A DNA stretch of 64,000 nt, from the NCBI GenBank assembly GCA_024911895.1, contig GCA_024911895.1_3948.1. One strand, given 5' to 3'. Both the position numbers and the translations under genes were made by a program. Shown in pieces: positions 1-64,000 of this stretch. The stretch is from a phage. The notes under the pieces are model-generated. The model was not told the DNA's origin and searched no databases. It saw nothing but the letters and a program-made list of their open reading frames with translations. The first letter of the stretch is position 1, and each line of letters starts with the position of its first letter.

Positions 1-1083
1 ACTGTACAGGTGACCTTGACAGATATTTTCATCATGTCTCTTCTGGTCATAAATATAAACCAGTTTAGGGAATACAACAGGTTTTTTGCTCTTGCCTTGT
101 CCATTCATACGAACATCTAGGAGAGTACTTGCAATCATGTATTGGAGTCGATTATCCTCATTAGACATATCTGAGTCAAGTAAACCAAATGTTAAAGTTG
201 TGAATGCAAAATCACCACGGCTACAAGGTACGGTATTTAGTTTCATCTCAAGTGACTGAAAACCCTGAGTCAGTTCAATTTGTAACTGCTCCATTACATA
301 ATTGTGGTAATGCTCTTTAGGAATACCATAAGATGATGCTTTCTCAGCATGATAGCGTAGAGACTTCTTAGCATACGGTACAAGTACCTTATCAATCTCT
401 GCTAAAGTAAAACCACCAAATTGCTGTGCAGTTGCTGAAAGTACTACGTCACCAATAACCTGCAACGCTGACAGTACAGATTTAGGTTCACAGTACTCAA
501 TGCCGGACATTTCAAAGCCACCTTTTAGTACTTTACCAATGTCAAACAGGCAACAGTTAATACCACCAAAAATCAGGTCTCTCAAATCGTGGATATAGAT
601 AAAGCCTTTCTCAATGGCTTCAAGTTCCTCTGGTGTTAGATGATACTGTTTAAAGATTTCTTTAGTCAGATAACCACGGATAATTGAACCTTTCGTAGAA
701 ATTAAACTACTGTCAAAGTTAGCATTTTCACGGTCACCTAAGAAGAGTGTATCTTTAGTCTTCTGGTAGAGTTCATCCCAATTTTGAGCAACCTCTTTAC
801 GGTAATTTCTGTATGTTGAGTAAGACTCATAAATCTCGTGATTGACCTCTGCCAAAGCACCTTCAACAATACTGTGAATATCATTTACCGAAATTAGTAA
901 ATTATTCTGTTTAGTAGATTTTACCAGAATCCTCATAAATGCTGACTCAAGAGCTTGAGTAACATCTGGTGGGAGTTCTTTATACCCAACCCTATTAGCT
1001 GACTTTGTGACTGCTGCTAAAACTTTTTTGATATCAGGTTCTTCGAGTGAGCCATTCTTTTTAATAATCTGTACTTTGTTCAT
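1..1083 (-). CDS. nrdD: Anaerobic ribonucleoside-triphosphate reductase (class III RNR), N-terminal part; gene runs off the window start
   Basis: Hand translation of minus strand from ATG at 1081-1083 gives MNKVQIIKKNGSLEEPD... with motifs KGFIYIHDL, GINCCLFD, FTTLTFG, PVVFPKLVYI typical of NrdD; open to position 1. Absent from ORF track because it is edge-truncated. Confidence 0.7.
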   Translation of the reverse strand, partial: MNKVQIIKKNGSLEEPDIKKVLAAVTKSANRVGYKELPPDVTQALESAFMRILVKSTKQNNLLISVNDIHSIVEGALAEVNHEIYESYSTYRNYRKEVAQNWDELYQKTKDTLFLGDRENANFDSSLISTKGSIIRGYLTKEIFKQYHLTPEELEAIEKGFIYIHDLRDLIFGGINCCLFDIGKVLKGGFEMSGIEYCEPKSVLSALQVIGDVVLSATAQQFGGFTLAEIDKVLVPYAKKSLRYHAEKASSYGIPKEHYHNYVMEQLQIELTQGFQSLEMKLNTVPCSRGDFAFTTLTFGLLDSDMSNEDNRLQYMIASTLLDVRMNGQGKSKKPVVFPKLVYIYDQKRHDENICQGHLYS

Positions 1084-1102
1084 TATTGCCCCTTTACATG
1101 CT

Positions 1103-1130
1103 AAAAAGGTCTCCGAAGAGACCCTTTCAT
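1103..1130. terminator. Hairpin GGTCTC-CGAA-GAGACC with flanking A/T runs; likely bidirectional rho-independent terminator
   Basis: Perfect 6-bp stem 1108-1113/1118-1123 with CGAA tetraloop, T-run on both strands. Confidence 0.5.
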
Positions 1131-1131
1131 T

Positions 1132-1338
1132 TTAAATCTTTTTAGAAAACTTCGAAACGAGTTTTCTTAGTTTTTCAGTGATGCCTAGCTGTATCTCTAA
1201 TATTTCAAAGATAACCCATAGTAACATGGCCCCAAACAATGAACCTTGTTCAAAATCAGTAAATAGGTTAACAATCAGCATACCAATCACAATAGCTGGT
1301 GCATCAACAACCAAACCTTCCCAAATGCGTTTAAGCAT
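1132..1338 (-). CDS. Hypothetical small membrane protein (68 aa)
   Basis: ORF with hydrophobic stretches between nrdD and redoxin gene. Confidence 0.35.
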   Translation of the reverse strand: MLKRIWEGLVVDAPAIVIGMLIVNLFTDFEQGSLFGAMLLWVIFEILEIQLGITEKLRKLVSKFSKKI

Positions 1339-1573
1339 TATTCACCTCTGCCATAAAATTCTGTAGCGTCCCAACAGGTTTTAGGTTTTGTCCATCAGTT
1401 TTCATGATGAATGGCATCTGACGAACTGGCATCTGTGCAATATCCATCAGGTCTGACAGTTCATAATCCTGCCCTAACATTCTCACAACATGGTCAATAC
1501 CACGAGCTTTTGCAAAATTCTTTGCAGTCTCACACTGAGGGCATCCAGTTTTGGAGTAAATCACATAAGTCAT
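1331..1573 (-). CDS. Glutaredoxin-like redoxin (RNR electron donor)
   Basis: 80 aa, N-terminal CPQC redox motif (YSKTGCPQCETAK), position next to nrdB. Confidence 0.6.
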   Translation of the reverse strand: MTYVIYSKTGCPQCETAKNFAKARGIDHVVRMLGQDYELSDLMDIAQMPVRQMPFIMKTDGQNLKPVGTLQNFMAEVNNA

Positions 1574-2646
1574 TAAGGAACCTCTAAAAATCCACTATTC
1601 AAATCATCTACAACAGTATTCAACAGGTACGCACCGTTCTGTTGCTCCTGATTAGCATTCTGCTCTTTATCAATTTCCATCTTCTTAATCATATACTTCA
1701 AAGGTGGTTCTTTAGGAGCTACAAAATCTCTGGGAATGCCAAACATATCATACAGTGGGGCAGCATTATAGTAAACCCACTCATGAAGAAGTTTTGTATT
1801 TAAGCCAACTACAGCACGTCCTTCGGAGAAGATATAATACGACCATTTCTCTTCACTTTCAACTACTTCATCTAGGATTACTTTAATCTCTGGAAGAATT
1901 TGTTGAAAAGCTTTCTGCCACTCATCATCTCTTAAAGTTTCTTTTAAAACTTCAATATCAATTTTAGTGTGAAGGATTTCATCAAGCATAATTTTCTGGA
2001 CAGCTTGAGCAATACCCTGAAATTTATCTTGAGCATCAAGTGCAAAAGTACATGCAAAGGATGCCATAAAAGATATACCTTCAAGTGCAGTCACTGCAAA
2101 CAGCCCTTTCAGAATCGCTTTATGGAAGTGTAAAGGGTCTTTGTCCAGAAGTGAATCACGGACATAACTCAGGCGATAGTTTATACCTTCATCCAGTAAT
2201 TCTTCAAGAACACGATTCACAGTTTTTAATCGGTCTTGTACAGCAACATTCTGGTTAATCTCATCTAAGATTGTTTCAGGGTTTTTAATACATTGCCTTA
2301 CAATCTCCGAGTAAGTGAGAGCATGTAGGTTTTCAATCTCAGACTGCTTCATAATTGCAGTTGCATAGATGTCATCAGAGATAAATGGTGCAAAGGCAAA
2401 TGCCAAGCTCTTAGCAACTTGAGTATCTGCTTCCCATTGCCACTTAAGAATCTCAAGCATTACACCTGACATTGATGCTGGGACACTCTCAAAATCAAGA
2501 CGTGATTGTTCAAAAGGGAACTCATCTTCTGACCAGTCTTGCGCTTTTTGTTGTTTATATAGCTCAAAGATTTTTGGGTAGTGCTTATTAAGTGAGTCAA
2601 ATGTCTTTCTCTCACCACCTAAAAAGATTGGGTGTTGGTTAATCAT
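1573..2646 (-). CDS. nrdB: Ribonucleotide reductase small subunit (class Ia beta)
   Basis: ORF 1573-2706; likely start at MINQHPIFLGG (2646) with GGAG upstream; diiron-carboxylate type residues, adjacent to nrdA. Confidence 0.8.
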   Translation of the reverse strand: MINQHPIFLGGERKTFDSLNKHYPKIFELYKQQKAQDWSEDEFPFEQSRLDFESVPASMSGVMLEILKWQWEADTQVAKSLAFAFAPFISDDIYATAIMKQSEIENLHALTYSEIVRQCIKNPETILDEINQNVAVQDRLKTVNRVLEELLDEGINYRLSYVRDSLLDKDPLHFHKAILKGLFAVTALEGISFMASFACTFALDAQDKFQGIAQAVQKIMLDEILHTKIDIEVLKETLRDDEWQKAFQQILPEIKVILDEVVESEEKWSYYIFSEGRAVVGLNTKLLHEWVYYNAAPLYDMFGIPRDFVAPKEPPLKYMIKKMEIDKEQNANQEQQNGAYLLNTVVDDLNSGFLEVP

Positions 2647-2900
2647 AGTGTGATTTCTCCTTTCTTTATCATTTCTAAGGCTTGTTTTCGGTCTAGAACT
2701 TCCCAATTTTCTTTGTTGAACATCTCATAAGGTCTTGCGTAGATTTTACCATCTGCTGTAGAGATGTAAGAGATACCAGTGACCCATGAGTCATCATTTT
2801 GTTTTATCATCATGTCTGTGCTACTCACATAGTACATCGTTTTCCGAGGTTTGTGGAGCAAATATATGGGTCTCTCATGTTTTTCTATTAGGTCTTTCAT
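2643..2900 (-). CDS. Hypothetical protein between nrdA and nrdB
   Basis: ORF 2643-2984, probable start MKDLIEKHE; stop overlaps nrdB start in ATGA. Confidence 0.4.
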   Translation of the reverse strand: MKDLIEKHERPIYLLHKPRKTMYYVSSTDMMIKQNDDSWVTGISYISTADGKIYARPYEMFNKENWEVLDRKQALEMIKKGEITL

Positions 2901-2955
2901 AGTTTCTCCAAAGTTAATTTTAGAGGGTCTTTTACGACCCTCATAGTTATTAAAA

Positions 2956-5190
2956 CTAAACACCACAACCCTCGCAATAAGCATCTTGCAGTGCAGATTT
3001 ACCTACACCGATGCGACTGTTAAGGTAGTACATGGTTTTCATACCCACTGAGTTGGCATAAATCATGTACTTCAAAGCTTGAGCCAATGATACCTTCTTA
3101 GCTTTTGCGTAGTCAACATAGAAATCTGAAGAGATAGCTTGACCAGTGAACTTTTGAACAATTGCATAACAATCAATCAGGTCAAAGGTGTCAATACCCC
3201 AAGCAATTTCATATACATACTTCAACTCTTCATAATCTGGAACAATAAACAGCACGTTACCAGTTGCAGACTTTTTAGTTAAAATAAAGTCACGAATTGG
3301 GTACAAGCCATTTGTCGTATTAGTTGCTAGTGAAGAACTTTCATTAGGCATGTAAGCTTCTAATACAGAGTTTCGGATTCCACCATTCTCTTTGATACGT
3401 TGTGCTAAGTCATCCCAATCATATCGTAGTTTCGCATCATGCTTTTCATCAATCTTCTTGTTAGCTGTCTTTGGAGGAACCCACCCTTCAGGATACTTAG
3501 TGAACTGCATATACTCAGGTACACCACGTTCTTTAGCAAGTCTTAAAGAAGCTTCGTGTAAGTAGTAAGAGTGCATTTCAGCAAGCTCATGAAGCTTCGT
3601 CTTACCTGCTCTTGAAGAGTAGTTCACGTAGTTTTTTGCAAGGTAATGAGCCACATTTGTAAGGCCAATACCAACAGAACGACGCTTCTGAACATGGTTA
3701 CGCATCGACGGATACGGATAATCCATAAGGTCAATAACGGAGTCAACCATTGCAAGAGCATAATAAGCAACGTCAGCGTATTCATCTTCTGAAATTCTCC
3801 CTGCAACCAAACTAGCTAGGAAGCAAAGAGCTACCTCACCATCCTCTTTCACAGCATCATCTCTGTAAAGGTCTGTCTCTTTCTCAAAGCCGTACACTGG
3901 CAACACAATTTCCATACAAAGGTTTGACATCTTCAAAGGCTCTTTAAATGGTGTATGTGTGTTTGCATTATTCGTGAAGAATGGGTACACACGGCCTGTT
4001 GCATAACGCTGCTGGATAAACAGTTTAGCAATTTCACGAGCCTTCACCCGTCTGTGTTTAACACCTGAATGTACTGCGTGACCAACTGCCATAGCAAACT
4101 CATCAGCAGATGCTGTGTAGAACATGTCATAGAGCTTTGGTGCATCCTTGTAAGAGAATAGCAACCAGTCTGTATCATATTGAACACACTGCCAGAAATA
4201 ATCATTTGTACCAAATGAGTAGTCCATCTCGTTAATACGTTTCGAAGGAACCGTTGTGGGGTGCTTCAAACGCAGTAAATCTTCAATCTGCGGGTCTAGA
4301 GCAGTGTAGAAGTTGTTAGCTGAACCACCACGGCTCTTCTGTTTGTTTGCCTCTACAGATGAACGTACAAGCTTGTAATAAGGTAGTTTACCCATGTGCT
4401 CAATAGTATTTTGACGAATACCATCACCAATAGTGCGAGTCTCCATCAGCATACCAATACCAGCTTGCTTTGTAGTCATATCATAAGCAACCTTTGCAGC
4501 AATACCGAGAGATTCAGCAGTATCATTCGCCTTAATCAAACAGCATGACGCATAACCTGATTTAGTAGCTCTTAAACCATTCAGATAAGGCGTAGGAGCA
4601 TTAATCTTCAGGTCAGATAGGTAAGTGTACAGCTTGATAACATCTTGCAGTCTACGGTGCTTTGGTTGCTTCTCAAAGGCTTTCATAGCCATACCCATAA
4701 ACATAAATTGTGGTGACTCAAAAAGTCTTCCCGTTTTAATATCACGGATACCATACTTGTCTCTGAACTGTTTCAAGACTGCATAACCGTAAGAGATATC
4801 TTTTGAGTGCACAATGTAACCTTGCAGATATTCAAGCTCTTCCTGAGAATAGTCCATCTTCTCCCAAAGTCCTGCTCTCTCCATATTTTTAACGAAGGTA
4901 ACCAGTGTAGGAACCTTAGTAAAGCCTCCAAAGGCTTCTTTGTAGATAATTCCCAGAAGTAGCCGTCCAGCCATATCTGAGTACTCTTGAGTTTGCTTAT
5001 CAACACAAACATCAATCATGGCTTGGTGCATCTCTTTTGTAGTGCAACCCTCATAGACACGTTTCATGGCTTCCATAGTGACTTCTGACCAGATAATACC
5101 ACGCTTATCTGCCCATGATGCCCACTTATTCAGTCTTTCTGGGTCAAAGTTTACTACTGTACCATTTGATTTTTTAATTGTCTTAATCAT
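2956..5190 (-). CDS. nrdA: Ribonucleotide reductase large subunit (class Ia alpha)
   Basis: 744 aa; conserved active-site region MSNLCMEIVLP, C-terminal CEGCGV redox pair. Confidence 0.9.
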   Translation of the reverse strand: MIKTIKKSNGTVVNFDPERLNKWASWADKRGIIWSEVTMEAMKRVYEGCTTKEMHQAMIDVCVDKQTQEYSDMAGRLLLGIIYKEAFGGFTKVPTLVTFVKNMERAGLWEKMDYSQEELEYLQGYIVHSKDISYGYAVLKQFRDKYGIRDIKTGRLFESPQFMFMGMAMKAFEKQPKHRRLQDVIKLYTYLSDLKINAPTPYLNGLRATKSGYASCCLIKANDTAESLGIAAKVAYDMTTKQAGIGMLMETRTIGDGIRQNTIEHMGKLPYYKLVRSSVEANKQKSRGGSANNFYTALDPQIEDLLRLKHPTTVPSKRINEMDYSFGTNDYFWQCVQYDTDWLLFSYKDAPKLYDMFYTASADEFAMAVGHAVHSGVKHRRVKAREIAKLFIQQRYATGRVYPFFTNNANTHTPFKEPLKMSNLCMEIVLPVYGFEKETDLYRDDAVKEDGEVALCFLASLVAGRISEDEYADVAYYALAMVDSVIDLMDYPYPSMRNHVQKRRSVGIGLTNVAHYLAKNYVNYSSRAGKTKLHELAEMHSYYLHEASLRLAKERGVPEYMQFTKYPEGWVPPKTANKKIDEKHDAKLRYDWDDLAQRIKENGGIRNSVLEAYMPNESSSLATNTTNGLYPIRDFILTKKSATGNVLFIVPDYEELKYVYEIAWGIDTFDLIDCYAIVQKFTGQAISSDFYVDYAKAKKVSLAQALKYMIYANSVGMKTMYYLNSRIGVGKSALQDAYCEGCGV

Positions 5191-5204
5191 TTTTAAATCC
5201 TACA

Positions 5205-5232
5205 GATGAAAAGAGCCTCCGAAGAGGCTCCC
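5205..5232 (-). terminator. Hairpin GAGCCTC-CGAA-GAGGCTC followed by U-run on minus strand
   Basis: 7-bp perfect stem 5213-5219/5224-5230, A-run on plus side at 5209-5212. Confidence 0.5.
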
Positions 5233-5236
5233 TAGT

Positions 5237-5578
5237 TTAAATCTTGAAAATTTGCTCATTCTGCCACATATCGTAAAACTTATCACTTACTTTTGTGACT
5301 GAAGAAGTGTGCATACAATTCAGGAAGAACCATGATGATGATGTATTATCATCCATAAGTGTTTCAAGTTTTTGTGTAACGTTCACATCCATGTCTGCAA
5401 CAACGTAATTACCTCGCATCTTGCAAACAATCCTTCCAAACAAGATTGCACTTCTCCCTCTTCTGTCATCACAGTACATAACTGTGTCTCCGTGCTTAAC
5501 GTCTTGTCCGATACTGTCAACACCTAACTTAGCACCTGAGATAATGTCATCATAAGATAGCTTTTTTGCTTTAGACAC
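5237..5578 (-). CDS. Hypothetical protein (113 aa)
   Basis: ORF in operon context. Confidence 0.4.
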   Translation of the reverse strand: MSKAKKLSYDDIISGAKLGVDSIGQDVKHGDTVMYCDDRRGRSAILFGRIVCKMRGNYVVADMDVNVTQKLETLMDDNTSSSWFFLNCMHTSSVTKVSDKFYDMWQNEQIFKI

Positions 5579-5903
5579 GGTATTTCTCCAAGTTTCTTTT
5601 TAGATATAACCAACCATAGTCGGTTCTTTCTACACCCATGAAGAGTGGAGCCATCACAACTTTACCGAAAGTATTTCTGTGTTGGCAGATTTCAAAGGAA
5701 TACTCTTTCTCAATATCAATCCCGTATTTGTACAGGACTGCTTTTAAAACTTGTTCATTGTCCAGAAGTGTATCTGGAGTCTCACCATATTTTTCTAGTA
5801 ACGAGTCATTCATAAACACCGTCATAGAAATATTGTAGTTTGAGAAGTGGCTCTTCTGAGCCACACACTCTTTATTAATGTTCTGTGAATCCATTATAAC
5901 CAA
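5571..5903 (-). CDS. Hypothetical protein (110 aa)
   Basis: ORF in operon context. Confidence 0.4.
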   Translation of the reverse strand: MVIMDSQNINKECVAQKSHFSNYNISMTVFMNDSLLEKYGETPDTLLDNEQVLKAVLYKYGIDIEKEYSFEICQHRNTFGKVVMAPLFMGVERTDYGWLYLKRNLEKYRV

Positions 5904-6630
5904 CCCCTTTTAACCAGCACTTCAGGTTATTAGCATCATAATTCAGTTTCGGGTATGAGGTTACATGGAACTGCTCACCATCATAGTAGACAATATCTGC
6001 AATCCATAGTCCGTTCTCTTTACAGAAGTCTTTATCTGCTTTAGAGGTAATTGGATTAACTTCTACAAAACCATCTACACCCAAATCCTTTAAGCTACCT
6101 ACAATACCTTTGCAGATAACGCATGTCTCAGATACTACCACAAAAAGTTCTTGGCTTTCAAGTTCTACAATGTATTCACCAAGCTGCACTTTAGGGAGAT
6201 TAGACTGCTTCATAATCTTACCATCGGCTGCACGAACAATCGCATACCACTCTTTACCATCAACTACTGACATTCTGATGATACACTCTTGACCAGTACG
6301 CTTCTCAATATCTGCAAGACGTTTTAAAGCTTCTTCATAGTCGTCTGTATACTTCAGGTCATTATTATGGCAAACAGCTTCCATAGCACCATTGTGGTCA
6401 TGTTGTGACAGATAAATCAATCCGTCAAGAACATATTGCAAATCTGCCTGAGCATCCAGTGTCTCAATGGGGTCTTTCTCTTCAATTGCTTTTACAAGCT
6501 CTTTTGCTTCTTCAAGCATACACAGAGATTGAGATTTTAAAGATTCCCAATACTCATCACTGTAAGGTTGCTTTTGAGTGTTTCCACAACGAAGATTCCA
6601 GTTTTTTACTGATTCTCTTGAGTTAAACAT
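5875..6630 (-). CDS. Hypothetical protein, possible MazG-like NTP pyrophosphohydrolase domain
   Basis: N-terminal helical segment with EEAKELVKAIEEKD...DAQADLQYVLDGL resembles MazG-type EExxE/ExxD motifs; weak. Confidence 0.3.
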   Translation of the reverse strand: MFNSRESVKNWNLRCGNTQKQPYSDEYWESLKSQSLCMLEEAKELVKAIEEKDPIETLDAQADLQYVLDGLIYLSQHDHNGAMEAVCHNNDLKYTDDYEEALKRLADIEKRTGQECIIRMSVVDGKEWYAIVRAADGKIMKQSNLPKVQLGEYIVELESQELFVVVSETCVICKGIVGSLKDLGVDGFVEVNPITSKADKDFCKENGLWIADIVYYDGEQFHVTSYPKLNYDANNLKCWLKGVGYNGFTEH

Positions 6631-6869
6631 TTGGACTCCTTAAAATATCTGCTAACCTTTAGCTCTCGTGTTTCAATATATTCCAGATGCTCACGTAGCT
6701 CTTGACGTTTAAGCATTAGGTGCTGCATTTGAGATTCAACAGCTTCAACCTCTTTAATTATTGACTCTCTGGCATTTGCAAGAATGCGCTCAAGTTCTTC
6801 AATCTTGCTGTCAACCTTTGCTACATGACTCACAGCTTTACTTTTGTTAAACATTTTATTCTCTCTCAA
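6606..6869 (-). CDS. Hypothetical coiled-coil protein (87 aa)
   Basis: ORF, heptad-like charged sequence. Confidence 0.35.
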   Translation of the reverse strand: MRENKMFNKSKAVSHVAKVDSKIEELERILANARESIIKEVEAVESQMQHLMLKRQELREHLEYIETRELKVSRYFKESKCLTQENQ

Positions 6870-6875
6870 TAGTTG

Positions 6876-7376
6876 TCAAGTACAATTTGCTTTCATTACC
6901 TTATGGATTCTTTTTTCAGCATCTTCATAAGTTTCTTTAGTAATAAACTTAATTGCTGCAATATTGGCATTGTAGAAGAGTCTGAGCTTCGAGTCAATCC
7001 TTTTTGTCATTACATCGAACTTATGTTGAAGGTTTGCTTCACCATAAACTAGGCCACCTTTTGTGTAGTAGGTTTGAATAATGTAAAAGTCAAAAAATTC
7101 TTTTCCAAAGCTCTCAATATCTTTTTTAATATACTCAGAAGAAGTCTCATAAGTCATCCAATCACTTTCCTTAGTGACTACCTTCTTCCGAGTCTTCCCA
7201 GCAACTTTTCTTTTAGTCACACTATTAAGCTGTTTCTTACCCAAATAGTACTGTCCAGTCTTTTTGCAGTACACTAGGTAGACAAAGCCAAAGTGCTTTG
7301 CTGGGTCAACTTCACCACATAGTGAAACCCAATGTCCATATTCAGGGCAATTGCCAAAACCTTTTATTTTTCTCAT
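6876..7376 (-). CDS. Putative GIY-YIG-like nuclease
   Basis: FVYLVYCKKTGQYYLGKK resembles GIY...YIG motif; free-standing between replication genes. Confidence 0.35.
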   Translation of the reverse strand: MRKIKGFGNCPEYGHWVSLCGEVDPAKHFGFVYLVYCKKTGQYYLGKKQLNSVTKRKVAGKTRKKVVTKESDWMTYETSSEYIKKDIESFGKEFFDFYIIQTYYTKGGLVYGEANLQHKFDVMTKRIDSKLRLFYNANIAAIKFITKETYEDAEKRIHKVMKANCT

Positions 7377-7864
7377 TCATCACCTTTATTAGCAAACTCT
7401 TTGTGTAAACGTTGACGTTCCCTATTTACAACCTCTGCTGCTTCATCAATAGTGTCATAGTTGCCGAAGAAGTAGACCCTCTTCTTAAAAGTTATCTGTG
7501 TAGACCACTTACCATACTGTTTTTTGTAGTACACACCTTTAACACCTGATTTATTGTTCTTATTGAGCAACCTATTACATTGGTTCTCTGATAACGTACA
7601 TGCCCTAAGATTTACCCAGCGATTGTCTAGTGTTACATGATTTTTATGGTCAACACACTCAGGTAGGTATCCATCCATATACAGAACGGCTAGGGTATGT
7701 GCATAATAGCCCTTACCAAACAAATAAATTCTGGTGTACCCTCTTAAGTTTGTACCTGCAACAGAGCCAATTTTTGTGTGTCTAGCAGATTTCTTAATCC
7801 AAGTAAAGACCCCTGTTTCGGGGTCATAATGTAGGTACTCTTTAAGAGTTTGTTGAGTTAACAT
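7373..7864 (-). CDS. HNH homing endonuclease with AP2-type DNA-binding domain
   Basis: ORF 7373-7900; HNH motif CVDHKNHVTLDNRWVNLRACTLSENQCN and GVKGVYY...WSTQITF AP2-like segment. Confidence 0.7.
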   Translation of the reverse strand: MLTQQTLKEYLHYDPETGVFTWIKKSARHTKIGSVAGTNLRGYTRIYLFGKGYYAHTLAVLYMDGYLPECVDHKNHVTLDNRWVNLRACTLSENQCNRLLNKNNKSGVKGVYYKKQYGKWSTQITFKKRVYFFGNYDTIDEAAEVVNRERQRLHKEFANKGDE

Positions 7865-8888
7865 TTGGTGTCCACCCATACTTATCAAAAGTAAAATCAT
7901 CTTTCTTATTTCTTTCCTGATAAGCTAAGAAGAAGTGTTGCTGCATTAGTTCTAAAGGTGTTCTGGTAACTGTTTGACCATCCCACGAGACATAAGTGTA
8001 GGACTCTTTCTTAGCATAAAGTTCATAGATAGCATCAAGACACTCTTTGTAAGTTGTTTTCCCTTCAAGAGCCTTCATCACAGTAGCTTTACCAACACCC
8101 TTTAAACCAAAATAATTATCCGCATTGTCGCCAGCCACAGCTTGATAGCAAAGAAATTTAAAACCTACCCCAACTGTCTTCTTAGCTTTTGGTGTCGATT
8201 TTATTGGACAATCCCAAATTTCACCAACGTTGTTATCAGCAATGAAGATTAAAGGTGATTTTTCATAGGTCATATCAATGCAGTAAGTGCCTTCAGCTTG
8301 GCGAAGGTCTTTATCAATGCTCATTAAGGCAGCCTTTTTACCCATCTTTTCAGCTTTAGCAATAACGATAGAGTCAGCTTCAAATCCATCAAGAATCAAT
8401 TTGAACTCTGGTCTTGACAGAAGGTATTCACGACAAGCGACTAAGTGTGTTGGTGTGACAGCATCTTTACGGTTACCTTGATATTGGTGCTCAAGACCTT
8501 TAACGTCTTTATGTTTATGCACACCTTTCTCTGTTAAATAACCTACCCAAGTTCTCTCTTTACCAACAATCTTAAGCCATTCCTGAAGCACCTGTTGAGT
8601 AGCCATGATAGCTTCTTTTTCACTCTTAGCTTCTTTCCAAGTCTGTCTTTCCCATTCATCTTCATCAAATGTCAGGCCAAGTTCTTCCACAAGGATTCTC
8701 TGGTCTGCTAACCATCTTGCAGCATCTTTCGCATTATCAAATGGCTCAGACTCTTCTGCTGTGAGTTTATTGACGTATTTATATTTTGCTTTCTCAACTA
8801 CACAAGCACCTTTATAGGCAATACTATCAGAGTCAATAAAGACATGTGTAACTGAATCGGGAAGCTTTGTTAATGTGTACTTCTCCAT
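7842..8888 (-). CDS. Putative 5'-3' exonuclease / flap endonuclease (T4 RNase H-like)
   Basis: N-terminal VFIDSDSIAYKG and later MSIDKDLRQ resemble FEN/5'-3' exo acidic motifs. Confidence 0.45.
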   Translation of the reverse strand: MEKYTLTKLPDSVTHVFIDSDSIAYKGACVVEKAKYKYVNKLTAEESEPFDNAKDAARWLADQRILVEELGLTFDEDEWERQTWKEAKSEKEAIMATQQVLQEWLKIVGKERTWVGYLTEKGVHKHKDVKGLEHQYQGNRKDAVTPTHLVACREYLLSRPEFKLILDGFEADSIVIAKAEKMGKKAALMSIDKDLRQAEGTYCIDMTYEKSPLIFIADNNVGEIWDCPIKSTPKAKKTVGVGFKFLCYQAVAGDNADNYFGLKGVGKATVMKALEGKTTYKECLDAIYELYAKKESYTYVSWDGQTVTRTPLELMQQHFFLAYQERNKKDDFTFDKYGWTPNVNSTNS

Positions 8889-8950
8889 TATGGCTCTCCA
8901 TATGAAAAAGCCCCATACTAAGTACAGGGCTTTAAAGTAACTTTTAGAGA

Positions 8951-9808
8951 TTAGTCTTCTGTATCGAAGTCTTCATCTTCTTCGTCATCTGGGTCTGGCA
9001 AGTCTTCATCGTCACCATCATCAGAATCATTCGAAGATTTATGGTCTGTTGCGTCTTCTTCAGTGATTTCACCGTTATCTTCAACACCATCAAGACCAAG
9101 CATAGCCAATTCATCTTCATCCAGTTCAGGCTCACCATTAGCACCGTTACCACCAGTGTAAGGTACAAGAGTATCAATGATAAACTGTTCCTGAATAGGT
9201 TTTGTCAGAACATTGTTCTCAAAAGTGTAGAAGTGAGTAGAGAGAATCACACTACCAAAAGAACCGTTGCCAACTGCGATATCTGGATGAATTACGTCAT
9301 AGTTCTTGTCATCTTCATGTTTATCAGAAGCTTGAGCTTTGATTTTCTTCATCGGCTGCTTAACAGCTACACGCTTACCATTTACCTCTTCAATCAGCAT
9401 TACAGGGAATGACTGTTTAGCTGTCCACACAGCACCATCTTTATAAGCTGCTGCACGACTTACTTTCAAGATGTAGTAAGTATCTGCTTCAAATGGTGGT
9501 TTGCAGCCAAACTTCTCTTCGAAGTCATCTGCATCAACTGCTTCAGTAGTGACTTTATCCCAACCTTCTGGGTTTTTCTTAGACTTAGTAAACTCTTTAA
9601 AGAGTTTGTTACCGTCTTCTGCCAGAATTGATACGCTGTAGTTACAGTCTTTGCCTGGGAATTTCTTATCAATAGACTTACCTTTTCCCGGACGTGGTGA
9701 AGTGTTCAGGTAATAAAACCAGACATCTTTCAGCAGGTAACGCAGAGTTTGACGTTCAGTACCGTTGTACTTCTCTACCGGAGCTTTCATTTTAACAACT
9801 TTAGACAT
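8951..9808 (-). CDS. Putative ssDNA-binding protein with highly acidic C-terminal tail
   Basis: 285 aa ending in DDGDDEDLPDPDDEEDEDFDTED, as in T7 gp2.5 / T4 gp32-type SSB tails; sits upstream of primase-helicase. Confidence 0.45.
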   Translation of the reverse strand: MSKVVKMKAPVEKYNGTERQTLRYLLKDVWFYYLNTSPRPGKGKSIDKKFPGKDCNYSVSILAEDGNKLFKEFTKSKKNPEGWDKVTTEAVDADDFEEKFGCKPPFEADTYYILKVSRAAAYKDGAVWTAKQSFPVMLIEEVNGKRVAVKQPMKKIKAQASDKHEDDKNYDVIHPDIAVGNGSFGSVILSTHFYTFENNVLTKPIQEQFIIDTLVPYTGGNGANGEPELDEDELAMLGLDGVEDNGEITEEDATDHKSSNDSDDGDDEDLPDPDDEEDEDFDTED

Positions 9809-9891
9809 TATTTAAACCTCTATCTCAATTTATGAAGAGTACCAATTCTAGTTTGTTGATACTCTATTGTCAAATACTAATTACTGGAAGT

Positions 9892-10029
9892 TGTGCTTAT
9901 CTTTAGAAGCTGCTTTGCGTGCAGTTTTTCCAGTTCTTACACGTTTTTCTTCATAGTATTTTGCTGGTTTTCCAGCAGTGGCTTTTAAGGAATCCCCAAA
10001 AACTTTTTCAAATGCTTTAGAGTGTTTCA
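9892..10029 (-). CDS. Small basic protein (45 aa), not in ORF track
   Basis: Hand-found ORF MKHSKAFEKVFGDSLKATAGKPAKYYEEKRVRTGKTARKAASKDKHNFQ with GGAGA 7 nt upstream of ATG. Confidence 0.3.
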
Positions 10030-10282
10030 TGATATTCTCCGATATACTTGATATTCAAACACATTTTCTTTAATTATAAACAGCCAACTAATATTATGCT
10101 GAGGCAGCGAAATGATGACTGTAATCATGCTTTGGTGGAAATCTTCTTTTATCTCAACTTCCCCGTTGCATTTCATAAGGAGCATTCTATAGAACCTATC
10201 AATCTTTGTCAAACACTCTTCCTGAAATTTATTTAAACTTTTTTCTTCAAAGAAGGGTACGAACCCCTCTCTTTTATAACTA

Positions 10283-12274
10283 TCACTCAGTTTCAAACGG
10301 GCAGTCATCTGCATCCTCACTTAATACAGGTGGAATCGTTGAGCTTTGACGCTGTTCTTCAGTATAGACTTCGCCAGTCTCACGGTCAAATACTTCATCC
10401 TCATAATGAGGTAAAGAGTCATCATAATGGTCTTCAGCTTCACCAATACCAAACTGTTGACGAATATTTTCTGCTGCACCATCAATGTCAACACCACATC
10501 CAGAAGCTTTGATAAGGCGGCCTGTCTCAGGATTATACCAAGTGTGACCAGCAATACCAGTTGACTTACCATGACGACGACACTTAGTTAGTTTAATCTT
10601 CGTGATGTTCTTCTTAACAGGGTCTGGGTCAACCTTGTTACGCATTAACAAAATATTATTCATGGAAATCTGGAAATACGCACCAGAGCCTTTAATATCC
10701 TCTTCAGAGATATCTCCACCTTCAGAGTTGGCTTTCTGACCACCTGCGCTCTTACGAACGTGACAGACGTTCACCTGTGCATACTGGTAGCGTTTGCAAC
10801 GACGCAATAGTTCAGACAAAACTTCCTCTTCATCAGTATCTGAACGTGACAGAGCCAACGTAATAGGGTCAAGAATAATAATCTTACAGTCTAAACTGTT
10901 AACAAGATAGTCAACAAATTCCAGCAGGTTATCTTGGTCAATTGCACCTTGATGGTCTACGATATGGATACGACGACCTTTAGATAGCTCTGCATGTGCT
11001 TCCTTCAATTCATCCCAATCTCGTTCATCATAAGGAATCTCAGAAATCTGCTTGCTCAGGTGAATTGCACAGAGCATCTCCATCAACTCTTCATAGGTAT
11101 CTTCAACTGGAATTACACCAATATTGTAATCGGTTTCCTTCCAAGCAGTGTAAATCATTTCACGGGTATATGCTGATTTACCTACTGAAGATGGTGCTGC
11201 CAGAGTTGTAATCTCACCTAAACCATAACCACCATAAGTCAGCCTGTTCAAATCTCCGAAAGATTCTGGGAAAGGAATCAATGGAATCTGACCACGATTC
11301 TTCATTGCCTCAAAACCATCTGCGAAGTTCTTGATACCAGCAGGACAGTAACGAGGTGCATTGTAGATACGCTGCTTAAACCCTTCCAGAACTGTATCTT
11401 TCTCTTTATAGAACTTTGTCCACCATTCGTTAAGGTCTTTTACACCTTCTGGATACTGGAACAAACGAACCTTCTCAATAGGTAGGATACCAGCCGCCTC
11501 TTTGGTAGCTTTAGCACCTGCTTCATCGTTATCAAAGCACAAGTAAATCTCATCAAATGATGTGATGTACTGATAGTTGTCTTTGATAGACTTAATGTTT
11601 GCACCTGATGGAACAGATACGTGACAGTAATTCTTACGACGAGACTTATCTTTAATCGCCAAAGAAGTCATGTAGATAGCTGTAGCGCACTCCATCTCAC
11701 CTTCCCAGATGAATAGACGGTTGCCACCTTCTGGAGCAACCCATGAACCGAACATTGCCAGTTCACCTTTAATGTCTCCAACACCACCTGAAAAGTCTTT
11801 TAACTTTCCACGTAGATGTTCTTTTGGGTGGTCTTCTGGGTAACGGTGACGAACACGGTAGCCAACATGTTCTAGCTTGCCATCCTCATTACGTTTGTAA
11901 GTTGGATAGAAATGTGCATCAATTTCACCATCACTGTCAATGTCTACCTTGATGCCTAAGCGTTCAAGAACTTTTGCAGGAATCTTCCTGTCTTTTAAGT
12001 CCATTGCTTCAAGGTTTTCTTTTACATCGTCTAAATCCATTCCACGGAAAGTACGGTTTTTATTGTCTGAACCAGTAGAATAAGTGCTCACGATTTGTCC
12101 TTTATCAAAATCCCACTCTGGGAAACCTTTGTTACAACTAAAGCAAGTCATCGAATAAGAATCATCGTCATGATGGTAGATTGAACCAGCATCTGATGAA
12201 CCACAACGTGGACATGCACAATGACCAATAAACTGACCAGCCTCTTTCAATTTACGACCTTTAGACATTAGCAC
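10283..12274 (-). CDS. DNA primase-helicase (T7 gp4-like)
   Basis: N-terminal zinc ribbon CACPRCGSSD...CFSCNKGF, central TOPRIM-like region, C-terminal helicase with Walker A APSSVGKSAYT. Confidence 0.85.
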   Translation of the reverse strand: MLMSKGRKLKEAGQFIGHCACPRCGSSDAGSIYHHDDDSYSMTCFSCNKGFPEWDFDKGQIVSTYSTGSDNKNRTFRGMDLDDVKENLEAMDLKDRKIPAKVLERLGIKVDIDSDGEIDAHFYPTYKRNEDGKLEHVGYRVRHRYPEDHPKEHLRGKLKDFSGGVGDIKGELAMFGSWVAPEGGNRLFIWEGEMECATAIYMTSLAIKDKSRRKNYCHVSVPSGANIKSIKDNYQYITSFDEIYLCFDNDEAGAKATKEAAGILPIEKVRLFQYPEGVKDLNEWWTKFYKEKDTVLEGFKQRIYNAPRYCPAGIKNFADGFEAMKNRGQIPLIPFPESFGDLNRLTYGGYGLGEITTLAAPSSVGKSAYTREMIYTAWKETDYNIGVIPVEDTYEELMEMLCAIHLSKQISEIPYDERDWDELKEAHAELSKGRRIHIVDHQGAIDQDNLLEFVDYLVNSLDCKIIILDPITLALSRSDTDEEEVLSELLRRCKRYQYAQVNVCHVRKSAGGQKANSEGGDISEEDIKGSGAYFQISMNNILLMRNKVDPDPVKKNITKIKLTKCRRHGKSTGIAGHTWYNPETGRLIKASGCGVDIDGAAENIRQQFGIGEAEDHYDDSLPHYEDEVFDRETGEVYTEEQRQSSTIPPVLSEDADDCPFETE

Positions 12275-12461
12275 CTCTTCGTTGTAGTTCTGCCTTCAAT
12301 CCGTTTTCAATCTTGTCCAGTTCATGAATTTCATCTGCAATCTCTTTCCTTCGTGATTCAACTCTCTTAAGACGTTCAATCATTACCTCATCGGAAAGAG
12401 ATGAGAGTTCCACTAAACGATGGTCAATAACTTTAAAATTATCTTTTACTCTCATCTTCAT
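12261..12461 (-). CDS. Hypothetical protein (66 aa)
   Basis: ORF. Confidence 0.35.
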   Translation of the reverse strand: MKMRVKDNFKVIDHRLVELSSLSDEVMIERLKRVESRRKEIADEIHELDKIENGLKAELQRRGANV

Positions 12462-12469
12462 TCTCTCTT

Positions 12470-13216
12470 TTAAATTTTCAGGATAGCTCTTAGCTTGCTT
12501 TCAAGGTCTTCAAGAGTACCATTATTATGGATAATGTCACGCGCATATTTGGTAGAAATTCCATTTTCTGAAACATGTGATGAAACCTTGTCCACATTGT
12601 CTCTTTTTACTTCAATAGTTTGGTGTGCAAATCTACTCAGCCACTCAGCTTCAGAGTCAAACCTTAAGTCACTGATTAAAACGACACCTTCTTGATTCCT
12701 AAGTGAGCAAACGTCAAAGAAGTTTACCATCCTTTTTTCAAGGTCTTTAGACCAGAACTTGTCACCCATAACTTTACGGATTACTTCAGTGCCCCAAATC
12801 TGTTGAATTTGTCTTGATGAGAATTTATACTTTTTGCTAAATCCCAGACGTGTCAATAGAGTCGGTTTAGCAACCTTCTTAAGCTCCATGATTAATCGTC
12901 CGGTTAACTCCGAAATAAGCTTAAAGTCCATATGGTAACGTTCATCTCTGAAGGTGAACTCCATAGCTTCCGTAACTTTAGTCATAAGTTCAGAGTATGA
13001 TAAATCAAAGACCTGTGGAGTCTCTTTAGTTTCACCGTACAGGTCATTCCAAGTCAGGTCAAATATCTTTGATGCAGATAGCTTAAGATTGTCTGCATAG
13101 GCCATTACTGCAACATTGTAGCCATACTCATCTTCTAAGATATTCTTAACAATAGAACAGGAGGTGTCTTTTCCAGAACGTGCCTTTCCAGTAAATGCAA
13201 TAATACTACTACTCAT
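12470..13216 (-). CDS. Deoxynucleoside monophosphate kinase
   Basis: P-loop AFTGKARSGKDT as in T4 gp1 (GxxRSGKDT); ORF 12470-13264, start likely MSSSII. Confidence 0.6.
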   Translation of the reverse strand: MSSSIIAFTGKARSGKDTSCSIVKNILEDEYGYNVAVMAYADNLKLSASKIFDLTWNDLYGETKETPQVFDLSYSELMTKVTEAMEFTFRDERYHMDFKLISELTGRLIMELKKVAKPTLLTRLGFSKKYKFSSRQIQQIWGTEVIRKVMGDKFWSKDLEKRMVNFFDVCSLRNQEGVVLISDLRFDSEAEWLSRFAHQTIEVKRDNVDKVSSHVSENGISTKYARDIIHNNGTLEDLESKLRAILKI

Positions 13217-13277
13217 TTTGTCTACCTTAATTACCAAAAAGCCCCCAACTAAGGAGGCTTGCAAGATTTATAAAGAC

Positions 13278-14090
13278 TTAGTGCAGTTTGTCACTAGTAA
13301 TCTGTGATTGCTCTTTTTCAGCCATAGCTGAGACTTGCTTCACAAAATCGTCACCAAAGTTAATGCGAAGCTTCTCTTCAATGATTGAAGCACCAATGTT
13401 TACCAAAACATCATTGATTGCTTGCATACTGACACCACCAGTCATCTCCTCAACGAACTCAATGGTTACACCCAACATCTGAGAAAGTTGGATTAGTGCA
13501 ACGATATTCATCATTGTAGAGATAGCAGGAATCATCAGAGCAACCTTAACCTGTAGTGGTTCTACATCAGCTACAGAATCATCTTTCACAGCTTCTGCTA
13601 AAGAGTCTTTAGTTTGCTGGATAATCTCTTTGATTCGTGGGTTTAGCTCTTCTACACCCCAATCAAGTTTTTCATATCGTGACAGCTTCTCTTCCATTCG
13701 CTTCTCAAGAGCAGCCATAACAGCACTCGTTGACGAAATTAACAGGTCAACTAGCTCATTATTATCTAAGAGCAGTAGCGAGTCTTTTTCTTCAGAGGTC
13801 ATGGCAATATAGTCATTTTTCTGCATCTCATAGAAAATGAACTCTGCAAGAGCATCAACACCTACAACGATAGATGCTAAAGCAAGTTTTTTGTCACACA
13901 GCATCATATTAACCTGTTCTGCAAAAGCACCGTTATCAGACTTGTCTTTAGGCAAGTTATAGCTTGCAGGCATAAACTGCTCTGTGTAGTTGTTTCCACG
14001 AAGAATCATAGCCATGCTTTCTACGGCATTGATTAAGAATGCTTCGTCAATACCTTTTTCTTCAAGCATCTGGTCTACAGTAGTATTCAT
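13278..14090 (-). CDS. Hypothetical protein (270 aa)
   Basis: ORF. Confidence 0.45.
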   Translation of the reverse strand: MNTTVDQMLEEKGIDEAFLINAVESMAMILRGNNYTEQFMPASYNLPKDKSDNGAFAEQVNMMLCDKKLALASIVVGVDALAEFIFYEMQKNDYIAMTSEEKDSLLLLDNNELVDLLISSTSAVMAALEKRMEEKLSRYEKLDWGVEELNPRIKEIIQQTKDSLAEAVKDDSVADVEPLQVKVALMIPAISTMMNIVALIQLSQMLGVTIEFVEEMTGGVSMQAINDVLVNIGASIIEEKLRINFGDDFVKQVSAMAEKEQSQITSDKLH

Positions 14091-14091
14091 A

Positions 14092-14514
14092 TTATTTCTC
14101 TCTCAGTTGGTTAAGTTTCTTTCTAGAACATTTTAAGTTTTCTGATGAAGAAAAGTCAAGTGTCTTTTCAGAACGTGGATAGTAATGTCTATCCCAAGAA
14201 GTTTCAACATCATTAATCAGTGACGCTAGATTACACAGGTCTGTACCACTTTGCAACTTCTTTTTAAGAGAATCTAGTAAAGCAACTGTATCTTTAGCTT
14301 TACGTCTCGCTGTAGCAACATCTTTCATATGCTCAAATACAGAGCATTTTAAGTCATCTTCATAGTTTTCAGACAACTCTATTTCATGTTGTATATCAAC
14401 CATTCTCCTGTGATGGTGAGCATATTCCCGTTGAGCAGCAATGTCAAGTTCTTCCAACTTCTGCAAAGCTCTAACAAAGTCAGCTATGTCTGGGTGAACA
14501 AACATTTTCTGCAT
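14092..14514 (-). CDS. Hypothetical protein (140 aa)
   Basis: ORF. Confidence 0.45.
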   Translation of the reverse strand: MQKMFVHPDIADFVRALQKLEELDIAAQREYAHHHRRMVDIQHEIELSENYEDDLKCSVFEHMKDVATARRKAKDTVALLDSLKKKLQSGTDLCNLASLINDVETSWDRHYYPRSEKTLDFSSSENLKCSRKKLNQLREK

Positions 14515-14690
14515 GTAAGCCTCTTTTAAGTAACTATTAAGTTTTAATCTTTTATCTTAACGTATTCTATACGTTATACTTTAAAGCTTTTTAAAAGCTA
14601 TTAAATAATCTTTTAAGAGTTTTAAAGTATCTGTATAGTTAAACTGTTAAGTAACCTTTTAAGTAAAAACCCACTTCGCAAAGATTAACA

Positions 14691-14713
14691 CCTTGTCAAG
14701 TACATTGTCAACT
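14691..14713 (+). promoter_or_regulatory. Conserved box CCTTGTCAAGTACATTGTCAAC (direct repeat TTGTCAA x2) in divergent intergenic region
   Basis: Near-identical 23-nt copy at 55698-55720; TATAAT at 14721-14726; upstream of DNA polymerase. Confidence 0.45.
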
Positions 14714-14771
14714 TGCTTTTTATAATTTTTTGCAGTAATGTATGAGGTTAATGATTTTAGAGGGAGTAAAA

Positions 14772-17471
14772 ATGGAAAACGTAGATTTTAAAAACTTACA
14801 TTTAGTTGGTGATACAGAAACTGATGGTTTACTCCTTGAGTTCACTAAAGTTCACGTAATGGCTTTCGCAGATTATAAATCTGACGATGAAGAGCCACCT
14901 GTATGGGTCTTTACAGATGAGCCTATCCTCGGTCACAAGTACACTAAGTACATTAAGGGTGGTTTACGTGAAGGTGTTGAGTTTGCGTTAAAGGCAAAAC
15001 GACTTTGTATCCATAACGGCCTCGGTTATGACTGGTGGGTCTTCAATCACATTGCACCGGATTTATGGAACTTTGATAATCCAAAATGTAAGCCGTGGAG
15101 TAATTTCTTTCAGGATTCTCTTATCCAGTCTCGTGTTCAGTGGATGGATAGACCAACTCCAAAGGGTTATAAAGGTGCTCATGGTTTGGCTGCATGGGGT
15201 GCTCGTGTTGGTGTTCGTAAACCAGAGATTGAACATTGGGGTGTGTGGAATGCAGAAATCTTCACTCGTGTTGTAGAAGATATCCGTATTAACGCCAAAA
15301 CTAAACGGGCACTTGATAATGAATATCTCAAGCTTAAGAAGTGTGGTATAGACACTTATGAAACTTACATGCGAGCTAAAGAAACATCTTTCTGGATGAG
15401 TCAACAGGCTATCAATGGCTGGAAAGCTGATAAAGAGCTTATGGAGTTCCATGTAAAGGAACTTGACAAGTTGACTAATGAGCTTGCTTCAGAGGTTGAA
15501 CCACATCTACCTCCAACTATTAAGACCAAAGGTAAAGTTACTGGAGAAGAATTTGCAAGAGCTTGGAATGAGTATGTTGAAACATTTGGTCATGCAGATG
15601 GACTGAAGAGAATCACCAAGTATCCTAAGACAAAGTATCGTCAGCAGGTACGTAACGGTGAGATGCAGACATATGAAATCAAGCCATTTGGTAAGCCAAC
15701 TACAAAGATTTTTAACATTGAAAAGAGAAATTGCTATACACCAACCAACTCTGTAACTGGTGAAGAGTACAAGGAAGGTTTTGTAGCAATGAAGGATGCT
15801 CGTGCAATTTGCAATGAGTTGAATGCAAAGATTGGTAAGAAATGCAAAGACTGGAAGCCAGTAAAAACAGTTAAAACTGTGAAGTACTATAACAGTCATG
15901 TTGTTAACCACTTTGAGCTTGAGTCAAGTCGCTACACAGGTTTGATTGATGCACCATATACACCAATTGAGTTCGAAGTTTCTCGTATGACTCAGGTAGC
16001 AGTTGTTAAAGACTACTTGAAATCAGTTGGTTGGATTCCAGATGACTGGAACTACAAGAAAGACTCAGATGGTCGTCCTGTTAAGGTTTGTCGTTTCAAA
16101 GACAACAAAAAGATGATTACCAAGCATCCTAAATGGCAGGAGATGGTTGAACGGTGTGGTTTGAGTTATGTTGAACATGAAGGTGTCCAGTACATTGAGC
16201 ATAACTGGTCTGTGAAGAAGTACACAGATTTGCTTGAGCCTTGCTTAATCCGTACTTCACCAAAACTTACTGAATCATCTTATGATACGATTGAAGGTGA
16301 GCTTGGACAGAAGATTGCTAAGTACTATACTTTGATGCACCGACGCAGAACTATTGAGAACTCAAAGGATGATGAAAAAGGTTGGTTGAACCAGATTCGT
16401 CCTGATGGTCGACTTAGTGCTGGTGCAATGGTGTTTGGTACTTCAACTGGACGTATGACACAATATGGTATTGTAAACGTACCGTCTGGTGCTGCTGTCT
16501 ATGGAGCACCTATGAGGGAGGTATGGACTTGTGAAGATGGTACAGATATCATCTCCGTAGACCAAAACTCAGCACAGCTAGTTCTCCTTTGTAACTTTAT
16601 GGGTGATGAAGACTTCACTAAAGCGGTAACTGAGGGTAAAGAGTCAGTAGAGTTCACTAAGCAAGAGGATGGCAGATACTACTGTAAGCATCTTGATAAG
16701 TATCTTAACCCAGAAACTGACAAGTATCTTCGTTATGATGCTGAGAATGACCTCTATGAAGTCTATACAGGGACTGATGCACATACATTGAACAGTATTT
16801 ACTTTGGTCTTAACAAAGAAGAGGATATTATTCTTTGTAGGGAGACACAGGATGAGGAACTTCTTCACGAGATTACAAAAGGTCGTAAGAAGAGCAAAAA
16901 TGGCATCTACGCCCTGTTATTTGGAGCCGGAGATGAGAAGTTTGCGAAAACTATCAAGGCATCATCTACGGAAGAGGGTGCGTTGACTAAACAAACTTAC
17001 TTTGTGCGTCTACCTAAGATTAAAAAACTGCTTGATAGATTAGAGGAAGACTTCAAAGCAACTAAGAAAGCACTTGAAGAGGTTTTCGGAAAAACTTCTG
17101 CAATTGCCAAAGGTGGCTATATCAAAGTTGCTGGAGCGTGGTTATGGTGTAAATCTCCACATAAGTTATTGAATTACACACTTATGGGCAGTGAGGCGCA
17201 GGTGCAGAATGAGGGTATTAACTTGGCTAACAGAGAGTTAACAGAGCGCAAGCTTACAGTTCTAAATGGTAGGAAGCCTGCTATTGGTGCTAGGTGGGTC
17301 TGTAGTTACCACGATGAGGTCTCTTTAGAGGTTCCAACCAAAGATGTACCTGATGTTAAGGAGATTATTGATAGAATGTATGGTCAAGCATCAAAAAATC
17401 TTGGATTAAAGAGTAAGACGCTTGTTACAGGCACTGGTAAGGTAGGTAAGACATGGTACGCCGTACACTAA
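14772..17471 (+). CDS. DNA polymerase, family A, with 3'-5' exonuclease domain
   Basis: ORF 14742-17471; start at MENVDF after AGGGAG; Exo I motif GDTETDGL; C-terminal polymerase region with YHDEVSLEV motif C-like. Confidence 0.85.
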   Translation: MENVDFKNLHLVGDTETDGLLLEFTKVHVMAFADYKSDDEEPPVWVFTDEPILGHKYTKYIKGGLREGVEFALKAKRLCIHNGLGYDWWVFNHIAPDLWNFDNPKCKPWSNFFQDSLIQSRVQWMDRPTPKGYKGAHGLAAWGARVGVRKPEIEHWGVWNAEIFTRVVEDIRINAKTKRALDNEYLKLKKCGIDTYETYMRAKETSFWMSQQAINGWKADKELMEFHVKELDKLTNELASEVEPHLPPTIKTKGKVTGEEFARAWNEYVETFGHADGLKRITKYPKTKYRQQVRNGEMQTYEIKPFGKPTTKIFNIEKRNCYTPTNSVTGEEYKEGFVAMKDARAICNELNAKIGKKCKDWKPVKTVKTVKYYNSHVVNHFELESSRYTGLIDAPYTPIEFEVSRMTQVAVVKDYLKSVGWIPDDWNYKKDSDGRPVKVCRFKDNKKMITKHPKWQEMVERCGLSYVEHEGVQYIEHNWSVKKYTDLLEPCLIRTSPKLTESSYDTIEGELGQKIAKYYTLMHRRRTIENSKDDEKGWLNQIRPDGRLSAGAMVFGTSTGRMTQYGIVNVPSGAAVYGAPMREVWTCEDGTDIISVDQNSAQLVLLCNFMGDEDFTKAVTEGKESVEFTKQEDGRYYCKHLDKYLNPETDKYLRYDAENDLYEVYTGTDAHTLNSIYFGLNKEEDIILCRETQDEELLHEITKGRKKSKNGIYALLFGAGDEKFAKTIKASSTEEGALTKQTYFVRLPKIKKLLDRLEEDFKATKKALEEVFGKTSAIAKGGYIKVAGAWLWCKSPHKLLNYTLMGSEAQVQNEGINLANRELTERKLTVLNGRKPAIGARWVCSYHDEVSLEVPTKDVPDVKEIIDRMYGQASKNLGLKSKTLVTGTGKVGKTWYAVH

Positions 17472-17956
17472 CACTTCAAGATTACAAGGATAATTTTATT
17501 TATGACCCCGACAAAGGGGTCTTCTACAACAAGTATGACAGGAATAGACAAGCTAAAGCTGGACAGATTGCAGGAGGAAGTGATACTTATGGTTACAAAG
17601 TACTTAAATTCAAAGGTGTCGTAATAAAAGTTCATCACCTCGTTTGGTGGTTCGAACATGGTTACAAACCCACTAAGATGATAGACCACATTGATGGTAA
17701 CAGAAGTAATAATCATATCTCTAATCTTAGGGAGGCTGATAAGTATGGAAACGCCCAAAACAGGGTTAAGCAGACAGCTAACAAGTCAGGTTACAAGGGT
17801 GTGCATTATTTTAAAGACTGCAATAAATGGAGGGCTGCTATAACATGCAGAGGTAAAAGGACATCACTTGGTTTATTTGACACACCAGAAGAAGCCCATA
17901 AAGCTTACTGTGAAGCTGCTGTAAAACTCCACGGAGAGTTTGCAAAACTAAGTTGA
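17453..17956 (+). CDS. HNH homing endonuclease with AP2-type domain
   Basis: HHLVWWFEHGYKPTKMIDHIDGNRSNNHISNL plus GYKGVHY...WRAAIT AP2-like; overlaps polymerase stop. Confidence 0.7.
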   Translation: MVRRTLTLQDYKDNFIYDPDKGVFYNKYDRNRQAKAGQIAGGSDTYGYKVLKFKGVVIKVHHLVWWFEHGYKPTKMIDHIDGNRSNNHISNLREADKYGNAQNRVKQTANKSGYKGVHYFKDCNKWRAAITCRGKRTSLGLFDTPEEAHKAYCEAAVKLHGEFAKLS

Positions 17957-18007
17957 CAATGTGCTCAGGGAAGAGTACCTTATACTGTATCTTGTATAGG
18001 AGGTTAT

Positions 18008-18220
18008 ATGACACTTGCAGACGTTATTCAGCAACTTCACGACAATTGCTACACTCCAGAGATGATTCAGGAGATGCTTATTGTAGTGATGCCTAGTAAG
18101 TTCGTAAAAGGTTTTAATCATGATTCTTTAAGGTCTGCGCATATCCTTATTGTCGATGGTAAGATTGCAAGAGACCGCACAGGAGTCCTTAAGGGTGCAC
18201 GTATTAGTATTGACCTCTGA
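18008..18220 (+). CDS. Hypothetical protein (70 aa)
   Basis: ORF. Confidence 0.35.
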   Translation: MTLADVIQQLHDNCYTPEMIQEMLIVVMPSKFVKGFNHDSLRSAHILIVDGKIARDRTGVLKGARISIDL

Positions 18221-18406
18221 GTATTGGGGATACCAAAATGAAACGCAAAGTTAAGTTTTTTAATTTATATGGAAGAGTTGGTAAAGGTTTTGACTGGCAA
18301 CTGTTACGTTCAAATGTTAAAAGCAATGAATTAGCACCACTTATCATTCATTATCGACGTACATACAGAGAAGTAGAGCATCGTGAACAGTAATAGGAGA
18401 AGTGTT

Positions 18407-18643
18407 ATGTGGAAAGTAGTAATTGCGCTTGGTGTTATTTTTCTATCTGGCTGCAACCCTTCTTATGAAGATAAAAATGCTTCTTACAGCCTCCCACCAG
18501 AGATGCAAGATTGCAGAGTATACAAGTTACATGGTGATGCTATAAGCAGAGATATTGTTGTTGTAAGATGTCCAAATTCTCAAACAACAACATCTTATAG
18601 CTATGGCAAAAATGGTCAATCACATACCACGGTTATTGAGTGA
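18407..18643 (+). CDS. Putative lipoprotein
   Basis: MWKVVIALGVIFLSGC signal peptide with lipobox LSGC; AGGAGA upstream. Confidence 0.45.
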   Translation: MWKVVIALGVIFLSGCNPSYEDKNASYSLPPEMQDCRVYKLHGDAISRDIVVVRCPNSQTTTSYSYGKNGQSHTTVIE

Positions 18644-18860
18644 GGTTTTCACGATGGAAGTATTAGTAAACTACATCTATCGTTATGATGTTGTTCACTC
18701 CACTACAACCGTAGCTCAACGTAATCCAATCGTCCCACGAGAAGGTGAGTTGGTTCGCATTGAGGGTTGGACTTACACTGTGGAAAGCATCATTCATAAG
18801 TTTGATGTTGCTGGTGATGTTCAAGTTATCGACGTAGAGATTGGTGATAAGAGAAAATGA
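18603..18860 (+). CDS. Hypothetical protein
   Basis: ORF; start uncertain. Confidence 0.35.
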   Translation: MAKMVNHIPRLLSEVFTMEVLVNYIYRYDVVHSTTTVAQRNPIVPREGELVRIEGWTYTVESIIHKFDVAGDVQVIDVEIGDKRK

Positions 18861-19048
18861 CTGTAGAAGATAAATTTAAGAACGCAGTTCTTACAGAAGA
18901 TGGTGAGCTTGAAACATTCATTCTTCGTGTTGATGGTAAACTATTCCGGTGTCGTTGTGGGTCAAACTGTTTCCATAAACCAGATAAAAATGACTTAGAG
19001 CTTTACGCATGTAATGCTTGCAACACTTGGTATCACTCAGAGGAATAA
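18857..19048 (+). CDS. Small zinc-ribbon protein
   Basis: CRCGSNCF...CNACNTWYH four-Cys pattern. Confidence 0.4.
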   Translation: MTVEDKFKNAVLTEDGELETFILRVDGKLFRCRCGSNCFHKPDKNDLELYACNACNTWYHSEE

Positions 19049-19049
19049 A

Positions 19050-20150
19050 ATGACAATTCTGTACAAACAAAATAAAGACGGCTCTTTTAACGTCTGGTCA
19101 TGCGTTGCTGTAGGTGACAAAGTTATTACAACCTACGGTAAAGAAAATGGCAAGATGATGTTTGAAGAGTATACAGCAGAACCTAAAAACATCGGTAAAA
19201 AGAATGAGCGTAACGCTGAACAGCAAGCTCTCTTTGAAGTTGCTGCTAAGTATAAAAAGCAAGTTGACCGTAAAGGGTATGCTTACACAAAAGAGTCTGC
19301 ACAGAATACTGAGAAGGTAGGTGTACAGCTTGCTCATGATGCTGCAAAGGTTAGTCATGCAAAGTATCTGAAGTTCCCTGCTGATGCTCAACCAAAACTT
19401 GATGGTGTCCGTTGTAGAATTTCAAGAGATGCTGATTCAGTTAGTTTTACGGCTTATTCTCGTGAGAATACTGTTTACAACGTTCCAGCAGAACTAATCC
19501 CAGATTTGCTTTTGTTGCTTAAATTACATCCGCAAGTTGAGGACTTTGATGGTGAGATTTATGCTCATGGTTGGGACTTAGAAGATATTGTCTCTATGAT
19601 TAAGAATGCTGACAATCCAGACCGTCACCTTCTTAAGTTCTACTGGTATGATATCTGTGACAATTCAAAAACTTGGCCTGAGCGTCGTGAAGTTATTGAT
19701 AACTCACCCATTATTGAGCTTGGTGATACCTGTAGAGTTGTTCCTGTACAGACTATCCGTGTCAACTCTTGGGAAGAGTTCGATGAAGCTCATGATAAGT
19801 GGGTTGAAGCTAAGTTTGAAGGTGCAATGTACCGTTCAATCTCTGAAGACTCCTTCTATGAGTGTTGTCACCGTTCATACTTCTTGATTAAGCACAAGAA
19901 GATGCACACTGAAGAGTTTAAAGTGACTGGTGTAAAGACCGATAAACGTGGTCATGGCAAGTTCGTTGTAGAGACTCTTCCTAACGTCTTTGTAGATGTC
20001 TCATGGAAAACTACTCATGAGAAGAAACAGTATCTTGCTGAGCATCCTGAAGAGTTTATCGGTAAACCTTTAACGGTTCAGTTCCAGAAGATGACTCGTA
20101 AGGGGTCTTTACAGTTCCCTGTGGGGTTAGTTATACGAGATTATGAATAA
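19050..20150 (+). CDS. ATP-dependent DNA ligase
   Basis: Motif I PKLDGVRC (KxDGxR), FDGEIYAHG, EGAMYR, LIKHKK ligase motifs in order. Confidence 0.8.
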   Translation: MTILYKQNKDGSFNVWSCVAVGDKVITTYGKENGKMMFEEYTAEPKNIGKKNERNAEQQALFEVAAKYKKQVDRKGYAYTKESAQNTEKVGVQLAHDAAKVSHAKYLKFPADAQPKLDGVRCRISRDADSVSFTAYSRENTVYNVPAELIPDLLLLLKLHPQVEDFDGEIYAHGWDLEDIVSMIKNADNPDRHLLKFYWYDICDNSKTWPERREVIDNSPIIELGDTCRVVPVQTIRVNSWEEFDEAHDKWVEAKFEGAMYRSISEDSFYECCHRSYFLIKHKKMHTEEFKVTGVKTDKRGHGKFVVETLPNVFVDVSWKTTHEKKQYLAEHPEEFIGKPLTVQFQKMTRKGSLQFPVGLVIRDYE

Positions 20151-20156
20151 AAGTTG

Positions 20157-20184
20157 TTGACATAGATAATTTGGTGAGTATACT
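20157..20184 (+). promoter_or_regulatory. Sigma70-like promoter TTGACA-16 nt-TATACT
   Basis: TTGACA 20157-20162, TATACT 20179-20184. Confidence 0.4.
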
Positions 20185-20432
20185 GAGCAGCATAAACCAA
20201 CAGGTACTCACCAGCATCACTTAAGAATCTTATAAGAGGGTTTTTAAGTAATGTATTGCACGGTAAGGTGATGTGAAGTCTGGTTTTGCATGGTGTGGTT
20301 TGGTATGGAAGGATGGCAGTAGCCTTATAAAAAATCTGCCAAATAAGCTATAAAGTCTGTTGACAAGTCAGGTGTTATAGCTTATTTTTATACTCAATGT
20401 AATACAAAATTTAATATAACTTTGAGGTCATT

Positions 20433-20816
20433 ATGAAAAAGATTTTATTAGCTGCTGCAATGGTTATGACGATGAATTTACCAGTCAATGCAACAGAACT
20501 TCCAAATGTGGACTTATCAGGTGTTCCAGAAGACACTTGTCAGATTGTAAAAGGTGTTGCCCTGACTAATGGTGAGCTACTTAAACCAATCTCTGAAGAG
20601 TCTTTAACAGAGATGACCGATAAGGTAACTGACTATCAGTATCGTGTTCTTGCAGAGTATTTCCTGCAATCTGCAAATATTAAAGAGAAGCACCCTGATG
20701 ATATTGATGTACAGGCTATGCTCAATCATCGTATTCAGTTTAAAGAAGATTTGATGCAAAAAGCTATGTATGGTGTTGAGTATTTCTTAGAAAACAGAAG
20801 CTGCACAGGTATTTGA
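20433..20816 (+). CDS. Secreted/periplasmic hypothetical protein
   Basis: N-terminal signal peptide MKKILLAAAMVMTMNLPVNA. Confidence 0.45.
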   Translation: MKKILLAAAMVMTMNLPVNATELPNVDLSGVPEDTCQIVKGVALTNGELLKPISEESLTEMTDKVTDYQYRVLAEYFLQSANIKEKHPDDIDVQAMLNHRIQFKEDLMQKAMYGVEYFLENRSCTGI

Positions 20817-20817
20817 T

Positions 20818-21030
20818 ATGGCTCTTAAAAAGTTACATCCCAGAAGCGGTTATGGTAAGATAATTGATGATACAGATGGCTTTACAGTCTTTACAGTTAT
20901 CTGTCAAGATGATTCACAGATTGAAAAGGCTCTTGATGATTATCTTAATGATGAACGTGAAAAGGTCAGAGCTACAAACATAGACTCATTAATTGATACT
21001 TCACGTAAACGGAAGAAGAAAGATGAATGA
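20818..21030 (+). CDS. Hypothetical protein (70 aa)
   Basis: ORF. Confidence 0.3.
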   Translation: MALKKLHPRSGYGKIIDDTDGFTVFTVICQDDSQIEKALDDYLNDEREKVRATNIDSLIDTSRKRKKKDE

Positions 21031-21322
21031 GGTTTTTGACCCTTATGCTCCACAAGATGATTGGGAGGCTGATAGAGAGGCTGAAATGGAGAGTTATATT
21101 TGTCCAATGGATGTAGACGAAATGAGAGACTTCGTTGCACATCGTTTTAAGAGAGAGATTAAATCCAGAGGTCTTTCTCAAGAGCAAGTCGCTAAAATTT
21201 GTGGTATCTCTCAAGCTCGTGTATCCAACATAATCCACCTCACTGGGAATGTCTCTCTTGAGTATATGTTGGAAGTGTGTGAAAAATTTGGTGTTAATTT
21301 CAATTTAAGGTTGGCAGATTAA
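20993..21322 (+). CDS. Putative HTH DNA-binding protein
   Basis: LSQEQVAKICGISQARVSNI helix-turn-helix-like segment. Confidence 0.4.
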   Translation: MILHVNGRRKMNEVFDPYAPQDDWEADREAEMESYICPMDVDEMRDFVAHRFKREIKSRGLSQEQVAKICGISQARVSNIIHLTGNVSLEYMLEVCEKFGVNFNLRLAD

Positions 21323-21323
21323 T

Positions 21324-21683
21324 ATGAAACGTGAAAACATTATCCACTCTGAAAACTTCGCATTAGGCTTTTATGGTGCACCTACTCACCTTGAAAAGTA
21401 CTACGGTGTAGAAATTCTTTCCAATCTCATTATGGCTTACAAAGATGGTAAGATTAAGCATACTGAGAAGAAACGTGTCATGGGTTATATGGCTGTAGGT
21501 TCAGCAATCTCAAACATTAAGCTGGAAACAACTAGCAGCCAGATTGTGAAAGACCACTTCATCAAAGAACTTTACCACAATCTTGATGGTGTAGATGTTC
21601 AGGCTGTTTGGCTAGATGTTGATGGTCACAACTACACAAGTTTCGTTTTCAAAAACGATGACATTAAGTGTCTGTTCCCATAA
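21324..21683 (+). CDS. Hypothetical protein (119 aa)
   Basis: ORF. Confidence 0.4.
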   Translation: MKRENIIHSENFALGFYGAPTHLEKYYGVEILSNLIMAYKDGKIKHTEKKRVMGYMAVGSAISNIKLETTSSQIVKDHFIKELYHNLDGVDVQAVWLDVDGHNYTSFVFKNDDIKCLFP

Positions 21684-21696
21684 TAGGTGATTAACG

Positions 21697-22212
21697 ATGA
21701 TTGATATCTACTTACAAGATGCTCATGCAGACTTCCTTAAAGAGATGCTTAAAAAGTTTATGGCTTCACAGTATGAGAATGAAGCATCTTTTAAAATAGT
21801 GACATGTGGTGACGAAGCTGGTTTTGTTGAGATTGAACATGAAGGTACTGGAAAGACTGTTTGTAAGTTACCTGATAGTATGTTCTCTAACACGTTCTTA
21901 ACAAAGACTATTATAAATGTTAAGCTTGTGCCTCAGATTGAAACATACTCTGGTACAGATTACCCTAAAGGTTTTAAGTCACTGATGAAGTACTTCTTAG
22001 ATGACTTTGTGAGTAATCTTCTGCGAGAGGTAAAAGAAAGTCGTACAGTGTTAACTGTAGAGAACATCGGAGGAACTGTCAGGGTTACTTCTGACTGTTT
22101 TGTGATGAGCCTCTTCGACTTCGTTCCTAAGAACTTTGATGGTATTCTGGATGAAGAAGATGACTGTGTAGACTTTATATTGGTTCTTGAGCCAGTTTTT
22201 GAGGTTAAATAA
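21697..22212 (+). CDS. Hypothetical protein (171 aa)
   Basis: ORF. Confidence 0.4.
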   Translation: MIDIYLQDAHADFLKEMLKKFMASQYENEASFKIVTCGDEAGFVEIEHEGTGKTVCKLPDSMFSNTFLTKTIINVKLVPQIETYSGTDYPKGFKSLMKYFLDDFVSNLLREVKESRTVLTVENIGGTVRVTSDCFVMSLFDFVPKNFDGILDEEDDCVDFILVLEPVFEVK

Positions 22213-22473
22213 ATGAAAATTGAACACTGCTATGAGTCTGATGGAACACCTATCCGATGTCCACATTGTGGGTGTACAGACTTACAAGGTGAGGTAAGTG
22301 AAATAGTCAACGGTCATATTGCTGAAGAAAGTACAAGGTGTACAGGGTGTAATGAAATTATCGCTTTCTGGGCTTATGGTTCATACCAACCATCTCCACA
22401 TTTTATCTACCATCGTAGTAAAGTCGTGAAGAGTGTCATTAACTGGTTCATTAAGAAAGGGTTTACAAAATGA
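22213..22473 (+). CDS. Small zinc-finger protein
   Basis: CPHCGC...CTGCNE Cys pairs. Confidence 0.4.
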   Translation: MKIEHCYESDGTPIRCPHCGCTDLQGEVSEIVNGHIAEESTRCTGCNEIIAFWAYGSYQPSPHFIYHRSKVVKSVINWFIKKGFTK

Positions 22474-23015
22474 TTAAGCTAATATTTGCAAGTGGTGAAA
22501 ACGGTGAATTTGGTACACCTACTGGTATGCCGTGGCCTCGACATAAACAGGATATGCAAGAGTTTAAGAGACTCACTAAAAATAACTTAGTAGTCATGGG
22601 TAATGAGACTTTTAAGACTCTGGGTAGTAAACCTTTACCAGAACGTGCAAACCTTATCTTAACAAACTCTGTACCATATTTAGGCATAGACTTTGACAAA
22701 GATGAGATAATGTATGCTAAGGCCACTAAAGAGTCATTTGGAGCATTTTTGAAGTATCTTGATAGCTCTATTGATGAAGATGTCTTTGTAATTGGTGGTG
22801 CAGGTGTCCTTGTAAATGCTTTACCATATGCTGATGTAGTGTTCCATACAGTTTTCCATAAAGTTACTGAAGAGGCCACTGTGCATTTACCTTTTGAAAA
22901 CTTCTTTGAGAAGTTGTATGATAGTCGTGTATTTGCAAAGGTGCAGTCAAGACCCTCCGATGATGGTAAAGCAACCTTTGAGATTTATGTTCCACAAGTA
23001 AAAGGACACTTTTGA
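22470..23015 (+). CDS. frd: Dihydrofolate reductase
   Basis: MIKLIFA..GMPWPRH..VVMGNETFKTLGSKPLPERANLILT matches DHFR fold motifs; immediately upstream of thymidylate synthase. Confidence 0.75.
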   Translation: MIKLIFASGENGEFGTPTGMPWPRHKQDMQEFKRLTKNNLVVMGNETFKTLGSKPLPERANLILTNSVPYLGIDFDKDEIMYAKATKESFGAFLKYLDSSIDEDVFVIGGAGVLVNALPYADVVFHTVFHKVTEEATVHLPFENFFEKLYDSRVFAKVQSRPSDDGKATFEIYVPQVKGHF

Positions 23016-23016
23016 T

Positions 23017-23916
23017 ATGTCACAAGCTGATTTGAGTTACAAAAATATCATGAACCATGTTTTATCCGTTGGTGAACTGCGTACTACACGAACTGGAGAT
23101 GTTATCTCTGCATTTGCTCCACCACAGTTTCGCTTTGATATGCGAACTGGTTTCCCGCTCTTAACATCTAAACAGGTGTTTACACGGCAAGTTATCGGAG
23201 AAGCTTTATGGTTCCTGAATGGTGAGAATAAACTTGGTGAACTCCGTTACCGTACTTGGGGTGAAAATGATGGAGAACGCTGGACTATCTGGTCAGATGA
23301 TTTTAAACGCTGGTTAAGCTCTAACTATTCTTCTGAACAAGATTGGTTAGAGGATGCAGGTGGGAGAATCTACGGAGTTCAGTGGAGAAACTTTGAAGGT
23401 CATAATGGTTGTGTTGTAGACCAACTAGAGACCTTAGTAGCAAAGATGAAGGGTGATATCACAGACCGTTACATGCTTGTTAATGCTTGGAATGCAGCAG
23501 ATATTGCAGCAAACTCAATGGCTTTAGCACCTTGTCATGTTCTGTTTCAGATTTATATCACTAATGAAGGGGAAGTAGATTTGCAATGGTATCAGCGTTC
23601 TGTAGACACCTTTTTAGGACTTCCATTTAACATTGCATCTTACGGCTTTATTCTGGAAGTTCTTTGTAAGATGACTGGGTACACTCCACGATACTTGATA
23701 GGTGTCTTTGGAGATACTCAAATTTATCAGAACCATATGAAGCAGGTTTATGAACTGATGAATAATGAAGAGTTCCATGCGCCTACTTTTGAGATTGGTG
23801 TACAGCTTAACACTCTAAGTGACCTTAAACATCTTACCGCAAGTGATTTTATTGGTGGTATTAGCAACTACAAACATGCAGGAAAGATTGAAGCACCTTT
23901 ATCAGTGGGTAAGTAA
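23017..23916 (+). CDS. td: Thymidylate synthase
   Basis: Active-site region MALAPCHVLFQIY and conserved TRTGD, uninterrupted ORF. Confidence 0.85.
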   Translation: MSQADLSYKNIMNHVLSVGELRTTRTGDVISAFAPPQFRFDMRTGFPLLTSKQVFTRQVIGEALWFLNGENKLGELRYRTWGENDGERWTIWSDDFKRWLSSNYSSEQDWLEDAGGRIYGVQWRNFEGHNGCVVDQLETLVAKMKGDITDRYMLVNAWNAADIAANSMALAPCHVLFQIYITNEGEVDLQWYQRSVDTFLGLPFNIASYGFILEVLCKMTGYTPRYLIGVFGDTQIYQNHMKQVYELMNNEEFHAPTFEIGVQLNTLSDLKHLTASDFIGGISNYKHAGKIEAPLSVGK

Positions 23917-23918
23917 AA

Positions 23919-23958
23919 ACAAAAAGGCTCCTTTTTACGGGAGCCTTAAAATTTTATT
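23919..23958. terminator. Bidirectional rho-independent terminator between convergent operons
   Basis: 8-bp stem AAGGCTCC/GGAGCCTT (23924-23931 / 23940-23947) flanked by A-run and T-run. Confidence 0.6.
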
Positions 23959-24325
23959 TTTCAGTATTCTTTGTGTTCTTTTCAGTAATAGCTTGGAGGG
24001 CTGATACTGATTGAGCCAGATTATTTACACTGTCAGAGAATTTATCAAGAGTTTTGGTAAGTTTTGCGTTTTCACCCTTAACATTCTCTAACTGAACTTT
24101 CTGGTTCTCCATCCCTAGTTGAATCAATCTCATGTCAGACTGTAAATCACGAATAGCTGAATAATTACTTTTGGAATAATTATCTAGCTGCTGTAACTTT
24201 GTTGTGATAGACACTTCTTGTTTACCATCCGAAACTTGCATGGTGGTATACATCCCAATAACACTAAAAATACCAACTACAATTGCACCAATATTATTTT
24301 TAAAAGCTTCCTCTAGCCACTTCAT
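23954..24325 (-). CDS. Membrane-anchored coiled-coil protein (spanin-like?)
   Basis: N-terminal TM NIGAIVVGIFSVIGMY then long coiled-coil; low confidence on function. Confidence 0.3.
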   Translation of the reverse strand: MKWLEEAFKNNIGAIVVGIFSVIGMYTTMQVSDGKQEVSITTKLQQLDNYSKSNYSAIRDLQSDMRLIQLGMENQKVQLENVKGENAKLTKTLDKFSDSVNNLAQSVSALQAITEKNTKNTEK

Positions 24326-24520
24326 TTATTTCTCCCCCTTAAAAGCTTTTTCTAAGTTATCTACGAACTCATCATCAATAGGTGTATCTGTCTTACTTGC
24401 GAGATATCTTGCGAGTCTGAAGAACACTTTCTCAATCATGTATTCACTTAGAAGGGATAAAATGAGTTTCCAGAAGAAGCTACCTAGATTTTTTAGAAGA
24501 ATTGCTAGGATTGTAGGCAT
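24326..24520 (-). CDS. Small membrane protein (64 aa)
   Basis: Hydrophobic N-terminus. Confidence 0.3.
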   Translation of the reverse strand: MPTILAILLKNLGSFFWKLILSLLSEYMIEKVFFRLARYLASKTDTPIDDEFVDNLEKAFKGEK

Positions 24521-24599
24521 TTAATCACCTCATCAGCCAAGATGGTGAGAATACCCATAAAGAATATTAACACCATCTTAACAATCAGTCAACAAGGGA

Positions 24600-27149
24600 T
24601 TAAGCAGTTCTTACCCAAGCCATTAACTTATAGAACTGGTTAGTTACACTAAATGCTGAACCAGAACCTGTACCACCAGTGTCGCCACTGAATGTGTGGT
24701 TGTGTCCACCAATACCTACACCGTGAGTATGAGCATCTACCCAACTTGTTCTACCTGTCCAAGCTCTAGAGGCATAGAAGTTAACAGGAGTACCATAAGT
24801 GAAGTTATTACCTGTGAATCCTCTAGAGGCTTGTGAACCTGAGATAGCAAATGCCCCACTTGCTGTATAAAAGCTATTTGCGTCACTTCTGAAGAAACCG
24901 AAGTCGCCAGAGATTTCCATATTACCTCTGTCGTGGTCGTGAGCACCCTGACCATCTGTATACTTAGTGCCATAGTCAAACCAAGAAGTTGTTCCAGAGA
25001 AGCTATGCGTGTGTGAAGGTAAGTTACCAACAGACAACGTTACAGAATCTGAACCACCAGTTGTAGCAACATCTGAACCATTTGCTGCTGCGATTCTGAT
25101 AGTTCTACCAACACCATTATTCAGGTACGTCCAAGTTAACCCAGGAAGTGCTGTATTAGGGTTAACATTACTGTTAAACCACGTTACAATACCTACTGGA
25201 TAGATTTTATTAAGGTCTGTGGAGTCACTGATGGCCTGTGCAATCTTCTGGTCAGTTTCAGTTTTAGTGTATGCACCGATGTCTGAAGGGGTTGGTTTTT
25301 GCAAACTTGTGTAGTATTTTGCAATTGTACCCTTCACAATACCTTGCGGAGCATCATCAAATGTCTGTGGAACTTCAAACAACTGTACACTTGCATTACT
25401 AGAAGATTGAACTCTTGATGTTGTGTTATTTTGGTATGAACCAACTCTACAGTAAATGTCATAAGTATCACCAGATGTATTAACATGACCGATATCAGTG
25501 ATGATAGTATTATCTGATGTTCTCCAAGCCACGACATTTAAACCTTTCGGATAATCATTCGATGTTCGTAAAACAATCTCACACTTACCTGCTTGGTGTG
25601 GTGTATTGGCATTAAAACCTGACCCACCAAATACCTCAATGACAGCAGTGGAGGCTGATTGTGGCATAACAACAGTAGCAATTTTAGCCCATTTTTCATC
25701 GTATCCCATATTGAAGCTAGTGCTTCTGATTCTCAGGTATCTGCTATCGGCAGATGATTTGTTATAGTATCTCCCATCAATGTTAGTCCAGTCTTGTGGT
25801 TGAACCTGACCATTGATATACAGATTCTTATTTACACTTACTAACGTTGACTCAAGAGAAATCTGAGTCCCAGAAAAGCTGTTACTTAGTGTCACGTTAT
25901 TACTATCTGCACCACCAATACCAACCCACCATCTTGATACATTAGCAGTGTCCACACCACGAATATATAATGGCTTGCTCTGAGTAGAGTTTTTAATAAC
26001 TAGACCTTCGTTATCACTAACAACTGTCTGCACACCATTAAAAGTATTCATTGCATTGGTTCTTGCAATTGTACTTAATGTTGCTGCCGGAATATATCTA
26101 GAGTCAATGTTAGACCAATCAGAAGGTTGAACTTGACCAGTGATTTTTACACCCTTATTAAATGTTACACCAGACGCGTTTAATTTAATAGAAGTATCAC
26201 CCTTGTAATCATAAAGTGTGATATTAGAGGTTGCATCACCTTTACCAATAAACCACAAACCATTGTTTTCACTATCTCTTGCTAGGATGAACAAAGTATC
26301 ATTAACAGTTTTATTTTTTAAAATGATAGCAGCCCCATCAGAGTTCACGCTAACATTATTACTGAATGTGTTTAAACCACTAAAAGTATTATTACCAGCT
26401 AACTGTGCAAATCTCTGATTAGCAACTGTCTGAGTGAAGTATCTAGCATCTAAGTTAGAGAAGTCAGAAGGTTTGACTTGACCAGTGATGCTTAATGTTT
26501 TATTGAGAGCCACGACACTAGATAGAATAACTTCACAGTCTGTCTTGTGGTTGCGGATAGTAACATTATCACCCCCTGAACCATTACCGATATACCATCT
26601 ATACTCACCAGCACTATCCTGACCTCTGATATATAACGGTGAGTTCTCAGAAGAGTTTTTTAACCTAATAGCTTCACCATTTGCTTGGATAGTTTGTTGG
26701 GATGTAAAGATGTTATTTGCAGCAAGCCTTGCATATCTTGCATCATTCTCTTCATTAGTTCTCATACCAAGCTCATTAGGACTTGGCTTATTCAGAGTAT
26801 GATAAACAGTTGCTGACCTTGAAGCATCTGCAATAGTGAGTTTAAGACCATTTGAGTTAATTTTAAAAGTCTTTAAAATATCCCCAATAGTAATCTCGGA
26901 AGAGTCTGTAGGGTCAAATACTACCTTTCCACCGTAAAGCAACTTGACAATACCTAAATCCCCCGTCATAGTGCTCCCAGCAATCTGAACAAACCTTTCT
27001 AGTTTGAAGGAAGCTAAGAAGTCTTGATAGGTCATTCTACGGTCTTCGTCACCCAACATTTCAGGTCTTTTCTTAACTCTGATGTGCAATAGGTCTTCTG
27101 AACGAATTGTGTCGATTGAGTTTAATTGACTCAATTTGTAATCTGCCAT
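24600..27149 (-). CDS. Long tail fiber protein
   Basis: 849 aa, repetitive Gly/Ser/Asn-rich beta regions, C-terminal HxH motifs (SHTHSFSGTT, AHDHD, DAHTHG, GGHNHTFSG) and C-terminal AFSV...WVRTA tail. Confidence 0.7.
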   Translation of the reverse strand: MADYKLSQLNSIDTIRSEDLLHIRVKKRPEMLGDEDRRMTYQDFLASFKLERFVQIAGSTMTGDLGIVKLLYGGKVVFDPTDSSEITIGDILKTFKINSNGLKLTIADASRSATVYHTLNKPSPNELGMRTNEENDARYARLAANNIFTSQQTIQANGEAIRLKNSSENSPLYIRGQDSAGEYRWYIGNGSGGDNVTIRNHKTDCEVILSSVVALNKTLSITGQVKPSDFSNLDARYFTQTVANQRFAQLAGNNTFSGLNTFSNNVSVNSDGAAIILKNKTVNDTLFILARDSENNGLWFIGKGDATSNITLYDYKGDTSIKLNASGVTFNKGVKITGQVQPSDWSNIDSRYIPAATLSTIARTNAMNTFNGVQTVVSDNEGLVIKNSTQSKPLYIRGVDTANVSRWWVGIGGADSNNVTLSNSFSGTQISLESTLVSVNKNLYINGQVQPQDWTNIDGRYYNKSSADSRYLRIRSTSFNMGYDEKWAKIATVVMPQSASTAVIEVFGGSGFNANTPHQAGKCEIVLRTSNDYPKGLNVVAWRTSDNTIITDIGHVNTSGDTYDIYCRVGSYQNNTTSRVQSSSNASVQLFEVPQTFDDAPQGIVKGTIAKYYTSLQKPTPSDIGAYTKTETDQKIAQAISDSTDLNKIYPVGIVTWFNSNVNPNTALPGLTWTYLNNGVGRTIRIAAANGSDVATTGGSDSVTLSVGNLPSHTHSFSGTTSWFDYGTKYTDGQGAHDHDRGNMEISGDFGFFRSDANSFYTASGAFAISGSQASRGFTGNNFTYGTPVNFYASRAWTGRTSWVDAHTHGVGIGGHNHTFSGDTGGTGSGSAFSVTNQFYKLMAWVRTA

Positions 27150-27195
27150 TATAAATTTTCCTCTTAAAAGGGGCTATAAAGCCCCTGTAAAGAAA

Positions 27196-28371
27196 TTAAG
27201 CTGTTCTTTGCCACACATATACTACAAAAGATGGTTGCTCAACACTGAAAGCTTGACCACCACCAACAGAACCAGATGTTCCTGAGTGTGTATGTTCAGA
27301 GCTAGAGACAGTAACAGTGCCAGTATGACTGTGTGAACCAATATTAACAGTGTGGCTATGAGCACCAATTGCAACAGTATGGCTATGAGCACCAGATGAT
27401 GCAGTTGTGCCTGAGAAGCTATGGGTGTGAGCACCTGCTAAATCAGTATACGAAGCATTACCAACCCCAGCATCAGCAGACGCGGTAATAGCATTCCACC
27501 CACTCCTATCATTACCTCTCAGTGGTACTCTATGGTTATGGTTACCTTCATTACTTGTTGTTCCGCTAAATGTGTGAGCGTGAGCACCAGCACCATCTGT
27601 TGCCTTCGTACCATAATCGAAAGTTGATGTACTTCTTGAACCATAATCAAAACTGGAGATAGATGCACTTGCAGAGTGTGTATGACCACCACCTGTTAAA
27701 TAGATAGAGTGAGTATGTGCTGGTAAATTATTATTTGTTAATGCTACAGTCTGAGAACCAAACGTTGAACCAACAGGTCTAGAGTCTGTATCATAACCAA
27801 CTAGTGCCCTACCTTTAGAGACTAACTCCCAAGTACCTCCACAGAGTAAGTAAGTGGATGGGTTAGCAGAGTTAACAGACAGATGAATAGTACCTACTGG
27901 ATAAGAGGCTTGAATAGCTTTGTATAGATTATTCACTGCTCTCGCGGTAGCATATTTATCAGCATCTTCATTGTACAGGTTGGATGTTGTCCAGTTCTGA
28001 ACATTACTTAATCCAACCTGTGCTTTCGTTGTATTGTGTGGGTTACTTTTGTCGTCAATATGTTGCTGGATTAAGTTATTCACTTCCTCTGACGACATAA
28101 TTTGTAGATTTGCTCTTGCCTCAGCAACATTTACAATATCTGACAAGTTATTAGCTGCAACTAATTGAAGAGAGTTAATAACATTATCAAGACCAACTTG
28201 TGATTTAGTTACACCATGAGGGTTATTCCTCAAAGATGCGTGAGGTGCTAACAACTGTTCAAGCGTACATCTTTTATCCTCAACACCTTGCTTAAGATGG
28301 AAGATATCACTCAAATCAATTGGTAAGGCCGCTTGTGGCAAGGCACTAATTTGAATTTCACCTACTGCCAT
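27196..28371 (-). CDS. Tail fiber protein with His-rich HxH tip
   Basis: N-terminal NPHxxTKxQVGLxNV repeats, C-terminal cluster of AHTHS/AHSHT/EHTHS motifs, ends AFSV...WQRTA like the 849-aa fiber. Confidence 0.7.
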   Translation of the reverse strand: MAVGEIQISALPQAALPIDLSDIFHLKQGVEDKRCTLEQLLAPHASLRNNPHGVTKSQVGLDNVINSLQLVAANNLSDIVNVAEARANLQIMSSEEVNNLIQQHIDDKSNPHNTTKAQVGLSNVQNWTTSNLYNEDADKYATARAVNNLYKAIQASYPVGTIHLSVNSANPSTYLLCGGTWELVSKGRALVGYDTDSRPVGSTFGSQTVALTNNNLPAHTHSIYLTGGGHTHSASASISSFDYGSRSTSTFDYGTKATDGAGAHAHTFSGTTSNEGNHNHRVPLRGNDRSGWNAITASADAGVGNASYTDLAGAHTHSFSGTTASSGAHSHTVAIGAHSHTVNIGSHSHTGTVTVSSSEHTHSGTSGSVGGGQAFSVEQPSFVVYVWQRTA

Positions 28372-28373
28372 TA

Positions 28374-28676
28374 TTAAGCTCCTACATATTCATATGTGTA
28401 AAGGTTTCTTGTACTTGTTGATGCAGTCCCTGTCTCAGACTTAATTAGATTCCAGCCATTAGCCACTAAATCTGGTTGCTCGGTTGCATAGGAGCGAACT
28501 TCACCAACAGTGCCATTTACTTTATTCAGCAGGTAGTTGATAATATAGTTGAACCACTGTCTACCCATAGGCTCACCCTTTAAAAGACCTGTCTCTTGAA
28601 CTTCCGTTGGTGGTAAAACTTTTAACTGATTACCATCAGTATCCACTTCATTTGTAGACCAATTTAAAACTGCCAT
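28374..28676 (-). CDS. Hypothetical tail fiber-associated protein
   Basis: ORF immediately upstream of tail fiber gene. Confidence 0.4.
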
Positions 28677-29530
28677 TAAGAATTTCCTTCTTGTTGTGAT
28701 TTATCTTTTCTGCCTTTGACAATTTGTGCAACCTCAGCCATGATTCCATATGCACCACCTGCAATAGCTTCTTTACCAACGATGAAATATCCACTAGTAT
28801 TAGACCTATCTACAGCCATGTAATCATCACTCTGTGAGTTTGCTGTTCTGTCAACCTTAAAGTAACCATCAATAACACCAGCATCTGCAAGACTTCCTAC
28901 TAGGTTGGACTCCAGAGAGCCACCAGTGTTATTTGTGACAAGACCCCTGTTAGCATCAGTTACAAACCAGTTCTCTTTATCATCAACAATAGCAAGTGCT
29001 GAGTCAGCAACCTCTACAGGTGTCCAAGCAGTTCCATTTAAAGTAACATCTCTTAAGATAACAGCAGAACCAGTAGTTGTTGCAGAAATCTTTGACAGTG
29101 TATATGCAGCATCAAGAACGCTCTTTCTGGTGTTAATACGGATAACGATACCACCAGTCTTAGGGGTAATATGCTCAAAAATCTGAGAGAAAGTTGCACC
29201 ATATAGTGTCATAATTGCTTTTTGCAAGAATGTTGGAGTAGTGTCAGAGCGTCTTAGGAAGATTTGGATATAAAGCATAGCTCTATATGTTTCATCATCA
29301 GCACCTAAAGGTCTAGGAACTTTAATCAGTGAGCCAATATTATCAAGTTGTTGGCCTACTGACGTCCTAATATTTCTCTCTGTGTGCATCTGCCAGCAAA
29401 CATCCTCTAGTGTTTGTAGCTCATCAGTGACTGCTTTCAAGATGCTTGTGTAGATAAATTTATCTTTAAACTGTGTTACAGTTCGTTCATCAAGTGTTTT
29501 GTAATAAACACTATCAATCTTTTCAAACAT
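28676..29530 (-). CDS. Putative baseplate/tail protein
   Basis: Position in tail module. Confidence 0.4.
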
Positions 29531-29532
29531 TA

Positions 29533-31001
29533 TTACTCCTTAGCGATGGTATACTGGCTGCTTTCCCAAACAGTATATTGGTCACCGTCAACAGTAATTC
29601 TTGCTGTAGTATATTGTCCGTCACTAGGTGGAACTGATTGGCTGTTTGATAAGGCTACTTTAACCTCGTTAATCTCAATACCTTTAATTACGTCATAGAT
29701 ATATCCGTAGATTCTGTTAGGGATAACGTCATTACCAACCTTAAGAGTTCTTCCGTAGGCATTAATACCTTGTACAATACTGTCTCTGATATCCTCTTCA
29801 GGGATTGTCAAGCTCTCTTCGTCATATAAAGAGTAAGAGACTTTAACAAATGCGTATTTTGGTGTTGGTCTGCTAAAATAAATATTATGTGCTAAACCAC
29901 CTAAATCATAGGCTGTGCCAAAAATCGAGCCATAAGCCCTAATACCAGCAGGTTTTGTATCCCAGATTGCTTGAGCAACATTATCATTTTGACCACCAAC
30001 TACGACAATCTTAAAAGATTTTGGTGGAAGACCTTCTGAGTTTGTCTCTTCAGTATCATTTTCAACACCTGAAGCATCTGAGACCCCTTGAACTCTTTTA
30101 ACAGCAGCTACAATTGCATCCAAAGTCCCTACACCAGTAACTGCTAATGATTCTAAATATCTCTGTCTAAGTTCTGTGTCAGTTTCTTCGTTTCTACCAG
30201 TTGTTAAGTCATACCTGTTATAGATGCTGTCAAGACCATCAACAGTTGTCTCAATCTCAATAAGAGTTCCAGCTAAAGCAGGAATAGCACCAACCTCTTC
30301 AGCCACTACATCTGAGATAGTTGTAATCTTTGTAAAGGTCAGAAACGTTGTCGCAGTAACAACCATAGGGTTTGTTCTTGCAATGATATCACCCTCATCT
30401 TTATAGATTCTTAATGAGGCTCCATCATTGATAACTTCTGCTTTTGCTACAATACCACCATTAATAGCCTCTGCTAATTTAGTTAGTAGTGTGGTAATTG
30501 TGTCTGATGAGGTTGGTTTATATGAGAAAATAATGTTATCAATAATAATAACATAATCTGCATCAGTTCGTAAAGAGTTAACTTCAAGAACAGCTTCAAC
30601 ACAATATGATGGGGTAAGGGTAATATTGTTAACTGGATAAAAGATATTTCCAGCAGTACTTCTCAATCTTGTTGTTGAAGAGATGGTAGCACCAGTTGTT
30701 CCAGTGAACTCAACCTGACCCCTTGTTGCCTGAGCAACATATCTGTATACAGCATTCAAAGCTGTAATATCATCAAGGTTAAATCCTTCAGCCTTGTCAA
30801 TTGTCCCGCCGTCATAGATTTCTGATAGAATCTCGTGTGTATCTGCTAAAGACCTTGCAATTGAAGCTAGGAAGAGACCTAACTGGCTATCTTCAGAGAC
30901 GTCAAGGTTTGGTGAAATATCTCTAAGAAGTCTTGATTTGATATTATCAAAAATTTCCTGATATCTTAGAGTTTGTAATCCTGTTGTAGTTAATCCTGCC
31001 A

Positions 31002-31002
<1 letters not shown>
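29533..31002 (-). CDS. Putative baseplate wedge protein (J-like)
   Basis: 489 aa, position and size. Confidence 0.4.
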
Positions 31003-36386
<5,384 letters not shown>

Positions 36387-36387
<1 letters not shown>

Positions 36388-36626
36388 TACATTTTTCCTG
36401 CTCTTCTAAGTTCGTTGTAAGCAATTTCCTCTTTATACGACCTCTGAATCTCAAGAAATTGTCTCAATGATAATAAATCAGAGAATGTCATAGCAAAGAG
36501 TTGGTCAAGTGTTTCTTTACACCCTTCCATACCATAAATAGCAAGCACAAATTTCATCTCGTCTGCTTCTTCATAGGTTGCCTCTACAGCAGCATCAGTT
36601 AGTGGTGTCTGTAGAGTGTTACCCAT
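36387..36626 (-). CDS. Tail assembly chaperone C-terminal extension (expressed by -1 frameshift from 36629-37027)
   Basis: In -1 frame relative to upstream ORF with no stop between slippery site T_TTT_TTC (plus 36665-36671) and this ORF. Confidence 0.5.
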
Positions 36627-36628
36627 GT

Positions 36629-37027
36629 TTACTGAGAAGTTAGGCTTTTGAAAATGCTTGCTTCGAAAAAACTTCCGAAGTTTGCCTCCAGCGCAAATGC
36701 TAAGTAATCAATAAATTCACCGTAATTTGCTTGGAAGTAGGTATCGATATTTAGTGGGAAGTCATCAACAGTTGCTCCTTGAAATAGTAGGTTAGCCATT
36801 TCTTCAAGGTTAATTTCTTCAATTCTGTCAAAACAAGCTTCAACAAGTTCTTTAAATGGAACCATTGGAGCTTCTTTCTTACCCTTGTCAGTCAGACTTG
36901 ACAGCATCTGTGCAAAAGTTGGAACAACAATTTTACCCAACTTCATAGACATCTTAATACCATCTCTTGCCCCAAGCAGAACGATATTTACTTTCTTACC
37001 ATTAATTACTCTAGCTTCTGTTTTCAT
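36629..37027 (-). CDS. Tail assembly chaperone
   Basis: 132 aa ORF upstream of tape measure, contains slippery heptamer near 3' end. Confidence 0.55.
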   Translation of the reverse strand: MKTEARVINGKKVNIVLLGARDGIKMSMKLGKIVVPTFAQMLSSLTDKGKKEAPMVPFKELVEACFDRIEEINLEEMANLLFQGATVDDFPLNIDTYFQANYGEFIDYLAFALEANFGSFFEASIFKSLTSQ

Positions 37028-37051
37028 TGTGATTCCTTAATACTTTTAAAA

Positions 37052-37092
37052 GAAACAAAAAAGGGGAAGACCTTTTAAAGTCTCCCCCTTAT
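37052..37092 (-). terminator. Rho-independent terminator after tail tube gene
   Basis: Minus strand reads AAGGGGAGAC-loop-GTCTTCCCCTT followed by TTTTTTTG. Confidence 0.5.
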
Positions 37093-37100
37093 AGGATTTA

Positions 37101-37547
37101 TTAAACACTTGACGCTGGAATTGTAGAAGTGTAGTCTAGCTTCTCACAACCAAAAATCCAAGTCTTAGAGTTCTGGTCACGACCAAGTTCAATCTGTGGT
37201 AGTTCCTGCAACCAAGCGTTAATACCAGTTGCCAGAACAGAGCCTGATGGGTCGTAGATTACGAAGTTAGAAGAGATATCTTCTTCAAGTTCCATATTGT
37301 CTTGTTTAGCTTGAATTGCAGAAAGCATCTGGTTAGAGAGAGAAGTCTGCATTAGCTCAATCTCGATAGTACCTGTCTTGTCTGCATTTCTTGTCAGAGC
37401 AACTTGACCACCTGCACCTACAACTGGTGTCACAAGTGGTGATGTTCTCTGTAGACGTAAGAATGAGTCTGGGGCAAAGCCTTCAATGGCAATACCATTC
37501 CAGCTACACACAACGTCTTTAGGGGAATATTGCTGATACATAGCCAT
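37101..37547 (-). CDS. Putative tail tube protein
   Basis: 148 aa, position between sheath and chaperone. Confidence 0.5.
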   Translation of the reverse strand: MAMYQQYSPKDVVCSWNGIAIEGFAPDSFLRLQRTSPLVTPVVGAGGQVALTRNADKTGTIEIELMQTSLSNQMLSAIQAKQDNMELEEDISSNFVIYDPSGSVLATGINAWLQELPQIELGRDQNSKTWIFGCEKLDYTSTIPASSV

Positions 37548-37562
37548 TCCAATTTACCTCTA

Positions 37563-38915
37563 TTATTCGTAAGCCACTGTACCTTTCAAGTCAACATCCA
37601 AGATAGCTCCTGCTAAGATACCTGAGAAGGTAACGTCTTTCAGGATACGAGCTTTCTTGTCTGCTAAAGCAACTTGAGAGGCTTTAGGAACATTAACTGT
37701 GTAAGATGACAGGAAGTTTCTGTTGACTGCTCTTTGCAGAGAGGTTTCAATGACTTGACGAATACGGGTAATACCAGTATCATCATAAGTAATCTTACCA
37801 CCCTTCTGGTTAATTAGCAAGTCTCTCAGAGAAGTTTTCAGGTCTGATTCTAACCAGTCAACACCACGGATGATATCAATCCATTCCCCACCAGAAGTAA
37901 TCCCTCTACGAACCACTGGAACACCACCATCAAGGTCAATAAAGTTACAGTGACGTGCATCTAAAGCTGACTTCTGAATACTTGTCAGAGGTCTCTTATT
38001 AGCTGGCTGTAGAGAAGCAGCTACACCAGTTAGCTGTGCATTGCCCCAAGCAATCGAACCTGCATCATATGGAGCACCATAAGCAGTGTATGCCATTTCT
38101 GGATAGTCTTCTGCTGCTGTGTGATGCCACAAGCAAACGGTACGAGTGTACTGACTCTTAGCAAGCTGTGCTGGAACATCATTTGCACTAGCTAATTCTG
38201 TACCTTGCAGTGCTGTTACATCAGAGTTAGCTGTAAAGAAAATCTTCTTACGAGCTTGAATCTCAGAAGCCATTGCTAAGACAAACTGTTGAGTTCTGTC
38301 TTCTGCTGCAATGAAATACCAGTCAGTTGAATAAGCTTCAATAGCTGCCAGAGCAGTTGATGCTGTATCAGCAGTTGTACTTGCAATTGACACTGTTTGT
38401 GCTGTAGTGGTAACCTTCACGAAGTCGTTCACACCAGCTTTGGTGATTACCATTGTTGCTGAACCGCCAGCACCAGTTACATTGACAGTGACCTTATCTT
38501 TAATTGTTGGGTCAGCTTCAATCTGTGTTTTAAGCTGCTGTAACACCTTCTCAGCAGTATCTTCTGACTGTGAAGTGTACTGGAATGGTTGAGAAACTCC
38601 ACCGCCCACAGCTACAGTTAAAGAATAATTGGTGCTTTCAGTAACAGAGTCAGGAATTGATACAGTGTACTGCATAGCACGTCTACCAATATAAAGCTGG
38701 GTTACTTTAGGAGTCTGACTCCAAAGTTGTTTAGCAGCCTTATATGCAGCAGAATTTTCATCGAAATCTTCAGCAACTTCAGTTAAGGAAGTGTAACCAC
38801 GGACTCTTTCTTCAAAGTTATCTGTTGAAGCTAAAAATAGTGGTAGCCCAAAACCTTCTCTTGTAGTTCCTGCGGTGTTCAATGTAATATCTACATTAAC
38901 AATTGGATTCCACAT
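37563..38915 (-). CDS. Putative tail sheath protein
   Basis: 450 aa, position upstream of tube. Confidence 0.55.
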   Translation of the reverse strand: MWNPIVNVDITLNTAGTTREGFGLPLFLASTDNFEERVRGYTSLTEVAEDFDENSAAYKAAKQLWSQTPKVTQLYIGRRAMQYTVSIPDSVTESTNYSLTVAVGGGVSQPFQYTSQSEDTAEKVLQQLKTQIEADPTIKDKVTVNVTGAGGSATMVITKAGVNDFVKVTTTAQTVSIASTTADTASTALAAIEAYSTDWYFIAAEDRTQQFVLAMASEIQARKKIFFTANSDVTALQGTELASANDVPAQLAKSQYTRTVCLWHHTAAEDYPEMAYTAYGAPYDAGSIAWGNAQLTGVAASLQPANKRPLTSIQKSALDARHCNFIDLDGGVPVVRRGITSGGEWIDIIRGVDWLESDLKTSLRDLLINQKGGKITYDDTGITRIRQVIETSLQRAVNRNFLSSYTVNVPKASQVALADKKARILKDVTFSGILAGAILDVDLKGTVAYE

Positions 38916-39515
38916 TTATTTTACCCCTTTGGAGTCTACATCTAGATGGATAGTATATTCTGGTGGCTCTTGTCCTTCTCCGTAAACCAATTCACCATCA
39001 ACAATGACACGTTCAATAATACCTCCACGTTCATCTTTCAGGACTGAATTTTTTACAAGAGTTACAACAAGAGGTGCAGAATTTTCGAAATCTGTATTAA
39101 GATAAGTATAGTCATTTGGTATAGCTCCAGTATCTAGAACTGTAGCTCCTGTCTCTTCAAGGATTAAATCTCTGACTGAACTCATCTCTAATCGTTGTTT
39201 AAGCTCAAGTATAATACTGTGAGCACCTTTACCATTTACCGTAATTAATACTGGAATCTGAAAAGCAATTCTGTAGCAAACTACATCATCCTCAACAAAC
39301 TTATCAAGAACCCAACCATAAGGTGTTGCAGCATCTTGACAATATACGGTAATAAATGGTTGGTCAGGTTTTAAACCTTTGTCATTTGAGTTATCAGAAG
39401 GGTAAGCTCTAATTACATTTGGTCTATTATTTTTATCACGAGCTAGTCTGTGACCAATAACATCCACTAAGGTTCTAACTAGACCTTTTTCAAGTTCTGC
39501 TGTTTCTAACTGCAT
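38916..39515 (-). CDS. Putative tail completion / head-tail joining protein
   Basis: Position. Confidence 0.35.
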   Translation of the reverse strand: MQLETAELEKGLVRTLVDVIGHRLARDKNNRPNVIRAYPSDNSNDKGLKPDQPFITVYCQDAATPYGWVLDKFVEDDVVCYRIAFQIPVLITVNGKGAHSIILELKQRLEMSSVRDLILEETGATVLDTGAIPNDYTYLNTDFENSAPLVVTLVKNSVLKDERGGIIERVIVDGELVYGEGQEPPEYTIHLDVDSKGVK

Positions 39516-39891
39516 TCATTTTATCCCTTCTAATAATGATATATTCATAATGGGACGTATGGGCTAATTGCTGTGACCAATCCATAGTCATAAATACTTC
39601 ATACTCATGACCATCAATCATAACAATGTCAGACTCATTCCACTCTACATCATCTGAAGTTCTAAGTTTATATGTGGTATACAGGATTCTTGTATCGGTA
39701 AGCCTGATACCTTCCGGTAAAGCAATCTGTGTACCATTCTTTACAGAACCTTTGATATATGGCTGGATATTACCTTTGCAGTTAACCTCTACAATATCTT
39801 GTGAAGCTACCCAATCACCATCATCATTATAATAACCGTCTTCAGAGACTTTACGCTTTACTACAAAGCTGTGTCTGTTTAAGAGTCTCAT
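39490..39891 (-). CDS. Putative head-tail joining protein
   Basis: Position. Confidence 0.35.
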   Translation of the reverse strand: MRLLNRHSFVVKRKVSEDGYYNDDGDWVASQDIVEVNCKGNIQPYIKGSVKNGTQIALPEGIRLTDTRILYTTYKLRTSDDVEWNESDIVMIDGHEYEVFMTMDWSQQLAHTSHYEYIIIRRDKMNAVRNSRT

Positions 39892-40370
39892 TTTTTAATA
39901 CCCTTCTTAGTAGAAATTTTATAAGCAAGGTTCTCCCTTAAGTCACCTGTCTCAACAAGAGGTGCATTAAAGCCTTTTTTCTTGACTGTGGAAGGTGCGT
40001 TAGGAGGGAGGATAGCAGAGTTACCAAAACCTCTTTTAATTGCCTTTTGAGCATTCTTTGCAAATGCTTCTAAGGTATCTGAAGGGTCTGTGTTGAGACT
40101 GCTAAGTTGCTTATATAGATTCTTCTTAGTCTGCTCTAACAAGGTCTGTTTGTTTAGCATCATAGTGATTTCAAACAACCTACGATATACTTTACCAGAA
40201 GCTGAAGGAACCCCAATAACTTCTTGTAAATACATTAAAGCAGGATAAGAAAAACCAGAGCTATGTTGACCTTGTTCTTGAAAATACCCAACTTGAGCAT
40301 TAGCCGTTTGCAAGTTCTTCATAGCCCCGACTAATTTTGCTCTAGCGGGGTGAATAACCCTTTTAACCAT
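39888..40370 (-). CDS. Putative head-tail connector protein
   Basis: Position. Confidence 0.35.
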   Translation of the reverse strand: MVKRVIHPARAKLVGAMKNLQTANAQVGYFQEQGQHSSGFSYPALMYLQEVIGVPSASGKVYRRLFEITMMLNKQTLLEQTKKNLYKQLSSLNTDPSDTLEAFAKNAQKAIKRGFGNSAILPPNAPSTVKKKGFNAPLVETGDLRENLAYKISTKKGIKK

Positions 40371-40819
40371 TATTCATCTCGCTCGATAATAAATACGCCA
40401 TTAACACGGTTGCAGTAATCTCTGCCTTCGTATCTGGCAGCATCACCATATTCTGTGTATTTCTTGACAGAGCAAGGATTCTGACGACGCATGTCAATAT
40501 CACACTGATTAATACCACCTGCATAGGGTAGTCCTGAAACAGAGCTTTTAACAAGGTCGTCATAAACAGCTTTCAGAGACTTGAATCTGGAAGAGTTACG
40601 TAAATAAACACCACCAACCTTCTCATCTCCCATCTTGGCTACTTGAAAGAGTAAATATTTAAGAGCTTTGATGGCTGCTTTCTTTTCATCCTTTCCAGAT
40701 TCTAGATAGAACCACTCTAGCACAGACTGCTCAATAAGAATTTCATCATTATTGGTGTCTGTGCAGAGGATTCTTACTCTATCAAGAGGGTTATTGGCTG
40801 GGTCGCCTGTATAACACAT
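40370..40819 (-). CDS. Putative head completion protein
   Basis: Position. Confidence 0.35.
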   Translation of the reverse strand: MCYTGDPANNPLDRVRILCTDTNNDEILIEQSVLEWFYLESGKDEKKAAIKALKYLLFQVAKMGDEKVGGVYLRNSSRFKSLKAVYDDLVKSSVSGLPYAGGINQCDIDMRRQNPCSVKKYTEYGDAARYEGRDYCNRVNGVFIIERDE

Positions 40820-40841
40820 TCATAACCCTCCTTACCTATCA

Positions 40842-41948
40842 TTACTCAGAGTCTGAGCGAACGTCAACCAGCAGTTGAGGACGTGTGCAGTATGGCAGCA
40901 TGTAAGAGTGAGCTTCGAAGTCAATACCTTCATCACGGTCTTTTTCGTATTCAAATACGTACAACTCCTGACCCAGAGTATTTGCGTAGCCCATCTTCGG
41001 ACATGGAGCGTAAGCTACTTCAAAGATGTTGTTTGCTTCACCAAGCATAGAAACGTTAGGGAAAGCGTGCCCTACACCTACAGTTCCATTCTGAGTAACA
41101 CCATCGATGCTAACCAGAGTATGGGTCTTGCCGCGCTTGTCTTTGAACTTACCGTTGTACTGGACAAACTTAACACCACCGTAGTAGAACGTGTTCATAT
41201 GAGCCTGAACACCATCAGAACCACCAGTTCTCAGAGAGCCAGTAATCTGTTGCCATGCCAGCGGAGTCTGCTGTGCAAGGTATGCGTCACGAATCTTCGG
41301 ATGCTTGGTAAGTTTACTGAAGAAAGTTCTGTCAACAACTACGTGAATCTCTTCACCGTTGATTACAGTACCAGTCTTAGCTTCATCTTCCATGTGCATA
41401 CGTAGGTCTTCGATGTGAGCATCGATATCAGAGTTCGGATTGTCAAGGTCGAAGTAGATAGTCTTCTTAGTTACATCAAACTGTTTGTACAGGTCTGCGT
41501 ACAGAACACCATTAGCATCGATAACTTTACCCTTCAGAGCTTGCATGAACAAGAACTCACGAGTAATATCGAACTTGGTACGAATCTTCATCAGCTTCTT
41601 AGCACGAACGATGGCTTCAGTGGTTAGTTCATTTGCAGTGCCTGGCTGACGTACACCCTGAATCTCGTCAGGAGTAATGCTTTCAACTTCCTTGAAGTAC
41701 ATCATTGGGAAGCTGATTTGACGAACACGCTCAGGAGCACTTGTTTCAGCTTTACGGCTAGTGCGGTCTACAGCATCAAGCAAGCTGATATCCCAATCTG
41801 TCAAATCCATCAGGAAGGTTGTCTGAGTTTGTGGTGCTGAACGGAACAGACCTAAGTTGGAAATATACCCATAAGTATTTGGGATAGACTGGACTTCACC
41901 AGTCAGGTCAGCAAGGAAAAATCTGCTTTTTTCAGAATTAGTCAACAT
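40842..41948 (-). CDS. Major capsid protein (lambda gpE-like arrangement)
   Basis: 368 aa downstream of decoration-like and protease-scaffold genes. Confidence 0.65.
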   Translation of the reverse strand: MLTNSEKSRFFLADLTGEVQSIPNTYGYISNLGLFRSAPQTQTTFLMDLTDWDISLLDAVDRTSRKAETSAPERVRQISFPMMYFKEVESITPDEIQGVRQPGTANELTTEAIVRAKKLMKIRTKFDITREFLFMQALKGKVIDANGVLYADLYKQFDVTKKTIYFDLDNPNSDIDAHIEDLRMHMEDEAKTGTVINGEEIHVVVDRTFFSKLTKHPKIRDAYLAQQTPLAWQQITGSLRTGGSDGVQAHMNTFYYGGVKFVQYNGKFKDKRGKTHTLVSIDGVTQNGTVGVGHAFPNVSMLGEANNIFEVAYAPCPKMGYANTLGQELYVFEYEKDRDEGIDFEAHSYMLPYCTRPQLLVDVRSDSE

Positions 41949-41981
41949 TGTAAAATTCTCCAGAATGTCTTATTATTGTTA

Positions 41982-42359
41982 TTACAGGCCAGTTGGTACG
42001 AAATCAATACCTTTCGCAGCCAGAGCTTTCTTGACTTCAGCAGCATTAACGCTTGATTCAAGAATTAGCAGGTCTTTTAGTTCTGCATCACGGTGGATAC
42101 CAACAACTTTCAACTGACCGTGGTAAGACAGTTGCAGGTCTGCGTAGAAATTAACGATACATACCGAATCAGCCTGAGCTTCTTGCCCTGCTGTAACCTT
42201 AGTACCATCTGCTTTCAGAACTTCACCTACACGGTATTCTGTAGATGCAACCGGAGTGTACTCTTTACGAGAGTGGCCTGTTGGGGTAACCTGTTCCCAA
42301 AGAATGATATCATTCAGAGGTTCTCTTTTACCTAACTTAGTAAAACCTTGATATGCCAT
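41982..42359 (-). CDS. Putative head decoration protein
   Basis: 125 aa between protease-scaffold and capsid genes, as lambda gpD. Confidence 0.4.
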   Translation of the reverse strand: MAYQGFTKLGKREPLNDIILWEQVTPTGHSRKEYTPVASTEYRVGEVLKADGTKVTAGQEAQADSVCIVNFYADLQLSYHGQLKVVGIHRDAELKDLLILESSVNAAEVKKALAAKGIDFVPTGL

Positions 42360-42370
42360 TATTGTGTTCC

Positions 42371-43717
42371 TTATTTGATAAGAGATTTTAGAGCATTCTG
42401 GAGAGCCAGTTTGCGTTGTTCAGCGGTGTCTTCGGAAGCATTCTTAGCTGGTTCTTTTTCTTCTTCAACCAAATCAGCTTCGCCGTCATTACCCACTTCT
42501 TCCATAGCGTTGGAGTGTTCAAGAACAGCACCAGCAGTTTCTTTCAGCTTGGTAATTTCTGATTCTTTTTCTTCCATTGCAGAAGCATGGTACGCGATAG
42601 TTTCATTAAGTTTCTGGTTAGCACCTTCCATAGCATTCATAAACAGAACACTCAGAGGGTTATCAAGACCAGCACCTAAAATAGTCGTTGCAGCTTCTTT
42701 TGCATCAAACCCAAAAGCTTCAGCAGAAGCAGAAATCTTATTAGTCAAATCTGACAAAGCAGCTTCCTGTTCTTTAGCTTTCATTTGAGCAACCTGAAGA
42801 CGCAAAGCTTCTAGTTCTTGCTTTTCTTGTTCAGTCATTTCTTCACCTGAATTGTTAACGTTTAAACTTACAGGAGCCTCTTCAGAACCTTGTAAGTAAT
42901 TTAAGAAATCATCTTGAGACATGATTGAGTTAATTAAACCAAGTTCAAGAGCTTCCTGAGCAGAATAAACATTCGCCTCAGTATTCTTTACAGCTTCTTC
43001 AGAGAGATTACGAGATTCAGCTACAAAACCTGTAAAGGTTGCGTAGGTATCATTAATTCTCTTTTGAAGTCTTTCTTTGCTTTCTTCTGAAAGTGCTTGG
43101 AATGGTGAACCCATCCCTTTAAATTCACCAGCTTTAATGACGTTAATTGTTACGCCATTCTTTTCAAATGCCTTAGTTAATTCCTGATGAACCATAATTA
43201 CACCAATAGAACCAACATCTGCATCTGGTGATGCAATAATTTCTTCAGCAGAAGATGCAAGAGCATATGCAGCGGAACAAGCGAACTCATCTACATAGGC
43301 AATAATTTTCTTTTGGCCTCTTGAAGCCATAATGTGACGTGCTAATTCAAAGCAACCTGAAGCTTCACCACCACCGGAATCAATATGCAGAACGATAGTC
43401 TTAATTGACTCATCTGCTAAAGCTTCGTCAAAGCCTCTACGCAAACCTTCATAAGAGCTTAATCCACCTGTACACATTGCATCAATGAATGTCATACGAT
43501 GGGTTAAACCACCCATAATAGGGATAATAGCAATGTCATCTTTTACTTTTAAAAGACTTCTTGCTTCACCTTTGGGTTTATCAAAGTTTACTGCTGCTTG
43601 GACATCACCCAGCAATCTGTTATTCACATAAGTTGCTGCTGAGTGAGCTAATGATTCAGTGGCTAGTAAAGGTTGGTTGAATAATCTATCAGCAAGTCTG
43701 AAGATATTCGAACTCAT
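42371..43717 (-). CDS. Prohead protease (S49/ClpP-like) fused to scaffold-like coiled-coil C-terminus
   Basis: IVLHIDSGGGEASGCFELARHI S49 peptidase motif; C-terminal Glu/Ala/Lys-rich helical region. Confidence 0.7.
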   Translation of the reverse strand: MSSNIFRLADRLFNQPLLATESLAHSAATYVNNRLLGDVQAAVNFDKPKGEARSLLKVKDDIAIIPIMGGLTHRMTFIDAMCTGGLSSYEGLRRGFDEALADESIKTIVLHIDSGGGEASGCFELARHIMASRGQKKIIAYVDEFACSAAYALASSAEEIIASPDADVGSIGVIMVHQELTKAFEKNGVTINVIKAGEFKGMGSPFQALSEESKERLQKRINDTYATFTGFVAESRNLSEEAVKNTEANVYSAQEALELGLINSIMSQDDFLNYLQGSEEAPVSLNVNNSGEEMTEQEKQELEALRLQVAQMKAKEQEAALSDLTNKISASAEAFGFDAKEAATTILGAGLDNPLSVLFMNAMEGANQKLNETIAYHASAMEEKESEITKLKETAGAVLEHSNAMEEVGNDGEADLVEEEKEPAKNASEDTAEQRKLALQNALKSLIK

Positions 43718-43728
43718 TTTTACTCACC

Positions 43729-44061
43729 CTATTTGTTTAAATCTACAGAGACTGAAGAGATAACATAGATACCTTCTTCAGCAAAGAATTGAGGTTTGCT
43801 AAGAGCACCAGTTGCCACGCATTTATCGTTAGCATCCCACAAGCTATAGTGTGAGACCGTTGCAGAAGCTGGAACAGTAATGTTAACTGTGTCTTCTGAG
43901 GCAATTAAGCCATTATCCGGTTCAGAAAAATAAATAGCCACTGGCTGAGTAACCTTATTTGCTGTAGGGTCTGCCGTTGGGTCTACATTGTGTAAAATAA
44001 TAGTCGTTGGGGTTAGCGTGGCGAGGATTTTATTCTTACCATCAATAGTTAATGTTCCCAT
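43729..44061 (-). CDS. Hypothetical head protein
   Basis: Position. Confidence 0.35.
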   Translation of the reverse strand: MGTLTIDGKNKILATLTPTTIILHNVDPTADPTANKVTQPVAIYFSEPDNGLIASEDTVNITVPASATVSHYSLWDANDKCVATGALSKPQFFAEEGIYVISSVSVDLNK

Positions 44062-44561
44062 TAATTAAACCTTACTTTTTGTTTAAGGACTGTTGAATGG
44101 TTACCAGATTCATCTACCACATTTACAATCATATCATATACTTTACCTTTGACAAGCACTTTGTAAGCATTTTGTGAAAAAATGTACTCAAGTCTGTTTG
44201 TTTCTTTATTAACTGTCATTGGAGATTGAAATGCAGTGTCGAGGATAATGAAAGCGGCTTCAATGCTATTAACATTGATACGTTTATTCTCGCAGTTATA
44301 TAACTTTACACCCAAAAGGCATGAACTGTCAAATGGAATTTTAACAATTTCACTACAATTTCCTAAAATAAACGGTTTTCCACTCATTGGTGCATCAAGT
44401 AACCTGCAAATAGTGAAAACGTCAGAGGTTCCACCATCACTTACATAACCTGAAAGGCTGACTCTTGAGTCAGCCTCTACAGATAATTTGTCAGTAATGA
44501 TAAGAACACCTCTATACGAATGCACTCGTGTAGCATTTGAAATAGAGATAACTTCAGCCAT
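44061..44561 (-). CDS. Hypothetical head protein
   Basis: Position. Confidence 0.35.
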   Translation of the reverse strand: MAEVISISNATRVHSYRGVLIITDKLSVEADSRVSLSGYVSDGGTSDVFTICRLLDAPMSGKPFILGNCSEIVKIPFDSSCLLGVKLYNCENKRINVNSIEAAFIILDTAFQSPMTVNKETNRLEYIFSQNAYKVLVKGKVYDMIVNVVDESGNHSTVLKQKVRFN

Positions 44562-46027
44562 TATTTATTTGCCTTATTTGCTGTGCTTGGGTCTTTCGCT
44601 GAAGGTGTCTTTGCAGTACCTTCTCCAGCGGTCTTATAGCCATCTCCTGAACGGCTTTGGCTATTTGGAGAAAGCTTTTCAGATACTGGCTGAGACTCAT
44701 CAGCAGGAGGAAGACCAATATGCTCTCTAAGCTTGTTAGATAGCTCTTTGTCAACTTCCAAAGCACCTACTGCAACAGTCTTCTGGATATAAGAACCAAT
44801 TGCTTCAAGGTCTGGAGTTTCGATATCATCATATGTAATTTGTACATGTTCTTCATCGTCCCACATATTAAGAGCATAAGTCTGTGCAACTAAATCACGG
44901 TTAATTACGTTCTTAATTTGCTTCAGTAGAATATCTACTGACATTGCTAGTAAACTCGTCTTAGAATCTGCAAGAGAGAATGAACCATATTTTGACTGAC
45001 CCATAGCAAGAACATCTGACATAAATGCCATCATAATCTGCTTGGAATATCTGTCAATAATAGAACCTGTATCGTATGCTTTAGCACCCTGTCTAGAAAC
45101 TAATGAGAACTCAAAAATATCCTCTTTAGTATCTGGGTCGATATATCTAGGCCAGATTAAACCTGCTCTGTCATTAGCAATCATATCATTAACAACAGTT
45201 TTGCAGTATTGTACGAAAGCTTTCTTTTCAGGTTCTGCATTTTCATCCAGATAATCTGGTGGTAAACCAATCTTTGGCATACCTACCAAGTCTCTTGAAA
45301 CACCAACAGCTTCGTACTCTTCAATCTGGACTTTATACTTCCACGGTACATAGGCATTAAGTAATGGTGAACGACCTTCTGGGTTTCCATATTCATCATC
45401 ATACTTAAACAGCATGAATTTAGCTCGTGGAAGTTTTCTTGTTAGCGGTCTTTCTCCAAGATTAATTGCTCCAGCAATATGTGAAACATTTCTCAGATTC
45501 TGTCTGACACCAGTAACTTTTCTAAAGTCTTCGTCAAAATACCACTTATCAAGTGTTGATTGGTTTCTGATTGGTAATTTAGCCCATCCAATTAGACCAT
45601 CATCAAATTTTGACTGGTACTTTCCTTTTTTACCCTGTCGCTTCTTATAAACTTTCTCGTTAACACAGAACCCATAAGTGCAGAATGACATTACAGAATT
45701 AATAAAATCTGCCCAATCATGCTCCATGTCATCCATTAAAGAATTAAAGAAGTCTGCTCTTTCAAGCATTTTAGGGTCTTGCTCTTTTCCCTTTGGAGGT
45801 ACGAATCTCCAGTTGACTTTTCTGACAAACATCTTAATAATATTTACAGATGCTGCTACAGCAGGGTCACGCATCATTAATTGGAAAGTTTTAATACTTT
45901 CAGGGAACCTTAGTGCCTGACGAGGTTCTTCATAGATTCTTCCATTCTTAACCTTCAGACCCAAAGAACCTACTTCACCCATTCTAAATGGTGGTAAGCT
46001 TTCTTGTGTTTCTGTAATATCTGCCAT
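44561..46027 (-). CDS. Portal protein
   Basis: 488 aa immediately downstream of terminase large subunit. Confidence 0.7.
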   Translation of the reverse strand: MADITETQESLPPFRMGEVGSLGLKVKNGRIYEEPRQALRFPESIKTFQLMMRDPAVAASVNIIKMFVRKVNWRFVPPKGKEQDPKMLERADFFNSLMDDMEHDWADFINSVMSFCTYGFCVNEKVYKKRQGKKGKYQSKFDDGLIGWAKLPIRNQSTLDKWYFDEDFRKVTGVRQNLRNVSHIAGAINLGERPLTRKLPRAKFMLFKYDDEYGNPEGRSPLLNAYVPWKYKVQIEEYEAVGVSRDLVGMPKIGLPPDYLDENAEPEKKAFVQYCKTVVNDMIANDRAGLIWPRYIDPDTKEDIFEFSLVSRQGAKAYDTGSIIDRYSKQIMMAFMSDVLAMGQSKYGSFSLADSKTSLLAMSVDILLKQIKNVINRDLVAQTYALNMWDDEEHVQITYDDIETPDLEAIGSYIQKTVAVGALEVDKELSNKLREHIGLPPADESQPVSEKLSPNSQSRSGDGYKTAGEGTAKTPSAKDPSTANKANK

Positions 46028-46044
46028 TCTTCTTCACCTAGCTA

Positions 46045-47661
46045 TCAACGTCTAAGCCCCTCATATGGGTTTCCTCTCACTAAGTCTGTGTGAGCACCCA
46101 TTGATGGTGGCTTGAATAATTTAACTTCGTTAAGACTGTTGAAAGCATCACTGGTAGCATCCACTTGGTCATCTTTAGTTTTGCCGTCACCACAAAAGCC
46201 TTCAAGCTCTTGAAAGTAAGCTTCATTCCAACTACCTCTCAAGACTTTTACAAGTCCAGCTTCAGAAGCAGCAGAAAACCCCGCAAATCGGGTAACTTTA
46301 TCTTTATTTGTCGGTTTAGCTCTTGCACGATAGCCTTTCTCGGCAAGTTTCCTGATGAGGGATGTTGCGTAGGATTTACCAGCAGCGCCTGGGTCTTGAG
46401 GGATAAAAATACCAGTTCGCTTACCGTCACTTTCAGCAGTCAAATTAATTTGTGTTTCGACTCCAGAGGGTCTATCTCTAAATCTTACTACATCAATGAT
46501 ATAATAGCAACCGTCTTTTTTAGATTTACCCATCTTAACACCTGCTGTCCAGTCTGGATTAGGGTTAATCTCAGATGGTAAAGTTGCTGCTAAGTCCCAT
46601 GCTCTAACATCAAACACATCTTCTGGGAGTGAATCAACAATCTCACACCATTGTCTTTGCCAGTAGTTTGAACCTTCTGCACGAGCCTTCCAGTTACCGA
46701 AACGAAGTCTTGCAACGTTTACAGGAGTGTTGTTTTCAAGCTTACCGCGATACTTTGGTTCTAAGAAGTCAAGAATTGGGTTATCGTCAATCGTACCAGA
46801 GATGAAGGTGTATGTTTGAGGAATCTCAAGAGGGAACATTTCAAGAATCTTGTCTCTCTCCCAATCAGAAACCATCACACCATCATTCATTACATACCAA
46901 CGAATGCAACCACACTTTTCAGGGTCTGGATAACCTTCTTCATCTAAGAATGGTTCTACCCAATCGTAAATAAAGTGGTCTCTGTCTGGGTTCATGGAAA
47001 TCTTCATGTATGAATCACCTTCAGCCCCAGAACGTAGACGAGTCTGTAGGTATGAAATCTGTGAAGCAGAGAAGTGTGTACCTTCGTCAAAGTAGATAGC
47101 TGAGTATTCAATACCCTGATGGCCTTCTGCGTGCTTTTCAAGTTCTAGATAGGTAAACTTGATAGTTGCCCCAGAAGGGAATGTGATAGTCATTTTCTGC
47201 TCATGAGGAATCCCACCAAACTTACCAAATAGTTTCTTTGCAGCAGGCCATAAACCACCTTGTAACTGTGTTGTATTTCGACGGAAATATACAGCATTAT
47301 AGTTAGGGTCTTCAATAAATCTTAAAGAGTCCATTAACAATGCAGCAGTTTTACCAGCACCAGCAGCACCACCATAAAGAACCAAGTCAGCATTAGTATT
47401 TAAAAAGACCTCTTGAGAACCCGGCTGAGGGGCTACATAGTTCTTATCAGTCATCAATTTGAAGATAAGTCTAACTTGGTCTGGTGTGTATCTTAATAAA
47501 GTCAGAATTTGAGTTGGAAGGAATTTAGAGGGGTCTTTACCGAATGATTTGATAATTTCTTTTACTTCATCAGAAAGCCCCAACTCTCCAGCTAGGACTT
47601 TCCTAACATCTTCCACTCGCTTCTGCTTAACAGCATTTAAGTCCATTAAGCGCCTCCGCAA
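46045..47661 (-). CDS. Terminase large subunit
   Basis: Walker A VLYGGAAGAGKT, C-terminal nuclease region with acidic residues. Confidence 0.85.
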   Translation of the reverse strand: MRRRLMDLNAVKQKRVEDVRKVLAGELGLSDEVKEIIKSFGKDPSKFLPTQILTLLRYTPDQVRLIFKLMTDKNYVAPQPGSQEVFLNTNADLVLYGGAAGAGKTAALLMDSLRFIEDPNYNAVYFRRNTTQLQGGLWPAAKKLFGKFGGIPHEQKMTITFPSGATIKFTYLELEKHAEGHQGIEYSAIYFDEGTHFSASQISYLQTRLRSGAEGDSYMKISMNPDRDHFIYDWVEPFLDEEGYPDPEKCGCIRWYVMNDGVMVSDWERDKILEMFPLEIPQTYTFISGTIDDNPILDFLEPKYRGKLENNTPVNVARLRFGNWKARAEGSNYWQRQWCEIVDSLPEDVFDVRAWDLAATLPSEINPNPDWTAGVKMGKSKKDGCYYIIDVVRFRDRPSGVETQINLTAESDGKRTGIFIPQDPGAAGKSYATSLIRKLAEKGYRARAKPTNKDKVTRFAGFSAASEAGLVKVLRGSWNEAYFQELEGFCGDGKTKDDQVDATSDAFNSLNEVKLFKPPSMGAHTDLVRGNPYEGLRR

Positions 47662-47667
47662 ATAGAA

Positions 47668-53700: not shown

Positions 53701-55116
53701 TTACCAGATGTAACGGTCAATCATTACTGCTTTGAGCATTACGCTGATTGGGTCAAACTTCTCACCACCAAGCAGAGCTTTTAAAGTGGCTGGAGAGAAC
53801 CCTGATACCATTGCTACACCATTATCCTTAACAGATACTTCGCAAGTGCCATTACGGTTTGCTAAGTACCAGAATACCAGTTGTGGCATTTCGTATCCAG
53901 CTTTTTTGTACTTACTCTGAATTGCTTCAAAGTTTGTACGACCGTTAGCACCATCAACCTGATTGAACTCCATATCGGAGAAGATTATAAGCTTACTTGG
54001 CATATCTTTCTGAGTCAAGTTGTTTCTTTTACCTGTCTCAAGAATACGGTCAAAAGCTGCTTGTAAGTTAGTTGAGCCATACTCAACATGACGCATTACC
54101 TGACGATGACGGTTTCGTAAATCACCACTCAGTTCGATGAAGTGAGGGTTTGTTGAATAAACCATCAACTCATTCTTAAAGCAACCTGTATTGCGTTCTG
54201 CTACATACAAGGCAAGTGATACACCAATATCCAGAGCAGTAATGGAGCCAAAATTCACCCAAGACATTGAACTTGATACATCAGACATACACAAGATGTT
54301 TTCACCTTCTGCCATCCAGTTTGGTAGTGCTTTCCACTGCTCATTAGCAACATCTGCATTACCATGCTTGACAGATTTAATCACATCGTATGGGTAAACG
54401 GCACCAGCATTAATCTTAGCCTCACCTTTTGATAAGGACTCAATGTAAGCTTTGTAACGTTCTCCATCCTTACGGTTAAACAGTTTTTGGTAACGTGCAG
54501 CAGCAAGTGAGGGAACCTTACTGTAGTCAATCTTGCCAAACTCATTAGCAGAGATTTTTTGCTCAACTGTATCAGATAGTGCAGATAACAGTGTGCGGTA
54601 CTCTTTCTCGCTCAAGTTGGCAAACTTGCAGAAACGTTTTACAAACTGCTTATGACGTGGTTTGACTCGTGGTAACCACTTAGCCGCCAAACCTGCTGTT
54701 GCAGGGTCTAGTAATGCTGCTTCTAAATGTTTGAAGGCATCTGTCTCGAAACAAGTACCCACGAAGATTTTGAAGTCATCAAAACGACCAAGTTCTGCAA
54801 TCTTATCCATAATGCGAAGAACCTGTGTAGGCTCTAAAACTTTATCTTCAATTGCTTGAAGCAAAACAGTTCTGAAGGCTTTACGCTCACCCATACCTTC
54901 TCGTACATCTCGCATATGAAGCAAAATACGAACTGCAACATCAACATCCTCACGCAAAGCTTTGTAGAACAGGTCTGGTAAGATTTCTACGTTGCTACGG
55001 CTTGAACCAGCAGCTTTGTAAAAGTCTACAAGAGCAGACATTGATGAAGTATGGTTTACAGCACCATTTTCAGTTCGACCTGCATGAAGGTGCGCATGTT
55101 TAAATAACTCGCTCAT
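53701..55116 (-). CDS. von Willebrand factor A domain protein, Ro60/TROVE-like candidate
   Basis: 471 aa; MIDAS motif CMSDVSSSMS, later IIFSDMEFNQVD and MVSGFSPATLKAL resemble Ro60 vWA segments; helical N-terminal region about 260 aa. Confidence 0.55.
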   Translation of the reverse strand: MSELFKHAHLHAGRTENGAVNHTSSMSALVDFYKAAGSSRSNVEILPDLFYKALREDVDVAVRILLHMRDVREGMGERKAFRTVLLQAIEDKVLEPTQVLRIMDKIAELGRFDDFKIFVGTCFETDAFKHLEAALLDPATAGLAAKWLPRVKPRHKQFVKRFCKFANLSEKEYRTLLSALSDTVEQKISANEFGKIDYSKVPSLAAARYQKLFNRKDGERYKAYIESLSKGEAKINAGAVYPYDVIKSVKHGNADVANEQWKALPNWMAEGENILCMSDVSSSMSWVNFGSITALDIGVSLALYVAERNTGCFKNELMVYSTNPHFIELSGDLRNRHRQVMRHVEYGSTNLQAAFDRILETGKRNNLTQKDMPSKLIIFSDMEFNQVDGANGRTNFEAIQSKYKKAGYEMPQLVFWYLANRNGTCEVSVKDNGVAMVSGFSPATLKALLGGEKFDPISVMLKAVMIDRYIW

Positions 55117-55196
55117 ATTTTACTCTCTTCTCTCATTGTTGTTTGATGTGACAGACTTTAGAGCAACTTTGTAGAGTCTGTCAACACCTTTTAAAA

Positions 55197-55568
55197 TTAT
55201 TTTTTGAGAGTCGCTACAGCAGAGAACGTTGGTTTGTTATCTGTCTGAGACTGACCACCATTATCAGGAGCCTTCTTAGTGTCTGCTGCAAGTGCTTTCA
55301 TCTCACCTGCTGAGTGAGTAAAGATAGTTTTACCGACCTCAATCATGCTCTTGATAGTTACGTCATCTGTGTTTAACCCGAACTCTGCAAGCTTAGCAGC
55401 ATCCCTTGTAACAATCGCCTCAAACAACTTTGCAGCAAACTCAGCAGAATTATCAATGGTCAGTTGAGCTTTTACAAGTGAGCTTTTGTTACGAGAGCCT
55501 TTTGGTCTTCCAGATGGGTTTCCAGACTGGCCTTTTTTAAACTGGCCTTTGTTTGTTCTGTTTTTCAT
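55197..55568 (-). CDS. Hypothetical protein with GNPSGRPKG motif
   Basis: 123 aa, basic N-terminus. Confidence 0.4.
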   Translation of the reverse strand: MKNRTNKGQFKKGQSGNPSGRPKGSRNKSSLVKAQLTIDNSAEFAAKLFEAIVTRDAAKLAEFGLNTDDVTIKSMIEVGKTIFTHSAGEMKALAADTKKAPDNGGQSQTDNKPTFSAVATLKK

Positions 55569-55697
55569 TGGTATGCCTCTTATAAGACCTCTTAAAAGGC
55601 TTTTAAGATAAAAGATAGATATCCAGAAAGATATCTGTTTAAATAGCCTTTTTAGAGGAACCTTTTAAGTTATCTTCTAAGTATTTATAAGCCTACA

Positions 55698-55720
55698 CCT
55701 TGTCAAGTACTTTGTCAACA
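55698..55720 (+). promoter_or_regulatory. Second copy of conserved box CCTTGTCAAGTACTTTGTCAAC
   Basis: 22/23 identity with 14691-14713; both at minus-to-plus operon switch points. Confidence 0.45.
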
Positions 55721-55960
55721 ACTTTTTTAACTTGCAATAGTTCTTGACTTGTTGTATGGATTACTGTACCATCTTAGTTAAAGCTGTAGGTCTGCCTTGT
55801 TCTACAAAGGAGACTTAATGAGAAAATCAAATAAACCGAAGAAAGGTAAGAATACCAATCACTGTAAGGAATCAAAAAGGGTAGAGTTAATCTACTATTC
55901 ATCCTCTGAAATTGGTCTGTACCTGTTCTTTCAAAATTACAGAAGACAAGAGGATTATCT

Positions 55961-56194
55961 ATGTGTAGTTCCCAATTAGAAATCGCAGATATTATAGATT
56001 TATATCAAACTGCAAAGAGTCATGGCTATATAACCTCAATTGGAAAGAATAGTCACTATGATGCTTTGACTGGAATGTATTTCAGGGCAATGGCTCAATC
56101 TAGTGAACAACACTTAATGGTTTCTTCCAGTGAGTTTACTTCGTTTCTCTATTGCAGCAAAATTATAAATCGCAGGAGAACTGAAAAATGTTAA
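55961..56194 (+). CDS. Hypothetical protein (77 aa)
   Basis: ORF. Confidence 0.35.
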   Translation: MCSSQLEIADIIDLYQTAKSHGYITSIGKNSHYDALTGMYFRAMAQSSEQHLMVSSSEFTSFLYCSKIINRRRTEKC

Positions 56195-56778
56195 CAGTAA
56201 GTTTTAATTACAATAGTGATGGCTCTGTATCAATTAATTCACCTTATGCAAATGACCTATTGAAAGAATTAGTTAATCAGTGTGATAGAGGTCTTCACTA
56301 TGTTCCAAATTCTTTTAAACAGAAGACTATTGCTAATAACTTGATGCGTGTAACAGTAACGTCATCGAATCCAAATTATGACTTTGATAGTGAAAGCCCG
56401 TACTCATTAGTTGCGCTTGGAGAGAGCAGCCAATTCAAACTTGTTTGCCACGACTCAGAAACATTCCTTAAGGTATTTTCCAACCTTATCCATAATAATA
56501 AGTACAGCTACGTTGATGGTAGTGTAAATTTCTATCCAGCAAACTATACATGTTTGTTGGTTGATAATATGAGAAAAAGTAAGCAAGAGCCTACGGAAAT
56601 TTCATTTGATGTGAACTCTAGTCCAGATGCAGAAACAAGTAAGAACTTTGATATGAGTTACGCATTGTCACTCAGTAAGAAATCCGAGTTCATTGATTAT
56701 GTCAATGGATTTGGTTTTAAGTTTGATGAGAGTATGAATCTTAAAAAACTTAAGAACCTACTTAAGACCAAAGCTTAA
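56188..56778 (+). CDS. Hypothetical protein (196 aa)
   Basis: ORF. Confidence 0.4.
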   Translation: MLTVSFNYNSDGSVSINSPYANDLLKELVNQCDRGLHYVPNSFKQKTIANNLMRVTVTSSNPNYDFDSESPYSLVALGESSQFKLVCHDSETFLKVFSNLIHNNKYSYVDGSVNFYPANYTCLLVDNMRKSKQEPTEISFDVNSSPDAETSKNFDMSYALSLSKKSEFIDYVNGFGFKFDESMNLKKLKNLLKTKA

Positions 56779-56825
56779 GTGTGAATAGGGGCTTATGCCC
56801 CTTTAACTATTTATAAGGATATTTA

Positions 56826-57197
56826 ATGAAAGCTAAGAGTGCAAAAGACTTTTATTGCTTCCTACAATCCTATATCAATTCCGTGCAAAATGGTGAAAGG
56901 TACAACCTTAATGATGTTATCCCAACACCTTTGACATGGAGACTCAGTAAATGGCCTGAAGAAGATATTACACCAACAATCGAACAGCGTACCTACAAAC
57001 CTGAAATCAATATTCCAGACTCTGAGAATCTATTATACCCAATGTTCCATATTGTTGGTCTTGGAAGATTCCTTATGGATATCCAGTATGTAATTGGTAA
57101 AGGTTATAAGGTTAAAGGTATTGTCGTTGGTGATGTATCTCCGAATCACAAAGGTTATTTTAGACTAAACGCACATTTAGAGGCTGAAAAGAAATGA
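56826..57197 (+). CDS. Hypothetical protein, paralog of N-terminal domain of the Ig-like protein
   Basis: Shared FMDxQY, KPxxxxPxSxxLLY segments with 57194-58327 N-terminus; ATGA overlap. Confidence 0.45.
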   Translation: MKAKSAKDFYCFLQSYINSVQNGERYNLNDVIPTPLTWRLSKWPEEDITPTIEQRTYKPEINIPDSENLLYPMFHIVGLGRFLMDIQYVIGKGYKVKGIVVGDVSPNHKGYFRLNAHLEAEKK

Positions 57198-58327
57198 TTA
57201 AAGCAAAGACTTACCCAGACTTCAAAGAGTTTGTGAAGGGCTTCATTGCAAACGTAAAGGCTGGTAAGAGATATGATTTTAGAACATATCAAGAGGCTAT
57301 TTTACCACTCACCTATAGTTCGTATTGGCCTGAAGCTGATATTGCAGAAGTTAAGAAGTTTGACTACAAACCAGACTACAAAGTTCCATTTAGTGATGAG
57401 TTGCTTTACAGCGTTGGTGCTCAAATGAGAACTTCTGACTTCTTCATGGACTTACAATATGCAATTATCAATGGTAAAGACGTTGATACAGTTTATTGTG
57501 AATGGTTGGCAAGGGTTAAACCATTCTCAATGTTGAATGCTAAGTTGAAGGATGCTATCAAGCCACCAGCAATTACTCAGCAACCAACAGGTCAAACAGT
57601 CAATGAGGGTGGCACACTTACTCTAAGCATTCTAGCAACTAACGCCACTGGATATCAGTGGAAAAAGGATGGTGAGGACATCCCTAGCGCCAATTCTGCA
57701 ACTTATACAAAACAGGCAGTAGCACCTTCTGACGCTGGTTCATACACTTGTGTTGTATCTGGAGATGGTGGAACAAGTGTTACCTCAGATGCAGCAACAG
57801 TGACTGTGAACGCACTACCTGTGATTACCAAGCAACCTTCTAACCAGACTATTAATGAAGGTGGAAACATCAACTTAGCAGTTACTGCAACAGGTGCAAC
57901 TGGTTACCAATGGAAGAAAGATGGCTCTGACATTCCTTCGGCTACAGAAGCTACCTATAGCAAGTCTGGCGCTCTGCCAGCAGATGCAGGTTCATACACT
58001 TGCGTCGTAACAGGTGCAGGTGGTTCTGTCACTTCTAGCCCTGCAACCATCACTGTGAAAGCTTTACCAGTTATCACTCAACAGCCAACCAATCAAGAAA
58101 TCACTGAAGGTGAGACCTTAACGCTGAATGTTGTGGCAACAGGTGCGACAGGTTACCAATGGAAGAAAGGTGAGGAAGACATCCTCGATGCAACTACTGC
58201 AACTTACACCAAAGAAGGTGCAACCGCTGCTGATGCAGGAAGCTACACCTGTGTAGTTACTGGTGCAGGTGGCTCTGTAACATCCAATGCAGCAACAGTT
58301 ACAGTTAACCCAGCAGGGGAGGCATAA
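57194..58327 (+). CDS. Protein with three tandem Ig-like domains
   Basis: Three repeats of about 82 aa each containing ATGYQWKKDG...AGSYTCVVTGAGGS; N-terminal 130-aa unrelated domain. Confidence 0.6.
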   Translation: MIKAKTYPDFKEFVKGFIANVKAGKRYDFRTYQEAILPLTYSSYWPEADIAEVKKFDYKPDYKVPFSDELLYSVGAQMRTSDFFMDLQYAIINGKDVDTVYCEWLARVKPFSMLNAKLKDAIKPPAITQQPTGQTVNEGGTLTLSILATNATGYQWKKDGEDIPSANSATYTKQAVAPSDAGSYTCVVSGDGGTSVTSDAATVTVNALPVITKQPSNQTINEGGNINLAVTATGATGYQWKKDGSDIPSATEATYSKSGALPADAGSYTCVVTGAGGSVTSSPATITVKALPVITQQPTNQEITEGETLTLNVVATGATGYQWKKGEEDILDATTATYTKEGATAADAGSYTCVVTGAGGSVTSNAATVTVNPAGEA

Positions 58328-58791
58328 TGCAACTCTCAAGAAAAGGTTTAGAAGCTATTAAGTTCTTCGAAGGTCTGGAGTTAGAGGCTTACGAAGACTC
58401 TGCCGGAATCCCTACAATTGGGTATGGAACAATCCGTATTGACGGAAAACCTGTTAAGATGGGTATGAAAATTACTGCTGAACAAGCTGAACAGTATCTT
58501 CTTGCAGATGTTGAGAAGTTCGTTGCAGCAGTGAATAAAGCTATCAAGGTTCCAACTTCTCAGAACGAGTTCGATGCACTTGTAAGTGAAACATACAACA
58601 TCGGTATCACAGCTATGCAGGATTCTACATTTATCAAGCGCCACAATGCTGGTAATAAGGTCGGTTGTGCAGAAGCTATGCAGTGGTGGAACAAGGTTAC
58701 AGTCAAAGGTAAGAAGGTCACTTCAAACGGCCTGAAAAACAGACGTAGAATGGAAGCTGACATTTATCTTGACAGTGTATATCCAAAGTAA
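58327..58791 (+). CDS. Endolysin, GH24 lysozyme (T4 e / lambda R-like)
   Basis: FEGLELEAYEDSAGIPTIGYGT catalytic-Glu region and overall length 154 aa. Confidence 0.75.
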   Translation: MQLSRKGLEAIKFFEGLELEAYEDSAGIPTIGYGTIRIDGKPVKMGMKITAEQAEQYLLADVEKFVAAVNKAIKVPTSQNEFDALVSETYNIGITAMQDSTFIKRHNAGNKVGCAEAMQWWNKVTVKGKKVTSNGLKNRRRMEADIYLDSVYPK

Positions 58792-58800
58792 TATCTTCAT

Positions 58801-58824
58801 AGGCTCCTTCGGGAGCCTTTTTTA
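58801..58824 (+). terminator. Rho-independent terminator after endolysin
   Basis: GGCTCC-TTCG-GGAGCC followed by TTTTTTAT. Confidence 0.65.
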
Positions 58825-58842
58825 TTTTCTAAGGAGAAAACT

Positions 58843-59241
58843 ATGAAACTTTGGGCTAGTGACTTTGGAACTTTTAAGTATACTCGCAATGGCTCGCTTG
58901 TACGCATTGTTGGGAACAATGTAGTTTCAAGAGGTGACAAGGTGTATACACGGTTTACTGTAGAGCTTGTTGAACTGTCACCTATTGAGTCTGTGAACAA
59001 TGGTCTGTTCAAGTTTGAGACTTACAATGTCAATGAGCATGGACAATTCAACCCTCTTGGCGAAAGTGGACTTGATATTATTTCAGAGCACCCATTGACA
59101 AAAGAGCAACTTGCAGGTTACTATAAAACTGTTCTGGAAAGGCAGTTAGCAACACATGAACAAGAAGCTAACTACCATCTACAGCATTGCGAAAATTTAA
59201 GAGCAAAAATCGAACAAGCAGAGAGAGGTTTTTATGAATAA
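58843..59241 (+). CDS. Hypothetical protein (132 aa)
   Basis: ORF with AGGAGA upstream. Confidence 0.4.
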   Translation: MKLWASDFGTFKYTRNGSLVRIVGNNVVSRGDKVYTRFTVELVELSPIESVNNGLFKFETYNVNEHGQFNPLGESGLDIISEHPLTKEQLAGYYKTVLERQLATHEQEANYHLQHCENLRAKIEQAERGFYE

Positions 59242-59629
59242 TAACAGTCATATCCACGTTAAAGTTGATGTCAGCCGTTACAGCGAAAATGAGGAACTAG
59301 ACCTGAAAGATGCTCTTCTCTTTGAGAAGAATGGTAATCTCCATTTGCATTTTGAAGGTACAAACACATATCTCCACAGATGTCGAGATGATGCAGATGG
59401 TTGCCCTGTTTTTGCTTGGTATAATTTAGAGTTTCCTCTTTATGCAATCCACTACCCAGATGGTGGAGAAGACTGGACAACTCAATCAATCTTTGATGAG
59501 CTTAATGGTGTTCCTGTTGAGCAAGAAGAGCAAGAACCTGTTGAACTAACCTTCACTTTCATCAAAGAAGAGAAAGTAGGTGACTTGTCAGTAACTGAAG
59601 CAATTCAAGTCTCACAGGTGATTCGTTAA
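59234..59629 (+). CDS. Hypothetical protein (131 aa)
   Basis: ORF. Confidence 0.4.
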   Translation: MNNNSHIHVKVDVSRYSENEELDLKDALLFEKNGNLHLHFEGTNTYLHRCRDDADGCPVFAWYNLEFPLYAIHYPDGGEDWTTQSIFDELNGVPVEQEEQEPVELTFTFIKEEKVGDLSVTEAIQVSQVIR

Positions 59630-59922
59630 TGAGTAAAGTACAGGTTATTTTCCCTATTTGTGACTTCTCACTAGAGCGTGAACTTGACCTGTATGAAGAA
59701 ATTACTGACGAAATTATCTGGTCTGTTGTAGAAGAGGCTATCAAGAAGCTGTATGGTGGCCTCTTAAATCCATCAAGTAAGAAGTTAAGCACTAAGCAAG
59801 TAGCTGACCCATATGTTTCATACGATGCCTACAACAAACCTTTTGAGAACACCTGCTTTGACCTTATGGTAGGTAATAATAAAGTCAACTATTTCTTCGT
59901 CAGAGAGTTTAACGATGAGTAA
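59629..59922 (+). CDS. Hypothetical protein (97 aa)
   Basis: ORF. Confidence 0.4.
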   Translation: MSKVQVIFPICDFSLERELDLYEEITDEIIWSVVEEAIKKLYGGLLNPSSKKLSTKQVADPYVSYDAYNKPFENTCFDLMVGNNKVNYFFVREFNDE

Positions 59923-60259
59923 GCTCCATGTCACAGTTTACAAAAACTTCTCAGATATCAAAGAGTCTTTAACAAATAAGCTTGACTTACAACGTAAAAG
60001 ACTCTTTTTAATGTATGACATAGACAACTACAACCATCCTAAAGAGTTTAACTACAAAGATGGTACAAAGGTTGTTGAGTTTGAAGATTCTGTGACGGTA
60101 TATGTCAAGCATGACTTACCAGCAAAGTACATAGGGATGCTAGAGTACTACATATTCAAACATACTGGTATGCGTGGTGAGTCTGTTAAGATATCTTCTA
60201 TAGAAGTTTTTGAGAAACCTAACACACAACTTAAAAAGTATTTAATGAGGAAACTGTAA
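59915..60259 (+). CDS. Hypothetical protein (114 aa)
   Basis: ORF. Confidence 0.4.
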   Translation: MSKLHVTVYKNFSDIKESLTNKLDLQRKRLFLMYDIDNYNHPKEFNYKDGTKVVEFEDSVTVYVKHDLPAKYIGMLEYYIFKHTGMRGESVKISSIEVFEKPNTQLKKYLMRKL

Positions 60260-60840
60260 TGTCAGAAGAACATGAGCATATCCAACCAGAAGTTACATTA
60301 GTAAAACATTTCGGAAATGTAGAAGGCTGTGTAGCACTTTTTCAAACCAACATCAATTCTCCAGTCAAACTGTGCAAATTGACGATAAACACCAACAATA
60401 TCAGTGTATGTGTGAATGAAGAAGTCCAGTACTTCAAATTCAATGATAAAGAGGTTGATGCTGCACTATTAAAGTACAGAGCAAATCTTGAAAAAGATAT
60501 TGACCATAAAGAGGTGGTGAGTCTGTTTGCAGACCTTCATAAGCTTCTTGATAAGGTTGAAAAAAGAACATATTACATGAATAATGGCTCAATCATCACT
60601 ACCATGATTTCACCATGTATCTCTGAGCCAATCTTCACAGATGATGGTGCTTACTATGTTGTAGCATCGGCAGTATCTGATTGGTGGTTAAAGAATAACG
60701 CACTGAAGACAGTGATTGAGGCTATCAGAGAACACATCCCTACATTTAGCCCGTGGAAAGGCAAAGGTGATGAATTTATCGCACTATTGAGTGAAGAGAG
60801 CAACAAGCGCAGTGCATTACTGCCTAAAAAATACTCTTGA
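60259..60840 (+). CDS. Hypothetical protein (193 aa)
   Basis: ORF. Confidence 0.4.
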   Translation: MSEEHEHIQPEVTLVKHFGNVEGCVALFQTNINSPVKLCKLTINTNNISVCVNEEVQYFKFNDKEVDAALLKYRANLEKDIDHKEVVSLFADLHKLLDKVEKRTYYMNNGSIITTMISPCISEPIFTDDGAYYVVASAVSDWWLKNNALKTVIEAIREHIPTFSPWKGKGDEFIALLSEESNKRSALLPKKYS

Positions 60841-60923
60841 CCGAGTATACAATATTGATTATGATGGGAGCTATCGAGAGGTAGTTCCCTTTTTAGTTTC
60901 TAGAGAAACACTACGGTGAAAGA

Positions 60924-61142
60924 ATGAAAAGACTAACTACAGTTGAAGATTACTACAAACTGTCCTTGTTAGAACAGTATCGCAGAAGCCAGAATATCAG
61001 AAAATGCTATGGTAAACACGCTGAAGGTGACTTTTACCATTGTTACGATGCAGATTTAAAAGGTGTAACACCTAGAGGCAAAGTACTACAAAGACTTGTT
61101 GACCTTGAGTGGAACAAACGATTGAGAGGGATTGGAAAATGA
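60924..61142 (+). CDS. Hypothetical protein (72 aa)
   Basis: ORF. Confidence 0.35.
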   Translation: MKRLTTVEDYYKLSLLEQYRRSQNIRKCYGKHAEGDFYHCYDADLKGVTPRGKVLQRLVDLEWNKRLRGIGK

Positions 61143-61642
61143 TTTACGAAGAAAGATACAAGATAGATTACCAGAAGACTGGTCATCATGTCTCCCTAAG
61201 AGTAACAAAACCAAACGGAGATACTGGTATCATAGCACATTTTGGTGGTGATTATTGGTATGGCACAGGTTGCTTTGAAGGCTACACTCAAGAGTACTTG
61301 AAAGCTTTCTACAGAGACTTTACAAACGACTACAACAGGGTTGTTGACGAAAAGAATAAGTGCATTAAGCATGAACACCATGCAAGAGGTTGTTTGAGTA
61401 CAGTAATGGTACTGGCATTTTTCTTAGCAACATTACTGGCAGTATCAGCAATCAGTTCCATAGCTCAAGATTTGACCATTACACAGATTACTGCAAAGGT
61501 ATATGATGTTTGGTACTTGTATGCTGCCCCTTTAGTTGGTATCATCATCTCACTAATGAGATTCAGAGTTCATAAGAAACGACTTAAGGACTCTGAGGTT
61601 AAACTTGAAGAGGTAAGTAAAGAATGCAACCTACAATTATAG
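61109..61642 (+). CDS. Hypothetical membrane protein
   Basis: C-terminal hydrophobic segments LSTVMVLAFFLATLLAV and YAAPLVGIIISLM. Confidence 0.4.
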   Translation: MEQTIERDWKMIYEERYKIDYQKTGHHVSLRVTKPNGDTGIIAHFGGDYWYGTGCFEGYTQEYLKAFYRDFTNDYNRVVDEKNKCIKHEHHARGCLSTVMVLAFFLATLLAVSAISSIAQDLTITQITAKVYDVWYLYAAPLVGIIISLMRFRVHKKRLKDSEVKLEEVSKECNLQL

Positions 61643-61718
61643 CTGTATGTGTTCGTTTTGCAATCGCTGAAATGATTAACAAGGCAATCTTAAAAGATGC
61701 CTATGGAGAGACTAAGCA

Positions 61719-61943
61719 ATGATTAAGACACCTGTACCAATTTTTGGATTTCCTTCTATTGAAGAGTTCAAAGTTTACCTTGACAAAAACTTCTACAATG
61801 AGCAGCCTGTTACTTTACTGAAGAGTGACTTATCAGAGCTTCTTGATATGGTTATTAAGGCAACTTCTGAGAAGGAGCCTGAGCAGAAAGCTGAGAAGAA
61901 GACTAGTAAGAAATCCGACAAGAAGACTGAAAAGTCTGAGTAA
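61719..61943 (+). CDS. Hypothetical protein with Lys/Glu-rich C-terminus
   Basis: ORF. Confidence 0.35.
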   Translation: MIKTPVPIFGFPSIEEFKVYLDKNFYNEQPVTLLKSDLSELLDMVIKATSEKEPEQKAEKKTSKKSDKKTEKSE

Positions 61944-61996
61944 TAACTTGAGGGGTTACTTGATAGCCCCTTTGTAGAACTTAGAAGGTAGCGAAT

Positions 61997-62425
61997 ATGC
62001 AAATCATAGCTGGTCAAGAACTTGACATCATAGATGCAAAAACACAGGAGTACATCGCAACAGTGAAGGTTATAGGAGTCAGGGAGTGGAATACTGAATA
62101 CCCAATTCAATGCCTTGTGCTGGAGAAGTTTAAAGCTAATGGTGTACACTTTTACCACGGTGACTACATCAGCTTTAACAAAGATGGTTACTGGCGTGGT
62201 AGTGACCACCCTCAAGCAAATGAGTTTAATATGCGTCTAGCAATACCACAAAAAGATAACCCACAAAACGTAAAAGATATCCTTGTAGAAGCCTATGAAG
62301 AGGGTATAATAGATGTTGTGCATGATGTTGAAAAAGCTTTAAAGCTTTTTATGCCACATTTAGAATCTGGAAAGCTGACTTTAGAGATGCTTAATAGGGT
62401 TATTCGGAGAGCTTATGAAAATTAA
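61997..62425 (+). CDS. Hypothetical protein (142 aa)
   Basis: ORF. Confidence 0.4.
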   Translation: MQIIAGQELDIIDAKTQEYIATVKVIGVREWNTEYPIQCLVLEKFKANGVHFYHGDYISFNKDGYWRGSDHPQANEFNMRLAIPQKDNPQNVKDILVEAYEEGIIDVVHDVEKALKLFMPHLESGKLTLEMLNRVIRRAYEN

Positions 62426-62879
62426 AGTAGTAGTTCAAAAAGCAATGCTTAACAATTCAACTAAAGATAAAATGTACAAAGAGATTTGTGATAAGTTGAA
62501 TTGTTCAAGACATGCTGCTAAGGCTCTTGTGCATTGCTTTATCTTGGAATGCTCAGAAGCTTATATGAAGCATATAGCTTTTGAAAGTTCTAACTCACTA
62601 GGTGATGTAGAAGTTGGTGAGAAGCTAAAAGAACCTGAGATGAAAACAGTTCCTAAAGTTGGTAATGTATACCGCCTTAAAGACTTCAAGACTGGAGAGG
62701 TTGTTGCAAAAGGTGTAGTAGAGTCTGTTTATCATGACGGTAAATACCTATTTAAGATATTTGAGTGTGATAGCATCTATTTACATTTGTTTGGTCTTAC
62801 ATTCTTAGTAACAGAAGAAGACCTTATTAGGAACAATAGCAACAAGTTTGCAGTACCAGCTTACCAAGTTTTACGATAA
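62415..62879 (+). CDS. Hypothetical protein (154 aa)
   Basis: ORF. Confidence 0.4.
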   Translation: MKIKVVVQKAMLNNSTKDKMYKEICDKLNCSRHAAKALVHCFILECSEAYMKHIAFESSNSLGDVEVGEKLKEPEMKTVPKVGNVYRLKDFKTGEVVAKGVVESVYHDGKYLFKIFECDSIYLHLFGLTFLVTEEDLIRNNSNKFAVPAYQVLR

Positions 62880-63441
62880 TGGTGTGATAGATATGGAAAA
62901 AGATAACTTAAAAGAGGTTGAAGGTAACTATCTAGTCCTTGACTGGAAGGACGTTCGGGAAGCACTCTCCGAAGAAAATCTTGACTGGTTTGAACAAATT
63001 ATCTTTGCAGTACGTCATAACAGAGAGACTGTAAATGGTAAAGAGCCATTAGAAGGAATCTTTGTAGACAAGTCTTACCCGTTCTATGAAGATACTTTAC
63101 AGAAAGTTAAGATGTACTTTAGACAGAAGAACCGTAAAGTGGTCACTATGGTATCTCTTGGTGGACAGAGTATGTCTGTGATGGAAGATATCAACCCTAA
63201 GAGGCCGAGTAAAGGTATCTGTATAAAAATCACAGGGCATGAAGAGTATATCTCAGTGAATGACTTTAGCTCATTCTGTAATGGTTCTGCTGTCTTTAAT
63301 GGGTTTCACTATGATATCCGAGTGTACCCAATCAAGGGAGATGATATCATGATGCAGGTATTTGATAACAACAATGGCTTTACTCATTTTTATCAGACAA
63401 CCAAGTCATCACTGAAGACAGTTCTGGAAACACTGGTTTAA
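62848..63441 (+). CDS. Hypothetical protein (197 aa)
   Basis: ORF. Confidence 0.4.
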   Translation: MQYQLTKFYDNGVIDMEKDNLKEVEGNYLVLDWKDVREALSEENLDWFEQIIFAVRHNRETVNGKEPLEGIFVDKSYPFYEDTLQKVKMYFRQKNRKVVTMVSLGGQSMSVMEDINPKRPSKGICIKITGHEEYISVNDFSSFCNGSAVFNGFHYDIRVYPIKGDDIMMQVFDNNNGFTHFYQTTKSSLKTVLETLV

Positions 63442-63479
63442 AATATCTTAAGAGCCTCCTTAATTGGGGGCTTTTTAAT

Positions 63480-63960
63480 TTTTATAAAATTTTATCGGTT
63501 GTCCCAACCTCTGGGTCACCATCATATGTGAATAAAATATCTATCCTTCTTAACAGCCTTCTTAATCTTACTCTCTATATATAGTTATATAGTACTATAT
63601 AGTATCTTAGTATCTATCTAGTGGTCTTAATAGACCCTCTGTATAGCCCTTCTAAACACTCTTCTAACAAGCCTTCTTAACAATCTATACAATCACCTTA
63701 ACCATCTCTCTATAGCCTCTTAGAAGCCCCTATACACCTCTTAATCTCTATGTCACATAGATGACACTCTATAGGTGTTCACTAGGTGCTACTAAGCCTC
63801 TATATAGACTGTTTTAACAAACTTAACAGGAATATCTTTACAGACCTTATCTCACAAGGTCTAACACGGTACTAACAATGTATCTTATAAGCCTGTTATT
63901 ACCTGTATTTTAGAAAGACTGTATAGGTAATTATTCAGATTTTTAAAATTTTTATAAAAT
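63480..63960. repeat. G-poor, CT-rich low-complexity non-coding region with short reiterated motifs
   Basis: No ORF of 60 aa or more; plus strand nearly devoid of G over long stretches; recurring CTTCTTAA, CTATATAG, TCTCTATAG units. Confidence 0.5.
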
Positions 63961-64000
63961 AGGACTATCAAGTCATTTTTTAGGGTCTTTGAAGGAACTC

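Follow-up and report, generated by a model that had tools for sequence, protein, structure and literature searches.

The window analysed here, a 64,000-nucleotide stretch of phage DNA, contains two intergenic gaps that separate minus-strand genes from plus-strand genes. At the first (hereafter site 1), a minus-strand gene starting at 14514 faces away from the plus-strand DNA polymerase gene (from 14742 or 14772), while at the second (site 2) a minus-strand gene starting at 55568 lies opposite a small plus-strand ORF (from 55818). A search with the 3-kb stretch around the sequence box described below matched 262 phage records, the best of them with 98% identity. Almost all belong to Escherichia, Salmonella, Shigella and Citrobacter phages, whose names and taxonomy point to Felixounavirus (Felix O1-like, Ounavirinae). 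Judged by these matches, the window comes from the genome of a Felix O1-like phage (Felixounavirus) that shares ~98% identity with known isolates, and its orientation is reversed relative to the usual genome map (e.g., AYO145A, NC_028825). Pfam and PHROGs searches of the flanking genes gave no informative hits other than DUF5681, "RNA-binding protein" and "minor tail protein", and only one generic HTH protein was recognisable as a regulator among the ten neighbouring proteins.

Each gap holds one copy of a direct-repeat box. We searched the whole 64,000-nt window for the pattern CCTTGTCAAGTACWTTGTCAAC, using 100 dinucleotide-preserving shuffles as a control, and found two exact matches, both on the plus strand (14691-14712 and 55698-55719), compared with 0 matches in the 100 shuffled windows and a chance expectation of 0. 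The two copies are identical at 21 of 22 positions, and the shared block extends leftward to 24 of 25 (14688-14712 versus 55695-55719); the repeat search (family D13) aligned 35 nt at 86% identity (14688-14722 versus 55695-55729). The reading made from the DNA letters without database searches (hereafter the sequence-only reading) had described a 23-nt box at 14691-14713 and 55698-55720 with 22/23 identity. This repeat is real, but it is 22 nt long, and over those 23 positions the identity is 21/23 because the last base differs (T versus A). The same reading had noted a common segment ahead of each box and a location where gene direction changes, and both observations hold: exact copies of AACCTTTTAAGT occur at 14653-14664 and 55659-55670, 26 and 27 nt before the boxes, and both boxes sit in intergenic gaps with minus-strand genes on one side and plus-strand genes on the other. 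No homology was detected between the proteins downstream of site 1 and those downstream of site 2, and therefore only regulatory DNA is duplicated.

On the minus strand, the box reads GTTGACAWGTACTTGACAAGG and comprises two perfect sigma-70 -35 hexamers 12 nt apart. As TTGTCAA is the reverse complement of TTGACAA, the tandem "half-sites" proposed earlier are two host sigma-70 -35 hexamers on the minus strand, and zero-mismatch TTGACA-N6-TTGACA occurs in the window only at the two boxes. The site-1 box (14688-14712; minus-strand sequence GTTGACAATGTACTTGACAAGGTGT) is read as GTTGACA-ATGTAC-TTGACA-AGGTGT. Its distal TTGACA (14706-14711, minus strand), the proposed -35, is invariant in 20 distinct sequences and lies 18 nt upstream of TAATCT or TAGTCT in 28/28 loci. 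The proximal TTGACA (14694-14699, minus strand) falls inside the spacer and is also invariant in relatives, versus variation at four of the six inter-hexamer nucleotides. The 18-nt spacer from the distal hexamer leads to an extended -10-like element, TGT followed by TAATCT (14682-14690, minus strand), in which T, A and the final TCT are fixed across relatives, the inner base is A or G, and the base after TG is T or G, as expected for the "n" of TGn. Upstream, the -35 is adjoined by an invariant A-tract, AAAAAGCAAG (14712-14721, minus strand), which is possibly UP-element-like.

The same arrangement is seen at site 2, where the box (55695-55719; GTTGACAAAGTACTTGACAAGGTGT on the minus strand) is read as GTTGACA-AAGTAC-TTGACA-AGGTG. 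The distal TTGACA (55713-55718, minus strand), again the proposed -35, is invariant in 14 distinct sequences and stands 17 nt upstream of TAnnnT in 27/27 loci, and the proximal TTGACA in the spacer (55701-55706, minus strand) is likewise invariant while the six nucleotides between the hexamers vary (AAGTAC, AAGGAC, TTCCTC, AGCCTC, AGGGGA and AATGAC among relatives). The -10, TAGGCT (55690-55695, minus strand), is directly preceded by an invariant TG and appears in relatives as TAGGCT, TAGCCT, TAAGTT or TAGTGT, so that only its inner bases change and the TAnnnT frame is kept. An A-tract, AAAAAAGTTG (55719-55728, minus strand), lies upstream of the -35 and was identified from the sequence and the alignment of relatives.

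Both sites match the TTGACA consensus at 6/6 positions (14711-14706 and 55718-55713, minus strand). For the -10, we looked for a TATAAT-like hexamer 17 ± 1 nt downstream, giving most weight to T-12, A-11 and T-7, and found TAATCT at 18 nt and TAGGCT at 17 nt, each with a 3/6 match to TATAAT. A simple promoter scan called neither minus-strand box promoter because these -10 hexamers are weak. In terms of placement, going upstream from the minus-strand starts at 14514 and 55568, no promoter-like element is met before the boxes. The layout of A-tract, TTGACA, N16-18 and TAnnnT also recurs at ~20 other promoter-like sites, as counted in the close relative AYO145A.

We then compared 28 site-1 and 27 site-2 loci from IMG/VR, including Moogle- and SUSP-like phages whose flanking proteins are 78-93% identical. 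TTGACA-N6-TTGACA was present in 55/55 loci, with TAnnnT at a spacer of 18 nt in the 28 site-1 loci or 17 nt in the 27 site-2 loci. In the alignment, substitutions are confined to the inter-hexamer and inner -10 bases, whereas the A-tract, the two hexamers and the TA and last T of the -10 are fixed; this substitution pattern is what marks a functional minus-strand -35/-10 pair.

More distant phages retain parts of this arrangement. Hafnia phage Zyzzx, whose DNA polymerase is 60% identical, has exactly two intergenic double-TTGACA sites, located at both orthologous junctions (TTGACA-GAAC-TTGACA-AGGGGTT-TATTGT and TTGACA-AACAC-TTGACA-TACCCT-TACTCT). The distance from the distal hexamer to TAnnnT is 17 nt in both copies, and the gap between hexamers is 4 or 5 nt rather than 6. 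In Erwinia phages, site 1 has only one TTGACA, separated from TACATT by 17 nt, and site 2 has the weaker CTTTACA-17-TACACT; one double-hexamer promoter is found elsewhere in these phages (TTGACA-TTCTAC-TTGACA-GGGGC-TAAAGT). Felix-like genomes also contain a third copy outside the window (AYO145A position 13453; gap of 7 nt, TGG-TAACTT). This copy is present in 20 IMG/VR contigs, a count that speaks for presence rather than invariance since the search pattern demanded both hexamers. In relatives it lies inside a co-directional gene block, so the box is not confined to switch points. With two copies in the window and three per genome, the double hexamer is more frequent than chance and too rare to define a class. 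The motif search suggested by the sequence-only reading and the comparison with relatives found the double hexamer in 55 related loci, with a third copy elsewhere in relatives. Its wider proposal of a paralogous regulatory region at two divergent switch points, involving a promoter and with the repeated 7-mers as functional units, was upheld.

The direction of transcription is a separate matter. Read on the plus strand, the box could be a phage-specific promoter or activator site (pho-box- or MotA-box-like) that replaces the -35 and turns on the rightward operons, an idea encouraged by a TAnnnT 9 nt after both boxes in this window (TATAAT at 14721 and TAACTT at 55729) and by the resemblance of the TGTCA direct repeats to PhoB-type boxes. 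These hexamers are, however, unconserved. No stretch of the region varies more than the plus-strand TATAAT (14721-14726), which Moogle- and SUSP-like relatives have lost, the site-1 hexamer becoming GAAACT, GTGTCG, GAAGAT, CATAAA or CAAAAA, and TAnnnT at that offset is lost in most of the diverged site-2 relatives. The repeat period is 12 here and 10-13 elsewhere instead of the fixed 11 required of a pho box, and the third copy in relatives faces along a co-directional block.

The rightward operons, moreover, have conserved promoters of their own. A candidate for the DNA polymerase operon, TTGCTT-17-TAATGT (14713-14741, plus strand), stands back-to-back with the box, and its -10 is retained in relatives as TAnnGT (TAAGGT, TAGGGT, TAGTGT) with a variable spacer; in the Hafnia phage, TTGCAA-17-TACTAT occupies the same place. 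For the plus-strand small-gene operon, the promoter scan identified TTGACT-17-TACCAT (55744-55772, plus strand), which is invariant in all relatives. Each switch point would therefore carry two back-to-back divergent promoters, with the box belonging to the leftward one. According to the Felix O1 genome paper, moreover, the phage encodes neither an RNA polymerase nor any apparent T4-type factor altering the specificity of the host polymerase (Whichard et al. 2010, PMC3185647). The comparative data already disfavour a plus-strand function, and we regard it as extremely improbable.

Accordingly, the earlier suggestion of a phage-specific promoter stands as regards the promoter but not as regards its specificity, given that the motif is the host -35 consensus and no phage polymerase is reported for Felix O1. 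The promoter faces the minus-strand operons rather than the plus-strand genes, with a -10 conserved in 55 loci against a variable plus-strand TATAAT. Several further candidates were examined and set aside. A MotA box was rejected because TGCTTT adjoins the box at the wrong distance, IHF and sigma-54 sites gave no fit by inspection, and a T4-late-like TATAAATA at site 2 (55683-55690, minus strand) is unconserved in relatives.

Part of this promoter assignment has precedents. In their genome paper on Felix O1, Whichard et al. (2010, PMC3185647) described four transcription blocks with divergent points at genes 40/41 and 96/97, listed a promoter P41 as TTGACA(N15)TATAGG (21515-21541), and found nothing similar to P41 in the 96-97 gap. 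Reading the Felix O1 sequence directly, we found that P41 starts at the distal hexamer of site 2. The paper pairs this hexamer with TATAGG at a 15-nt spacer, which is possible only in Felix O1 itself, whereas we pair it with TAnnnT at 17 nt. In the GenBank record of AYO145A (NC_028825), both boxes are annotated as promoters on the same strand, at 65801-65830 (site 1) and 24198-24232 (site 2), although the site-2 feature spans 35 nt, at odds with the record's own N15-18 rule. In view of P41 and these annotations, the host-type promoter identity is not new. The literature searched, including the Felix O1 paper and the AYO145A record, contains no discussion of the tandem hexamers, their paralogy or the leader that the sites share, and a search of the literature on tandem -35 elements found no directly relevant precedent.

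Overall, we consider it likely that the boxes form the -35 and spacer part of leftward promoters of the host sigma-70 type. This interpretation builds on observed sequence elements, their geometry and the pattern of their conservation across relatives. The distal TTGACA would act as the -35, flanked by the A-tract on its upstream side and followed by a TAnnnT -10 near a TG, after 18 nt at site 1 and 17 nt at site 2. Site 1 would drive the operon that begins at 14514 (with dNMP kinase, primase/helicase and ribonucleotide reductases among its genes), and site 2 the operon that begins at 55568 (among others DUF5681 protein, RNA-binding protein, tRNAs and structural genes), while the rightward operons would be served by their own promoters back-to-back with the boxes. 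The E-sigma-70 of E. coli or Salmonella would initiate near 14675 and 55683. In the literature searched, we found no mapped transcript 5' ends or RNA-seq data for Felix O1-like phages.

Virulent coliphages that depend on the host polymerase use canonical sigma-70 promoters of E. coli, preceded by a UP-like A-tract, the T5 early promoters being an example. The sites described here resemble them in the perfect TTGACA, the 17-18 nt spacer, the TAnnnT with a TG near the -10, the A-rich tract and the position at the head of operons. They differ in having weak -10 elements (TAATCT and TAGGCT) and a second perfect TTGACA that is kept in the spacer across genera. This proximal hexamer sits 4-7 nt from the -10, in a part of the promoter that is normally unconstrained, but none of the 55 loci shows a change in it, and Hafnia and Erwinia phages have it as well. 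The standard promoter model gives no account of an invariant second consensus hexamer in the spacer. We considered the proximal hexamer as an alternative -35, and found it to be without a TAnnnT 16-18 nt downstream in 6/6 copies from three genera; lacking such a partner, it is not a second productive -35. As the conserved unit is exactly the target of sigma region 4, we suggest, with low confidence, that the proximal hexamer gives sigma region 4, or a factor targeting that region, an additional place to dock. Selected and without a -10 partner, it may perhaps tune the occupancy or timing of these weak -10 promoters, again a low-confidence proposal. Also counting against a simple host-type promoter, RT-PCR places the genes beside both junctions of Felix O1 at 25 min and not among the earliest, a timing that would fit the need for an additional factor.

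The invariance of both hexamers in 55 loci, although the proximal one lies in a spacer normally free of sequence constraint, would also agree with a phage or host protein binding the two TTGnCAA repeats. Such a protein could use the box or its proximal hexamer as an operator to turn the leftward and possibly the rightward promoters on or off in the course of infection, a role that need not replace that of the promoter. The TTGnCAA repeats are both direct and near-inverted, since the reverse complement of TTGACAA is nearly the same sequence. Retention of the double hexamer at both junctions of the distant Hafnia phage, -10 elements that are weak like those of factor-dependent promoters, and a temporal control that has no explanation yet in Felix O1-type phages are consistent with an operator, as is an HTH_3 (Cro/C1-type) protein encoded at 20993-21322.

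The geometry argues otherwise. The inter-hexamer gap is 6 nt in Felixounavirus sites 1 and 2, 7 nt in the third copy, 4 and 5 nt in Hafnia and 6 nt in Erwinia phages, and this variable spacing makes a rigid dimeric regulator unlikely, all the more with a proximal hexamer only 4-7 nt from the -10. The conserved unit is, in addition, the exact sigma-70 -35 consensus, and some relatives do not preserve the CTTGnCAAG palindrome that surrounds the proximal hexamer. The HTH_3 protein was the sole candidate covered by our test for a cognate regulator: it matched 261 records, none of them from Hafnia or Erwinia phages, where no homologue was detectable, and its positional equivalent in Hafnia is unrelated, yet the Hafnia phage retains the double hexamer. 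The HTH_3 protein was rejected as the box-binding factor. From the earlier idea of a dimeric regulator site, then, the functional repeats survive, but neither the fixed half-site spacing (the gap is 4-7 nt) nor co-occurrence with HTH_3 does, and we judge an operator to be unlikely.

Activator-bound direct repeats in the -35 region are known from the lambda CII sites (TTGC-N6-TTGC) and the PhoB pho boxes (TGTCA-N6-TGTCA). The phage boxes share with them short direct repeats about one helical turn apart, an overlap with the -35 region and a weak core element. The CII and PhoB repeats, however, have a fixed spacing and replace or straddle a poor -35, whereas the phage repeats are themselves consensus -35 hexamers with 10-13 bp spacing; unlike at a pho box, the orientation that would fit has no conserved -10 in the phage sites. 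At lambda PR', a -35-like TTGACT is bound by sigma region 4 during Q loading. The resemblance here lies in a second -35-like hexamer near the -10 and in a promoter heading a long, terminator-containing operon. The extra hexamer of PR' overlaps or follows the -10 and is accompanied by a pause-inducing -10-like element and a Q-binding site, whereas in the phage boxes it precedes the -10, and we identified neither a Q-like gene nor a pause element.

Returning to the leftward sigma-70-type promoters, we examined the leaders that they would transcribe. The site-1 leader (14515-14675, minus strand) runs from the predicted transcript start at ~14675 to the start codon at 14514 and contains the AT-richest 120 bp of the window, with a GC content of 18% when the whole window was scanned. 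Seven CTWWAHAG octamers lie in the sense orientation between 14523 and 14663 (14663-14656, 14651-14644, 14638-14631, 14617-14610, 14586-14579, 14541-14534 and 14530-14523), compared with 55 on that strand in the whole 64 kb; the first ones are 12-13 nt apart, but after the third repeat the intervals become irregular. The AACCTTTTAAGT segment of site 1, which reads ACTTAAAAGGTT in the minus-strand leader, holds the first octamer of this array, 17 nt after the -10; its site-2 copy lies 19 nt after the -10 on the minus strand. Between its predicted start at ~55683 and the start codon at 55568, the site-2 leader (55569-55683, minus strand) contains clustered CTTWWAAG octamers (55579, 55591, 55600 and 55662) and a predicted long hairpin. 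CTTWWAAG is found 25 times in the window versus 8.6 ± 2.8 expected, and its only two clusters are the two leaders. An array of CTTAAAAG-like sense octamers follows all three paralogous promoters, starting ~17-19 nt past the -10. Even in relatives whose downstream protein has diverged to ~80% identity, the site-2 leader has hardly changed. Compared with shuffled sequences, the leaders fold modestly better (z of -2.6 and -3.1), the site-2 hairpin shows one compensatory pair, and Rfam returned no known RNA family for either intergenic region. These features allow for a leader role in translation control, transcript stability, antitermination or replication initiation, without showing one.

Two more specific uses of the whole assembly of tandem -35 promoter, AT-rich leader and CTTAAAAG-like array can be imagined. 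It might serve as a transcription-activated origin, in which, as at T4 oriF/oriG or the primary origin of T7, a promoter is combined with an unwinding element, or as a loading site for antitermination or sigma remodelling, where a factor lets the polymerase pass the many internal terminators of the long operons. The AT-richest 120 bp, at 18% GC, lie between the polymerase and the primase/helicase operons, and the concentration of seven sense octamers within 200 bp, the first of them regularly spaced, would suit either use. So would the number of copies (three per genome), the pairing of double hexamer and octamer array in three genera, and leaders more conserved than the neighbouring genes. 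The operons do contain many intrinsic terminators that the polymerase would have to pass; lambda PR' offers an example in which Q is loaded via a -35-like TTGACT. However, we found no gene for an initiator or an antiterminator. Shine-Dalgarno-like AAGAGG sequences overlap the octamers, which could be mere translation or stability signals, the folding of the leaders is modest with its one compensatory pair, and Rfam is empty for both intergenic regions. GC skew was also considered as evidence for an origin; it turns at both points, as expected from gene orientation alone, and since its minima (~14.5 kb and ~55.4 kb) coincide with the gene-strand switches, it is uninformative on this question. 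We therefore hold an origin or a loading site of this kind to be very improbable.

A broader possibility is that the promoter and leader array together make up a dedicated control module, present three times per genome in at least three Ounavirinae genera, in which the proximal TTGACA would capture sigma region 4 after remodelling. The remodelling would be carried out by a phage factor of the lambda Q or T4 AsiA type, and the resulting polymerases would be active later or resistant to terminators. We offer both parts of this proposal as a long shot. If true, the control module would address how Felix O1-type phages time their transcription without a polymerase or sigma factor of their own.

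For annotation, the promoter interpretation indicates the direction in which two major leftward operons of Felix O1-like phages would be driven, and it corrects the strand that the sequence-only reading had assumed for the box. As promoters, both sites are routine, their core being an already annotated host-type pair, and the conserved proximal hexamer with its repeat-rich leader amounts to a testable curiosity of modest weight. Felix O1-type phages are widely used in the typing and biocontrol of Salmonella and E. coli, and their temporal gene control has been described as unknown (PMC3185647). Should the conserved second TTGACA and the repeat-rich leader prove to be a regulatory device, they may provide an entry point to this temporal control and would represent an unusual use of a consensus -35.

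Outside the window, at 13453-13560 of the close relative AYO145A, the module (a proposed tandem-TTGACA promoter followed by an octamer-bearing leader) occurs a third time as a further paralogue, within a co-directional early gene block. This copy reads TTGACA-N7-TTGACA-TTGG-TAACTT and is followed by GGGGGTTT and then by CTAAAAGG, CTTAAAAG, CTTTATAG and CTTAAAAA at intervals of 11-14 nt. Twenty Felix-like contigs in IMG/VR carry this copy, as detected by a pattern that required both hexamers and hence reports presence rather than invariance. A similar double-hexamer promoter occurs in Erwinia phage Coenus (11438-11500), only at a comparable early-region site.

Within the window, arrays of CTTAAAAG-like octamers (CTWWAHAG / CTTWWAAG, minus-strand sense) occupy the leaders of both site 1 (14523-14663) and site 2 (55579-55669), and the 64 kb contain just two CTTWWAAG clusters, one in each leader. 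The site-1 leader holds seven sense-strand CTWWAHAG copies, the first three spaced 12-13 nt apart and the last overlapping the Shine-Dalgarno sequence (CTTAAAAGAGG). Separately, a geneless AT-rich stretch of about 1.5 kb (AYO145A 14878-16434; window 63400-64000, where the right edge is reached) separates convergent gene blocks and contains further small CTTWWAAG clusters.

At site 2, the AYO145A GenBank record annotates a 35-nt 'promoter' feature (24198-24232) running from the distal TTGACA to TATAAA, which implies a 23-nt spacer and conflicts with the N15-18 rule of the same record. Judged by spacing, TAGGCT, 17 nt from the distal TTGACA, fits better as the putative -10 than TATAAA. At site 1, the annotated DNA polymerase start in relatives corresponds to the ATG at 14742, immediately 3' of the predicted -10 (14736-14741), and would therefore sit upstream of the predicted transcript start. 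This ATG is absent from Moogle- and SUSP-like relatives. A later ATG at 14772 (MENVDF...), with GAGGGAG in front of it, is conserved. These observations suggest that 14772 is more likely than 14742 to be the start of the polymerase gene.

A weaker third member of D13, the repeat family comprising the site-1 and site-2 boxes, is a single-hexamer promoter-like element on the minus strand (TTGACA-17-TAATAT, 53659-53693) that lies within a GGGTAT...ATACCC hairpin. Felix O1 has an almost identical sequence in a position of this type, listed in its genome paper as the bidirectional terminator t42 (PMC3185647). Repeat families D1-D7 (about 48000-53500, minus strand) have GGATTCGAACC-type motifs in common, and the AYO145A counterpart of this region is an annotated phage tRNA gene cluster. 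Two further repeat sets are coding: three tandem units of about 250 bp (57731-58312, within ORF 57194-58327) and three of about 330-345 bp (25768-26494, within the 849-aa ORF 24600-27149). The polymerase-side operon also encodes a small Cro/C1-type HTH_3 protein (20993-21322, plus strand) found in Felixouna-, Moogle- and SUSP-like phages, with no homologue detectable in Hafnia and Erwinia relatives.

Across relatives, the entire site-2 intergenic region of ~300 bp varies less than the genes on either side of it. In its leader (55569-55683, minus strand), folding predicts a long hairpin (z = -3.1) with AGATATC-N6-GATATCT inside it; comparison of relatives revealed one compensatory change in this hairpin, C-G to U-A, with a U-G intermediate. 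The first gene after the site-2 promoter encodes a DUF5681 protein (55197-55568, minus strand) with a basic N-terminus (KGQSGNPSGRPKGSRNK), whose GRP core, in our own reading, resembles an AT-hook. This protein might bind AT-rich DNA, for instance its own leader.

Follow-up and report, generated by a model that had tools for sequence, protein, structure and literature searches.

A three-Ig Hex-Dec gene in a Felixounavirus and the stand-alone paralogue of its capsid-binding domain

The capsid decoration fibre Hex-Dec of Felix O1-like phages is known from two cryo-EM studies, that of Escherichia phage JohannRWettstein (Bas63), where the protein is chain S of PDB entry 9NCF (PMC12609058), and that of Shigella phage Sf14, a Mooglevirus, where it is named gp20 and is chain S of entries 9C2D and 9C3A (PMC11821841). 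In both phages the N-terminal domain, the capsid-binding domain (CapBD), sits in the centres of capsid hexamers; it is bound as a monomer and in quasi-3-fold or facet-edge hexamers only, and the Ig domains are disordered (PMC11821841, PMC12609058). The other hexamers of Bas63 are without reported density (PMC12609058), and in Sf14 the CapBD residues R79 and R107 form salt bridges to D221 of the capsid protein (PMC11821841). Mass spectrometry has placed the protein in virions, as Gp36 of Felix O1 in a 2010 paper (14 peptides, 44% coverage) and as gp20 in purified Sf14 particles (PMC11821841). The 2010 Felix O1 paper and both structure papers point out that the structural module does not include this gene (PMC12609058, PMC11821841).

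The same two structure papers propose T4 Hoc as a functional analogue (PMC11821841, PMC12609058), with the qualification that the domain order is reversed, the anchor topology distinct and the sequence similarity minimal (PMC12609058). The likeness consists of a monomer at the hexamer centre, with a small globular anchor and a string of Ig domains, that serves as a non-essential acidic fibre; the difference is that the anchor is C-terminal in Hoc and N-terminal in Hex-Dec. The T5 protein pb10 carries a single Ig-like domain. It binds the centre of the capsid hexamer (PMC5292684), and the domain by which it binds the capsid is N-terminal, as in Hex-Dec (PMC11821841).

The window analysed here, a stretch of 64,000 nucleotides, comes from a Felixounavirus: its identity to Salmonella phage SeKF_63 and to Escherichia phage ECML-1 is about 96%, and many Felixounavirus genomes match it at 95-96% in DNA. 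The relevant features are:

40842..41948, minus strand: major capsid protein gene, docking partner of Hex-Dec (9c2d_A, E = 6.6e-242; 9ncf_A, E = 6.5e-235; phrog_29)
56787..56802, plus strand: hairpin AGGGGC-UUAU-GCCCCU with a weak U tract, between a gp43-like gene and the paralogue
56826..57197, plus strand: stand-alone 123-aa paralogue of the Hex-Dec CapBD (by identity to Hex-Dec)
57194..58327, plus strand: Hex-Dec, 377 aa, Hoc-like hexamer decoration protein (matches to 9ncf_S and 9c2d_S)
57194..57562, plus strand: CapBD, aa 1-123 (alignment to 9c2d_S)
57563..58312, plus strand: three tandem I-set Ig-like domains (Pfam, AlphaFold2), namely Ig1, aa 124-207, nt 57563-57814; Ig2, aa 208-290, nt 57815-58063; Ig3, aa 291-373, nt 58064-58312
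58327..58791, plus strand: endolysin, a GH24 phage lysozyme of 154 aa (PF00959, E = 8.2e-41; phrog_7, E = 8.1e-58)
58801..58818, plus strand: strong intrinsic terminator at the end of the three-gene unit, called by the terminator scan (-12.9 kcal/mol, z = -4.2, with a U run downstream)

The 377-aa protein is identified by its sequence as Hex-Dec. A phmmer search of the PDB matched it to 9ncf_S (E = 2.4e-294) and 9c2d_S (E = 3e-168) in end-to-end alignments from residue 1, and it matches phrog_3995 at 1.1e-206; its mass is 39.7 kDa and its pI 4.3. The Bas63 protein belongs to the same family and genus and has a nearly identical CapBD, and its Ig1, Ig2 and last Ig domain align almost residue by residue with those of the window. 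With four Ig domains the Bas63 protein is 460 aa long, against three and 377 aa in the window; one clean unit of 83 aa, Ig3 of Bas63, accounts for the difference, and in that phage, too, more than 10 kb separates the gene from the structural module (PMC12609058). Sf14 gp20 (372 aa) has the same CapBD and three Ig domains, but Sf14 belongs to a different genus and its Ig domains are more divergent (for Ig1, 71% identity to Moogle's). The residues R79 and R107 (seen in the translation) and D221 of the major capsid protein (seen in the alignment) are all shared with Sf14. From capsid-binding domains that are 84-98% identical we infer that the protein of the window binds the capsid. The same gene goes under the names phrog_3995, Felix O1 ORF36, wV8 gp41, Sf14 gp20 and Bas63 Hex-Dec.

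An earlier, sequence-only reading of this DNA had described three tandem W...YxC repeats of about 82 aa in the 377-aa protein, and these were found where it had placed them, as units of 83-84 aa that each contain the motifs GYQWKK and GSYTCVV. The units are 65-70% identical to one another in protein and just 60-65% in DNA, and the repeat is therefore visible mainly at the protein level; Tandem Repeats Finder reported no DNA-level array at the Ig repeats. Three stretches of the protein match each of the Pfam families Ig_3 (1.3e-32), Ig_2 (4.9e-28) and I-set (1.3e-24). Structure prediction, the check that had been proposed, gave an AlphaFold2 model with a mean pLDDT of 91.5, in which three beta-sandwich domains reach about 95 and the CapBD region about 76-93 except for one loop, and the PDB folds that this model matches best belong to proteins with Ig domains in tandem: LRIG1, Robo and titin I67-I69 (TM 0.48/0.61). 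Ig1 also matches two PDB chains named 'Decoration protein', 5lxk_A (6e-12) and 8zvi_a (4.2e-12), and no such match falls in the CapBD; 5lxk_A we take to be the Ig-like domain of pb10. Matches to 'Hoc-like' PHROGs cover the Ig region only, from residue ~120 onward. Together with the N-terminal anchor and the distinct topology, this argues that Hex-Dec works like Hoc without being a member of the Hoc family.

The sequence-only reading had thus been right to propose a Hoc-like virion decoration, given the position of the homologues in capsid hexamers and the presence of Felix O1 Gp36 and Sf14 gp20 in particles. It had set against itself absence from virions and lack of a predicted Ig fold; the fold is predicted, and the homologues are in virions. 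The number of Ig copies ranges from 1 to 4 within the genus and changes by clean indels of about 250 nt. The main feature of this locus is already known, as a further three-Ig allele of a published decoration protein: the presence of that protein in virions has been on record since 2010, and papers of 2025 cover its structure, where it binds the capsid, how its Ig copy number varies and that its gene lies away from the structural module. The sole undescribed element is the small upstream copy of the capsid-anchoring domain, which neither structure paper mentions (PMC11821841, PMC12609058).

The paralogue, Hex-Dec and endolysin genes form a compact, overlapping block flanked by two hairpins; the arrangement, which is seen again in over 230 phage records, is not a chance pattern. 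The stop codon of the paralogue overlaps the start of Hex-Dec (ATGA). A frameshift fusion of the two at this overlap was considered and rejected, since GAAAAGAAATGA contains no X XXY YYZ slippery heptamer, and simple translational coupling is accordingly preferred. The start of the endolysin gene overlaps the Hex-Dec stop by one base (TAATG), in line with the earlier remark that the endolysin follows immediately. The PF00959 score of the endolysin is 139.7 bits against a gathering cut-off of 22.3, and its sequence has the triad pattern E15-x8-D24-x5-T30, E-x8-D-x5-T being the catalytic pattern of GH24 lysozymes. The upstream hairpin (-11.9 kcal/mol, z = -2.5) was not called by the consensus terminator scan; its counterpart is labelled a rho-independent terminator in the annotation of the relatives wV8 and AYO145A. 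A sigma-70 promoter scan gave 6 matches, against 9.7 in shuffled sequence, and none upstream of the paralogue. The sequence ACTATTTATAAGG, which lies upstream of the paralogue, was discarded as a late-promoter motif, with 4 occurrences in the window and 2.7 expected by chance.

The structural module occupies 24,600-47,661 on the minus strand, next to a tRNA cluster at 48,090-53,535. About 9.5 kb separates the three-gene block from the terminase gene, which is on the opposite strand, and the major capsid protein gene is about 15 kb from the Hex-Dec gene, again on the opposite strand. Hex-Dec is directly upstream of the endolysin gene in Felix O1, wV8, Moogle, SUSP2, Erwinia phage MM7 and a Hafnia phage, and the adjacency extends to Kolesnikvirus; MM7 and the Hafnia phage keep this synteny without the paralogue. 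The order therefore appears to be an ancestral synteny of the Ounavirinae that was inherited here. The sequence-only reading had called a location outside the structural operon and beside a lysis gene unusual. The gene does lie outside the module; the location had already been published, and the adjacency was apparently inherited.

The earlier view of the 123-aa upstream gene as a paralogue of the N-terminal domain holds as well: the product aligns to residues 2-100 of Hex-Dec with 36% identity (E = 1e-16). In other collections it is phrog_4463, Felix O1 ORF37 and wV8 gp42. A phmmer search of the PDB with the paralogue returned 9ncf_S and 9c2d_S only. Its AlphaFold2 model is of moderate confidence (pLDDT 69), and in a Foldseek search of the PDB this model has significant matches only to the same two chains, 9c2d_S and 9ncf_S (TM 0.59-0.63); in BFVD it matches only Ounavirinae proteins. 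At the positions of the two anchoring arginines the paralogue has other residues: G78 stands opposite R79 and is Gly in all aligned paralogues, and N, H, Q or R stands opposite R107. The loss of R79 is not decisive, because the Hex-Dec of the Hafnia phage also has Gly at position 79. Among the Moogleviruses examined (Moogle; Sf13 and Sf15), the paralogue gene is directly upstream of Hex-Dec. In a divergent metagenomic phage with the same gene triplet, identity to the window is 44% for the paralogue and 59% for the CapBD, and the overlapping stop and start codons are kept. With dN/dS of 0.09-0.16 at dS 0.7-1.5, the gene is evidently under purifying selection. An unbroken reading frame is found in 233 of 253 records, and motifs such as LLYPMFHIVGLG are nearly invariant across the aligned paralogues. 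One lineage of 19 database records shares a deletion of about 223 bp together with loss of the paralogue start codon; the phages mio and REP11 are examples of this natural deletion. The paralogue is not among the reported virion proteins of Felix O1, nor among those given in the available part of the VpaE1 report; this absence argues only weakly, since the Felix O1 table is limited to the top 17 proteins at a coverage of at least 25%.

Other readings of the 377-aa protein have been put on record or suggest themselves from its position. Most GenBank records, and PHROG 3995, make it a tail protein, under labels such as 'tail protein', 'putative tail protein' and 'HK97 major tail subunit'; Felix O1 Gp36 was named 'major tail protein' in 2010, and some PHROG matches are to major tail proteins, by way of the Ig region. 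This label is almost certainly wrong. In two independent cryo-EM structures the N-terminal domain occupies the centres of capsid hexamers, the tail-protein PHROG matches begin only at residue ~96 and are in essence matches to the shared Ig modules, and the authors of the Bas63 study regard the label as a mis-annotation (PMC12609058). A tail location was rejected here, the homologues having been modelled in the capsid asymmetric unit. The placement of the gene beside the lysin and away from the head genes would be accounted for if the Ig protein, with or without the paralogue, were a lysis accessory that partners the endolysin, for example in targeting the envelope or peptidoglycan. The tight TAATG overlap, the single terminator-bounded block and the conservation of the adjacency throughout the Ounavirinae would fit such a role, but we consider it very improbable: Hex-Dec is a stoichiometric capsid component in the homologues, the sequence consists entirely of CapBD and Ig domains with no signal peptide or transmembrane segment, and viable, plaque-forming isolates exist with a truncated Ig array (Z31) or a deleted paralogue. 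Timing in Felix O1 also speaks against it, as ORF35, the lysin, has its peak at 25 min, whereas ORF36 and ORF37 reach theirs at 60 min, along with the morphogenesis genes. No evidence of a functional link between Hex-Dec and lysis was found.

The paralogue, too, allows other readings. It could be a second hexamer decoration protein, overlooked so far, that occupies the 20 true 3-fold hexamers which Hex-Dec avoids. Its predicted fold is that of the CapBD, it is expressed late and coupled in translation to Hex-Dec, it has been under purifying selection across a long divergence, and the changed residues at the quasi-3-fold-specific arginines could retarget it. Icosahedral averaging in cryo-EM blurs a monomer on a 3-fold axis, as would happen to such a protein. 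This reading is nonetheless unlikely, in view of the lack of density in the other hexamers of Bas63 (PMC12609058), the asymmetric map of Sf14 at 4.5 Å, in which protrusions on quasi-3-fold hexamers are described as the second decoration protein (PMC11821841), the virion protein lists of Felix O1 and (as far as available) VpaE1, and the loss of the gene in the lineage of 19 records. That the gene is instead a functionless, decaying leftover of a duplicated Hex-Dec gene stripped of its Ig array seems less likely still. There is a decayed copy in one lineage, the natural CapBD-only Hex-Dec of Z31 shows a possible route to such a remnant, and the paralogue evolves faster than the CapBD; but the low dN/dS, the intact frame in most records, the near-invariant motifs and the retention of the gene with its overlapping stop and start at 44% identity all count against decay. 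A tentative preference goes to a dispensable factor, either non-structural or in transient interaction with hexamers or with Hex-Dec during head maturation. The more specific version, in which the product is a capsid-interacting factor, present transiently or at sub-stoichiometric levels in hexamer centres (of procapsids, or the 20 true 3-fold hexamers) or acting as a partner of Hex-Dec that sets its site-selective loading, is possible but doubtful.

The explanation that best covers the locus as a whole, and which we regard as very probable, combines the identity of Hex-Dec, its anchoring in hexamers and its Ig fibre with the layout of the block and the origin of the paralogue as an old partial duplicate. 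As it does in close homologues, the N-terminal CapBD of about 120 aa would plug as a monomer into the centres of the pentamer-proximal (quasi-3-fold) hexamers of a T=9 capsid, at one copy per asymmetric unit. Arg79 and Arg107 would anchor it to Asp221 of the major capsid protein, as in Sf14, all three residues being conserved here. The three I-set domains are predicted to project from this anchor as a flexible acidic fibre. An adhesive role of the fibre is proposed in both structure papers (PMC11821841, PMC12609058), and the analogy with T4 Hoc suggests an accessory, non-essential protein through which particles may aggregate or may adhere weakly to surfaces, mucus or bacteria; an mBio 2025 paper on a Citrobacter rodentium Felixounavirus in the gut contains no Ig- or mucus-binding data. 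The paralogue would be an old tandem partial duplicate of the CapBD that has kept the fold and is probably expressed late, together with Hex-Dec.

For annotation, the analysis implies that the 'tail protein' labels carried by the Hex-Dec gene, and sometimes by its small neighbour, are wrong and spreading. For phage biology, the interest lies in the paralogue. It is conserved, late and coupled in translation to Hex-Dec, it copies a capsid anchor without the Ig domains, and a lineage that has lost it serves as a natural knock-out; it offers an easy system for asking how a monomeric decoration protein picks one class of hexamer over another. If it is indeed a capsid-interacting factor, capsid decoration would have a small, paralogue-derived regulator, long conserved yet dispensable.

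Hex-Dec is already known and structurally characterised; of the locus that encodes it, the paralogue of the capsid-binding domain at its N-terminus (CapBD) is the only part outside the published accounts searched. The phage is a Felix O1-like myophage; over the region 56000-59300 it shares 96% identity with Salmonella phage SeKF_63 and with Escherichia phage ECML-1, and 95.5% with wV8, and at least 80% of this region is covered in 222 phage records. As read from the window, three genes overlap in a block flanked by hairpins, the paralogue and Hex-Dec meeting in ATGA and Hex-Dec and the endolysin in TAATG:

24600-47661, minus strand: structural module, from tail fibres to large terminase
40842-41948, minus strand: capsid protein gene
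48090-53535: tRNA cluster, 25 tRNAs
56188-56778, plus strand: gene upstream of the block, 196 aa (phrog_4034)
56787-56802: hairpin 5' of the block, weak U tract, labelled a terminator in wV8 and AYO145A
56826-57197, plus strand: paralogue, 123 aa
57194-58327, plus strand: Hex-Dec, 377 aa
58327-58791, plus strand: endolysin, 154 aa, GH24 lysozyme (PF00959, 8.2e-41)
58801-58818: strong intrinsic terminator ending the block

The upstream 196-aa product gave no Pfam match. A counterpart of similar size (195-207 aa) lies at the same position in all Ounavirinae loci examined, including those of Erwinia and Hafnia phages, with homology demonstrated among Felixounavirus, Mooglevirus and Suspvirus alone.

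Hex-Dec carries three tandem units of 83-84 aa (aa 124-207, 208-290 and 291-373), pairwise 65-70% identical and each containing GYQWKK and GSYTCVV. Pfam finds Ig_3 (1.3e-32), Ig_2 (4.9e-28) and I-set (1.3e-24), in three stretches apiece. An AlphaFold2 model made from a small alignment (mean pLDDT 91.5) shows an alpha/beta N-terminal domain and then three beta-sandwiches, and its top PDB matches are tandem Ig proteins, for example titin I67-I69, Robo and LRIG1. Structure prediction, a check proposed in the sequence-only reading, agrees with the three Ig-like repeats claimed there. In a PDB sequence search, Hex-Dec aligned from residue 1 with two cryo-EM chains, 9NCF chain S ('Immunoglobulin-like domain protein', 460 aa; E = 2.4e-294) and 9C2D/9C3A chain S ('Tail protein / Putative tail protein', 372 aa; E = 3e-168). 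The former is part of the Escherichia phage Bas63 capsid (PMC12609058), whose authors consider the 'tail protein' label a mis-annotation, and 9C2D shows the Shigella phage Sf14 capsid (PMC11821841). Both homologues, Sf14 gp20 and Bas63 'Hex-Dec', are monomeric, Hoc-like decoration proteins (PMC11821841, PMC12609058), and the earlier suggestion of Hoc-like decoration was right.

In Sf14 and Bas63 the N-terminal CapBD of ~118 aa is held at the hexamer centre; in the T=9 shell, binding is confined to the pentamer-proximal quasi-3-fold hexamers, with one copy per asymmetric unit, and the Ig domains project outward and are disordered (PMC11821841, PMC12609058). In Sf14, gp20 is salt-bridged through Arg79 and Arg107 to capsid Asp221 (PMC11821841). 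The residues of this contact are conserved in the window: Hex-Dec holds R79 and R107, and the capsid protein, near-identical to 9c2d_A and 9ncf_A, has D221. Virion presence has likewise been shown for a homologue, Felix O1 Gp36, a two-Ig allele of 31.6 kDa: CsCl-purified particles yielded 14 of its peptides, at 44% coverage (2010 genome paper). The acidic Ig fibre (pI 4.3) would, by its proposed functional likeness to T4 Hoc, act in weak adhesion or aggregation.

A position outside the structural operon and directly before the endolysin had also been claimed, and both statements hold. The Hex-Dec gene lies on the strand opposite to the structural module, the terminase gene being ~9.5 kb and the capsid gene ~15 kb away, and the Bas63 gene is >10 kb outside its module (PMC12609058); virion presence and out-of-module location had both been published before. 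Felixounavirus, Mooglevirus and Suspvirus share the order gp43-like gene, Hex-Dec, endolysin, which also occurs in Kolesnikvirus (Erwinia phage MM7), a Hafnia phage and a divergent 87-kb metagenomic scaffold. The place beside the endolysin appears to be inherited synteny. By RT-PCR in Felix O1, whose record has ORF35 as endolysin, ORF36 as Hex-Dec and ORF37 as paralogue, ORF36 and ORF37 are of the late class, with a maximum at 60 min together with the morphogenesis genes, and ORF35 peaks at 25 min. No pointer to a lysis function of Hex-Dec was found. Upstream, a 471-aa protein (53701-55116, minus strand; DUF2828 and DUF7788; phrog_850 'RNA-binding protein') adjoins the tRNA cluster, and this putative RNA-binding protein and the tRNA island may be functionally paired.

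The CapBD family is tiny: clustered at 50% identity, it makes up 12 clusters in a set of 1.84 billion proteins. C-terminally the domain is joined to I-set Ig arrays, to further Ig-like or beta-rich modules (BFVD calls the homologue from Erwinia phiEa104 'BIG2 domain-containing') or to a disordered tail rich in Lys. These fusions, with family members of 153 aa (P0060) and 204-206 aa (P0057-P0059) as cases in point, suggest a modular anchor-plus-display design.

Ig number varies as well. The window's Hex-Dec differs cleanly from that of Bas63 in lacking one 83-aa Ig unit, its Ig3 corresponding to Bas63 Ig4, and among close relatives the locus is longer or shorter by ~250 nt, consistent with the 1-4 Ig domains of the genus (PMC12609058). 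Against 57563-58312, phages AN17P8, DaR-2019b, vB_Si_DR094 and tootiki (93-95% DNA identity) show clean ~250-nt steps, equal to 2, 3 or 4 Ig domains. DNA identity between the repeats is only 60-65%, and the steps point to frequent unequal recombination between them. Shigella phage Z31, of the lineage that has lost the paralogue, has Hex-Dec cut to CapBD plus 12 residues (134 aa; L002 2498-3070), with a 55-aa Ig-fragment ORF left over. The truncation may be real, giving a natural decoration protein that has no Ig domains, or an artefact of sequencing; it shows a route to an Ig-less copy.

The paralogue (phrog_4463) is 36% identical to Hex-Dec residues 2-100 (E = 1e-16), as expected from the kinship with the N-terminal domain that the sequence-only reading had proposed. 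A PDB sequence search matched only 9ncf_S and 9c2d_S; these were also the only significant PDB matches by Foldseek (TM about 0.6) of an AF2 model with pLDDT 69 and pTM 0.69, and in BFVD it matches solely Ounavirinae proteins. Of 253 phage records, 233 have the gene intact. Its range is limited to Felixounavirus, Mooglevirus, Suspvirus and a single divergent metagenomic lineage, and it is absent at the Kolesnikvirus and Hafnia phage loci. In the metagenomic lineage, identity to the window's own counterparts is 44% for the paralogue and 59% for CapBD, and each clusters with its own kind. Given this range and grouping, the simplest history would be one old tandem partial duplication. That lineage's scaffold (ERZ28599557, 87 kb; L012 4001-5726) represents an unclassified, divergent Ounavirinae-like phage in which the triplet is retained and its junctions overlap: paralogue (122 aa), Hex-Dec (298 aa), lysozyme. 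A 'Staphylococcus phage SA1' record among the Felix O1-like genomes, its paralogue 99% identical, is probably a mislabelled host or contaminant genome. Neither 'paralog', 'duplicat' nor the neighbouring gene numbers occur in PMC11821841 or PMC12609058, and a broader literature search on the paralogue found nothing more.

At the anchoring-arginine positions of Hex-Dec, the paralogue has Gly78 (in every paralogue aligned) and N/H/Q/R107. The missing arginine is not decisive, since Gly occupies the first of these positions in Hafnia phage Hex-Dec too. That the paralogue is a hidden decoration of the 3-fold hexamers is unlikely: the second hexamer class of Bas63 is without density (PMC12609058), and the virion proteins reported for Felix O1 and VpaE1 do not include the paralogue. 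A decaying relic is less probable still. In 19 records (REP5-12, Tf, fBSPA4, fKMPT1, CECAV_FGS030, mio, EcF-vB, two of SP116, Z31, P54 and CECAV_041) the gene has lost its start codon and, internally, the same ~223 bp, the decayed copy lying at 2306-2497 of the REP11 locus (L003); in the remaining records the deletion junction was matched as two pieces spanning 464 nt. The dN/dS of 0.09-0.16 at dS 0.7-1.5 (CapBD, 0.02-0.11) indicates that the paralogue is under purifying selection.

The 19 records with a decayed copy, one lineage of Felixounaviruses isolated on E. coli, Shigella and Salmonella, show that the paralogue is dispensable for propagation. Speculatively, and at low confidence, it may be a dispensable factor, either non-structural or transient, whose partners during head maturation are the hexamers or Hex-Dec. 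What is left over is the paralogue, a modest loose end open to testing, for which the deletion lineage is a ready-made natural knock-out set.

Follow-up and report, generated by a model that had tools for sequence, protein, structure and literature searches.

A G-poor, repeat-bearing flank of the terminal repeat in a Felix O1-like phage genome: a candidate element for genome-end formation

At the end of a plus-strand gene cluster in a 64,000-nucleotide stretch of phage DNA (the window), a segment of about 480 nt (63480-63960) is depleted of G, rich in reiterated short motifs and devoid of recognizable genes, which raises the question of what such DNA does at this place in the genome. An earlier sequence-only reading of the window had suggested that it might mark a replication origin, a packaging site or the boundary of a terminal repeat. 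We tried to examine which of these roles, or which other role, best accounts for the composition, motif arrangement, conservation and genomic position of the region.

Database comparisons place the window clearly. The region is matched at 80-96% identity by 217 phage records, almost all of them Felix O1-like (Felixounavirus), and its coverage reaches 80% or more in 246 of 258 matching records; four IMG/VR contigs also match, with 90-95% identity to the window, and the best identity of any record to the last 8 kb of the window is ~93%. On the basis of these matches, we assign the window to Felixounavirus (Felix O1-like myophages). As had been noted from the letters alone, the region stands at the end of the plus-strand gene cluster; it lies downstream of the stop codon of the last gene in that cluster (63441) and of a strong terminator hairpin:

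62848-63441, plus strand: gene closing the plus-strand cluster, 197 aa, phrog_4330, function unknown
63451-63476, plus strand: hairpin of an intrinsic terminator, AGAGCCTCC-TTAATT-GGGGGCT, with a T run after it

In mio, UAB_69, Mordin, and Sf17, the gap likewise comes after a CDS homologous to this gene, and the records of KhF2 and Mordin have a Rho-independent terminator annotated as the counterpart of the hairpin; the hairpin is predicted to stop plus-strand transcription ahead of the region. In mio, KhF2, Mordin, and Sf17, the region corresponds to the first ~560 nt, about a third, of an ORF-free gap of ~1.65 kb between convergent gene clusters. The genome paper of Felix O1 describes the convergent transcription units and leaves the gap itself unmentioned; its inference on the ends goes no further than 'short terminal repeats', the sequence is made to start at rIIA, and direct repeats are listed elsewhere and none at this locus (PMC3185647). 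Considering that the other convergent gene junction of the genome manages with about 38 nt and a single hairpin, 1.65 kb would not be required merely for separating converging transcription. The reported absence of ORFs over about 480 nt extends to the whole interval 63442-64000, in which neither strand has an ORF of at least 30 aa; the longest ones, of 29, 28, and 21 aa, have no conserved counterparts in relatives, and a period-3 signal is absent from the region.

With A 31.2, C 21.4, G 10.8, and T 36.6% and a GC skew of -0.33, the segment 63480-63960 is the lowest-G 481-nt stretch of the 64-kb window, with almost the most negative skew, and stands at about the 0.03-0.08 percentile, which bears out the G depletion and strand asymmetry noticed earlier; its core (63530-63760) goes further, with G at 7.8%, a skew of -0.53 and a C/G ratio of ~3. 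The description 'CT-rich' was the weakest part of that observation, as C+T is only moderate (58%, and 62% in the core). A second low-G spot of the window, at ~24.2 kb, is ordinary minus-strand coding sequence. The short motifs named as reiterated are largely so: enrichment in the region was found for CTTCTTAA (three of nine window copies, with 0.07 expected from window density), CTATATAG (both of the two window copies), CTATA (7 of 38), and TATAG (8 of 52), but TCTCTATAG is present as a single exact copy, so that this 9-mer itself is not reiterated, although CTCTATAG-like variants of it recur. When the 64 kb are compared in 150-nt windows, the highest densities of TAACA and of TATAG/CTATA are all reached in the region, and motif clusters of this kind are found at no other place of the window. 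Base autocorrelation within it peaks at lags of 11-12 nt (z 3.0-3.8), and nested inverted repeats span it. The elements and conserved blocks along the region are the following (no strand is given where none was assigned):

63478-63494: AT-only block ATTTTTATAAAATTTTA, invariant in all aligned genera; inverted-repeat partner of 63944-63960, the pair bracketing the region
63513-63541, plus strand: block GGGTCACCAT..ATGTGA.TAAAATATC, conserved in the alignment
63527-63535, minus strand: DnaA-box-like 9-mer inside the block 63513-63541, at chance level
63546-63566, plus strand: two CTTCTTAA(C) units 12 nt apart, the first of the YTCT(T)AAC(A) motif family
63575-63612: three tandem TATATAG copies (8-10-nt period) and CTTAGTA; inverted-repeat partner of 63790-63807
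63648-63683, plus strand: 12-nt tandem array CCTTCTAAACAC/TCTTCTAACAAG/CCTTCTTAACAA
63685-63753, plus strand: conserved blocks CTATACAATCACCTT and CTTAGAAGCCCCTATA..TCTTAATCTCTA
63751-63766: small variable palindrome, TGTCA..TGACA here and GGTA..TACC in EP1 and Sf17
63779-63828, plus strand: conserved block TCACTAGGT..ACTAAGCCTCTATATAGACTGTT, then a TAACA pair 9 nt apart
63846-63896, plus strand: 51-nt block, near-invariant in Felixounavirus, Suspvirus, and Mooglevirus, with two TAACA copies 11 nt apart (GGTCTAACACGGTACTAACAAGG)
63944-63962: invariant AT-rich block TAAAATTTTTATAAAATAG
63977-64000, plus strand: conserved block TTTTTAGGGTCTTTGAAGGAACTC, running off the window end

The TATATAG array at 63575-63612 is conserved across three genera and is tagged as a 'repeat_region' in phage mio; in the records of the Danish phages, two 'repeat_region' features are tagged at the locus and nothing more. 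The copy number of the 12-nt unit at 63648-63683 differs among phages, with more copies in ECP2307 and in an IMG/VR contig (L017); this variability counts against reading the region as a packaging element.

The immediate surroundings of the region were clarified by relatives for which genome ends have been reported. A direct terminal repeat (DTR) of 608 bp was mapped in UAB_Phi87 by Bal31 digestion and sequencing run-off (PMC4837284), and PhageTerm gave DTRs of 581 bp in Pr103Blw (PMC8303462) and of ~581 bp in Philippine isolates (PMC11737134). UAB_69 has an annotated 618-bp 'DTR' feature inside the gap, 100% identical to UAB_Phi87, and window position 63999 aligns 31 nt ahead of its first base. 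By homology, the DTR locus of all these Felixounavirus phages (UAB_Phi87, UAB_69, Pr103Blw, and the Philippine isolates) is the same locus as the region. Independently of this, exact repeats of 592 and 581 bp are present at either end of the records of ECP2307 and I14.1, respectively, and their boundary sequences are identical (...TGTATATCTGCTT|GGTAGCCCTTAACA... at the near boundary, ...TGTTAAGGGGGC|TAGCATTTACG... at the far one), and the records of SeKF_63, ZX4221, pEP20, and E9 begin at the DTR boundary seen in relatives; most of the boundary evidence in database records represents terminus calls of the depositors. The region aligns at 89-96% identity with the DNA directly preceding the DTRs of relatives. 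The DTR of the phage in the window would accordingly begin at ~64031-64032, 31-32 nt past the window end and after TGTATATCTGCTT, and the flagged stretch is very probably unique sub-terminal DNA between the last plus-strand terminator and a DTR of ~600 bp (581-618 bp in relatives). Because it adjoins the DTR, it should lie ~0.6-1.2 kb from one physical end of the packaged genome, and in the replicative concatemer it would form one flank of the genome-to-genome junction. The suggestion of a terminal-repeat boundary was therefore right in substance, but the region is the flank of the repeat, which starts ~70 nt past the end of the segment first singled out.

The motifs of the region form part of a larger arrangement around the DTR. 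In mio, TAACA occurs 28 times on the plus strand of the 1.66-kb gap, or 16.9 per kb versus 1.9 per kb over the remaining window, mostly in (T)CTTAACA(G/A) or CTAACAAG contexts and frequently exactly 11 nt apart, and three inverted TAACA copies are found at the far end of the DTR. The flagged flank contributes seven TAACA copies, including pairs 9-13 nt apart, as sparser outer members of these arrays. More generally, YTCT(T)AAC(A) arrays in one orientation begin in the region, are densest inside the DTR and are inverted at both cut sites, each of which has a CTTAACA core in inverted orientation, and a second motif class (TATATAG / CTCTATAG) marks both flanks and has few copies within the DTR. 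Two-fold symmetry is seen between the boundaries of the DTR (TGCTT|GGTAGCCCTTAACA versus TGCTA|GCCCCCTTAACA on the other strand; z 4.7 against shuffles), and the repeated sites adjoin the cleavage positions symmetrically, as at pac/cos-type sites. In Felixounavirus, the strand that runs towards the DTR is poor in G on either flank. When the whole flanks were aligned as mirror images, the alignment was not significant (22 vs 21.3 +/- 2.5), and short inverted elements common to the flanks occur only in the ~150 nt nearest the boundaries.

Sequence comparisons show that the region is constrained. Against Mooglevirus Mordin, the region is 79-82% identical, compared with 71% for the third codon positions of the large terminase subunit gene (TerL; 88% overall) and 53% for those of the adjacent gene (64% overall). 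In a nine-sequence alignment of Felixounavirus, Suspvirus, and Mooglevirus, all parts of the gap show 75-85% identity across genera versus 61-71% for the flanking genes, and blocks of 19-51 nt are invariant across the three genera (e.g., 63846-63896 and 63944-63962). The region is under purifying selection that is weaker than that on a core gene and stronger than that on synonymous sites.

In Kolesnikvirus, represented by Erwinia phage Tian (whose TerL is ~72% identical to that of the window), blastn detected no similarity to the region beyond a terminator-like match of 42 nt elsewhere in the genome; this match was rejected as a counterpart, being terminator-like and non-syntenic, and the syntenic convergent gap was found from the genome map. 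It is inverted relative to the window and has a terminator. One of its flanks has CTTAAC(A) seven times towards the repeat and never away from it and the other has TTCTAA 12 times towards and never away, with a spacing of 10-12 nt in either array; the strand that reads to the center is G-poor in both flanks, and the central zone consists of TTAACA/TGTTAA arrays. Among Kolesnikvirus records, nine end and three begin at two positions in the gap ~440 bp apart, and the exact 13-mer TGTATATCTGCTT abuts one of these positions, as it does the Felixounavirus boundary. These coincidences suggest, and do not prove, a Kolesnikvirus DTR; one of these records, that of phage Prophecy, is opened at the site, with the repeat not present twice. 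The motif architecture thus recurs in all four Ounavirinae genera and outlasts alignable sequence.

Taken with the position next to the DTR, these features point to a sub-terminal element that acts in cis when the terminase recognizes the DNA and the DTR is processed, comparable to the arrays of T7, a role to which we give about even chances; the packaging site proposed earlier is in this sense our best inference and not a demonstrated function. The presumed enzyme at the nearby genome-end sites is encoded elsewhere in the window:

46045-47661, minus strand: large terminase subunit (TerL)

No small terminase subunit was recognized beside TerL, where the only candidate, an upstream ORF of 66 aa, has no informative match, and the Felix O1 paper likewise reports TerL only (PMC3185647). 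In the mechanism that we propose, the component of the packaging machinery that recognizes DNA (TerL together with a putative partner) would bind the oriented YTCT(T)AAC(A) sites, which follow each other at about one helical turn. Binding would position nicks after TGCTT on the strand of the region and after TGCTA on the opposite strand at the far flank, and each daughter genome would then obtain a full DTR once the 3' ends had been extended across the repeat. End formation by staggered nicks is Watson's model for T7-type ends. The G-poor, CT-rich asymmetry would be a by-product of the sites, arising because all of them point towards the DTR. It is also possible that the flank itself could be peripheral or dispensable, since the flagged coordinates include neither the best-phased and densest arrays nor either of the two cut sites; the Bas63 PhageMaP knockout library targeted genes only. 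A broader and more tentative idea, which we consider possible but rather doubtful, is that mirror-oriented YTCT(T)AAC(A) arrays flanking the DTR, together with a nick motif (TGTATATCTGCTT| and the inverted TGCTA|), constitute a hitherto undescribed end-formation signal shared by all four Ounavirinae genera and read by a putative recognition factor, with the region as an essential half and T7-like arrays reflecting a common requirement of staggered nicking. If this were true, the predicted reader would serve phages that have no recognizable small terminase.

Several other explanations deserve weighing against a role in terminase recognition. The region might be a transcription buffer, in which read-through RNA loads Rho at a fail-safe terminator and is halted before the DTR and the packaging signals, the opposite flank doing likewise for the converging cluster. 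Untranslated C-rich, G-poor RNA with a C every 11-13 nt is a good loading (rut) substrate for Rho, and the composition of the region is of this kind: it starts directly after an intrinsic terminator, lies downstream of the last gene, is untranslated, and combines C of 21-26% versus G of 8-11% with an 11-12-nt periodicity. Moreover, in Felixounavirus and Kolesnikvirus alike, each flank has more C than G (skew -0.17 to -0.27) on the strand running towards the DTR, which is also the sense strand for the genes that converge there. However, a rut site needs composition and not sequence, yet blocks of 19-51 nt are invariant here and the region outconserves the synonymous sites of TerL, while the palindromic TATATAG arrays and the nested inverted repeats are left unexplained. 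The other convergent junction does with ~38 nt and one hairpin, and a similar G-poor array is present in T7, the RNA polymerase of which is insensitive to Rho. A literature search for a Felixounavirus transcriptome found none. On balance, we regard Rho loading as an unlikely function of the two flanks. A replication origin, with the repeats acting as iterons bound by an initiator of the phage and the AT-only blocks that are invariant serving as an unwinding element, appears decidedly improbable. Short motifs that are reiterated and helically phased, as well as the invariant AT-only blocks at 63478-63494 and 63944-63962, are what an origin would offer, but they fit packaging sites equally. The one perfect match to the DnaA box TTATNCACA (63527-63535) is at chance level, with 4 boxes in the window versus 4.18 expected, and it is lost in Suspvirus, Mooglevirus, and UAB_69. 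When the GC-skew check recommended by the sequence-only reading was run, the cumulative skew did turn at the locus, but the turn is a local maximum, not a minimum, and tracks the change of coding strand from plus to minus; the neighboring genes are transcribed towards the site and not away from it, and the arrays have their symmetry about the mapped genome ends, which speaks for end formation. Little therefore speaks for the origin suggested at the outset, and the odd composition of the region is not an origin signature.

A different role linked to the genome end is closer to the preferred reading and partly overlaps it. The region might be a platform for an end-protecting or circularizing protein or for a nucleoid protein of the host, a leader or trailer in ejection, or a hairpin that primes duplication of the repeat, as was reportedly proposed for T7 by Chung, Nardone and Hinkle in 1990. 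Its sub-terminal location and nested inverted repeats would suit such roles, and either strand folds better than shuffled sequences (z -5.4 and -3.5), but all 81 predicted pairs are invariant or one-sided, so that pairing is neither supported nor contradicted. A candidate protein is lacking, and these roles, while they do not exclude the best explanation, seem to us distinctly unlikely as alternatives to it. The same negative fold scores, together with short hypothetical ORFs annotated in the gap in some records, might be taken to indicate a gene for a small protein or a structured non-coding RNA, which we consider hardly probable at all. The ORFs of 21-29 aa are unconserved and lack the period-3 signal, a convincing promoter is lacking, and a terminator lies immediately upstream. 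Promoter-like matches do occur (11 weak sigma-70 matches in the gap versus 6.8 expected), most of them owing to the similarity of TTAACA to TTGACA and of TATAGT to TATAAT; none was convincing, with nothing downstream to transcribe, and they were rejected. An Rfam scan of the whole gap returned no family below an E-value of ~0.3, and in RNAalifold analysis of eight sequences from three genera, none of the 81 pairs was compensatory. The structured RNA was rejected on these two negative results, the fold scores stemming from conserved inverted repeats that are kept as sequence.

Recognition by the terminase and processing of the DTR thus remains the explanation that we prefer, and it bears on a phage group of practical use. 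Felix O1-type phages serve in typing of Salmonella and E. coli, in biocontrol and in therapy, and are now engineered and rebooted from DNA. Many database records open the Felix O1-type genome at arbitrary points, and knowledge of the exact genome ends and of the flanking DNA to keep is useful for assembly, annotation, and synthetic reconstruction. The region also offers a testable candidate for the marking of cut sites in a phage group without a recognizable small terminase subunit. The location of the DTR was already known for the genus; the papers and records consulted on Felixounavirus DTRs define the repeat, and the flanking G-poor motif arrays are neither described nor interpreted there, so that the conserved, subfamily-wide motif architecture of the flank appears to be undescribed.

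Among known systems, SPP1 pacL/pacR and lambda cosB are terminase recognition sites made of phased short repeats beside the cut. Like them, the region belongs to helically phased clusters of short sites that flank the cleavage position, with inverted elements on either side. The end types differ, as relatives of the region have an exact short DTR, whereas SPP1 and lambda package by headful or form cohesive ends; also, the small terminase subunit and its footprints are known in SPP1 and lambda, whereas the sites described here are candidates and no small subunit is identifiable. Arrays of a like kind flank the terminal repeat of T7; they were reportedly named SRL and SRR by Dunn and Studier in 1983, and their function, to our knowledge, is not firmly established. 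Examined with the same scripts, the 244 nt adjoining the 160-bp terminal repeat of T7 have 11% G and a skew of -0.44, and they contain eight CCTAAAG copies in one orientation at 13-nt spacing, with three further copies inside the repeat. The events at the T7 concatemer junction are tied to packaging (PMC3276506). The region resembles the T7 arrays in being ORF-free, G-depleted (G 8-11%, skew -0.33 to -0.53) and placed beside a short exact DTR, and in having a motif of the 7-nt class in one orientation, at a spacing of about a helical turn (13 nt in T7, 11-12 nt here) and with extra copies inside the repeat. It differs in that the motifs are unrelated (CCTAAAG in T7; YTCT(T)AACA and TATATAG here), as are the phage families and their terminases, and in that both T7 flanks are G-poor on the same strand (a direct arrangement), whereas the Ounavirinae flanks are mirror-oriented, each G-poor towards the repeat. 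The two are analogous and not homologous. Arrays of repeats next to a terminal repeat are a known theme, and the flank described here extends that theme to the Felix O1-like phages without adding a new principle.

In the Felix O1-like relatives mio, ECP2307, and I14.1, an inverted motif was found to be common to both boundaries of the direct terminal repeat (DTR), reading TGCTT|GGTAGCCCTTAACA at one boundary and TGCTA|GCCCCCTTAACA on the opposite strand at the second; in the phage studied here, this motif would, by homology, be located just beyond the window.

936/937 and 1527/1528 in mio (L001): DTR boundaries, also present in ECP2307 (L010/L011) and I14.1 (L008/L009)

Such an inverted arrangement at both boundaries suggests that nicking is symmetric and on opposite strands. 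Because a recognisable small terminase subunit was not found in the Felix O1-like phage group, we considered the 66-aa ORF directly upstream of the large terminase subunit gene (47668-47868, minus strand; phrog_4397), for which no Pfam match above threshold was detected, as a candidate for the putative DNA-recognition partner.

Several elements of the G-poor region flanking the DTR vary among phages. The 12-nt unit CCTTCTAACAAG (63648-63683) differs in copy number, with three copies in the window phage and more in ECP2307 and the related IMG/VR contig L017, and an extra segment of ~26 nt (TGAGTAAATTTTACGAAATTTATA), absent from the window phage, mio, and ECP2307, lies directly 3' of the terminator in KhF2, I14.1, and Sf17 (insertion point 63476/63477). 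A small palindrome at 63751-63766 occurs in two forms in relatives, TGTCA...TGACA versus GGTA...TACC (EP1 and Sf17), which, in the few sequences available, looks like compensatory change in a putative short hairpin or dimer site. At 63527-63535 (minus strand), the region also matches the DnaA-box consensus TTATNCACA perfectly; four such matches occur in the entire window (4.2 expected), and conservation of this site does not extend beyond Felixounavirus. The second convergent gene junction of the window (23916-23954) is only ~38 nt long and carries one bidirectional-terminator hairpin (AAAAAGGCTCC...GGAGCCTTAAAATTTT), and the low-G spot at 24226-24400 is normal coding sequence on the minus strand.

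No exact match to the window phage was detected across viral and metagenome contig collections, and the top database match of the last 8 kb (56000-64000) is only ~93% identical; judged from these comparisons, the window phage probably represents a new Felixounavirus at the species level that has not been deposited. Among the database records, I14.1 (PP892526.1) is assigned a Tequintavirus lineage despite having a Felix O1-like sequence; 'Staphylococcus phage SA1' (GU169904.1) contains the Felix O1-type gap at ~91% identity; and the deposited record of UAB_Phi87 (JN225449.1), a Felixounavirus with an experimentally mapped DTR, does not begin at the mapped physical end.

A counterpart was observed in Kolesnikvirus, where the 13-mer TGTATATCTGCTT that adjoins the Felixounavirus DTR recurs unchanged, directly next to the end position of nine records.

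5390-5402 in Erwinia phage Tian (L014), minus strand: 13-mer TGTATATCTGCTT, exact identity

Three other Kolesnikvirus records start ~440 bp from the end position shared by these nine, and this spacing suggests that Kolesnikvirus may have a DTR of roughly 440 bp.
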